Of a DNA stretch of 64,000 nucleotides, positions 1 to 64,000 are shown piece by piece (within the stretch, counting starts at the first letter, position 1; each line of letters starts with the position of its first letter). Location: contig CM074810.1 in assembly GCA_037447605.1 (NCBI GenBank), positions 1,150,880 through 1,214,879 of the forward strand, read 5' to 3'. A model generated the notes under the pieces. It saw only the letters and a program-made list of their open reading frames with translations, made no database searches and was not told the DNA's origin. The stretch is from Zygnema circumcarinatum SAG 698-1b (taxonomy: Eukaryota; Plantae; Zygnematophyceae). Made by a program: the position numbers and the translations under genes.

Positions 1-909
1 CGTTCGGATTTTATCATAATTACTCTGAAGGAAAAAAGTTCTTCACCTGTCCGACAAGCTGCATTTTACGATTGTCTCTGACTTGTAGATGTGGTCAAAT
101 GTTCACCAGTGCGCATGGAGTATCTATCTGTTCACGAAGAGCCTCACACCAAACCATGCAATGTTTGGCTGCAAAAGCAGCAGGAGCGATGACGCTTGCA
201 TGCCAATTCAGCACCGACAGTCAGTCGGCAATAGGAAGAAGCTTTTTGGTTGAAGCTTTCGTTTGTAAGAGGCCTTGCGCCCTTGCAAACTTCTATTAGC
301 CGAGCGTCTTCCAATGACGACTCGCCATTTGTGCGGACTTGGAGATGGGGCAAATCGCCATTGGACCAGATGCTGGACTAAATAAAGGTTTGCAATGGAG
401 AGAGGTCTCTACAAGACTTGGAAGAACGAGAGGTTGGAAGTTTGTAACTGCATGAAATGTAGGCACGAAATGTCTTTCAGTTTAGGGTTGTGATGGTTTT
501 AGATTTTGTCAGCTGGATATCAAGGTAAGTAATAGAAAAAAATCCTAAACTCCTAAACAGAAATGACGGGCATTCTCTAAATTCACAGCAGCAAACTCAT
601 CGGTCATAACAACAAATACCTGAGCCTTCACTATTGGCTGGAAAAATAAACAAAGAAGTGAATGCTTTATTTTTGAGCAAATACCTCCTAGATGGAGACA
701 GTCAAATCCTCTATCTGTACAGATAATAGCTCGGTAAAAGTCCCGCTTCACCAAACTGAAGTAAGCAAATCCATGGCGCCGACTCTCCCTCCTATTAGAG
801 AGAAGGAAAGAGCAAACTCTAACTATGTATATATTGCTGGAAAAAAATTACAGTCAAGAATGTAACCAGTCTTAATCAGTGGACCTACCACACATTCCTC
901 TACTTCAAA

Positions 910-1952
910 TCAAAACTTTTCCACTTCCACCCCATCTCTGGGTTTTTCATAACAGGAGGCGCTTTTGCTCTTGCGTGTGCTGCACTGGAAGTAAATCTTA
1001 TCCGACATGGGCTTAAGCATAATGTCCGACACGTCGGCCCAAAAGAAACCCTGAGACTTGATGCCATCAATGCTTTCTAGCTTACCTTCGCCGATGGTGC
1101 ATGCGACGGTTGTGTTGTAGCGCAATACATGGCCATCCACGAACTTTACCTCACATACAAAGGGCAACACAACTTCCAGGGTCCCCTCCTCCGATTTGTC
1201 ATCAGGCTCGAACGTGTATCTGAGGACGTTTTTTGGAAAGATCCCCTTCGGCAAGCCAAACTTCTCCAGAATATCGGTTAACGGAGTTTGAGACCTACCT
1301 GCGGTGTTTCATGGTTGAAAAATAAGTCAATGAGTGATTAGCACACATGGAAGAAGAAGCTGCTCGGCTTGACCGTGTCAAAACGAATAGCAAGCCTCTC
1401 AAGAAACTTGTATAAACTATTTGTACTCGCAACTCTTGTCCAGAAACAAAGTGGGAAAGAGAAACGACTGAACATAGAAGGTACAATGGCAAGAGCGAAT
1501 ATAGCACAAGCAGCTGGCAGCCCACCAACGAGACCACAACGACCTTCAGAGCGCACTTACCGACAATATTGCTCATGAACCTCGAGAAAGTCCTGCCGAC
1601 CTCAGAAGCCGCATTCTGACAGCAATTGCAAAAGTTGAAGTCAGCAGTGGGAGTACGAACCCTGCAACGACTTACAGCTGTGAAAGGATCACGCGTACAA
1701 GTACGGCAAGGCTGATCTCAGTCAACAAATTCTACAAAAGAACAGAACGAAATTAAATTACGTGCGAAATTATGCAGAGATACAAGAAGAAATGATGCTG
1801 CATATGTGGCCCTCCAAACATCAGCTTCACCACCATGAATGCAATAGGCCTAAGGCCAAACTTACATCCAAGTCCCTTCCCACACTTTCTATCTGGTCGT
1901 TTGCAGACCTCTGAAATAGCCAGCTTCCAGCAGAATTGAACAAGCTGCTCAT
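910..1952 (-). CDS. DUF538 family protein (At5g01610-like), 3 exons: 1952-1866, 1615-1561, 1298-910; 176 aa
   Basis: GT-AG joins give an open frame MSSLFNSAGSWLFQRSANDQIESVGRDLD|NAASEVGRTFSRFMSNIVG|RSQTPLTDILEKFGLPKGIFP...YEKPRDGVEVEKF, matching the layout of plant DUF538 proteins (GLPxGIFP motif, C-terminal RDGVxVxKF). Confidence 0.88.
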
Positions 1953-2419
1953 AGCGAGTCTCCTTAAAGGCCGTTTGCAGCAGCAATATCTGCCTCTTCC
2001 GACCAGACTTCCCTCAGCGATGCAAGGCCTGCGCGATGACCTGCCTTATGAGCTGCAAAAGCAAATATTACCATACCCGTCCCGCCCCGTCATTCAACCC
2101 GCGAGGAAAAACGCAAGGGAGGCTCTTGACGAAATATTTAAGTGCAATTTGAAAAAAATAAAAATAAATAAAGAAATCCTTTTACCTGCTGGCATAACCT
2201 GCTTCGAAGGTACCTCTCCCCCCTCTGCCTGCCAGGCCCTTCCGGGCAAACCGTCTTCTATTCCGATCTGCCCTCTTTCACAACCCAGAGCCGATACATA
2301 TCAAAATATCGAGGTACAAATATCGACATAGTATCATAAAACATTGAGATGCAATCATAGAATATCGAGATATTGTTCGATGTGGAGATCGCATTAGGAC
2401 ACGCGAGACTTTCGCAAAA

Positions 2420-2727
2420 ATCGAACGGAAGGTTGTTTCTTCCGAGATGGTGCGACCGAAGGGTAAAGGAAGCGAACAAAGAATGCGTCTATTTCGTGGC
2501 GAATGGTCTAATTTTCCAGTACTTGTTTCGGAATAAACTTTACGGAAGCTTTTTCTTCAGCACTTGACGATTTTTCAAAGTCAGACATGTCCTGTGGTTT
2601 CCAAAATTCCGGTCTATCCAACGGCCCTCGAGCCTTTAGTGATGTGTGCATCCAACGGTGATAAATTGCAGCCATAAATCGAACGGTCTGGAGACTCGCC
2701 ATTTGCACGTACCTTCATCCAACGGTC
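2420..2727 (+). promoter_or_regulatory. Cluster of MSA-like (AACGG-core) elements upstream of the GRAS gene
   Basis: ATCCAACGGCC (2616), ATCCAACGGTG (2650), ATCGAACGGTC (2678), ATCCAACGGTC (2717), plus ATCGAACGG (2420), all in the same orientation; resembles the MYB3R-bound MSA consensus YCYAACGGYY. Confidence 0.55.
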
Positions 2728-3284
2728 GTGGAACATGGAACTCTGCAACCGCACTTTTCCCTTTGACCAGTTCTCATAGACTTCCCAGAAGCTTCTGACA
2801 CACGTCGGCAATTAGGGCTGACGTAGTCCTGTAAAAAAAAAAAAAAAAAAAGGGGAAAGAAAAAAGGGAGTGAGTGATCGACTGGGGAAGGTGTGGCCTT
2901 GTGAGCTTTTGCCGTGCAACTGGGATGTAACTTTTGACATATCGAAAGAGAAAGCACAGTATTTGAGAGCAGTAGTTATTGTCTGGGCTTTGGCAGTGAA
3001 GGAATGATTAAGAAATTATTTTAGGGTTCGTCGTATTGGCTAAGTTTCAAGGGCCAGCGTTGGACCAAAGTCCCGATCGAACTGATCGCAGTATTTGTCG
3101 CAAGCAGTCACGAGGGATGCAGTTGGCTGCGCATCATGAAGTTGTTTCAATGCAGTTTCAAGGTGTCACTTGTGCACGTCGAATGAACAAAGGGTCAAGC
3201 TTGGGAGCGTGTTCCTAAAGTTATAGTTTCGAGCAGCTGATTAAGCTTACATCAAGATAAACGTTCTTGCTCTTTGGAAAATCA

Positions 3285-6200
3285 ATGAGCTTCAGTGTGA
3301 TGGCTGAACATCAGGGCGATGTCATGTTTCCTATGGAGCCGCAGGATTTTGATCAGCTCTTTGTGTTCTCCGAATATGGAGAGTTTTTATTAGAAACAGG
3401 TGACATTGAACCGGCTGCAAAGAAGTTGAGGTGAGCGGCTTATCTAAAAGGCTGGCCAATTTGAGGCGCTTTCTTGCATTATTTTAGGACCTGGTTGTTT
3501 TTCATTGTCATCATTTAGTGACCGTGTCAATAATTTTGCGAATATTTGTGTTTCCAGAATGCGTGCTTTTGATTGCTTATCTGTAAATTCTGTTCGTATG
3601 GGATGGCTAATTTTAGTAGCCCGACGACAGTCCACATGATGAATGTACATGCAAGCGCAGCGGCAGGAGTTCAGACCTCGATGGTTTAGACGGCGTCTCT
3701 TTTGCCTTAACAGTATTTGACAAGAGGGTTTGAGCATGCAGGTTGGATCCTGCCTTGAATGGCCCGAGCAGTGATCTTTTTGCAACCGAATCATTACAGT
3801 CAAGCCAGGTAGATTCCAATTTGGATATCACATTCTCCATACCGAATGGCGAGGATTTTCTGCCGCTAGTGTTCAGCGAACCGGCGGAGAAGGTGCAGGA
3901 TTTTACAACTCGACAACCCGTGCCCAATTTGAATCAGCAGCAACTGTTGCGTCTGCAAATCTTGCAGAAAAAACGAGCACTTGAGCAGCAACAGAAGTTA
4001 ATCCAGCAGCAAAGCTTGCTGCTACAACAGGAACTCCTCATTCTCGGGGAGCAAGAAGATCTTGAAGTGAGGGCGCCCATTATCGGCAAGGCTTCAAATG
4101 CAACTATTGAGGCTGTTGTTGGTGGAAGTGCAGAAGCGGTATGGAATGATTTACCAGCAGACGTTTCTGTCCCTAGTCTTGAAGCTCCTAGTTTTCCTAT
4201 CAAGGAAGCATCCACATCTGTCGACCTGTTTGGGAATGACCCATTTTCCGGAGCCGAAGCGTGCACAGTTTCGTCCATGTTGGCGAACTTTCCTGATATC
4301 TCAAGTGTTTCTGGCGGAACTTCGTGGCAGGACGCGTGTCGGGAGGTTACTTCTGTTGGCACACCTGAAGACTACGCCTTGATTGTGCCCAATATGGCAA
4401 AGCATATAGCTGCTGATTCTTTCCAGGTGTCAGAGAATGGAAGGATAGATAAAGTTATACCTTGCACAATTCCGGAGAAGTTGAGAGTGGAGGAAATGAG
4501 TAGAACTGGTCCTAGTGAAAGCAGGAGGAGAGAAAGAACGGGCGGTTGTTGTGAATCCTGTCCTCCAACATGTGGAGAGACGCCCGAGGCTACTAACAGC
4601 TCTGGTTCCGCTTCGGGTTCGGGGAGGACTGGGGGGAGCGAAAGCCTATTGTATTCAAGGTCTTCGCCCTCTTCACATGATTCAGGATTTGCAGGGCCTT
4701 CAACCCTAAAGGGTGGCCAGCAATTAGCCCTGTCGGATAGTGAGAGTGATCTGCAACAGCAGGCTGAGGGAGCCAGCGGCATGTTGACTTTAGGAACGCA
4801 GTTCTGGAATATTTGTAAATCAGTTGAAAAGTTTACTGGTAGAGAGATAGGATGTTCTGATTTCCTGCTAACTGGTAAAGCCAATTTTGAAACGCCAGCA
4901 GCTATCAGCGCCGTAACTCCTTTGGAGCAAACTGGGCCCGGCAGCTCTTTGGCAGATCGTCTGGCAGAAATTGTTAGAAAGCAGAAGGTCACATCTCAAG
5001 GTACTGTAGCCAGAGTGAAAAAAGATCCTAAACCCGGGATACAAAATGCTGCTCACTTCATAAAAAGCTTTGTTAACAGGGGTCGGGGTGACGGGCAACT
5101 CGGATCGGCAACTGTACAATCGTTTTCCCCTTCAACCTTTAAGCCTATCAATATGTCAATCCCCAGGCCTCTTGGAAGTTCTGCCAAAGAGGCCATTCTT
5201 CGCTCTTTGGGCGTAGACATCCCCTCTGATCCCAAGGGCCTGTTATGGCTGAATCCAGAAGAGAGTGAAGATGTGAAAGACTTGGCAATGCAGTCGTTCG
5301 TCCCTGCGAGTGTCCTTTACAGTGCCGTGCTCTCATTGGCTGAATCTCTGGCGACTGATGAAACGGTGCGTATTTTTATTCAATAATGCAGTTGGTAAAG
5401 ACTGCACTTGCGAAAGTCTGTCTTTCTGAAAGCCTCCACTCGTTCGTCTTCTAGTTAAGACTTAGACCACTCAAATTAGTGATGTGTTGGTGAAATTTTT
5501 GATGGCCCCAGTAAATGCTGAGTTCATCCAGAATTGGGGATACAGTAGTTTTCCGTCTCGCCATAGTAGTTGACATAAACAGACTGCGACATTAATCTAC
5601 ACATTGTCCCTGGAGAAAACAGAACAACCAGGTTCTACGCATGAAGGGCTACTTCTTTTGTGTCTATGGCAGGATCGCATAGTATAGAGTATGGAATCTG
5701 TTTGGCAGCCTAAGGTTGTTGTCACTAAGAGCTCGATTCTCATCCTTTGCAGGGCCGAGCTTCATTATTGACCACATTTTTGAAGGTGGAGAGCAGTCCC
5801 AAAGGGTCTCCTATGCAGCGTGTTGCCTTCTCCTTTCTCGAGGGCCTTGTTGCTCGGCGTGAGAACACTGGAGTTGGGCACTATGTGTCCCCAATGTCCT
5901 TTGATTCCATGGTTAGTACCGCCTCATTTTTTTGCAGAGAAGTTGAGGTATTGAATAAATTCATATTTTTCGGGTTTTGTAGAGAAACGTATTGCCGGGA
6001 TAGGCTCAGTCCTGGATGAATGTTGTTATTTGAATCACTGTTCACCCTTTGCGATAGCACAGCCATTCAGCTGCCTCTATCCCACGCTTCCACCTCATCC
6101 TTTCTGCCAGGATTTGCTCCTAGTACAAATGGCAGGCACGAGTTTGCTATGAACCAGCAGTCCATACTATGCGATTTAGTCCTCCGTACTTCACCTTTCC

Positions 6201-7682
6201 AGCAAGTATTCGCTCAATTATTTCAACGATCATTTACTTGATCGGTTGTCTACCTGGTTGCAGTTGTAGCTACAGAAACATGTTTCATTTCTCAAGAGTA
6301 CTATCTTGTACAATATACAGAACCTTGTTCGCACTGGGGATTTCTTGAACTCTGGTCTAATTTGTGGGTGTGCAGACTGAGACATCTCTGTGGCGTTTTG
6401 TGAGGAGGATGCCCTGCCTAATATTCTGGATGGAAGCAACGGTTCGCGCTATTTTGGAAGCGGTAGAGGGAGAAACCCATATACACATAGTCGACTTTAG
6501 CATTTGGACAGGATTATGGGGACCTGTCCTGCAAAAGCTGGCAAGCAGACCCAACCCTCCACATGTCCGTTTCACCGCAGTTACAGCGCCAGCTGGCACT
6601 CCCACAGGCCTCGGTCCCGTCTGCAAGCAGGCCCATCTGAGAGCTGAACTATCGGCCATTGCCGAGATGTCGAAATTACCTTTTGAAATTGAAGTACTCA
6701 GTGTTGAAATGAGTGAGTTGAAGGGGGAAATGTTGAAGCTCAAAGCGGAGGAGGCTCTTGTGGTGAACTGTGGGGTCCGACTTTCGCAGCTTTTGGATAG
6801 AGGGACAGCACGGTGGAATCCGCGGGATGCAGTGCTTCAGGTGGGAAAGGGAGAGTCTCTCTCTCTATGTTTGTTTTGTTGTGAGCTGAAGTGTGGAACA
6901 TATGTTTTGTTTCATCGATCTTGCGTGCCTTTTAGGTTTAATATAATCGTTTTCTACTGTTATGAGAAATACAAGTATTATGGTCCATCAGTTCTCATTC
7001 AGATGTCCAGGAATCAAGCGCGAAAGGACTCCTTTCCTTTTGCCCAGTAGCTTTTCATAAGTTCGGTGTAAATGATTGTGAGTATCCACAAACTTGCACA
7101 AGGGCAATGTCTAAGTGTCAGCCCAACGTTTGTTGAGTTTATGTCTATCGGCCTGCAAGAATTGTTCGCTTTCAGAGTGTCAGGCAGCTGATTTTTTGGG
7201 TAGACTGGAAAACTTTTCTGCAGACCTTGCGAGATTTGAACCCGTGCATCCTGACTATGGGAGAAATTGAGTTCGATACAAATGTTCCCTTCTTCCTTGC
7301 CCGAGTGAAAAGTGCGCTTGATGTTTACGGAGCTCTGTTCGATACTCACGAAGTACTGGCGGATCGATCTGATATTGGGCGCGAGGCCTTTGAGAAAAAG
7401 ATATTTGGGAGAGAGATTATGAACATCCTGTCATGTGAAGGAGCGCAACGGGTTGTCCGTCACGAGAATTTGAAGAGTTGGAAGCAACGAATGGGCCGTC
7501 TTGGCTTCACTATTAGGGCAACTGATGAGCAGCGGCGAGCCGCTATAGAGAAGTCCATCTATGTGAGAGGATCAGGATTTGCTGTCCAGAATGTGAAGGG
7601 GATACTTGTGTTGACTCTTGGAGGTAGGCCGATCGGCTTCGCAGGTGCATGGCAACCCTTCCTGCGAGCTCTGCCCCTGTAG
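3285..7682 (+). CDS. GRAS family transcription factor, about 950 aa; exons 3285-3430, 3742-5365, 5753-5911, 6376-6840, 7224-7682
   Basis: Phase-consistent GT-AG joins. GRAS motifs: LHRI (VLSLAESLA; GSPMQRVAFSFLEGLVAR), VHIID-like HIHIVDF, PPHVRFTAV, EALVVNC, PFYRE region (FFLARVKSALDVYGALFD), REIMNILSCEG-RVVRHE-W-RM--GF, SAW variant FAGAW. Confidence 0.92.
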
Positions 7683-10211
7683 GTCAGAACTGGGACTATA
7701 GCCACTGTATATAATATGTCACGAAGTTGTAATGTACGTATTTGCGCCAACAGCTCTCTTTGCTGAGATGATTTTTGTGGAGTTACCGGATGTCAGGGTT
7801 CGGATCAAGGTGGGCCAGTTTAGATATCCAGCAGTTTGCAGTTTGCAGTTTGCTGCAGGGCGAACAAGAAATGGAAGGAGAATGGCTGGAGATGGGCTCT
7901 CAGGCTTTTGTGGCGTTCAAATCTATCTGGGGTCCAAGGTGCTATGGGACGGCTTCACCGTCAGTCGGGCATGTCATGTCATGCCATGTTGTGTCCCATG
8001 GCCATGGGGATCAGGGCGGCATGTGCTGCATGCATGGCCATGATGCCAGCTAGGGTTCAAACCCTGGGAGTCGTCGAAACATTCACCACCGGCCCGACTC
8101 CCGAGTAACTTTTTTGTTACTTAATTGTTCACTAATTTTATTCGAACATTCAGCTCAGAACTTGTAAAATTCGTGAGAAGTAAGTTCTTCGATTTATGTC
8201 CGTGAGACACCGGTGATATGCGTTCCACCAAAAGTGCAGCCTCTTTATGCCGGAGTTGTTGGGGCTGTGCTCTCTAGTGTCAGTACCCCATGCATTGCCA
8301 ATTCCCTCCAATTACAGAGGTGCCGGTGTTGGTCTATGCCTCCAGAAGTTTCGGTATTAAGTTTGCTTATCATGAAAGACTCACCATTGCGTGATATTAA
8401 AGCCAGCTTTCAAGATCATTTGATCGAATGTCCTGTATGACCCAGTCATAGAAACCTGTACATGTGTAAGGAGCCCTCGGTCGTGCTATGCCGTCGGACA
8501 AGCACTGTCTATGGCATTGGGAACATGCGCATGTGTGGCGCGACTAATGAGAAGCATCCAACATCCCCAAATGTCCGCCGAGCGCCATCCGTCCATGTAA
8601 AGCAACGTCCCAAAGAATCAGCACGAGAACATGTTCGGGGACAACAACAGCAGAGGCGTTCGACTTCGTGTGGGACGGAGAGATCCCAGCCGTTGGATCC
8701 TCATAAGCTTAATCGGAGCGGATTGCCGCCGTTAGATTGTAGCCCGTGGAGCATAGCGAGCAAGACAAGTTTGATTGCGGCTTGAAAGTTGTCCCACTCC
8801 CAGGGCCTGCACCCATGCACACCTTCTGAGGAATCCCTTGGAAGTAGCCAGCCATAGGAGCCGTAATGTAGTTGAGTCCAAGGCCAAGGTTGAAACTTGA
8901 AGGGTTGCTCTCCATTGAGCATTTTCGGAGACTATGGATTGACATTGGTCTCACCATGGTGGTGCCATCAATTGTACATGGACAACAACAACAAGGAGAA
9001 GAACCACGAGGATCCGGTCGCGAAGAACCTTGGAATGAAAGAAAGAGCTATGACTATGAGTGACACTTTGCTTCTAGGCCCACCAACAACAACAACTCTA
9101 CGGCTCTAGAAGCCGCCGCAAACGTGTTTTCATGTTGAGACGTGCATTTTTTGTGCTGTGTTTTCTTGTTTTTTCTCGGCAGGAACTGTGGCTTTGTCGA
9201 GATTCACACGGGAGTGCTCCTAACGGACGCGTCGTGAGCAATGCCAATGGGAACAATATCAGCGAATCGCGCTGCGCCACGTGTGCAGTACATAGCGGCC
9301 GCCTCCGCCGCCTCGCTGCCATGTTCCATGCGCAACAGTTGCGAAATCAAATTTCGAGCGTGCAAAGGTCCAGTACGTTACTGTACCGATAATATCGTAA
9401 CGTCTCGTTGCGTATAATATCGTATTATATCGTATCGTATTGTGTCATGCCATATCGTATTGTTTCATCGTATTTTTCTGTATCGTATCGTTAACGTATC
9501 GTATCTCTCCCTCTTGGGACTCGGGAGGTTGCGGAAACAGCCCGCCCTCCCTCCCTCGCCGTCGCCGGTCGGGAAGTACTGTACTCTGGCGAGGAGGGAA
9601 GGTCGGTCGTAGGGCCAGGGTGTGGCCTGGAGGGGTGGAGCTTGCCTCTCCAACATGGCGGTGCCGCATGGTGTGTGAGAGGAGCTGAGGGGAGCGCAGG
9701 GAGGGAGGGAGGGAGGGAGGGAGGGAGGGAGGGACGTCTCTGCAACTTCTCTTGCTGTGCCCTCGTAAAGGACGTTCAGCCATGGCTGCTAACTCGGTCC
9801 AGGCTCAGGTACGTCTGCTGGATGCCGTTGATATTAGGCATTCTATATTTTTTTTTCCTGAAAGCCCAGACGTTGTATTTCTGGAATTTCGGCACTTAGC
9901 AAGTTTGTCATAGCGCACTCTGCATTCATAAAAAATGCTTAACTGGCAGCGTGCCGTGCAGGCTTGAAAGCTTCTCTATTTGATTTTGGCTCTCTTGTTT
10001 CTAATTTAATTTCTTTTGGAGAATACTAACTTGATTATTTTGAATTTCAGTCATCTGGGATACTCTTGATGCCAAATTTTCTATGAAACATAAAAAACTG
10101 GCACAAACTACTTAGATAGTTCTCTTCCTGTTGGCGTTTCAAGTTCCTTTTTATTATTTTGGTACAAATAGAAATCTATTCTGATCTATCTATCCATTTA
10201 TCTTGCACGAT

Positions 10212-13200
10212 ATGTCAGCGCAGCAGACTGGAAGTGGTGAACTCCCCATTTTGATTCCTATTGTCCTGCTTGCATGTCTCACTGGATGTCATCTGGATCA
10301 TGTCATCATGCATGTCAGAGACATGAAAATTAAACCTCAAATATTTTTAACACTGGGCGTCTTGACTGTTGATGGTGTGAATGTTATGGAATTCGAACAG
10401 CAATTGCCTCAAGACGAATCACATACAACGGGTGCTGAGAAAGATTTGAGCTTAGCGAAGATCAAGCGGCAGCTTGCGCCACCTGCAGGAAGTGTGCCCA
10501 TGCAGGGCTATCTACTGAAGCGCTCTGAAACTGTACTTCACCTCCTACAACTTCTCATTTTTAGATAGGCCATAAAGTTTTGCCTTAAGTGAAAGAAAGA
10601 GTGAAAGAAAGAGAAAGGAAGAAAGAAAGAAAAAAAGAAAGAAAAAAATGAAAGAGATTGCCGATTTTGGTAGATCCACGAAATCCTGCTCCTGTGTAGC
10701 AGATTTGCAATGCCAGCTTTAGGGGGGTCCTGGTTTTATTCGGCTTTCTTGTCCACCATTATTTGAATTGACCAAGTTTCGGTAGTTCCTATTAAGATTT
10801 GGAGAAATCTGTTGTGCCTTGAGTAAACCCGCTGCTTCATTATCTTTGTTGGTTTAGTGTAGATATAAGTTTCACGTTGTTGAGCTTTACATACGTGTGC
10901 CATCCTTGCAGTTGAGAAAATGGAACCAACGCTGGTTCACGCTTGATCCCTCCACTGCGAAAATGGAGTACAGGTAGGCTTCATATCAATTGTTGAATTG
11001 TCCTTTTCGTGTTCTTGAACTTGTTTTGCTCCTCTGTATAAAATCTTCCTTTTCTATCCTTAACATGAGGGATTTTCCAAGGAGCCACGAGTGTCAGTGC
11101 CCAAGAATGCTTACAATTAACCCTTTCTCAATGGACAGAGTGCAGCGCGGCGATCCTTTTCCTCGAGGGCTGCTCGTCTTTGAAGCTGGCAGCACCATCA
11201 CCGTTTCTCCCCTCAATTTCCAGTATGATAGCAAACATCACTTACCTTGTTACTTCGCTTGCAGTTAGTTGTGGCTGCAAATTGATGGACTTCAACTGCA
11301 GTTGACAATGCTACTTTTAGTGCGCTCCCTTGAATGGTGTTGACCATCGCGAATTCTTTTGCTTATTCAGAATCTGTAGAAAATATGAAACTAAACCTTT
11401 TCCTTGGCCATTTCATATGCTGTTCACGCATACGGATCAGTGTATGTCGCTTGTTTCAGTTGTCGCACAGATGCCTGCTTTGAGTATAATATGAATGCTT
11501 CGCAAGTTCGAAGTCTTTATCTCTTATTGTTGTGTACTGATGTGTTTTCTGTTTTTTGAATTATTTTGCAGTGGCGCAAAGCAATACGAAGGCTGCTGTT
11601 TTTGTATCCTCTTTCCTTTCTGGTCATGAGTGGGTGGTCGCAAAGATGAGGATCTTCTGAATCACATCTTCTGTGGCTCGTTTTCACCCGCAAAAAGTTT
11701 GCAAAGTGATAAGGAAGATTATAGCTGGCTAGCAGATGAGGACTTGTGGTTATGAGAAACAATGATCGTTTTGTAGGGTGATTCCATCCTTACTTGGCTT
11801 TTAACAGGACTTCAAATGTCAATGGAGTACAGAGATGTCAACTTTACAGATGGTGATGTCTTGTTCTTGCGTGCATTTTCCCAGAAGAAATGGGCTATGC
11901 TGTTTACCGTTCTAGAGCAATTCTCCTTTACCAAAAAATCTGCAGATATTGGCGGAGCATCCCGGAAAGAATACTTTTTGTGTGCGGAAACTCCAGGAGC
12001 TGCAAGGGCTTGGGTAGCCACCTTAAGGTGGGTGGGAAAGTTGCTTAGGCTATAGGCTGTCATTAGCATGCAATATTTATCAGAAATTCATATAATCAAT
12101 CATACATACAATCAATCACATGATTTTCGTTTTGCTTACACCTGCTGCACTTGATCATTCGAAATCATGTAGGAGGCCCGCCGAACACTTTTGACCACCA
12201 GAATGGCAGATAAGTTGGTTCATAGGGTCTCCGTAACTGCAACTTGAACAAGGCTATTAATATATGTTTGTATCCTATTGCCTTATACGAATGTGCTAGA
12301 GGCGAAGAAGAGAAAAACCATTATCTGCGGAAATGGCGAGACATCTGAAGTTGATAAAGGCTTTCCTCTCGTCCTTGCAGAGCTGCTGCCCTTGTGTTGA
12401 AGGCACATCGTGAAGCAGTTGCTTCTATTGGCGTGAGCAATGGAGGAATTAGGTCAAATTCAGGGGCTGTAGCAGCGGCAGCAGCTATGGCCAATGCGAC
12501 TGCAAGAGAAGCAGCCAAAGAGGTGGCGGTGGCCAATCAGAGATCTGTCCTTGGTCAACACCACCTGTCATTTGACTCCGCTGAACCTGCAATGGATAAT
12601 GTTTCGATCATGAAAGTGAGTGATGGGGCATGATGGAGGGTCAAAACAGGATGAAATAGGCTGGAGTTGGAAGGGTTGAGATAAAGCCTTTGTTTCTTTC
12701 TTTTCACTGCTCGGGTTCAGGGCATCACTCGTAGTGTGCTTGGAATGTGGAAAGCAGGTATAAGTTGTTTCAATGGAGCTGCTTTCTGGTCAGGAAAATG
12801 GAGTACGGTTAAACTGAATTTCTATTTTAATATGATGTCCCTTTAAGCCTGAAGGCTTGCTGTACATTTGCAGGAGACATTGAGAGTGAAGGATGAGGAG
12901 CTCCGTCAAATGGCGGTTGATTTGAGGATGAGAGAGGCGACCATTAACGAGCTTGCCAATAGGCTTTCTGAAACTGCTCAGGCAGCTGAATCAGCTGCAG
13001 AATCAGCACAGGCAATTGATAAACAGAGGATAGCAGCAAGAGCAGAAGTGGACAAAGTGCGGAAAGACATGGAGGACAAGTTGGAGAAAGCAGCCAACCA
13101 TGTGAAGGCCGCTCAGGAGAGAGAAGCACAAGCTTTAGCCATGAGAAATGAGGTGCTGTTGGAATTCGAGAGGGTACAAGAGAAGCTTAAGCTGGCTATC

Positions 13201-14309
13201 AATCAGATAACCGAGCTTCAAGCTGTTGCAGCTAAAGCTGAACTTCGCTCTCGCGAATGTGAAACTCGGGAACGGCAGGCTGAAGCAGCCAAAGAGGCAG
13301 CGTTTCAGGATGCATGCAGATGGCAGCTTATAGCTACAAGGTGGGTAGTTAAGAGCTGTTTTCTAGAATGTCATGCCAAGGTACTATGCATGTAGGTGAA
13401 GCGCCCTAGTATCTCACTTGTGATTCCTTTCCATAGGTCTGGTCTCTTGCCTTGGCCTGCTTGAGGTTGTGGAAATGGAGCAGGGATAACTCAGTAAGCT
13501 ACTTTTGTTTACTGTGTGCATAGAGATTATGCAGAATCTTCTGCTTTAGCTAAAAGTTGGGTCTATAGCATAGAAAGTCTGTGTTCCTTATATGTTCCTT
13601 TCATAGCTGCTTCAGTTCGAGGTGGCGGGATCGAACATCGTCAATCTTGCAATAAATTTCTTCATACTACCCATGTCTAGGCAGCGTTGTGATGAGTCGT
13701 CAGCTGCAGTGTGTCCCTAGCTTATCATGTGAGGGTCTCCTCTTTTGCAGGCTGGCAGGTGGCAACCAAGAAAGTATCAGACAGGAAGGGAAGTACGGAA
13801 ACGGAGACTCCTCAACTCTGGGCACTTTACAAGGTGTATCTGGCATAGAATCAGGTCCAAGAACATCTGTTGGCCCCGCAATACAAAGCTCTGCCTTAGA
13901 AACTCTCTCCTTATTATCTTCTCAGTCAGGGCAAGGTTTGGCACATAGCAATGTGCCTTTGGAGCAGCTAATCGACTTCGGGTCAGTATCCGCTTCTCCT
14001 TTGAGTCAACCAAACACATCAGAAAGCTCTCCAGCCGCCATACATGCGGATTTGGTGAAGCTTTCTCCTTCTTTCTCGGCTCTTGAGGCACTTGTAGCAA
14101 CTGATAAGGCTCTAGGTGAGAGCTTATCTCACGGGGTCCCCCAAGGAGCCCCCCAAGGTCCCCCTGCTAGGGACCTCCTCTCAGGAGAGGAAACAGGAGC
14201 TGCTGTGGGGACGAACGTTCACATTGAAACGGAGCCGCATGCAATATCGTCCAATTTATTGGTGGAACAGGGGACGCAGCCGTCTTCAGGGGCAGCAGGC
14301 CAAGGTTAG
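10212..14309 (+). CDS. SWAP70: Pleckstrin-homology plus coiled-coil protein (At2g30880/SWAP70-like), multi-exon; start codon uncertain (10212 or about 10390)
   Basis: Exons encode SLAKIKRQL...QGYLLKRSET|LRKWNQRWFTLDPSTAKMEY|...STITVSPLNF|KEYFLCAETPGAARAWVATL|VLKAHREAV|ETLRVKDEEL, collinear with the plant PH protein At2g30880. Last exon ends at TAG 14309; likely non-coding first exon about 9700-9809. Confidence 0.85.
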
Positions 14310-14984
14310 GAAGGGGGTGAAGCCATGGGAGGAGGCTTGTGGTGGAAGGGGAGGGAGGGAGGTATGACTCTGGGTGTTTTTCCTGATGTAAAAGCTTTTT
14401 ATGTTTAATATTATGAAATGAATGGCAATGTATCGAAATGAACTGAAGGTGGATGCAGATTTTAAGTGTGTACATAGCGTTATGCTTCCAGCCAATTAGG
14501 AATTGCTGCCCCCTGCGAATGCTGAGCTGAGCTAGCCGTTAAGTTTTAGCGAATTTTCGGTCAAGTTGGCATCAGATGTTGGGATGTGGTCGAGCAGTTT
14601 CCCATGACACTGGACAGCACAGCATAGGCTCGACAAGATATCAAGATGCAGAAGTGAGGAACTGGCGGAGTCAACCTTCCGACACGGTGAAACAAAACGA
14701 CTCAAGCTTTCCATATTCTTTCATGTCTATTCTCTTGAGAAGATTTCTCTCTTGTAAAACACAAGAAGTAATTGACAAAAAATATTGGAAACTGATAAAT
14801 CCACACCTTTTTTGGGTCGATACACATCTTTTGGGCAGATTTTAGAATAGACAAAAAAGGATTAAAAAACTGAAAATGCTTTTCTCACACCTTTTTTGGA
14901 TCGATACACACCTTTTTCCCTCGGGCAGAATTTACCTTACAAAAAAAAGGGCAAAACCCTAAAAACCCATTTAAGTTCTAAAAA

Positions 14985-15390
14985 AAGCCCTTTTTTGGAT
15001 AAAAAATGTAAAATATTGCATTCACAGTGGCGATGTCATCATATGTAAATAACTCTTCTTCCCGGCTTAATGACACGGCTCTACAAACTAATGCAAACTT
15101 TTCAACTCTTATAAATTGGATTTTTTACCAATCAAGTAAAACATTTGCGCTTTTGACAATCACAACATCTAAGAACTCATTCAAAGACTCAGTTGTATCA
15201 AAGCCTTGTATAGCTCATCCAGAAGTCTCCATCTCCATTTCCATCCATCATGAATTATTCCAAATAACCTTCTAAGAATCCACCATAGTTTCTACAGGTC
15301 CTCACAAAAACCAAAATTCTAAATCTTAACCTCCAAAGGTTCGCGGTTTTAGTCACAGAGATAGACCAAAAAATACAAAAATTAAAATAA
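14985..15390 (+). repeat. AT-rich interspersed repeat, copy A (homologous to 44890-45300)
   Basis: Collinear blocks shared with the 44.9 kb copy: ACACGGCT, ACTCTTATA-ATTGG, TTTTACCAATCAA, CAATCACAACAT, TTTCCATCCATCAT, CCTCACAAAAAC, TAGTCACA. Confidence 0.75.
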
Positions 15391-15578
15391 AACAGATTTC
15401 TATATAATTTGCTGCAGTTGTTCACCTCTTTGAGTCAATTGGTTCTGCTTATACTTCATATTTAAAACTCTCATATTCTTGGGACATTTCGTGTTTGACT
15501 TCTACATGAGCTGTTTTCTCCCAAGTCAATTCCATAATAAATCTGATTTCCATCTTTCGTTGTTTAATCCCCGGTGGG

Positions 15579-15774
15579 GGGAGGGCTGCGCCGACTTCGG
15601 ATGCAGTGCAATACCGAAGCGACGCCGGAGGGCCCGACCAGCAAGCTGGCCTTTGGACCCTCCACCCTGAAAAATTAGGTTAATATCATGTGGTCCGATG
15701 GACCACGTATCAGATATTAAACTGATAAGAACAGATACTACACTTGATCTTAGCCAAAAGGCCGAGAAAGGTAT
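15579..15774 (-). ncRNA. U2: U2 spliceosomal snRNA
   Basis: Reverse complement begins ATACCTTTCTCGGCCTTTTGGCTAAGATCAAGTGTAGTATCTGTTCTTATCAGTTTAATATCTGATA (plant U2 5' end, branch-point helix GTGTAGTA), followed by a U-rich Sm-site region and stem-loop IV loop ATTGCAC. 3' end approximate. Confidence 0.98.
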
Positions 15775-15796
15775 ACCTCCACGTATGAAGACTCGT

Positions 15797-15844
15797 GAAT
15801 ATATTCACTTCTCAATTTAAATTCGCACGATTCATTGTGGGAGA
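15797..15844 (-). promoter_or_regulatory. Plant snRNA promoter: USE-like TCCCACAATG at about -70 to -60 and AT-rich TATA-like box at about -30
   Basis: Minus strand upstream of U2 reads TTTCTCCCACAATGAATC...GTGAATATATTCAC; spacing fits the plant Pol II snRNA USE (RTCCCACATCG) plus TATA architecture. Confidence 0.7.
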
Positions 15845-16345
15845 AATTTGAGCACGGAACAACACTGAATATTGTTATGCGGTTCGGCACAACTGCGCTT
15901 GTAAATGCGCGTTAACAGAGGCTTAGTCATATGCGTTTGGACCTTTGCCTTTGCCTTTCCTTTCTTTTCTTTGAACTGCTCAGTTGAATCTTGGGGATTT
16001 TTTATAGGTACCAAACACTGAAAACCACGCCAAAGGTGACAAAAACTCATTCCATTCAGTTCTGGAAAGGCAAAAAGAATCTTAATTGAAATTTCTGCAA
16101 ATACTTGCATGAAAACGAAAAGGAAGATTTTTTTTTGCTGGTGTGCTTGGAACCAAACTTCACTTAATAGTGTTTGCTAACATCAGTTACAGAAGGACTG
16201 ATTCAGCCCCTCCGACTAGTAACCACAATGACCTAAATTGGCATGAAATTTCTTTCCGCTGCACAACTAATAAAGTGCAACTCAAACGCCCGTCGTTCAC
16301 AGCCTAAACCTATGTCCAAGACCAGCTACCATTCCGTGCGTAGAA

Positions 16346-19300
16346 CTACTTCTGCCTCGTCCCTTTTCTACCTTTACCAGCCCCACCTTCTGTTTTGCGT
16401 TCACCTTTCTGATTCGCAGCAGAACCAATATCCCCTTCTCCGATGGGGTCAATCTGCTTCCTCTTCTTCTGCCCAGGAACTACCTCATTTCCGACTTCAT
16501 CAGCAGCTAATTTTCTTTCCGAAGCCACGCCCATCTCCTTCGCCTCCTCCTCCTTGTTCTGCTTCTGCTTCTTCTTTCTCACTTTCTTCGCATCTTTCAA
16601 TTCATCTCTTCCAACGTTCCCATCGTCCTCCATGCCTTGAACTCTCGCCTCACTTACTGAAACCGTTTTTGGCTCTGCGCGACCCCTCTTCTCATCTCCG
16701 TCTTCTTTCTCAGTATCCAATGCCTCCTTTTTCTTCTTCTTCCGTTTTCCAGCCCCCGATTCACCCCCTTCCCTGTTATCAACATGAACGTCCCCTTCAT
16801 TTGTCGACTTGTTAATAACGTTTTCCTTCTGCAATGCGCCCTCCTCTTCCCTTTCTCTCTTCCTTTTCATCTCTTTCCTCTTCTTCTCCAGTCCTCCTAC
16901 CTCCTTCCCCGTCCCTGCATGCCTACCTCTCGACTCCGCAGCATCACCTCCATTTCCCTCGCTACCTTTAAGTACCCTCTCTCCCTCTGTCTCCTTCTCC
17001 CGCTTCCCAGGCAACTCTCTTTCCTCGCTGCTTTTCTGTTGCTCCACTTTCCCGTTCCGTTGCTCCTGTTGTTGATGACTCAATTTACTTCTCTTCCCAT
17101 TTTCATCTTTATCCTGCACAGGAATCACAGTCCAACCTTAAGCCTTCCAAATTGCCTTAAATCGAGCTAAAAAATTTCATCATGCCTTCACTACTCCCAT
17201 ACTCCCTTAAGTACACGAACGGAAGTTCATCTTTCTGCCCTTTTTATCCCCGCAATCCCAGCACTTATGAGGTCTACGATCAAACAAACCATTTATGCTT
17301 TCCAGATAAACAAACCCTCTTCAACTTGTTCACCTTTGTTTGATCAAAGCGCTCTACAGAAAACGAGCAGATGCATAGTGTGACTCCAAAGAAAAGTAGC
17401 CCAGGTAACTGACATGATTCGATGTTCACTACATTTTTTATACATAAACATACTTAACACTGCAAGTAACAAAGGTGATATGATTCAATAGTTCTCTGAC
17501 AAATGTGAGTTCCCCAAAAGCGGTCCTTTGTCTCCAACGTGGTTATCTTCTGTTTCCAGAAATGCACGAAAGACTGCTTCAAACTGTTCCTTTAAAGGGA
17601 GAACTGCTATTGCATCTTATGGCTCACCTTCTCTCCTTCCCTCTTTTCCCTCTTTTTCCCTCGTAGTGATGGCTCGCCTGCTTCTTCACGAGGAGGCTGA
17701 GAGATATGTACGGCTGAGTCCTCTGTCATGCGGAAGTGACAGAAAATGAGGTCTAGATAATAGCCCGTCGTTAAACCAGGCAAGCCATTATGGTGACAAA
17801 CTTCAAGAGGTCATTAAAAGACCGAGATTTCTGAATGGGGTTCCTCAATGCTCTATGCACAGAAGCAGGAAGGGAGCAGTCACTGTGCAAGTAACTGACC
17901 CAAAAAAGGTATCTGTAGGACACTGCTAATAACAAGATTACACCAAGCGCCCATTCTGCACTATTCAATGCCATGTACGTCCATTGGCATAATAGAAACC
18001 GTATGTCACCTTTCAGCTGCGGTCTCGAAAGCTTCGGCCCAAAACTGAACAGGCGAATGCCGCCTACTGAAGGCTCCTCCTTATCTGCGTCTCCATTTGC
18101 AGCAACTTTGCCGGAGACTTTCAGAACATCTGCCGACTCCAAAGATCGCTGCTTCTTTCGTTTCTTCTTCACTGTGAGCCCATTGTCAGGGGCAGTCACC
18201 TCCTCCGGCTGTTCTCTGCTACCCCCTGGCAGAGACTTTGTATTCTCCCCGTCCTCTAAGGAATCATACTCTAACAGAGAGCCAAACGTTTCATCCAGGT
18301 GCCGGTGTAGCATATCTTGGGTCTGAGCAGGTCAGCAAAGCAAGAAGAGAAGTTGCTCAAAGGAGGACTTCATAGCTACAACAATCAGTGTCTCAAATGT
18401 AAGTGTGTTGCCTCGTTCTTGAAGAAACTCAAGGCTCCACTTCAATAAACTACTGGGTCCCAGTTAAATGGTCGGAAACTGCCACTGAATGGCTATGCCA
18501 AAGAGCAAATGGGTCTTGACGACAATCTCTAAATAAAGGTAACAGCTTCTCACCCGTATCTGGTAGTGAGCAAGTTCTGGGTCCTCATCGCTGCTGTCTC
18601 CGAGTCTCCTTTTTGATTTGGTGGTTGACTTGGATGCTCCACGGATCTTCCTTTTCCTGCTACGCCCATAAACACAGTCAGCTTGAAAATCTCCAAAGAT
18701 GCTGTGGAAGACGATTGCGAGTGACCACAAGACCCCAAGGTTGCAAGTGGCTCTTAAGAATAAAATGCAGAACACAAGCTTCAAAGCAAGCAAGCTGCAA
18801 TGGAGTCGCAAATTGCAAAAAAAATCCACACTATAGTATAACTATCCACTATATCCACTACACACAGACACAGACTTAAGATAGAAATAGAAAAACCTCC
18901 AGCTCTAATAGGGCATTGCAAAGTGCTTAGAGAACAAAATAGTGAACTGAGAGAGGGCAATGAAGTTGAATTCAACAGCTTGATCTACTGTCACGGCTAT
19001 TGATATGACGAGCGAACCTCCTCAGATGCAGATATTTCGTAGGTGGGGCCTAATAACAATAAACAGAACTGGACCATTTACGTAACTAGAAACCCGTTTG
19101 CCAAAAAGTAAATGTCATTTCATGAAAGAGCAATAATGTGAATGATGCCCCATAATTCACTCTAAAAAGAAGAAAGGGTTTTCTGCAGTGCAACCTTGGT
19201 TCAATGCTTGTGGACCTGTGCATTGAAATGTGACAAAACACCCCCCCCAGCTTCTTGGGAGCCAATCATCGGCTGCCAACCAGCTCCAAGTGGACCTGTG

Positions 19301-19838
19301 ACCTTGACAATACCTACATGAAAGGAGCTCCTGGTAAGGTCAAATTAACCTGCTCTACAACGACCGCGCACATCTCGAATGAAGCATTCTTCAAGCAAAA
19401 GAGAACCTCTCACCTTTTGGCCGAGTCGACAGCCCCCTGCATTACGGTTTCGGAATCGACAACCACTGAACGCAGCGCTGCCATCAGGGCCGCATCATCT
19501 TCAGAGGTGGAAGCAGACATTTTCTTCCTCCGCTTGTACAGGTGAACTCCCAAACTCTTCGTATCCTCTGCAAGAGGATCCTCACCGGAGGCTGCCTTCT
19601 CCAAGCTCAGTTTCTTCAGCTTGCTCGGCCTCACCTTCCCCCTGAGGTGCCCCTTCGCAGAGACCTTAAAAACGCCTCGTGGCGTAGCCACAGCTTTGTC
19701 TCCCGTCACCTTCTTCCGAGATGCTGCTGCCAGCTCCCTAGCAGCCTCCTTCTTCTCCTGCAAGGCCGTCTTGGCGCGGCTCTGCCGCACCTTCTCCCGC
19801 TGCTTGCGGAACTTGCCGCTTTTGCGCCGAGCAGCCAT
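16346..19838 (-). CDS. Lys/Glu-rich, probably nuclear/nucleolar protein, at least 5 exons; weak resemblance to CUSTOS-type motifs
   Basis: ORF segments 19838-19411, about 19314-19244, about 18682-18554, about 18330-18005, 17128-16346 flanked by GT/AG; several basic NLS-like runs; central DSSDEDPELAHYQIR|TQDMLHRHLD and GGIRLFSFGP. The 3' exon joins were not fully resolved. Confidence 0.65.
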
Positions 19839-20397
19839 GGCTGCGGCTCTGCAGGAGAGGCGCAGGAGAGGAGGGAGAGGCCGCCCCGCGCACGGCCATG
19901 GCGACCATTGCCCTCTGGAGACGCCCTTTCTCCTTGCAGGGCTCAGATGGAGCCATGGTGCCAGCCACCCTCGATATGCATATCGCAGCCGATATATCGG
20001 ACATTTCAATATTAAGGTATATCTCAATATACCAGGAGCGATATATTGAGGTATTTACGATATCGTACAGCGGTTTTGGGACACTGTACGGACAACGAGC
20101 CTTCTTGGAAACTTCTTGAGCTTCCCCCTCCCTGGAAGGCAACTCAACCTCCGGCTTTACAGTTGCAGACTTCGCCTGAAGTGGGAGAGAGAGAGAGCGA
20201 GAGAGAGAGGTGAATGGGAGGGAGGGAGGGAGGGAGGCTTCTTTAAGGACAGTTTCCCATAAGGCTGTCCAGGAGGCCTTTTTTTTGTCAGTCATTTTTG
20301 GGAGCAAAAGTAGCAAGTCTTCTGAAGGAAAAGGAAGTGGCATTGATCTCATTGGTCTTCTGAAGGTCTTGCTCGTTTTTTAGCGTCGAGGAACAAA

Positions 20398-22260
20398 ATG
20401 AGTGAGATGTTTGAAAATTATGAGCGGCAGTATTGTGAGCTGTCCACTAGCCTCTCCAGGAAGAGCGCGAATGTGGCCGTCTTGAACGGAGGTAAGAGAT
20501 GCCTCCTCGTGGCCTGACTGAGAGGGATTGGGAGTAGGAGGCAGGGAAATGTGGAGGTGAAAGGGCATTCAAGAACTGGGGAAGGGTTGGAGTGGGATTA
20601 GTGTGAAGGGACAAACATGATAACACTTTCATTTGTATTACTCTCTCAGAGTATGCATGTGTTGAGTTCAAAAAATTGTAACTGGACTTGCTGGTGTACA
20701 GAGCAAAAGAAGCAGAAAATACAAGATCTGAAAAAAGGCTTGGAGGAGGCCGAATCACTGGTAAGGCAATCTCATACCGTCTTTGAAGATGCTAAGTCAA
20801 AGTCGTATAATCGTATGTGATAGAGGAAATGAATATTCTAATGCCTGTGTCTGCAAAAACTACACAGTTCCAAGGTTTTTGTTCTACAGTGACTGTCACC
20901 GAACTTGCATTTCCCTTCGCAAGAGTTTGGCCTTCAAAGCTTCGAATTCTTTTGGGTGGCTTTAGCTGAAATAAGGGGAGTGAACTTTTTCACTCGTCAT
21001 ATTCAGCTTTACTATCGTTTGAAATGGAACTGGTTTCGAGGCAGGTCGTAGAGACTTATTGCCCTCTCTAGTTGAAAGGTTCTAGTCCCTACTGTTACAA
21101 ACGTAGGGAACACGTAAGTCTTTTGTCCAACTTAGGGAGCATACGGCATCTCTATTCTGGATGAGGCAGACTGTTAATGGAAAAGGTGATGGTTAGACGG
21201 AGAACTAAGGGCTGGTATGTGACTTTCTGTTGCGTAGATTCGTCGCATGGACTTAGAGGCCAGAAACTTGCCTCCTTCACAAAAAGCTACTCTTCTTGGC
21301 AAGCTTCGGGAGTATAAAGCGGACTTGAACAATCTCAAGCGGGAAGTCAAAAAGTCATCCGCAGACGGCACAGCAGAGCGAGATGAGCTGCTGGAATCAG
21401 GTCTTGGTACGGAACTCACGGTAAGTTGAATTGCAACAAGATTGTGGTGCAGGCAATAAGATAGGTGATGTTGATGTTATGAAACATCTCTTCCTGCAGA
21501 TGACCGTGTAAGCCAGTTTGATCAATGTATTTATTGTTTGCATGTCATTTTATCATAATACTTGTGCATTCGCAAATTGCACAATCTGTTTCTTTTTATT
21601 GCTGTCGAAAGGTGTGGCCTCGTAGTTATTGAATTGCAAATTGGTTTGAAATGCTTGTGCAGACTTCAGCAGACCAAAGGACAAGGCTGTTGGCGAATAC
21701 ATCGCGATTGAATGACTCAGGTGACCGCATTCGAGATGGCCGGCGTGCCCTTCTGGAGACTGAGGAGCTTGGGGTGTCCATCTTGCAAGATCTGCATCAG
21801 CAACGGCAAACTCTTCTGCATGCCAGAGAATCGGTATGTTCCAGTTTACTTAAAGAAGAAGCATGGGGAGGGCAACTTTCAGTGGCCAAACATCATGCTC
21901 ACCCTGAAATTCCTCGAATCATAAGATGAGAAGAGGCCATGAATGTTTCGGTGCTCAAATGACATGCATGGGAAGGGGGAAACTGCCATGTTCTTCAGTG
22001 CGATATGATTTTGCTACCTAACTTCTGTTTGTCTACATTGATTGTCCTCGAACCGTTCAATAATGGGTTGTTGCTTTGGAAATTGGTGGCTCCTGCAGCT
22101 GCATGGTGTTGACGAGAATATTGGGAAAAGCCGACAAATTCTGAACTCCATGGTTCGACACATCAATCGAAACAGGTGGATTTTGGCCGGCATTATAGTG
22201 ATCCTGCTGCTGGCAATAGGCTTGGTGCTGTATGCAAAGCTGGGGGGTCGGAGATCATAA
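20398..22260 (+). CDS. VTI1: Vesicle transport Qb-SNARE VTI1; exons 20398-20491, 20702-20761, about 21238-21420, 21663-about 21833, about 22099-22260
   Basis: MSEMFENYERQYCELS...IRRMDLEAR-LPPSQKA-LL-KLREYKADLNNLKREVK...DQRTRLL...ETEELGVSILQDLHQQRQTLLHAR|LHGVDENIGKSRQIL, then a C-terminal transmembrane helix; canonical plant VTI1. Confidence 0.96.
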
Positions 22261-23727
22261 TGACTTCACGGCCGTTAAGATGCCAATATGAGGAAGGCCA
22301 CATATGCCTTGATTCAACTGCAGTTGGTTACCCCGCAGATATTCTGTTTACCTATTTTTTGGGGTCCTACTGTTTGGATTGGCTGGAAGCAGCATTTATT
22401 GAGAATGTGCTACCACTGGGGGATCATGACTAGTTAGAGAGGCAGATGCAGTGTGAGGATTGAAGGGCAGGGGACTCGAGCTCAGACAGAGAGGCCAACT
22501 AGATCTATGTCAGACTCATTTCTTCTGTATATGTACATGTATTAGGGCGGTTGGCTAGTGGGTTTAACAGCAGCTTCTTCAGCTTACTCTCGTCTCCAGA
22601 ACTGTATGACAATGAGACCAATCATGTTCTGAATGGGAGCTGACCTGAACAGCCGGTGAATTGTCTGCTTCTCGGTTTCACAATGCTTGGTTGGTTTGCC
22701 CAAACTCTGCGTTTTCAGTACGCATTCAATGGCGACGGTTAGCAAACTATGTGATGGTATGAGTTTGCTTGACATGCGCGTCCGATGCATCGTCTCCACA
22801 CGTTGCTGGCTCATGGGAGGTGGTGCTTCTGCCCCTGTCAATTACTGTCTGCGCGTGGCCTTAGCGGAGGCATTGGATGATACGCTGCCGCGTCCGCCTG
22901 TCCCATCCCATCCCATCCATGTCATGTGCCGCACAGGCAGGCAGAGATCCGTCCATCAGCAACGCGTTGAGAAGCACGCAAGGACGGCCTTTTGTGCCGT
23001 TGGATGAACGCACTCAGCGGCGAGCGCATCCCCACCGTCCGTGCGAGGACGCATCGACGGTTGGCTTAAAATGAGACCTACAATATACAAAGCAGCTCGG
23101 CTCCCATTGTTGTCTACGAGGAGGGCTGGAGGAGCAACGCATTCCAATACTGTACCGAAATAAGACAAGACAAGACAAGACTGTCTCAGAAGCACACTCC
23201 TTCCGACATACGAGATTCAAGATGTTGCAGAAAGCACTGCTATCTCTATTTACTTCAAGAGCAAGCCTTCATTTCAAATGTTAGGGGTTTTCTTTTCTTT
23301 ATAAAACTAAATCATAACTTGTGTCAAGGATACTCCTCCAACCGGCTTACAAGTCATACATTGACATGACCAATCATCTATTCAGCACTGACTGGCCCTG
23401 CTTTGTCAAAGAGCAGACTCTCCAATCTACTCCTAACTACCTAAAATCTCTCGCTCCCGCTCCAGGGCAGTACTAGCCTGAAAATACTACCCTGAAAAAA
23501 TCATTTAAAACCCTAACTAGCTGCGGTTCTTAAGGGTAAGAGCCATTTTAGCATACCCCCTTAACCACAGCCGGCCGTGCCATGCCGCTTCAAATAGAAA
23601 TCTAACCTCCTTCAAAACTGGCTTAACCCAGCGTAAGCAATGTCTGTGCCTACTCAGCCACATTTCAGTGCTCCCAAATTTCTGCAACTACTAGTCCCGT
23701 GTCAGGTTGGCTCCCACACTAAAAAAA

Positions 23728-26452
23728 TTACGATTCTGTCCCTGCCTCGGACACTGACATGCTTGGCCCGACTCCTAATAGTCGAGCCGTAAGCTCCCAC
23801 GCTACAATAGCGGCTGCATTAGCAGGAAATGCTCGAGCAAGCGTTGGTCCAAGGCCAGCATAAAGCCCTCGAAGTCCAGCTTCCTTGTAAAGCTGCGGGC
23901 AACCAAATGATAAGGGAAACAATAAGAAAAAAGACATAAAGCAGAACCCCACTCTTGTTCAAGGAAAATTGGAGCCTGCAGCTAGACTTTTTCGTGCTCT
24001 CTCGCAGGGCTGAATGCTCAGCAGAATGCTCAGGAAGGGATTTACACGTGAGATCGTTATTCTGCTCTGATCAAAACCACGAAAGGGGAGATGAAGAAAA
24101 GTAGAGTTCGCCCCTGTCAGACGAGGAAGGGGCAGGGTAGCCCACCGCATGCAGTAGCTGCAAGATGCTTTCTTTAGAGGGTTGCCCTTTTCCAGTCTGT
24201 ATTCTCGTCTTCACAACGTCCAACGGAAGCACTGCCACCCAGAACTGCCCACAGATGCTCCCGTCAGCAGTGCCCATCTTGTAAAGAATACTGCGAGTCC
24301 AAAATATGGAGTCGACTAGGAATAGCCATCAGGATTAGCTAGAGGTGGTGATGCTTGGTCCTGACCTAATAAACCAGTGAAAAAGCATAACTTCAACTTG
24401 AAATATACCTTAAAAACCTTAGCTGCCCCAAAGACCTGCAGCAATCCACACATCAGGCATAGCGGTAGACTTGAAGTCATACTCTACTCCAATTTCATTC
24501 CCCCATTCTTACAGTAAGGCTGCCTCATCTTGCCCTCCACTCACCGCGACTCCTGCGCATCCACCGCTCACAACTCCCGTTCCCACTTCCACCAAAGCCT
24601 TTCGTTTGAAATCTTTCTGGCTGTCAAGGGTCCCTCCCAAAGTTTGCAGCATACGAAAGCGAATACATTCATACGTGGTAAAAAATATGGTATTCCCGAC
24701 TGATTCTCGAATTGCAGTGGCCTTCAAACCCCGAAACAGGCCACGAACCTGCACAATGCCAGCAGAAGCTAAACTAATTAATTATGCTTGAATTGCTGGT
24801 CAATCTACGTACGATACATTATAGGCAGCCTTCAGGAATACTTTAAAGTCGCCATGTATGGTTTCAACATACCCCCTCTTGATGAAATGTTTTCCTTACG
24901 ACATCCCATGGCCCACTATAAAACCGTCCATCAGCAACCGACGAGTTCCCCTTCACCTGAACCTGCAAGCGACACTGCATTTCGGAGAAGCTTTCCCACC
25001 ATGCCCACCACTACTTAGTACAGCTCTTGTACATTCTCAATAACAAGTCTGAACAAGAGAGTAGTGCCTACGTTGAGTAGCTGTATGTGCAAACTCACCT
25101 TGACCAGTTCTGTAGGGCATAAAACTGCGCTAACTCCTGCTCCGGCTGTTGCTGCTGCCAGAATGGTTGTGGAGAGCTCAGGCGAGTACCTACCTCCACC
25201 CTGCAATGGACCTCCAGGTGAGACATGTCATATTCTTCCCCTCTTTGGAAATCCTCCATTGGAAACGGCACAGGCATTGATCTGTAAAACTTCAACATTT
25301 GGAAAATCCTGAGCAAACACTGCAGGCATATTGTAGTCTGGAAAGAGTCTCTGACATACGAATAAAAATGAAGAGCTACTTTATGGAGAGGAAGTAACCA
25401 CCTGCAGAGCAACTTTGACTTGTGTGTACACTCCCAACAGCAATGAGCTTTCCACTGCGACGCCCAAGAATGAAGAAGTAGCACCTTTGTACAAACCCTT
25501 TACCTGGAACACCCCACTCACCATGTACCCAGGGAGTAGAAGTAAGGAGTGGAAAGTCCTGAAGCAATTAATCGACATCATCAACTGCTTAATAAATTCG
25601 AATGGAAATGCAGCCAGCTTCACGCAAGGATCTACAAAGCTCCATAATCCATTGCCTATTCGAGATGATGCTTAAGAATAGCATGTAAAGGAATGTAGCT
25701 CAGTACCCCTTCCGTCTGGAGGATGCGGCTCGTGCAATGAAGAGCCCCTCGATATCGCTCTGCATGCACTGCTGTGTTTTGTGTTTGGAGATGGACCTAC
25801 ACGAACCATAAACACCAACCTTAAAGCCCCTTCAAAGCACAAAATTGCCAAATGGCTTCTGGATGACTAAGGACTTTGCCTATTATTCCTGTAGTTAAGT
25901 GATTCGTGGGTTGCCATACGGTGCTTGTATGAGGATGCTTGGAAAACAGGCAAGCACACAAAAGGATGTAGTGACATATTTAAAGCATGTCTATAACCTG
26001 TGGCAATGGCCAAATGTTTAATCTCAATAGTTCAAGGGCTCAAGGGTTGGGCAAAGATTAGGAAGTATAAAATAACTGAATGCTTGACCAAATGCACGAT
26101 ATCCTGCATTTTCCCTTTGCATTGCACCATTGGTATTCCTACATGAATGCCTGGCCAATCGGTTTTCTGTAAACGCTTTGTAACCTTCTTGCAGCAATGT
26201 ACGACTCGTTGTCAGCTAAGGAATAAGAGATGAGAGGCGAGAAGACAAAAATGAAAAGCCCACAACTTATTTGAGTGACTGAAATGCGTTACGAAGCGTA
26301 GGAAGGAGAGAATCGTCGTGAATTGCTAAATAAATGTAGGGATGTTTAACACACACCTTAACTGTGTCAAACGGATGTCCCGCCAATACCATTGTAACTC
26401 CTGACACCAATCCTGCAAAATAATCTTTTGCAGCATCGCTCACACCCCCCAT
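23728..26452 (-). CDS. BAC1: Mitochondrial carrier, basic amino-acid transporter BAC1-like; about 6 exons
   Basis: Three carrier repeats: GHPFDTVK, LCPTELVK, VLPLDVVKTRIQ; GLYKGATSSFLGVAVESSLLLG, RESVGN-IFF-TYE, GLYAGLGPTLARAFPANAAAIVAWE as in plant BAC1. Confidence 0.93.
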
Positions 26453-27044
26453 TCTCCTCCACCAACGTCTTGCGTCTCAAGAGCACAGAATGAGTATTGA
26501 AGCTGGAGATAACTTTCTAGAGTACAATGCGTTCATAGGCACTGCAATAACTTCGCTGCTAATTGACCTCACAGGCTGAAAAATCGTCGGCTCCCTCTTT
26601 GTCCACCTCAATTGCTTGCAAAACAGCCATCACCGAGAGCTAGTAATTCTGCTTGCCAGCTCTCATCAATCAGAACGGTTCCTTCTATATGTTCTATGAC
26701 ATGCTCGTTTCTGCTGCTACTACAATGGTGCCTCTGCCAACTGGCCCATTGAGCTTGCTGCTCCGTCCGCAAGTATGTCTGCGAGCGTGAGCACATCCAC
26801 TAGTGCTCCCAATCTCAGCCATCACACGCATTCTCTCCCAGCTGCTGAGCTCAGAAGCATTTTCCAGAGACGCAGCTGCAGGTGCGTGGATTCTTAAAAC
26901 TCTCCTCTCCTCTCCTAGATTCCGTGCGCAGCGTTTGAACTTTCAAGATAGGAACGAAGCGCCTCTTCCGCAAAATATCTGTAAAGCGGCGCCCTGCGAA
27001 AGTTGAGCAGAAGCAGGGAGAGATTTGCAGCCTTCTTGCGCGCG

Positions 27045-30000
27045 ATGGCTGCAGCGAGCCGATGCCTATCATCATGTTCTCTTACTGCTCGCTTTTATTC
27101 TCCGGATTCCTCCTTGACAGTTGGCTCTTGTAGGCCTGGGAGTAGTTTGGGAGCTAACTCTTGCTCCATTCGCCAGGGTCTGACGCAAGCGCTAGAACGG
27201 CCGTGTCGGCATCTCATGGCAGGATGCGGCAAAATGCACACTGACTTTGTCCGGGGAAGTTTTGCTGATTTTGAATCATTGTGTGCTCAAAGTGGAAGCA
27301 AGAGATGTCTGCTGCTTGGGCCATCCTTGCGACGCTCTTCAAAGGGAGCCACTAAAGCAATGGTAGGATTTGGGAGACCCGGAAAAGGTCCAGCTGATAT
27401 CATGAAGAAAATGCCATCCTCACTGTCTCCTCCGGGTCTTGGGCAATTTCGCCCTCCAAATTTGCCAGGTCAGTGTGAAAGCTTCTGCCTCTGGTTGTTT
27501 CGCCCATTTTGTAAGCATATACAGGAATCCATTACCGTGAGGGCTCCTTGTAAATAAACTGTAGACGCCTTTGTTGAAAGGCTTCTTTTGATTCTGTATA
27601 TGCTTTTCTATGTATTGCCGTTGATGTGTCGCATTGGGCCGCATGACAATCATCATTCGAGTCATTCAATTCCATTTTTTCTATGAGTCCATTCTCGCAT
27701 GAAAAATTGGTCCAATCTCGCATCTACTAAATGAAACCGAAGTTTCTCGAATCGAAGAAACGCTGCATGCTAGTCACACAGAGGGTTATGGCTCTCTCCT
27801 TTTGGAGCTTCTGTGAATATAACTTGGAAATCAACGAGCAAGCTGTTTGGAGAATCGGCCAGTATCAGCATGGACCACCGTCAAACCCTTTGGATAAACA
27901 CAAATCTTGCTCTTACTTCCTTTCATTCATTCGCGGCACCACCGATAAGACAAAAATAAGTTCCATTCATTTCCTCACATGTTAAAGGACCAAAGCAACT
28001 TCCACCTCGTTGTCTCGTGCTTTTGCAGGTGAAGACTTGCTTTTTGTAAAGACAGAAGGTAATAACATATTCCTTCTATTTCCTTTTGGTTGCAGTTCCT
28101 GGTATGCGGATGCCACCCAATGATAGTCAGCAGGATCAAGCAAGTATTGAGAAGCAAAAGAGGGTGGAGGCTTTGTTGGAGGTCGTAAGGGAAGCGAAGG
28201 GGAGCTGGCAAGAACGTGCTGCTGCAATAAGGTGAACATTACAGCTGCAGAAACAAAAGAAAGAAAAACTCTCTGACGGGGATTCTGTAGTATTAATTGC
28301 ATACCGACAGACAGCTTCGAGCTCTAACCCTGTATATTTTTCTGCATTTTGTTCAATAAGATGAGAACCCCTTTATTAGTGGACTCTCAGATTGTTTGGA
28401 GTCACCACACCTGAGAGATCAAGCCTACTAATGTCTACGAACTTACCATGAACGAAGTCAATCACGTTTAAACTTTTAATGGACTACCTATGGGACACAG
28501 TGAGGCATCTGATCTGGGAAAAAAATTCACCATATGCTTACGTCCCATTAACATGGCTCCAATATCCAACTACTGTCCACTACGACCTAAGTGACCCTGA
28601 CCTTTACTCGTCACAGCGTCTTGTTTTTATGCTTTCGCCGTTCTAGATCATACTTGTCAGAGTGAGAATTATGCATTTGTTCTGTTTTTACGGGTGTGGT
28701 TTATGTGATGTCATCGTTGTCATAAAAAAAAGCTATTCTGGTGAAAGCAGCAGAACTACTTTAGACGTGGGTTGCATCCGTGTAACAATCTACTGGAAAG
28801 AAAAGCCGAGGAGAGCTACATTTGTCGAGGCCCAGCGGCTTCAGGGTTTAGAGGGTTCATGCAGAGTAGTTCACAAAGGTGGGTTGAAGCATGCAACTTG
28901 CAAGCCTTCATATTTGGAGGGCTTCCATGTTGCTGTGGGAGGCAGAGAGCTGCATCAAGATGGAGGATTCACTACTGAAACACTTTATGAGGCCACCCTT
29001 GTATCCTATGACAAGCAGACATCCATGGTGGTTGCGTTGCAGGTGAGCCCTAATGATCATAGCTCAAGCTTGAGATGCAACTCAAGGCTGACTTTATCAA
29101 CATAGAATCGCTCTTAGTCTACGCGCACAAATTGGCTAATCTCGATTGTCGTGTGATAAGATTTCTCGGAAGTTTATTTATTCCACTTTCTATTGGTCTC
29201 ATGTTGGAACTCAGATAAGCTTGTCCATAACTCTGACGTTCAAGGGTGTCTTCATTGTTTGCATTCTCCTCTCCTTTTAGATACGCCAATTCTTATCATA
29301 GAAGATCGCTCCAATTCTTATTATAGAATATCGCTAAGTTGTGAAAGGCTCCCAGCTATAACGCATCGTGTTTCAAGTGACTTGATCACTCGATAAAATG
29401 CAACTTGTCTTTGAGTAATGAGTTTTCAATGATGTCAATACAGTTTTACGACTCAGTGGCAGCAGCCGGCGCTTCTGAAGACTTGCTAACGCAGATTGGG
29501 GAATCACAAATTGAGCTCTTGTATCAGCTGCGAACTCTTTCTGGGCAGCAGCGCCGGGTAAGAATGTATCTTATCTATGAGTATTTGCTGACGTATCCGG
29601 AAAGGCTTACTACATATAAAAAGATCTTGCTGACTGTGAGATCCTGCACGGTGAATGGGGCGTAGTATCTCCCAACCAGCAAGGCAGATACTTTAATCGT
29701 GCATACGAAGCAGTATATACCTTTGGTCTATGGCTGCATATACCAGACAGTGGAGATGCGGCGTGCAGCTGTAGCATCTGCTTGTCTGTCAAACAATTTA
29801 CAAACTGTTTGGTCTGAGGGGTGGTGCAGAGAGCCGTAGAGTATATGCTGGAGACCGGCCTTAATGTGGACGGTGCCCGTGAGTTAGCCAAAGCTATCAA
29901 GGATCACGAACGGCGCCCACAAGGGCGTGAGGTGAGGCTCTCTTCCTCTCTGGAGATTCTGCCATCAGAGGACCATGGGGCTATCTTTAAGGAAGGGATG

Positions 30001-30572
30001 CGTAGGGCATTCACTTCCTATGGAGGTTCTGGAAACCCTTTGCTTTGTAACTTGGCATTAGAGGGAAACCATTCTTCTGTTGGGGATGTGGCAACAAGAA
30101 AAGGAGTGCATTCTGCGCATTTGTAACTACAAGCATTACGCATGTTGGATTGTTCGTCATCTTAGTTGTTCAGTCATGAGAAAGTGAAAGTGTGTTTTTT
30201 TTCGATATTCCCTATAACTAAGGTCCTTGAGCTCTTTCATTTCAAGTTGACTTTTTATTGGGTTGAGTTGTGCCTGCTTGCTAGTCCTGGTCTCTGTGTA
30301 TCGAAACGGCAAGATGAGTCAATGGCAGTTCATGCTGGCCAGTCCTCAGAAAGTGAACGAAGATTTCACTTGGAATCTAACTTTACGGTGCTGACTTCGT
30401 GCCTCCTGCCCTGCAGGGCTTCACAACTGCTCCGGGAGACTGCTTGGCCTTCATGCTGCACCGGGCAGCTGGGGAAACCGCGGATTCAGAGACTCGGGAG
30501 AGCTTTGTGCAGCGTGGGCTGAGCGTTGCCGTGTCAGATTCTGCGAGGCAGCGATTTGCAGAATTCGCTTAG
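27045..30572 (+). CDS. RAF1: Rubisco accumulation factor 1 (RAF1)-family protein with HTH and alpha-domain only; exons 27045-27468, 28096-28231, 28946-29042, 29444-29557, 29830-29931, 30417-30572; 342 aa
   Basis: Ser/Arg-rich transit-peptide-like N-terminus, GQFRPP, LLEVVREAKGSWQERAAAIRELHQDGGFTTETLYEAT...MVVALQ, ELLYQLRTL, GARELAKAIKD, PGDCLAFM, RGLSVAVSDSARQRF then stop; all joins phase-consistent GT-AG. Confidence 0.82.
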
Positions 30573-31204
30573 GCATGGCTTGAATTTCCGAATGGAAGAT
30601 GGAGTGGTTAGTCGTCTATATGATCATCACCATGTGCTGTATTCAATGGGGGACAAGAAACCATTGTCCCTTGATTTCTTTGATGGGGACAAAGGTCTAA
30701 GGTCTAAGGTTGGAGACAAGCCATGGGTGGCTTAGCGATGACAGTCTGATGAGTCTTACTCTGTATGGTAGGAGGATGGGTGCATGTGAGGGTTAGGGTT
30801 TCAGTTGGAGTTGATCCTGTCCTTAAACCCTAGTTGAACGCATCATCGTAACGGTGTGCCATGCTGGCAATCCATTTATTCCCCCCTGCTGAAGGGGTCT
30901 CGATTTAATAATTTATATCATCTCAAGTAAAGCTCAGGGTAGACAGTATCATGTCGATGTGTTTATTTATTTTTCAAACTTTAAAAATTGTAAACTTACT
31001 TTTATGTCGACAGCCTGCCCGGTGGCCGCTCAGGTGACGGAGGTTGCCCATGTTCATGTCAGCATGCCTAGAGTGGATGAGGAACCGTACAGGGATCCAC
31101 TGCCGTTCAGTGTGCACTGAAGCGCAGATGGGATCATAGGATCAACCGTTGGAATAGTTGAGAACCACGAGGGCTCGGGACCAAACAACGATTGCCAGTG
31201 GTTG

Positions 31205-31520
31205 CGACCCTTGGACTGCGACCCAGCCAACCATTGCTTATGGTTACTACCATTGAATTCCATGGTTGCGAACCATTGGCGTAGGACCCAGCCAACCATT
31301 GCCTATGGTTACAACCATTGGATTCAATGGTTGCGAACCATTGGCGTAGGACCCAGCCAACCATTGCCTATGGTTACAACCATTGGATTCAATGGTTGCG
31401 AACCATTGGCGTAGGGCCCAGTCAACCATTGTCAATGGTCGGAACCATTGGAACCATTTCTGTAGATGCCAGCGGTTTGCCAACCATTCTAATGGTTGAG
31501 AACGTCCAATGGCTAGCCAA
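31205..31520. repeat. Minisatellite with 65-bp unit rich in AACCATTG/CAATGGTT inverted motifs
   Basis: Two identical 65-bp units at 31271-31335 and 31336-31400, plus diverged flanking copies. Confidence 0.92.
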
Positions 31521-31635
31521 TGTTTGGCGTTCCGATGGCCCCCACCGCCCGCCCGCCCGCCCGCCCGCCCGCCTTCGTTCCGGAGCACCGCTGCGCGCCG
31601 CTCCATGCTCGCCGTTGCGCGCTCCGTTTCGTTCT

Positions 31636-31735
31636 GCCACGTGGGCCAGCCCGCCAAGAAGCCGTTCGCTGCCGCAAATTCAAAAGCGCCGCCTGTCACG
31701 GGGCCCGCCTGCGCTGACGTGGCGCCCACGTGGCA
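31636..31735 (+). promoter_or_regulatory. G-box/ABRE cluster upstream of the GH5 gene
   Basis: CACGTG at 31638, ACGTGGC at 31717, CACGTGGC at 31727, 200-290 bp before ATG 31928 in a GC-rich island. Confidence 0.5.
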
Positions 31736-31927
31736 CCCGGTCAGAGGCGGCTTGACAGGCACCAAGCCCCTCCCTCCCTGGCTCTTTCCCCTCCCTCCCA
31801 CTCCTACCTCCTCTCGCCCACCCTCCCTCTCCTGCTCTCCCTCCCTCCCAGCACAAGTATTGCGGCGCGGCCGCCGCTGCACACTTTTCAGGTTCACACG
31901 TTTCAGGGTATTTTGAAGGCGAAGAAA

Positions 31928-34900
31928 ATGAGGGACTCAGGCGGGCTCGCTGCTGGCGGCGCATTCCTGCTCGGCCTCCTGCTGCTGCTTGAGGCGCCCG
32001 GGAGCTGCTGGCAGTCAGGAAGGAGCGGGATGGCTGCCGCGGAGAATGAGCCGCGTTACGGGAGGGTGGCAGGGAGAGGGCAATGTGAGCACCATCCTTT
32101 CAGTTGTAGCCTTTATCTAGGTGGTGGTGGTAATCTTTTACTTTTGATATTTTCTATTTTTTCTACAAGGGCGTTGTGGAATGACTCTGGAATAACGGAT
32201 TGCCAATTGAACAGGTAGTTTTCCTTTAGTTATTCTTAAGTTTTTCACGGTTTCATTCGTGAAGGGAAGCGTTTTTGCTGTTTGTTAGCATTCCCTGCAT
32301 TCACGTTGACAACATTACCAAACCACTTTAGGAAGGTGGCAGGAAGTGTGAAACGTGGAAATTTTATGTCTACAGTTGCTTTGTTAAGGAAAGGTGCCTT
32401 TTTTTGCTGCTTAGTAGACTTTGGACCCCCCTGAGCACGATATCAGAGCTTCAGTTCTTCTGTAAGGGCGCTAGGAGACCAGCTTCGAGGGTTTTGGGAT
32501 AAAGGACGGTGGTCTTCTGATTTCCTTTCGTTTTTCAAGTAAGAAAGATCCTTCAGTTCGTGATTTTGCTTCTAAAGCTGGCTGTTCCTACATGCAGATT
32601 GGGATTCTGGAGCTTCTGCTGTCTCCTCGTGGAAGAACGTTGCAAGGAGACAGGTAGGAGATATTTGTAGTCTCTGGCTTTCCTGATTTGCACCAGAAAA
32701 TGAAAGGTTTGACCGTTAGACTTCAGCTGGACGCTTTGTGAGATTATTATTGTTGAGTTTATGGCAAGAATTCTTGGCCGGGAGGGCTCAGAATCAAAGA
32801 TTCTATACCATACCAAAGACCTCTGGCGGGGAGGGCTATTGGAGCACAAAAGGCAATCGCATTGTGGATGAGAATGGCGACAAAGTGAGTGCTATAACCT
32901 GTCACTGCTGAAACATAAGAGTTCCAAAATGGAATCGTGAAAATTCACACTTTTCAACAAAACCTGCTTTCTTGCTAGTCTCTCCTTCGCTTTCTTCCGG
33001 AGCTTTGTCAATTTTGTTTTAATCAAGAAATTTTGCTCGTCCTATTCCGCCAATACTTTAGCCCAGCGGATTGCTTTGGTGTAGAACCTTTATAACTTTG
33101 TGCTGCCACTTGTGGGACGCTAGAAGGATGGGCCGTATAGTGCGCAATAATTTGCTGCTTTACACTCTCTCTATCAATGCCTTTGATGACTAAGTTTATC
33201 TGGCCAGTAAAAATCGTTGTCATGGTGAATCAGCGTATAATCGCATTGTCTCTGGTGGCTCAACTCCCCATAGGCAGTTCAGAATAAACCTGCTTTCTGG
33301 TTTTGGCTTATGTGGAAGCTAATCGATCCGGGCTGGGCGAGCAGGTGTATTTTTCAGGAATTAATTGGCAAGGCTTTGAGTATGTGGGCTGCGTCGTTGA
33401 TGGTTTGATGAATCGCTCCATTGATTCACATCTCGACCAGATGTTGGAGTTAGGATTCAACCTGATTCGACTGCCATTCTGTGGCATCTGCATTCAAGAA
33501 GGCGTCTTTCCCACTCCGGGATACATCAACTTGACGTTGAATCCTAACTTAGATGTAGGAGCCTTTCCAAAAACCAGGCTCTGCCGTCTTCCAAACCGGT
33601 CAAAATTCTGCTTTTGCGCACTCCTTTAACACTGAAACCGATGACGTTTAGTCATAGTCTACAGTTGAGGCTCACACCAACAAACGGGTGGAAGCTGGTG
33701 ACTGCAGAATCTGACCAGCATTGAGGTATATTCCGAAGTGGTCAAAAGGGCGGGGCTACGTAACATGAAGGTCATTTTGGATTATCACCGACTGGCACCC
33801 CCTTTTCGGTACGATGAGGAATATGGGTTGTGGTACAATGGCACGTATAACATGGCCTACTTTTTAAGAACGTGGAAGATGGTGGTTACAAGGTTTGTGA
33901 ACGATTCAACAGTTGTTGGGGTGAGTAATCCTCCGCCTCAACTGGCATCTCCTGCTATTCTATGGTGTCCTTGCTTTTGAACTTCGCTGTTCTGGTATGC
34001 AAGGAAACGTCCAAATGTCTTATGTTTGCTACTAGTGTGCTTCTTGTTTGTCAGTTTGACGCTTTCGGTCGTGAGCTTTAGAGTTGGAGTTTGACTATTA
34101 AAGTTCTAGTGAAGTCGGTTTGGAGAGAGAATTCTGGCTGAATAAAGTACATGAGTATTGTGCTCAATAATGGAAAGAAGCTGAAGGTCGATTATGTCTG
34201 CAGTAAGGTTGGTCTGCACGTCGACCTAACGAGTGTCCTTCTTTCCTTTTTCTGGTCGGAACTATTGTTGGTCCTTAATTTACTTTTGGCCTCCAAGTGT
34301 TCAGGCAGCCTGTAATTTTGACCGTCATTGTAGTGCTTCATGTTGTCCTCATCCCGGGAAGCAGATAAGAGAGTTCTCTGACAGATGAAAGTGGGCTTGT
34401 GGTGATGATGAATGTGGGGGAGCAGGTGGATATATTCAATGAACCCCACAATTACAAGGACTACGATGGTCCCTATTGGTTGCCAGATGATCGAGCTCAG
34501 ACGCCACTTCTCAACTGGAGAACAGCAGCGAGAAGGCAAATATGGCCCCTTTCCCTTCCCCACCTAAACAACAAAAGATGGCTGGAAACAATGCTCTACT
34601 TTGAAGAGTAAGAGAGGGAGGCAGGTGGTTCAAGAAGAGTGAACTAACCTGATTCAGTCTTCGTCTGCTTCTGAGCAGGGCTGGAAACCTCATTCTTTCC
34701 ATCAATCCCCACCTGCTCATCTGTGTGCAAGGCTTGTGGAATGGCACCGGATTTGGAGAAAATCTCGAGGGAGTTCGAACTCTGCCGCTTAAACTCAATG
34801 TGAGTGACCAGTGAGCAAGCGAGAGAGGGGGAGAGAGAGAGGGAGAGGGGGAGGGGGCAAAGAGGGCTCTGCGTGCATGAACACCTGCATGCATGCAAGG

Positions 34901-35591
34901 CATTTTTCGTCTCATGTGAGTTTCTTGACGTGTACACAGGTCAAGAATAAGTTGGTCTACTCCATACACGAATATGGCCCGGCACTAAGAGTGCAGCCAT
35001 GGCACAATGAGCTAAATTTTCCAGATAACATGCCTGCATTTTGGGATTATTACTTTGGATACATCCACGACGAAAATATTGCGCCTGTTTGGGTTGGGGA
35101 GTTTGGATCTCTCTACAATCACACGGAATCGGAGAAGAACACGAAAGAGTTGGCGTGGCTGAGATTGTTTGTAGATTACATCCAGTAAGTGCCTTTTTGA
35201 ACCGCTCCTTCCAAGTGATCAGCATTGATCTTTTCAACAATGATGAAACATGAAAGTGTCATTTAATGGTAGTAGCATTTGTTTAGTGCTGTTTTACTTG
35301 TATTGTGAAATGAGAGCGTAAAAAGCTCTTGTGAAGAGCAGAACAGTGGAGCATGTAGTGTGAGGATTCTAACCAAAGTGTAGTTGTGAACTGTTGGGAT
35401 ACAGTAACAAGAGTCTTGTGTGGTCGTGGTTCACATGGTGCCCCAATGCTCAAAACGTGGGAGGCATTCTTTCTCAAGACGATTGGCTCACTCCTCGAGA
35501 AGATAAGCTTACAGAGATTCAGAGCATAATGCATCCCAACTTTGAGTTCCCTGCTCCAATTGCTCCTCCTCCTTCGCCGCCTTTGACGTGA
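31928..35591 (+). CDS. Secreted glycoside hydrolase family 5 endo-1,4-beta-glucanase (cellulase), GH5_1/E1-like; core exons ending 32884, then 33345-33554, 33708-33920, 34426-34535, 34679-34799, 34940-35184, 35405-35591
   Basis: Signal peptide (AFLLGLLLLLEAPGSC); GYWSTKGNRIVDENG, GINWQGFE, GFNLIRLPF, VILDYHR, IFNEPH (acid/base Glu at 34441), WRTAARRAGN-ILSINPHLLI, NKLVYSIHEYG, FPDNMPAFWDYYFGYI, APVWVGEFG (nucleophile Glu at 35099), WSWFTWCPN...GGIL-DDW. N-terminal exon joins (32065-32780) unresolved. Confidence 0.93.
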
Positions 35592-35687
35592 GCTCTCTCC
35601 CACCTTGTTGCCTTCTCGGAACTATGCGCCTCCCAAACGTACTGCTTTAGTAGGAAGGTTGTAATACTGTTCTGAACAGAACTGTTG

Positions 35688-35744
35688 CTCAGTTCTGTTG
35701 CTCAGTTTTGTTGCTCAGTTCTGTTGCTCAGTTCTGTTGCTCAG
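35688..35744. repeat. 13-bp tandem repeat (CTCAGTTCTGTTG) x4 plus a partial copy
   Basis: Directly visible, about 100 bp downstream of the GH5 stop. Confidence 0.9.
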
Positions 35745-37337
35745 AAGGTTGTCTGCCTCCACTCCGCTTCTGTGCTTGCAGCCCTCCGCTTCCACCAGCA
35801 AGCCCTTTGTTTTTGCAAACTCCGCAAACCGGCGGCGTACTTGCCCCCATTGGATACTCTCCTCCTGCTCTTGCCGACTCGCCTCCGCCGCCTTCTAGGG
35901 CAACCCGAGGAAGCGTTCAAAAACTCACCTCTTTGGTGGTTTTCATGCTGCCCACCTTGTGCCTCTTTATTGGTCTTATTTAATTTGCTGGTCAGATTGC
36001 AATAAGGGAAAGTTTCTCCTGACAGAGAGGCAGGCAGCCCCTGACACAAGGTGGTGCGTAAGTTAGTTGATCGCTCTGAATAAGGCCAACGAGGGAGCGT
36101 ATTTGGATGGAACATTTTCCTTGCCAGGTGCAGTAGTGGCGAGGCTTGAGGAAAGCCTGGGAATGGATTCAATACTGCTGTTTTTATTTATTTCTAGCGG
36201 CGAAGTTCTTGGGGCCCTGCTCTGCTCTGCCTCTGCTCCTTTCACTGTGATTTGTGAAGTGAAGCTGATTAGCGGAGTACGGTACAGGATAAGTTTGGAA
36301 CAGCACAAGCGTTTCGCTTGGATCTCAAGGCTCCCTGTGTCATCATTTCCTTTTTTTGTTTTTTTAGAGTGAAGTGTCCATGTACATTGCCATCGTGAGA
36401 TCAAGGCCCATTCTTTCTCGTTGTGATGCTTGAAATGTATAAGGTTGTGTCCGCGTTGCTCTCCTGGTCCATCATGCATTGTTTATCTTCAAGGGATCTT
36501 CAAGAAGAAAAGAAAACACGAGAAAAAAGTCCTTGAATTAGAATTCAAAACCGCTGATCGAAAGATTATGAAAAGACCCAAAATCGGAAGGAATTGAGAG
36601 TCGCAATTTTCGGGTATAAAAGGTTTATATTATCTGATCGAGAGAGAGAGGGAGTTGGGGAGAGCGAGGAAGGAGAAGTGACTGAACGAGAAGGGGGAGA
36701 GTGAGAGGGCGAAGAAGAGAGACCGCGAAAGGGACCATGGGAGAGAGAGAGACAAGAGAGGGAGAGAAGGAGCGAGAGAGACAGAGAGAGAGGAGCAAGA
36801 GAGCTATAGACAAGGAGAGACAGAGAACGAGAGAGAGAGGCCAACCTTACCCTCTTTCCCGAGCTCGAACGTGGCCCTCTCCCGCACGAACACCTTTTTC
36901 TCGATACGCGCGATTTACCTCGATAGAAGACATTTGATATCTGCATCCGATATTACATACAAAATCGATACGAAACGATAATATACGATATACACGATAC
37001 GGTGCGATACGATACAGTTCTCCCACAGTCTCCCTCCCTCCCAGTCCCCACACGCTGTGCAGCTCATTCGATTTTTCTCCCCCGGCTCACTCGCGTTTCT
37101 GTCGGCCGGCCACAATTTCCGGCCGGCGGTCGCCGTCCGGCAGACTCCTGGAGAGCCTGGCAGGCAGCAATGTGCAGTGCAGGGCTTGCTATTTCGCTCT
37201 CACAGTGAGGGAGGGAGGGAGGGAGGGAAGGAAGTGGGAGGAGCAGCGCCCATGGCGGGTTCGCAGGACTAGGAAGGAAGGCTGTAGGAGCGCAGTGGAA
37301 ATGAGGGGCCTGCGACGGGCGGGAGCTTCAAAGGAAG

Positions 37338-40300
37338 ATGATGGCGGGAGCATTTGGCAGGCCAGGCGGTGAGGTCCAAACTATCAGCTGAAACGGCTGC
37401 CGTCTCGGAGTATCATTTGGTATTCAAGAAATAAAGCAAGGAATGAGAAAGTAGTGGACGAGTGGCCTATTTGGAAAAAAAATTGCTTTAGTGTCAGTTT
37501 AAAAAAAAAAACAACTTTTTGGAATGTTTTGCGATGCTCGCAATTGAGTTAAGTAAGTATTATTGATGGTCATTTCCCTGGTTAAAATAGTAAGCGCCGT
37601 ATGCGGAGGTTGTCCTTTGCTCCAGCTTGCAAACAAGGTTTTCTTTCGCCGTGAATGTGTGCGCCTGTGTGGGTATGTTTTACTATTTGTCTACTTTACG
37701 AGAGTCCCATTTTGATGTGACATAAGCTGCTCCTTTAGTCACTCTGCTTGCCTGTACGATGTAAAACCGTCAGCATTATAAAGTCGTGAAAAGCTCCGTT
37801 AAATACATGGTGCTGCAAACCATTACATTACGGCTTTGGAAGATTTGTTAGAGCTGCGAATATAACTCGTCTCCCGTGCTCTTTGTGGCCCTCCACACCA
37901 ACTGGAAACCTCGACAATGGATACAGACCAGGTACTCATTAAGCCTTTCACTCACAAGGACTTACTGGATAAACTATCTTTCATGAGCTGAAGTATCTTT
38001 TATATGAAGCTTTACAGCCTTTTTTAAATTAGTGGTTTTGAACTGCAAAACAGGATAGAAGCATATCCATTTTAACCGACGCCGAAAGATGGGTTGGTCG
38101 GCCATTTTTTCCTTTCTAAATGCTATTTTACTTAAATTTCATAGAGCACTATTGGTCTGAAATAATTTGATGCTTCAGCGTGATGTTTTGAGTGAGCCTC
38201 TACATTTGAGGAGGTACATGGCTGTAGGACTCATATCAGTTAGTTTTGGATTGGAGGAGAATTATTTTAAGATCTTGCTGTCTGTGTTTGATTGCAGAGG
38301 TGCCCACTCCTATTCCAATGATTGAACCTGCATTTTATCCACAACATTTATCCAAAAGCATTCATCTGGTGCGTCTCTTACACCTTCTCTGTATCTGAAG
38401 TCCAACTGCTAAGCGTTTGGCGATGTTTATCCATGCGGGAGAGGTAAAATGTAAGGGATGAAAGTGCACATACACGGACAAGTGGGCATGAAGAGAGGAG
38501 GACGCTAGAGAATGGGAGAAGGAGACTGAATGAGAGTGCAGGAGTAGAACTGAAGCTACTACTATCAGTGTCACATGTGATGGACAGATCCGACATGGCC
38601 AGGGTTACCATAATGTCCCGGGAGAAATTCGTCATCCGTACTATGAAGCAAATGATTATTTGGATGCAAGCCTCACACCAACTGGCTGGCAGCAGGTGAT
38701 GCAACTTTAAATTAGGCTTTGTGAGTAGATGCATTTGAAAGATGTACACCGTGATTCATCATCAAGGAAGACTTATTTCGCTGCCGAGGCATGGAAAGGT
38801 CCATCGTTTTGCAGCTTCAGTCAGTAGCAAGCATCTTCCATTTTGTGTATATCAGAACTTCAGGTCAATGGTCAGGTGCAAGTCTTGGAATGTCAGTCTT
38901 TTGACATCTCACTCTCCTATTGATGTCTGCAGGCAACTGCCTTAAAGCAACATATTGCGAAAGCAGGAGGCCTGGGGATTCAGCTGGTGGTCGTTTCACC
39001 CCTCATGCGGTGAGGAACAAGCACTACTCGTCACTTTGTCTGTAGGAGGGTTTTGAAGTTCCATTACTACGAAATTGCAAAATTTGTGTGTCCCCTGCTT
39101 GCCAGATGCCAGATCTAGTCATGAGTATGTGTATTTGTGAAGCATGTCCCTTGTATTGTTTTATCTGGTAAACGTATGCGAGTATATCTTGACCAGTATT
39201 CTAGATCGATGCATTTGCGGCCTTCGACTATTTTGCACCAAGTCAAGATTCTGAAACTGAAGAATTCACATCCTATGTCATATGCACACCGTGATGGATG
39301 ATTATAAGGTCTCCTATCATGTAAGTTGTATTCAAAATTCTGAGGATTTCTAGTTATCATTTTGTTCCTGCAGGCAATTTATCTTCCCTTACCTGACCTC
39401 ATCTCCTTTCAGCATATTCTATCGGCTGGCAGGACTCTGCAGACAGCCGCAGGCGTGTTTGGGGGAGGCCCCTTGGTAGAGGGTGATAGTGAAGTCCCTT
39501 TCATGCTGAGCGGAACAGGAGCGAGTTCCGTGGGTGCTATCTCCAGCAAGGGCTGCCCTCGCATACTTGCAAATGAGCTATGTCGGGAGACTATCGTGAG
39601 TAAAACTCACTTCCACATTCGCTCTTACTCAAACTCTCTCTCTCGCCCTCACCCTCCTATTCTCAGTCTCATTCTCATTCTCATTCTCATTCTCAGTCTC
39701 ATTCTCATTCTCGTTCTCATTCTCATTCTCATTCTCATTCTCATTCTCATTCTCATTCTCATTCTCACGGCTGGTGGAATGTGTACTTGAATAGTCAACA
39801 GCTCGTGACTCTCAAACAGTCGTGGTTTGGAGCAAGGTAACTAAGGCCAAATCCAAGAAAAGGTTTACCTTTGGTCTTTGCTTGTGGCGATGGTGCGATT
39901 ACTATGCCGTGATTCCTTGAAGCATTTGCCCAATCGTTGTTCTAACGGAGAGCATAAGAACATGGAGGGTTTGCAGGGGATGCTTCCATGTGACAAGCGC
40001 TCTCCCTTGTCTCTCTGCAGGAGGCAGTTTCCCGCTGTTGACTTTTCACTCGTACACTCTCCTATACCTTTCACCTCTTGATTCCAGACCAAAGCTGTGC
40101 TTTACAGCGTATTTGGACATTGCACTGGATCGATAGCCGACCACAGGATGACTTTTTCTTGTGACTGTATTGTGGAAGCAGGTTCAAACAGATGAGGACA
40201 CTTGGTGGAAAAGTTATTCAAGAGAATCTGACAAGGAGATTTCAGAAAGAGGGCGTTTCTTTACTCAGTGGTGAGTGCTTTTGCTTCAGCCATACAAAAC

Positions 40301-41394
40301 AGTTGTACCACTGATTCTTCATTACAAAACTTACAAGCTGTGTAACCAAATGCACTCAGTGTATATTCCTTCCTCCCTTCCCGTCACTGTTGCAGTATCC
40401 GCATTCAATCAGGACCATGACTGAGGCTCTTCTTGTCTGATCTCCGAACAAAAATCTGTCAAATCAATGTTGCTCTGTTAACGAGAGGGCACATGAGCGT
40501 TTGTTTCTATGTTGAGATTCTAGTCGGTAGTATTCTGGAAGCATTAAAAAAAACAAGTCCTTTTCTTGACTAGTTATGTTTTGCTTCTCCTGTATAATAG
40601 GCTATTGTCAAGACCAGAACAATCGATTGCGGTGGTTTCCCACTGTGGATTTTTGTTCCATCTGCTCGCACAAGCTGCTGCCGACTGCGCACCTTCAGTG
40701 AGAAGCAATATTCGATTTCAGTACGTCCACGTTCACAATAGCCACTCTTGCAATGGTTGGTGTTTAACGAGGAAACCATAACCTGTAAAAGTTTACAGCG
40801 AAAGGGGTCGTGAATGATTCTTTTGATTCTTTCCTTTCGATTTTTTTGAATGTGTTAATCACGTCGGGGTTCAGAGTGTAGGGTTCCTCTTTGATCTTGC
40901 GAATACCCCCTCAGAAGGCAAAGGACGAAAGCCTCAAAAAGCAGTTGGCTTAGAGAGAGAGTGAGGAGGTGGAAAATTGACACGGGCTCTACTATGGGCT
41001 TCAGGTTCAACAACTGCGAAATGAGATCCATTTATCTTATTGACCGGAGGTGCGTCTATGCCCCTCCCTCGCCTCTTAGTCTGAGAGGCAGTGATGTTAT
41101 TGAAGAACGTTAAACTCTCCCTTCTCAGGAACCTTCCATACCTTCAAATCTTTCAAACTCCTCAATCTAGAGTCCGTCTCAAATGGATGAGAAAGCGGCG
41201 ATGCATGTAGCTTTCTTTTTTTGATAAACGGCATCCGACCTTTGGTGGAGGAGGGCTCAACAAAAGACGAGGGAGTCCTCTAATAGCCGCCCTCCCATTG
41301 TATGTGAAGCAGCGGCTCGCTGTTCCCAAACGGGAGGGCATTTGATGAGCTCAACTTTCCCGGGGGGCTCCTTCCTTCACAGCCTGACCCTTGA
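37338..41394 (+). CDS. Phosphoglycerate-mutase-like histidine phosphatase, about 10 exons; start codon tentative
   Basis: Exons encode KSIHL|[10 protein letters not shown]...[11 protein letters not shown]|LVVVSPLMR|[11 protein letters not shown]...ELCRE|PCDKR...FPAVDFS|[15 protein letters not shown]|FNNCEMRS|NFPGG; catalytic RHG and SH motifs present. Confidence 0.92.
39660..39768. repeat. (ATTCTC)n hexanucleotide microsatellite in a PGM-like intron
   Basis: About 17 near-perfect units visible. Confidence 0.95.
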
Positions 41395-41454
41395 GATGAC
41401 CCTCCGGAAGTGTGCATGGACGCTTCCGTATATGACTTTGGGACCAAGGAGAAA

Positions 41455-41540
41455 GTTTAGGGTAAGGGCTTTGGAGCATTTGGGTTAGGGTATTGGAGAG
41501 TATTTTCTAGGGTTTTGGAGAGATTTTAGGTTAGGGGTAG
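41455..41540 (+). repeat. Degenerate telomere-like (TTTAGGG/TTAGGG) tract
   Basis: TTTAGGG, GGGTTAGGG, CTAGGGTTTT, TTTAGGTTAGGGG interspersed over about 85 bp. Confidence 0.55.
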
Positions 41541-41544
41541 TTCA

Positions 41545-42093
41545 AGTGCTGCCAGTGAACTGGTTGCCAGTGAATTACACTGTTCCGAAATTGGTTTCCC
41601 ATGGTTGTCAACTAGAGTGGTTCCAACCATCGATTGCCAATGGTTGTCAACTACAGTACGTAATTGCAGCCATTTGTTGCCAGCGGTTGTCGACTAGAAT
41701 GGTTCCAGCCATCGTGCTTGTCAATTACAGCGAATGGGTCCAACCATTGGCTGCAGATGGTTGCCAACTATAGCCAATTGTTCCAACATTGGTTGTCGGT
41801 GGCTCTTCAACTGTCGTGGCTCCAACCATTGGCCGCCAATGTTTGTCAACTCATAGACAATAATCCCAACTATTGCCCATGGTTGTCCACAAGCTTATTT
41901 CCAACACATAGCTAACACTTCCAACCATTGCTTGCCAACGACTGGCTCAACCCTCCCATTTTGCCAATTGCCAACGACTGGCACAACCCTGCCATTTTGC
42001 CAATTGCCAACGACTGGCACAACCCTACCATTTTGCCAATTGCCAATGACTGGCACAACCCTGCCATGTTGTCAATTGCCAACGGCTGGAACC
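41545..42093. repeat. Composite satellite: diverged AACCAT/ATGGTT units (41545-41930) then a 36-bp unit x4 (41935-42078)
   Basis: Unit CCAACGACTGGCACAACCCTGCCATTTTGCCAATTG repeated four times with few substitutions; the upstream part shares the CCAACCATTG and CAATGGTTG motifs with the 31.2 kb array. Confidence 0.88.
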
Positions 42094-43865
42094 GCCAGTT
42101 CTTGGTACTTCGGTTCAAATCGTAGAGGTACGTCCGCCCATTCGTACTGACCGTCTGTACGGTATCGAAGCGTCGGAGTCCCGGGGAACCGTAGACCGTC
42201 CCTCGTGAGTCCTCCTCGCAACTGACGCCGATCCAACGGCCGAGAATGAAGCCGACTGTTCTCGGACATGAATCGGACGGTTCAAAACGGTCCGGTCGGC
42301 CATGCGCTCAGGCCGTTCGAGCGGTCCCTTTCCCGTCTCTCCCCCCAATGCAGCCTCGCCAAGCGCGCGCCACGTCACATATCGCGCCATAAGCAACGGA
42401 CCACATCGTTCTACGCCTTTCTACTTTAGTTTCTATTTCCTCCCCCCTTTCTACTTTGGGTCTGTTAACACACCTTTTTCGGCTTTATTTGCACCCTTTT
42501 ACGGCTGTCAGCTTTTATTTCAGGGTTTGTAGGGTTTTGAGATGATTGTATTTTTTCTTAAAAAGGTGCAAATCTAGTCAAAATAGGAGTGTATATAGTA
42601 AATTTCGCTTTTTTTATGTGCTCTTTCTTTTTGAACTTCCCTGGCAGACTATTACGAGCGCGAACCTAAAAATCCAAATCTGTCACATCATCGCATGCCT
42701 GTCTTGCTTTGTGTTATCTGGCTGTTGCGACGTGACTGACTTCGAAACATTTTTTGGACTTCGAAACATTTTTTGGCCAACGCAATAGTAGGCACAACTT
42801 TGAAATTACTACAAGTGCCAAATTGCAAAAGGAACGTACTGCCAATTGCATACCAACTCGTCACCATACAACCATGACAGTCACCCGCCACACTTCATCC
42901 CACAAAGAACAACGCATCCCCCGCCCCGAAGCTGACAGCCACCAAGAAGTGACAGGCAAAGCCCCATCGAAGATGCAAGCCATCAATAAGAACGAGCCAT
43001 GAGAGACCTCCGTCCAAGCTGCAAGTCAGCAAGAAAAAAGAGCCAGGACGACCAAGGCTTCACAAGCAAAGTTTATCCAGTTTTCATCGTCGCCAAAATG
43101 TTTTTTTCACACAGGCATGGCAAGGCGAGGCAAGTTCCAATCTCGCCAACAAACCCCAAAACCATTCTGCCAACGTAAACTTCCATCAAATCTGCCCCTA
43201 AGCATGGCTTTACACCCATTTACCCAAGCTACCTCCTCGCACAGTCATAGTGGATGAGGGAAACACTACAAGTCCTTGAACCAAACGGACCTCCACAAGT
43301 CTGGAAAAGAACAGACGGTTCAGAGGTGCAGAGTCCGCAAGTCACACTTGGATGTCATGTCATGTGGTTATTCGATGGGACAGCCACTTTTCACCTGCAG
43401 TCCCACCATACGCAAGACCGTCGGAGGAATTTCAATGAAAACAGCGACATTATAGCAAAATTAGTGATAAATTTTACGCGAATGCAGAAGAACTAGGTGA
43501 GGAATACATGAAATTGACGACGAATACAGAGGCAATCGCTATCAGGTTCCAAAATCCTCGTCAACGTCCACATCCCTGGGGGTAACAAGTGCAGCCTGAC
43601 GCCCATGAACTAGGCCAGCACAAATATTCCACTTCTCGACAGAGCCGTCCGACAGGCGATGGCAAAAATAAGAACGAACCAGAAATGGACGAGCGCAATG
43701 CAGCTGCTCATAAAAGCATACACCTATTTCTTGTAAAAACACGTACAGACACGTACAGACTGAACTATTTTCAGTGTCTAGACATCCAATACTTTAAAAT
43801 CTCTTACGTGTAACGATCTTGACCCAGAAGGAACAACCACAGACGTCCTTAAGCAGGCGCCGCAC

Positions 43866-44445
43866 CTATGCAGTGCTGGAAGTCCCCTTGCAGGTGCAAG
43901 AGTCGCCGCAGTTACAGTTCTCGCCGCACGTGCAAGACTGGCCAGCCACGCAGGCACGTGTCTTGCAGCTGCAGGAGTCGCCGCATGTACAGTTGCTGCA
44001 GCTGCAGGAATCTCCGCAGGCGCAGGTTGCCTGCAGACACCGGATATCAGATACAGACTTAGGTCGATCGTGCATAACCTGAATAGAACTTAAAATGTAT
44101 ATTAAGGGTGAACAAAAAAAAAAGGCCACCATATTAAGTAGCATGGCGAGATATTTCATGCCAGTGTTGTCACTTCAGCAAAACTGCCAGATAGTCCTGC
44201 TAACTTGGGATCACGTGGCAGGCAAAACCATGCAACACGAGAGAAACCCCTCAACTTTTCCAAGTTCTAACGCCCTCAACGCCTCACTCATCACGACACG
44301 CAAAAGATACGCCGATTCTTATGCAAACAAGACCCTCAGGAAGAGCCGCGCCTCGCACCTCAGTCACCGCCGCTTTGCAAGAGCAGCCGCTCCCGCAAGT
44401 GCAATTCTCACCGCAGCCGCAGCCGCCCGGGCAGCACCCTGTCAT
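43866..44445 (-). CDS. MT: Metallothionein, 2 exons (44445-44368, 44030-43866), 80 aa, 23 Cys
   Basis: MTGCCPGGCGCGENCTCGSGCSCKAA|ATCACGDSCSCSNCTCGDSCSCKTRACVAGQSCTCGENCNCGDSCTCKGTSSTA; phase-0 GT-AG intron; 10 CxC motifs, no aromatic residues or His. Confidence 0.92.
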
Positions 44446-44461
44446 GGCGTCCTGGAAGGTG

Positions 44462-44761
44462 GTACGTACAGAGAACAGAGAAAGGAGGGCGAGAGGGAGG
44501 AGGCGGAGAGCAGGAGAGCGTGGGGAGAGCGGCACAGCTAGCAGAACAGTACAAGAGTTGCACCCGGAGCTGCCAAAAAGGCGCAGGAAATTAGGCGCGG
44601 CCTCGCGCTGTAAATAGATTCAAGGGCCGTACCTGCCCCGGAAAATGCTCCGATTTTTTTTACGGATTCCCGAAACCTCCAGAATAACCGGCCATGGAAT
44701 CCGACGAAAATTGATCGTTCGTACCGTACGAAACCTTGTGCCTGTACCTTTCATACGGTAC
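44462..44761. promoter_or_regulatory. GTAC (CuRE / SBP-box core) cluster upstream of the metallothionein
   Basis: GTAC at 44462, 44466, 44549, 44629, 44721, 44726, 44744, 44758; TATTTA box on the minus strand at about 44611-44616. Confidence 0.55.
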
Positions 44762-44889
44762 GTTCTTGCAATTGCGACACGTGATTGGCAGGCCTCTTCA
44801 AATAGGGGAGATCCCCTAAATATCGTAAATAGCTTATTTATGTAAGATTTTGAGATTAGTTTACGTGATTTCAACTTAAATACCACACA

Positions 44890-45300
44890 AGCCCCAAAGA
44901 TGCATTTTTTTGGTTAAAAACAAAATGGAAATGAATTGCATTTGCAACCACGATAGCAATGATGTATATGAACTTTACTTGTTGGTATAACAACACGGCT
45001 TTAAAAACTGGTGCAACCTCTTCGACTCTTATAGATTGGTAAATTTTACCAATCAATTAGGACAACTGTGCATTTGGCAATCACAACATATAGTTGCTTA
45101 TTCAAAAACCCAATTGCACTGAAACTTTGTAGATCCAATCCTAAGCTCTCTATTTCCTTTTCCATCCATCATTAATTACTCCAAGTATCACTTTAGAATC
45201 TATCATAGTCTTGAAATTTCCTCACAAAAACTCTATTCCAAATCATAACCTCTGAAATTCTAGGTGTAGTCACAAAAGAAAAACTGAAATAGGAACTAAA
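44890..45300 (+). repeat. AT-rich interspersed repeat, copy B (homologous to 14985-15390)
   Basis: Same collinear blocks as copy A, same orientation, substantially diverged. Confidence 0.75.
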
Positions 45301-46794
45301 ATTAGAAATGAAATGAAAAATGGTCCCACTCCCTTAGGAGTTTTAGGCTGAACAAGACAGCTATAGAAGTGATGCAAACTACTCAAAGAGACCCTCGAAG
45401 AGCGGTCAAACTATCAAACTGTTTGCAGTGAAGAATGCCTTCCAATGAAAAGTCTGTCAACCTCTTTCGAAACTCGTCTTTCTCCCATCCAATTACTGAA
45501 AAATCAGACTCGACGGTAGCAGTGTTGGGAAATGATGAAGCAAGGTTTCCACAAAATTCTCGTCCGTACGTGCACGGTTTCGTCCGTACAGTCCATATTT
45601 ACGTGTTTTTACAAAACCAAGTTAGGGGACAGTCCCCTATCTTAAGCCGAAATCCCCTATTTGAAGGGGCCCAATCACTGATTGGGGATGGCACAAAGTC
45701 CGTACAAGGGACATTTAGAGCTTTAGATTTCAGTTTTAGAACGTTGTAATATCCAAAAGTTTCAGAGTTTTAGAACACTTCTTCAACGGTCTTACGACCG
45801 TTGAATTTGAACAGCATGTACGGCCGTACGGTTGCTGAATCCATTTTAGGTTACAGTAGCTTTGGGCGTTGCGAATGGCGCTGTCTGTAAATGAAGTGGC
45901 ATTGATCTCATGATGGCGATGAGGCCATCAAATGTACATGGAAAACATCAGCATGGGGAACCACGAGGAACAACTGGTCGCAAAGGACCTAAGCACAAAA
46001 GAACAAACTAAGCGCAAAAAACTACGCCTCGGCGCAACAACTCAGCTCTCCCTCGAAGCAGCCGCGATCACCAATCGATCACCGATCACATCGATCAAGG
46101 AAGGGCGACGGAAATGCGCTGTCGATAAAAAGTAGCCAAGATCGGCGGAGGAGGAGAGGAGGGCTTCCTTTCTTCCGGGGCTGTGCGCGCATCTCCAAGG
46201 AGCGATGGGCGCACGCACTAGCGAAGGAAGGCATCTAAACGGGCGTCGAGGCAACCACACATCTCAACAGCCATAGGAACAAACTTGTGGGCTGTGTCGC
46301 GTCACGGTGGGCATATGCTCGCTCCTTGTGAAGGGCCGCATCGCCCTCATGAGGGCTACACGCGACAATAAACCGTGACGGGTCGGATCGACCAACAACA
46401 CAACATCCCCAAAAATGCGCCAAGCATCGGCCATGAAGGAGGGATAAATCAGGGCGATCTCCGCGGAGACATTGCGTTCTAATACGCCAGACTTATGGTG
46501 TGCCCCGCCAAATTGTTTGTTGTTGTTGTTGGGCCTAGAAGCAAGTTCCACTCATACCTTTTCTTTCGTTCCTAGGTCATTTAGTGACCAATTTCTAAAT
46601 GACCAATTTCTCGTGGATGTTTTTTTTTTTTCATCAGAATTAATGACGTGTCGTTGCATGCCTATTGTATACATGGCAAAAGTAGAGTCCCAACATCAAC
46701 AGGTCCCCCTAATATAACCGAAACGTACCGATTTGAAGCTGAAACGCCCCTCTCCATAGACCATACGTCATAGTCCCTAGGCCGATAGCCCCAT

Positions 46795-46905
46795 ACCTGC
46801 ATGGTCCTCCATGGCTGCATGTCCCCCACGGCTGCATGTCCCCAATTCCTGCATAATCCTCAATGGCTGCATGTCCCCCGTGGATGCATGGTCCTCCATG
46901 GCTGC
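46795..46905. repeat. GCATG-rich minisatellite (GCATGGTCCTCCATGGCTGC / GGCTGCATGTCCCC units)
   Basis: GCATGGTCCTCCATGGCTGC occurs twice and GGCTGCATGTCCCC three times within about 110 bp. Confidence 0.8.
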
Positions 46906-47929
46906 GGGAGGGCGAGCCAGGCCAGGCGAGTGGTCCTTCCGCCTCGCGCGCTTGGGAGCCACGTGGCCGCCAGACCAGCATCTTGTCGGCGGCCGCCCGG
47001 CCTGCGGCATGCCGCGCGCCGCGTGCCGTCCCGCGCGGCGACCACCGAATCTCGCCGCGCGCCGCGGGGACGGGCGAGAGAGGTACTCGTTCTCATGATC
47101 TGGGTAGCAACTTGAATCGGAAATCGTACTTGGGATATGTGAAATTTCGGTATAAAGGGGTACGGATTCTGATTTTACATATCATGTATGGAATAAGAAT
47201 GGATACCCCTGTCATAGGGCACATCAACCTTGAAACAAACGGGGGTTCTGCCTAGGGAGTTATATCGAAGTTAGTACGTTATGATGAATCATAAAACGGA
47301 AATCACGTACTATTTCTGATTGCATCCTTTTTCGCTCTTTTGCCCATGTCCCTTGTCAAGCCCTATTTTTTGTCAGCACTGCCCGAGTTCTGCCCCTCCC
47401 CCGACTCTCCGCGAATCACCCGCCGCTCGTACACTTGTGAGACATTTCCTTCTGCCCGCGGGATCTCCCCGAACGGTTTGTTTGGCCACGTTGGCGGCAG
47501 TTTTTTGATCACTTCAAATTACCCTGTTGCTCTATCTTTCAGGCCACGGCTCCTCTCCTGCTCCAGCCAGAGGCAGCCATGGCGGCGGAGCTCCGCAGTC
47601 GGGGAGGATCAGGGATGGCGTGATTGCACTGCGGAGGAGCGTCCATTTCGTCGGCTCAAGAGCAGGGTGGGCGTCTGTGACATGTGAGCGGCTGCTTAGC
47701 ACTAAACTCTGCTCGGCTGTGTTGCTCTGTCGGGCTCGTTCTGCTTTTAGTTTGGCAGGGAGAGGACTCTCTTGGCATGTCTGAGATGCAAGGAATGCAA
47801 GCTAGTTACCCAAACGATTGCTGGCCTGCTGAAGTGTGTAAAGTTGTAAGCAAGTATGGTATTCATGCACTTCTCCAACGGGCGCATTATGGAAATTATG
47901 CAAGCAATTTTCAGCTGTCCTGACGAGAT

Positions 47930-49990
47930 TTGGTTGGTCTGGAGGGCTTCAGGGCCACTCCGAACAGGCGTACGTCAAAGACATCAGTGGCTCCGGAGCG
48001 TCAGGAGAGGACGTTCCCTTCGTTATTTCGCAGTCCGAGTGCACCGTTCAGTTCGCTGAGTAGAAGCAACAGCAGGAATTCCAATTCCGGTTCTGAAAAT
48101 GTGCAAACAGCTCGGGGAACTAACGCTATGACTGCGGAGGTGGAGGAGCTGAAGCAGGCGTTGCAAGCACAGACAGAGAAAGTAGTAAGGTTGAGTGAGG
48201 CACAAGAGCAGCTGGCGGCTCGGTTGGAGGCACTGACGCATGAGAGAAATGAGCTCGCCAGTGGGAGAGAGGCAATGGGTCAACAGCTGGCCCTTCGCGA
48301 AAAACTTCTCGATAGCATGAGTAACGAGCTGCAAGAGAAAGAAAAGATTCAGCGACAGATGGCGGATGAGGCGGCAGCCATACTGGCACAGAAAGATGCT
48401 CTTAAGAGCGCCTACGACGCAGCAAGACGGCAGCTTGATGAATTGTACGAGCGGGACGTGGAGAGCCAGGTGGCTACACTCCGCAGGGAAAAGACGAACT
48501 TGGAAAGCTTCCAGAAACAGCTGGAAGACCGCGTGGAGGAACTCAACCATCAGCTTGGGGAGGCAAGGAAGGTGCAGGTGCGGTGCACAAGCCCCCGAAC
48601 TGTGGTGCAGGTGACGTACTAGCATGATAAACATTATACTATCGTAGTTCTCAGAAATGGAACATTAGCTGCAAACTTCAAACGTTGTGGGCCTATTCAT
48701 AGCAGTGTTTGATGTTGTTTTTTCTGATACCATGATGACTCCCTTTCCGGGAGGAGAACTTGTGGTATGGAACAGGCGGAACAGTTGTCTGAGTTGGAGA
48801 CGGAGCGGGCGACTTTGGATAAGTGGAAGGCAAAAATTGCGGCAGCATTAAAACAGAAGCTGGAAGAGGCGCAGAGGAGCTGCGAGCGGCTTGATGCAGC
48901 CAAGGCGAGGGCAGAGGATGAGGTGGCACAGCTATCGGCAGTCAACAAAAAAACGCAACAAAAGTACGAAGCCATAGAGGCTGAGCTCAAGAGTGCTCAG
49001 AAACAGCTTGCAAGTCTAGCACGGGAGGCAAAACTGGCAGAAGAAAAAGTGAGAGAGGAGGCACAGGAGGAACTGCAGAAACTACGTGGAGAAGTAAGGA
49101 CTCTGCTGACTGACGGGAAGAAGGCAGAGAAGGAGGTAGGCATTGCACGTGCAGCACTGGAGGCTGCAGTAGTTCAGCGGGAGAAAGTGCAAGCAGAAGC
49201 AACCGCTTATTTGGAGAGAGTAAAAGAGGATGTACTTGGACTCAAACAGGAAGCTGACAAAGCAGCTGCTGCTGCAGCAGCTGCTGCTAAAGCCAATGAG
49301 AGAGCTGCGGAGGAGAGAATAAAAGGTCTGGAGAGGAAGCTAGTGGCAGCATTATCTGAAACGGAGAGCAGCAGGGTCCAATTTGAAACCCAGCTTGCAG
49401 AAATGCAAGAGCAGGTTGAAATGCTAACTGATAGATTAGCTGCTGCAAGGAAAGAGAATGTTGATTTGGTGGAGATGGGAGAGCGACAACAACAGCAGAT
49501 AACAACACTATTGAAGGAGGTGACCAAGAGCGCGGAAGCGAGAGACAGGCTAAAAGAGTGTTTGGGACAAGAGGAGCAACGGCTCAAAGAGGCCTTGGCA
49601 TCTGTGGAGAAAGAGAAGGCTTTGAGTGAAAGCAGGGCTGCCAAGTCGATTGCGGCTTTAGAGGAGGAGCTGAAAGCAGCAACACTTGAGAAGGAGAAAA
49701 TTTCAGCAGAGTATCAGAAGCAGACGGAGCAAATAAAGACAGACTTGGATAAGGCAGCGACATTCAAGTGGGCGAACCAACCCGAGGGAGAGTCTCCGTC
49801 AGTAAAATCGGATGACGGGTTGAAGTCGAGTGAGCTCAGGCAGCGACTGGCAACGCAGACTACTGAGTTGGATAAGGTGAAGAAGGAGAGAGATGCCATC
49901 CAGCTGAAGCTGAAGGACATGCAGCACCAGTCAGGGATGGTGCAGTCGATTTTTCCATGGTGTTCATGTATTCGAAGGGAGGAGGAGTAG
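47930..49990 (+). CDS. Long coiled-coil protein of unknown family; two large exons (about 47930-48570, about 48776-49990); true 5' exon(s) probably at 47340-47660
   Basis: 230- and 407-codon ORFs with strong heptad E/K/Q/A composition, joined in phase by AAG|gtgcag...gaacag|GCG; ends with IFPWCSCIRREEE. Confidence 0.75.
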
Positions 49991-51445
49991 GAGCCTATGG
50001 GGGGGGGCTGCTGTGTGCACTTTCACCTATGCTGTGTACAGGATTGATGCTGGTAGAGAACGGGAGCTATTTATATTGCGTGCTATGGCAAATTGATGGG
50101 CAAAAGACAGATAGATGAAGTAAATTCTGAAGAACTATGTGGAATAGTAATAATCTGAAATAAAGTGCTGTATCATTAGAAATGTGTGCCTGAGTGAAGT
50201 GTCTTCTCTGTTTTCTATCCTGCTCCTTTGAAGAATGTAAGTGCAAAGTGTCTCGCTCTTGGTGATGTCCTCGTTTATATTCCAGTTTGTGACTTGCTCG
50301 CCAATGACGCAAAACAAAAATACGACTCATTATGTTCCACTGCACGACCGCCATTAAGGGTTGAAGGACGGCAGGTTGTTTGCTAAACCCCCCCTTGGCA
50401 TGTCCTAACCCCCCTTGTCATTTCCTCCTTTATGAGCTCAACATGTGAGTCGTAAATTTTGATAGGAACTAGGATCAACTATTTCACCATGACCTGTTGG
50501 TTTCAATTGACGCAAAACACGACTTGTTGTCATCTCCTGTTGGCCTCTAAACAAACGAGAGCGACATCTTGAAAGCGACTCATCAGAGCAGTTGGACTCA
50601 TCAGAGCAGTTGGGCCTTCCCACAGTGACAGGGACACATTCTTAAAACATTGCGGTCCTGCTGCTTAACAAGCAAAACATCGCACCATTTCGGACCTCAA
50701 ACCGCTTATTGATGAAAAAAACTCAAACTTTTATAAGGAAAAACTTCAAAGTGCCTATATTTTTATTCTCATAACTATCAAAGGAAAAGTTTCTGCATAA
50801 AGAGCTTTTAATCCGTCGTTATGCTGCAATTATCTTCCTAGGCAGCGACAGCACTATCTCTCCAGCCACCACATTATCTAAAAAGGGCCTTGAAGTTTCT
50901 CAATGGCCCTTTTGAGGCTGGAGCTTATTCCGCTAGCAGACGCTTGCTTGCCGGAAACCCTAAAGGCCTCTTATGCTCTTTCGCCGCTTCCTTCTCAAAC
51001 AGCTCCGCAAGTTTTGGCGGTGCGAAGCCTGGCTGCTCATTGCTTGACGTTCCAGGCGCTTCAAAACACGCACATTTATAGAGTATATTTATAGAGTACA
51101 TTCGAGTATTGTAACAATACCGCAGCTTTTGACAGGTGAAGACTAATTTGAACAAATTTAAATGCGTAACAATGAATGCTCCTCAATTTCGAGAAAGTAT
51201 AATGGCCGTTAATCTCTTCATGGCTTTCGAGCATGATGGCCACGCGGCCATCGGCAGGCGCTGAATGCATCTTTTGAGCAACTGGCGGTCGCACGTTTAT
51301 TGTCTGCTAAGAAATAAGGGAAGAAAGAAAGTGTGTGAGACGCGCGCAGAGCAGAGAAGAGAGACAACAAAGCAGGTGGCTGCTTGCAGCTGAAACGCCA
51401 CCAGGATTGAAAAGCTCTCAGATTTGGACGACATATCTCACTTAC

Positions 51446-51637
51446 TCACTTCTCCATGACTTTTCGGCGCGGCGCACACATGACTTCATGCACCGCGTTC
51501 GCCGGCACCATGATCATTGGCTTGCAGTCGTCGCACGCTCCACTGCCTATCAGCGTTCCAAACAGCGAAATGATCGTCGTCATCAGAAAGAATCCTCCGC
51601 ACACCAGCTGGTACGTCATATTGGCATCGCAAACCAT
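51446..51637 (-). CDS. Candidate small single-pass membrane or secreted peptide, about 63 aa
   Basis: ATG in a strong GCAGCAGCCATGG context after a CT-rich leader; hydrophobic stretch LVCGGFFLMTTIISLFGTLIG followed by CDDCKP; GTGAGT/GTAAGT donors at the 3' end. Confidence 0.4.
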   Translation of the reverse strand: MVCDANMTYQLVCGGFFLMTTIISLFGTLIGSGACDDCKPMIMVPANAVHEVMCAPRRKVMEK

Positions 51638-52638
51638 GGCTGCTGCTGCTGCGGCCCGGGCTCCCACTCTCTCAGCCGCAGACAAAGAATGAAACAGACA
51701 GTCCGTGTATGAGAGAGTGCGCGTGTATGAGAGAGAGCGAGAGTGAGAGCGGAGCAAGCGCACTGTCAGTTACAATCAAGAGTTAATGCCGACTGTGTAG
51801 GAGGCGCAGGCGTGACCTAAAATATAGTTGCAGAGTCACCCCCACTTCCGCTTCCCCCATAACAGTACTGTACTATTTTACGTATGGGCGGGCGGAGTGC
51901 CGGCGGTTAGCGCCCCGGCCGTTGGCCCCTGCCGGCCCCGTTCGTACAGTCCGCCGCCCCGCCGGCCGGCAGTCAGCGGCGCGGCCGGTAGTCGGTACCC
52001 GCCGACAGGCGACCGCCGCCGAACGACCCAACCGTCCGCCGCCAAACCGAGGGCGAGATCTCCTCAAGGGCCAATAAGAGATTGACATGTGGACAAAAGA
52101 CACGTGGCTGACTTTGGTTGGCTGATATCGGGCGTAATGTTCGGTGGGACGCGGGTCCGTAGGATTCCTTCTGGTCGCGGAACGTGCAGGGCGGGGGAAA
52201 GCCGCTTGGGGTCATAAAAGGGCGGGCCCCGAAGGGGATTCATGAGACCAGTTCCGTCCGCCGTAAAATTTGGAAAACGCGACGCATTCCACGATGGCTG
52301 TGAAACTGGCACTGAGACTGAATGGTTCGGTGTCGCTGTTGTCCTACGTGGCTATTGTTTTGATTTTTTCGTCCGTCACGTCAGCCCTAGTTCTTAAGCC
52401 CCTCTCCTATAACGACTCGCCACGTCGCGCGTACAAACCTGTGTTCAGTTTGCAACCTCTCCGTACGAATGTGCGTCGAGGTGACATCATCAAGGCACGA
52501 AACCTGCGCTGATTGGATAGCAAGGAATACAAAAGCTGTCGTTTAGCGAGACTTAGAAACTGCTGACGTATGCCCCATTGCGCGAAGTAGAGGGAAGCAA
52601 AAAGGGGAGGGAAGAGAGGGGGTGGAGGAGGCGCAGCC

Positions 52639-59772
<7,134 letters not shown>

Positions 59773-60603
59773 AAATTGTCCTTCGCTCTCTCTCCTTTGA
59801 ACATGATTTCATACAGAGGAAATCTCGTGTGCGGGTCTGGGTACGACCTTCATAAGTCTGTGAAGGGGGATGTGTTGTGTACCCTTCTGGTGTCTGCCTT
59901 GTGCTGAATGAGTTCGTCTCCAGTAGGCGATGGTAGACATAGCACATGTGGCAGCATGTATTCAAGTGACACGATAGACATAGACATGCAGTCGTGTGGA
60001 TGTATGCACAATCTATAGTTGCTATGTGATATATCACGACAGAAAAAAACACACACACGACTTATCTCAATAAACCAGACCCTTTTTTTTTTTTGTTTTG
60101 GAAAAGGCTCTGCAGCTTTTTTTCAATGAAACATTTTTGATATTCGATCATGCTTTTTTTTTATGTGTGAGACAGCATGTACTGATTTTGATAGACATGT
60201 GCCTGCTTGGCTTTTCTGAAATTGAGACTTGGTAAGATAAATATCATGTGACGACAAGAACTGTCTAGATCGTTTCCCAATTCTGACGTTGAATTTACAT
60301 TCAGTTTAAATCGTACAAGTGACCAAGTCCTTGTTTTTTAAAGAAGGAATTATCTTCTAACCTATCGTCGATTCCCTCGAGAAGAAACCAATAGTTTCCG
60401 CCAGCAGGACTGACATGACCTCCTCCTTCCAGTACTATCACTTGAGGCTGACATGCCACCTTCTCCCAAAGCAAGTCTTATTTTGCACATACAATGCCAG
60501 GCGCCCGCCACTTTCTAAGCCCTAATTTAACAGCTTTGCATTCCCTAACTTACGCACCTAATTCTGAGCCATCACTTCTGCCTTTCCCCCCCTCTCTTCT
60601 CTC

Positions 60604-63600
60604 TCAAGATAAGGGCTCTCCAGCACACTCGTCACTCTCAGACTTCCCAACCATTTCTTCCTCAGCTTCTCCATCTTCTTCGAGCTCCAATTTTGGGCCC
60701 ATCATCATTCCCTCCCCGTCATTCCTCCCCTCAGCCTCACCCTCATGCACACCCTCCTCTCTATCACCCACTGTCCCTACCTCCCTGTCACTCACTCCAC
60801 CTCTCTCTGCCTCTCCCTCACCTACTGCCATCCTCTCGCCAGCTCCCTCTCCCACTTCCTCTCCCACCGCCATCCGCTCAATATCTCCCTCTCCCGCTGG
60901 TTTCTTAACATCGCCCTCTTTCTCTCCCTCACCCTCTCCCTCTCCCTCACCCTCTCCCTCTCCCTCACCCTCTCCATCTCCATCTCCATCGCCATCTCCA
61001 TCTCCCTCTCCCTCACCCTCACCCATTGCAACCTCTGGCTGGTCACCCTCTCCAATCTCTCCCTCCTCAGTGTCCTCCAGTGCCGCCTGCCTGTCGGCCG
61101 CTGTGGTGGGAGTGTTTGCCGTAGGCACCTCATTCCTTTCATCACTAAGCACACCATTCGCCTCCTCTGCTCTGTCCCCGGCCTCACTCCCATCCTGCTC
61201 GTCTCCATCATCATAGTCATCATCCTTCATGAACAACCCTAACTTTTCCAAAAGCTTCCCTCCAGGGAACGCAGAGGCATTGTCGTGCAAATTGTTGGAA
61301 GATGAGGTGTGATGACTTGGGCTGACAGAGGGCTGGAAATCCGGAATAGAACCCATGCCATGTAGGTCCTTCAATATCTCCGTGTTCTCATTCAAATTGA
61401 CTGTTCGTTCCATCTGCCACCATTAAACACTAGGATGAATAAGCAGTCATATGACAGTGCTGACAGCGCCATGCTTGCCGCTATGCAACATTCACTCCCC
61501 GATCCCCTGGAATAGCGGCACCTTTGCACCTTCCGCTCATAGGCAGAGGCCACCAGCTCCTTACCTCATGCAAGGCTCGCCGTGCAGCTTCTCGCTCTTC
61601 CTCCCTCTTGCGCCTGAGTTCCGCCTGGGCCAGTTCCTCCTGCCGCCTTCGAGCCTCCTGTGCAGCTTGCGCTTCCTTTGCAAGCCTTGCTCGCTCTGTA
61701 CAGAGGTGAACAACGACACATGTCAAAAACTGAAATTCACAGTTCATCCAACCTTGAGATCTCCGCACCAGTACACCACACAACGATTAGCAGCGGAAGA
61801 AAATCAAATAGGTTGAAACTCTTGCTATACGACAACAACTTTCGGTGAAGAATGCCAAGGTGAAAAAAGGCACCTTCTCTCTGTCTTCTCTCCATTTCTT
61901 CAATCCTTTTTGGGTCGATTCTTTCACTCTGCAAGAACCGAGAGACGGCTCGTGAGAACTTCCGAAGCTTGTAACAACCATTAGAAGGTGAAAAACCTTG
62001 ATAGAAACCTGTTGCATCTATTGAGCAAAAAAGGGAGCCGCCCTCAACAGCACTCCAGCCACAATACCCAGTTGCTAACCGGACAAATCCAAGATAAATG
62101 CATACAGGTAGGCATCCAAAGGCAAACAATCCGAAACCCACCTTCGATGGGGCTAAAGTTGCCTTTTTCTGGGCATTCAAAATGGAATCCGCATATCTCC
62201 CACGAAGAAGTGCAGCTCGCGTTGCAGCTTCATTAGTGAGCACAGGAATCGGTACAGAAGGTGAAACTTCTGCAGCCGGAGGTCCACTTCCTTCTGGCAG
62301 ACACACCAAAAGCACTATGATAAGAAGTAGAGACCAGCAGCTGTTTTCAACTAATTCACATGCCCGAAAACCATAGGTAGGTTTTGACTCTGACGTACAC
62401 AAACAAGAAAAACATCATTGCATGAAAGAAAATCACATCCAGAGGTACAGCAAATTGGACAAAATCCGAATCCAGCACGAGCCTTAGTTATAATTGGCGT
62501 CTCTTTCCAAAAGGGCAATGGTGCAAAATACGACCTCTGTTTCGACAAAGCTTCCATCCACAAGCAGAAAACCATAGCCAATTCCCCAGAGACAACAATT
62601 CTTTTCCATACCTGCAACGGGCGTTCCAACAGTGTTCTTGGCAGCATCATCCCTTTCATCTTCAACCGATTTGTTAACCCCCTCCCCCTCCGCAGGAAGC
62701 GCCTGCGATGCCGACCTGGGTGTTACTGGATGTACTGTTACTCCTGCACCCGCTTCCTCGTCCTTCACGGTTCCTGCACACAACAACGTCAACAGATAGC
62801 TAAAGTCCAGGTCCCTATGTATCGATATACCTAGTACACCTGCTGAGAGAGGCCTACCTACATGCCTCTCCATAAGTTTGTCCGAGTAAACTCCACTGCT
62901 TTTAGGCCATATCTACAGGCTTCGAGATTTGTCAAAGACAAACCCCAATCCAGGGCTCGACATACTTCAAGTCAAGTACTTGTGTGTGCCCACTCAGGGT
63001 AAGGCCCCCCTATCACCACGCGTAATAACTTTACCAGCCCAGAGCCACGCATCGGTAGCGTGACGTGCGTTAAAAAAAGTGCGTTGTCGTGTCAACCACA
63101 AACAATGTCTCAGCATGCAAGTCACTCTTAGAGCACGCACTTTTTGCACCGTCAGTCTTGGCGGCCGGACTGCCCTTCGGCTCGTTTGCGGCCCCAGAAC
63201 CAGCAGCTTCCTGCAGCAGCAGCCGCGGTCGAAGCATCGAGAAGGTTTAGCTCTCATCTTCTGAGAACTAGACGCTGAGATGCTCACCTCCGTCGATGTT
63301 CTATCACATGACCTAAATGGCTATTTAGCTGGCAGACACGTAAGGAAAGCTATTCCAAACCAAGTACCTTCCGAAAACTCCTCAATCACAGCAGAGATAT
63401 GCCAAGCACAGTCGGAAACCCAGGAAAGGCCCTTGAATCTTTCGCAAGAACTGCACGACAGTTCAGCTGTAATCAAGCAAAAGACGACGGACTAAGGCAA
63501 GAAGGGTGAGTCACCATACCTTATCATGAGAAGCCCTTGAACCTCCTTTAGACTGAGCTTCGTCAGCCTCTGACTCACTCCCAGAGGATCCACTCCCGGA

Positions 63601-64000
63601 TTCACTGTCTGCAATCACATGGAACATGAAAGACGCCCACTCAGGGAGCCAGACACTCAACAAGAATAACAGTCTCAGCTAATGACGATAATAGTGACGA
63701 CACATACATAAAAGTACGAAAGAGCTCACTGATGGCAAACTGTAAAAATAGGAGTCGAATACAGATGCCCCGAAGGATACAAAAGGACAGGCTACGACAG
63801 ACAAGCTTTCTGGTGCAGAAAGTCATATAAAAATAGAAAAAAATGAAGTTAAGGATAGCAAATGAGCAGCAAAAATAACGCTTTTGCATCGACTTGACCT
63901 GATCAGGAAACATCCACTTACCACTTGAAGACGAGCCACTATCATCACTACTTGAACTGCCGGAGCTGCTAGATTTAGCCCCACCGTCCTTTGTATCTTT
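60604..64000 (-). CDS. GTE/BET-family transcription regulator (GTE8-12-like C-terminal half); 5' part lies beyond the window
   Basis: Ser-rich [17 protein letters not shown] segment, [32 protein letters not shown]|[22 protein letters not shown] and EDTEEGEI motifs typical of plant GTE8/9/10/11 tails. Bromodomain not visible in the window. Confidence 0.82.

Follow-up and report, generated by a model that had tools for sequence, protein, structure and literature searches.

An intron-rich gene of probable bacterial ancestry encoding a predicted GH5_1 endoglucanase in Zygnema circumcarinatum

Gene structure and transcription

Within the window, that is, the whole stretch of 64,000 nucleotides that was analysed, a single forward-strand gene at 31928-35983 comprises 10 exons and 9 introns and encodes a protein of 529 aa, made up of a signal peptide-like segment, a GH5 domain, a Pro-rich linker and a terminal hydrophobic tail. 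All nine junctions are covered by RNA contigs from the same organism (four runs, two studies), and RNA depth across the four runs was 80-480 over exons versus 0-15 over introns. An initial annotation had described at least seven spliceosomal introns and a gene end at 35591; the gene is indeed intron-rich, but the RNA contigs bring the count to nine, and the TGA at 35589-35591 is unused, lying inside intron 9 just past the exon 9 donor. In 4/4 RNA runs the donor 35587|35588 is joined to 35782, after which the frame is open to a TAA at 35981-35983. What had been read as a short Pro-rich tail is instead a Pro-rich linker of ~60 aa followed by a C-terminal hydrophobic segment, as also found in the orthologue P0001/P0265. 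A search for a second gene copy within the window found none and the tandem-duplicate reading was discarded; a pseudogene reading was also rejected.

All features of the gene lie on the forward strand. The CT-rich 5' UTR (31781-31927), in which RNA contigs start at 31781-31839, overlaps a CCCT-type repeat (31768-31849). Exon 1 (31928-32084, aa 1-53) carries the ATG at 31928, the stretch AFLLGLLLLL and the onset of a non-conserved N-terminal extension; the hydropathy of this N-terminal segment (2.5 over 12 aa) agrees with the signal peptide proposed earlier. An RNA junction (32084>32598) leads to exon 2 (32598-32653, aa 53-71), also delimited by RNA junctions, and the GH5 domain begins in exon 3 (32792-32884, aa 72-102) with GEGYWSTKGNRIVD; the following intron (phase 0) is common to the Closterium paralogue P0282. 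Exon 4 (33345-33554, aa 103-172) contains GINWQGFE and IRLPF, with W110 and R144, and the intron after it (phase 0) is common to Closterium P0057. Exon 5 (33708-33920, aa 173-243) contains ILDYHR with H199. Exon 6 (34426-34535, aa 244-280) holds FNEPH, with N248 and the predicted acid/base E249 (codon 34441-34443), and is followed by intron 6, of the GC-AG type, whose position and phase (2) are common to both Closterium paralogues. Exon 7 (34679-34799, aa 280-320) is defined by RNA junctions, and exon 8 (34940-35184, aa 321-402) carries HEY, with H330 and Y332, and VGEFG, with the predicted nucleophile E374 (codon 35099-35101); the intron after exon 8 (phase 2) is common to Closterium P0057. 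The GH5 domain ends in exon 9 (35405-35587, aa 402-463; FTWCPN...GGILSQDDW, W413), where the Pro-rich linker starts. The linker continues, across the junction 35587>35782, into exon 10 (35782-35983, aa 463-529 and the TAA), which ends in PSRATRGSVQK followed by the hydrophobic tail LTSLVVFMLPTLCLFIGLI. The 3' UTR was assigned to 35984-36400, with RNA contigs extending beyond 36400.

The flanks hold intron-bearing green-lineage genes, namely DUF538, GRAS and CBF/Mak21, together with a weak Raf1-like match below cut-off, in agreement with the ordinary plant neighbours noted from the sequence at the outset. The coding GC (50%) and GC3 (53%) of the gene are like those of neighbouring genes, compared with 66-69% GC for planctomycete genes.

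Family assignment and active site

Exons 5 and 8 each scored above the curated cut-off of PF00150 (24.5 and 39.4 versus 23.5 bits; exon 5, 2.3e-5) and exon 4 matched weakly, and PF00150 was precomputed for every full-length relative. When four exons were queried singly against the PDB, E1-type endoglucanases were the only matches, including E1 and EGPh for exon 4 (2e-9), CelE2 for exon 5 (1e-8) and E1 for exon 8 (2e-17); exon 6 alone, at 36 aa too short a query, gave no PDB match. The orthologue P0265, 66% identical to the window protein, matched only E1 (1e-66), CelE2, Pyrococcus EGPh and a Xanthomonas endoglucanase in the PDB at E<=0.001, with no match to GH5_2, _4, _5 or _7 structures. No plant GH5_7, GH5_11 or GH5_14 protein appeared in any search, and the PDB matches bear out the likeness to Acidothermus E1 and Xanthomonas GH5_1, rather than to those plant subfamilies, that had been recognised motif by motif. 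In Aspeborg 2012, GH5_1 is represented among PDB structures by EGPh (2ZUN). NCBIfam returned only a spurious weak endoglycoceramidase match for the algal proteins, and an ESM Atlas feature search yielded nothing beyond generic clusters of fungal GH5 (scores <=0.90).

The (beta/alpha)8 domain of E1 (Acidothermus cellulolyticus Cel5A; 1ECE/1VRX; GH5_1) aligns end to end with P0265, over E1 residues 3-347, which include N161/E162 and E282, and exon 8 aligns directly to E1 residues 229-302, which include H238, Y240 and E282. The conserved GH5 residues located by motif are R144, H199, N248, E249, H330, Y332, E374 and W413; outside exon 8 the motifs were aligned to E1 via P0265, and E249 was likewise mapped through alignments with this orthologue. 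On this basis, 8/8 of the residues mapped to E1's conserved set are kept, and E1 N161/E162, H238/Y240, E282, W42 and W319 are all conserved. The earlier description of a complete GH5 gene with both catalytic glutamates is thus upheld by PF00150, the E1-type PDB matches and the presence of E249 and E374. At the level of sequence, the GH5 fold is settled through the match to E1, and we infer, for substrate and activity alike, that the gene encodes a secreted retaining endo-beta-1,4-glucanase of GH5_1. Endo-1,4-glucanases account for 22 of the 24 characterised GH5_1 enzymes, and the subfamily also includes a licheninase and one enzyme that also cleaves glucomannan. The E1 motif YWWGGNL reads GFGENL here, so the substrate preference may differ from that of E1.

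Linker and C-terminal tail

Pro makes up 26% of the linker, and the protein ends in 19 hydrophobic residues with no charged tail beyond them. Small residues (S-R-A) are found 7-9 residues before this terminal segment, and the protein contains eight N-glycosylation sequons. The tail looks like a GPI-attachment signal, which would imply anchoring at the membrane, and it could alternatively be a plain C-terminal transmembrane segment. The same tail occurs in P0265, P0152, P0154, P0057 and P0051. As judged by hydropathy and inspection, the combination of linker and hydrophobic tail is present in 6/6 proteins of one of the two algal subclades described below (subclade II) and absent from the other (subclade I).

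Phylogeny, shared introns and distribution

In maximum-likelihood trees, ten algal rows formed one clade (support 91/86), which was sister to a bacterial clade (98/95), and the algal and Planctomycetota-type sequences together formed a joint clade with support of 100/100. Wherever a member of the sister clade bears a taxon name, it belongs to Planctomycetota (5/5), and the remaining GH5_1 lineages in the tree are bacterial, except for two fungal-type rows placed separately. The algal copies are placed inside bacterial GH5_1, beside a Planctomycetota-type clade, as the proposed horizontal transfer from bacteria implies, and a grouping with land-plant or chlorophyte GH5, which would have spoken against it, did not occur. 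Bacterial transfer of the window gene is well supported. The nearest bacterial relatives are planctomycete-like, not Acidothermus or Xanthomonas; the donor was apparently planctomycete-like on sequence affinity, and any finer identity would be an extrapolation. Since the algal clade is sister to, and not nested in, the sampled planctomycete clade, the true donor would be unsampled or older. In AU tests, the topology with all 11 algal rows held as one clade was not rejected (p-AU 0.50), nor was that in which subclade II is joined to the bacteria apart from subclade I (-6.2 lnL, p-AU 0.37). An environmental sequence on a long branch, P0169, floats in the tree.

Within the algal clade, subclade I, of plain secreted proteins, contains Mesotaenium, P0153, P0279 and Closterium P0282, and subclade II, of predicted anchored proteins, contains the window gene, P0001, P0152/4 and Closterium P0057. 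The Closterium and Mesotaenium proteins (CLOM_g5787/GJP46510, CAI5461568 and ME000246S04152; annotated as hypothetical or unnamed) belong to the same family and have intron positions in common with the window gene. Closterium P0057 has a linker and hydrophobic tail as in the window protein; Mesotaenium and Closterium P0282, unlike the window protein, are in the paralogue branch that lacks the tail. Window introns 3, 4, 6 and 8 have counterparts of identical alignment column and phase in Closterium, made up of three of the four P0057 introns and the two P0282 introns (2/2), and the position of intron 6 is common to the window gene, P0057 and P0282, spanning both subclades. The correspondence of five of six Closterium introns in position and phase points to one old acquisition followed by intron gain and duplication. 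Together, the verified gene model, its transcription and the introns common to distant species and paralogues place the gain ahead of an old duplication and rule out contamination. For the pair of window gene and orthologue transcript, dS is saturated, which precludes a dN/dS ratio, and dN is 0.34.

The only named eukaryotic relatives are Closterium and Mesotaenium, besides a separately placed fungus; the others are algal-looking transcripts (Logan). In a word-indexed search, in which many matches were nameless, no chlorophyte, land plant or other named eukaryote besides these two genera was found near the algal clade, and a distribution confined to Zygnematophyceae is a statement based on three named taxa. 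The nearest relatives of the window protein are Planctomycetota-type GH5_1 proteins (P0157, P0159/L003, P0161/L004 and P0198), with 45-47% identity, versus 40-41% for the Closterium and Mesotaenium copies. The Planctomycetota-type genes are intron-free with 66-69% GC, and many encode CBM6/CBM35-like or PKD modules. Many of their products are also tethered at the C-terminus, through a Gly-rich linker, a Cys motif, a hydrophobic helix and an Arg-rich tail; this tail resembles the sorting signals of bacteria and does not look like a GPI signal, and NCBIfam gave no model for it. It is regarded as distinctly unlikely that the algal tether descends directly from the donor's own sorting helix at the C-terminus and was put to new use as a GPI-attachment signal.

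Origin and proposed function

Taken together, the gene is probably a functional nuclear GH5_1 endoglucanase gene that was gained once from a planctomycete-like bacterium, acquired introns, was duplicated and received a GPI-type tail, with a role for the product in the alga's own wall. The ancestor would have been taken from a bacterium related to the present-day Planctomycetota clade, at an early stage of the lineage to which Closterium, Mesotaenium and this Zygnema belong, and would later have gained spliceosomal introns and a host-like composition and been duplicated. One duplicate branch may have remained a plain secreted enzyme and the other, including the window gene, may have acquired the Pro-rich linker and the C-terminal GPI-type attachment signal. 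The signal peptide would direct the protein into the ER, and the hydrophobic tail would be swapped for a GPI anchor; the enzyme would then sit outside the plasma membrane, attached to its outer face by a flexible stalk that is probably glycosylated. From there, E249 and E374 would cut beta-1,4-glucan of the cell's own wall during growth, division or wall turnover. Closterium is genetically manipulable, which opens a way to examine any part of the enzyme in the growth of the wall or in division.

Bacterial contamination or misassembly, for which only the bacterial affinity of the protein speaks, has a negligible probability: nine introns are spliced in RNA, the GC content is host-like, eukaryotic genes flank it within the same 64-kb stretch, and the Closterium orthologues with introns in common lie on contigs of 0.9-1.5 Mb. 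Contamination had been judged unlikely at the outset, and spliced RNA, composition and flanks all concur. A transfer in two or more separate events, with the anchored and the plain secreted branches derived from related planctomycete-like donors, would fit the tree retained by the AU test, the support of only 91/86 for algal monophyly and the identity values of the window protein, slightly higher for planctomycete proteins than for the copies of Closterium and Mesotaenium. This scenario is nevertheless very unlikely, as both introns of P0282, a member of subclade I, match window introns 3 and 6 in column and phase, the intron 6 position is found in both branches, and identical independent gains are hardly expected with ~9 sites among >1000 possible per intron. 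Vertical inheritance of an ancient eukaryotic or plastid-derived GH5_1, lost almost everywhere else in Archaeplastida, is considered more improbable still. It would require many independent losses, the cyanobacterial GH5_1 sequences branch far from the algal clade, in a part of the tree with strong support, and near that clade the word-indexed search yielded no named eukaryote except Closterium and Mesotaenium; the sister, not nested, position of the algal clade and the existence of GH5_1 genes in Cyanobacteria are the points in its favour.

The same gene and origin could also be combined with another job, as a glucanase acting on mixed-linkage glucan, xyloglucan or mannan, as a transglycosylase, or as an enzyme that attacks the walls of other organisms (oomycetes, other algae) or scavenges polysaccharide from outside instead of acting on the cell's own cellulose. 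The licheninase and the glucomannan-cleaving enzyme in GH5_1 and the cleft loop unlike that of E1, with WW replaced by GF, are compatible with such activities, and a membrane-tethered enzyme could face outward as a defence. These possibilities are somewhat unlikely given the predominance of endo-1,4-glucanases among characterised GH5_1 enzymes and the full retention of E1's conserved set; high steady expression (4/4 runs) and an old, conserved pair of anchored and secreted forms also fit a housekeeping wall role better.

Relation to known systems

Plant cellulases belong to GH9. In the algae closest to land plants, gains of bacterial genes are believed to have left their mark on the cell wall, with most such cases supported by tree shape alone. 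GH5_1 is a cellulase family not otherwise reported from plants, and no description of an algal GH5_1 family was found in the searchable literature. The catalogue of Ma et al. 2022 (Mol Plant), reportedly the largest of plant HGT, lay outside the literature search, in which GH5_1 or cellulase transfer into Zygnematophyceae was represented only by discussions of GH5_7 and GH5_14. Wall-degrading CAZymes of streptophyte algae with phylogenies suggestive of transfer include GH5_7, GH16_20, GH43_24 and others (Feng et al. 2024, PMC11096116); these gains are the same kind of event as that of the window gene, and GH5_1 is neither listed nor discussed there. The present case is a solid but unsurprising addition to the known bacterial gene gains among the algal relatives of land plants.

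E1 is a bacterial protein, whereas the window gene has nine introns and its product a predicted signal peptide of eukaryotic type, eight sequons, a stalk rich in Pro and a GPI-like tail. The case may be one of a secreted bacterial enzyme adapted to display at a eukaryotic surface, to which the signal peptide, the probably glycosylated stalk and the GPI-type tail would contribute. A functional analogy, and only that, may be drawn with KORRIGAN, a plant GH9 endoglucanase likewise located at the plasma membrane facing the wall, which differs in its unrelated family and fold (GH9, inverting), its N-terminal type II anchor and its vertical inheritance in plants. For Zygnema, KORRIGAN is treated in the supplementary material of PMC11096116.

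Gene structure and expression

The window GH5 gene is real and expressed. Reading and hand-splicing of 31500-36000 gave ten exons on the + strand (31928-32084, 32598-32653, 32792-32884, 33345-33554, 33708-33920, 34426-34535, 34679-34799, 34940-35184, 35405-35587, and 35782-35983), and Logan RNA contigs of this organism, drawn from two studies and four runs, contain one GH5 transcript of ~2 kb with exactly the nine modelled junctions, RNA depth being 80-480 in exons vs 0-15 in introns. Because the transcript carries the junction 35587>35782, the stop codon that the initial annotation had placed at 35589-35591 falls inside intron 9, and the protein is 529 aa long rather than 463 aa. Intron 6 (34536-34678), confirmed by RNA, is of the GC-AG type (donor AAG/GCAAAT), whereas both Closterium paralogues, P0057 and P0282, have a GT donor at this position. 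Located 300-600 bp ahead of the transcript start is a 65-bp tandem repeat (31199-31452, 3.9 copies, 91% identity), the start itself being straddled by a CT-rich stretch (31768-31849), and intron 9 contains a 13-bp tandem repeat, CTGTTGCTCAGTT, at 35682-35744 (4.8 copies).

The gene is present as a single GH5 copy within the window, and its coding GC of 49.7% (GC3 53%) is at the level of neighbouring genes, compared with 66-69% for planctomycete GH5_1 genes. Further genes in the window encode DUF538, CBF/Mak21, and an intron-split GRAS protein. Just upstream of the GH5 gene, an ORF at 28662-29102 gives a weak match, below the Pfam cut-off, to the Raf1 (Rubisco accumulation factor 1) helix-turn-helix.

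Family assignment, architecture, and predicted function

PF00150 matches were found in exons 4, 5, and 8, and four exons, each queried alone against PDB, matched only Acidothermus E1 (1ECE/1VRX), Pyrococcus EGPh, CelE2, and a Xanthomonas endoglucanase. The orthologue P0265, an algal-looking transcript product with 66% identity to the window protein (BLASTP) and about 70% over trimmed catalytic-domain columns, aligned to E1 residues 3-347 (1e-66), and this PDB search returned no GH5 structures other than these four enzymes at E<=0.001. Aspeborg et al. 2012 give EGPh (2ZUN) as the GH5_1 representative; in their description this subfamily occurs in archaea, bacteria, and symbiotic protists, its enzymes are extracellular, and 22 of the 24 characterised are endoglucanases. 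All eight residues mapped to the conserved set of E1 are kept (R144, H199, N248, E249, H330, Y332, E374, and W413). One cleft loop reads GFGENL in place of YWWGGNL in E1.

From N- to C-terminus, the window protein comprises a signal-peptide-like segment (residues 1-~27), an extension without conservation (~28-83), the GH5 domain (84-~444), in which eight N-X-S/T sequons occur, and then a linker with 26% Pro. The C-terminus (...PSRATRGSVQK-LTSLVVFMLPTLCLFIGLI) has a hydrophobic end preceded by small residues and lacking a charged tail, the layout of a putative GPI-attachment signal. Judged by its family, the enzyme is most likely an endo-beta-1,4-glucanase. It is most likely situated at the plasma membrane outer face or in the wall, and its most likely role is to remodel the alga's own beta-glucan wall, in a mode that would resemble that of the unrelated plant enzyme KORRIGAN; it may instead act on other substrates or face outward.

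Relatives and probable horizontal origin

Relatives were sought with exon 8 by exhaustive phmmer, and with the orthologue and an algal alignment as queries in one word-indexed search each. These searches recovered algal-looking, bacterial, and fungal GH5_1-like proteins and no land-plant or chlorophyte proteins among the matches. The algal-looking proteins derive from uninterrupted Logan-assembly transcripts (P0001/P0265, P0152, P0154, P0153, and P0279), a EukProt transcriptome (P0051), and an environmental contig (P0169) bearing long untranslated ends and, upstream and in frame, a signal peptide; named algae are several Closterium strains, whose proteins are annotated only as 'hypothetical' or 'unnamed', and Mesotaenium endlicherianum. 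Bacterial relatives are numerous, the closest having 45-47% identity to the window protein. The fungal proteins place elsewhere in the tree than the algal rows and are probably separate eukaryotic acquisitions; among them (P0306 and P0300-P0302), that of Umbelopsis carries CBM1 and others a PF02013 module. Domain repetition was also seen, with two near-identical tandem GH5_1 domains in a metagenomic protein (P0151, 818 aa) and three GH5 stretches in an Azospirillum protein (P0002, 2827 aa).

In a FastTree overview of 233 rows, the algal rows fell within a clade of 45 (100% support), and in careful IQ-TREE analyses (LG+C20 PMSF) of 83 and again of 75 rows a joint clade of algal and planctomycete-type proteins received 100/100. 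In the 75-row tree, the bacterial clade inside it (98/95), whose taxon-named members are all Planctomycetota (L003, L004, P0198, P0199, and P0286), adjoins a clade made up of ten algal rows (91/86), while cyanobacterial, actinobacterial, Chloroflexota, Bacillota, proteobacterial, and other planctomycete GH5_1 proteins lie outside. The joint clade lies inside bacterial GH5_1 diversity, and the horizontal origin of the window gene, as proposed from the sequence, is well supported. This kind of event is already known and the gene adds a case. Among the papers found, including those on the Zygnema, Spirogyra, and Penium genomes, GH5_7, GH5_14, and GH9 are discussed but GH5_1 is not. The most useful new details are the pair of putatively anchored and secreted paralogues and the shared introns.

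Several planctomycete-type sister proteins (P0157 at L002:6001-7317, P0159, P0161, P0164, and P0281) have a C-terminus made up of a Gly-rich linker, a Cys motif (GCG / CGxxGxEA), a hydrophobic helix, and an Arg-rich tail. This arrangement looks like a bacterial C-terminal sorting signal but matched no NCBIfam model.

Paralogues, shared introns, and number of acquisitions

The algal clade divides into two starred branches in the 75-row tree. Branch I (99/91; P0153, P0279, Mesotaenium, and Closterium P0282) contains proteins that stop directly after the GH5 domain, and branch II (98/93; Closterium P0057, the window protein with P0001, P0051, and P0152 with P0154) proteins with a linker and hydrophobic tail. 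A topology uniting all 11 algal rows was not rejected (p-AU 0.50), nor was one in which branch II groups with the bacteria and away from branch I (p 0.37), and therefore the protein tree alone cannot decide between one and two origins. Introns decide this question better. The exon structures of both Closterium genes were reconstructed exactly from their genomic loci. Three of the four introns of P0057 match window introns 4 (phase 0), 6 (phase 2), and 8 (phase 2) in alignment column and phase. Both introns of P0282 likewise match, one at window intron 3 (phase 0) and one at window intron 6 (phase 2), so that genes of both branches have an intron at the intron 6 site. Five coincidences out of six introns, with ~1000 possible sites, are far beyond chance. 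In the simplest history, one acquisition would have been followed by early intron gain and later by duplication into secreted and anchored forms, all preceding the divergence of Closterium and the window alga.

Within branch I, the tail-less paralogues P0153 and P0279 come from one sample (L085 and L090, ERR12684111) and the P0153 transcript has a GC content of 68%, pointing to a further duplication of this branch in a GC-rich alga.
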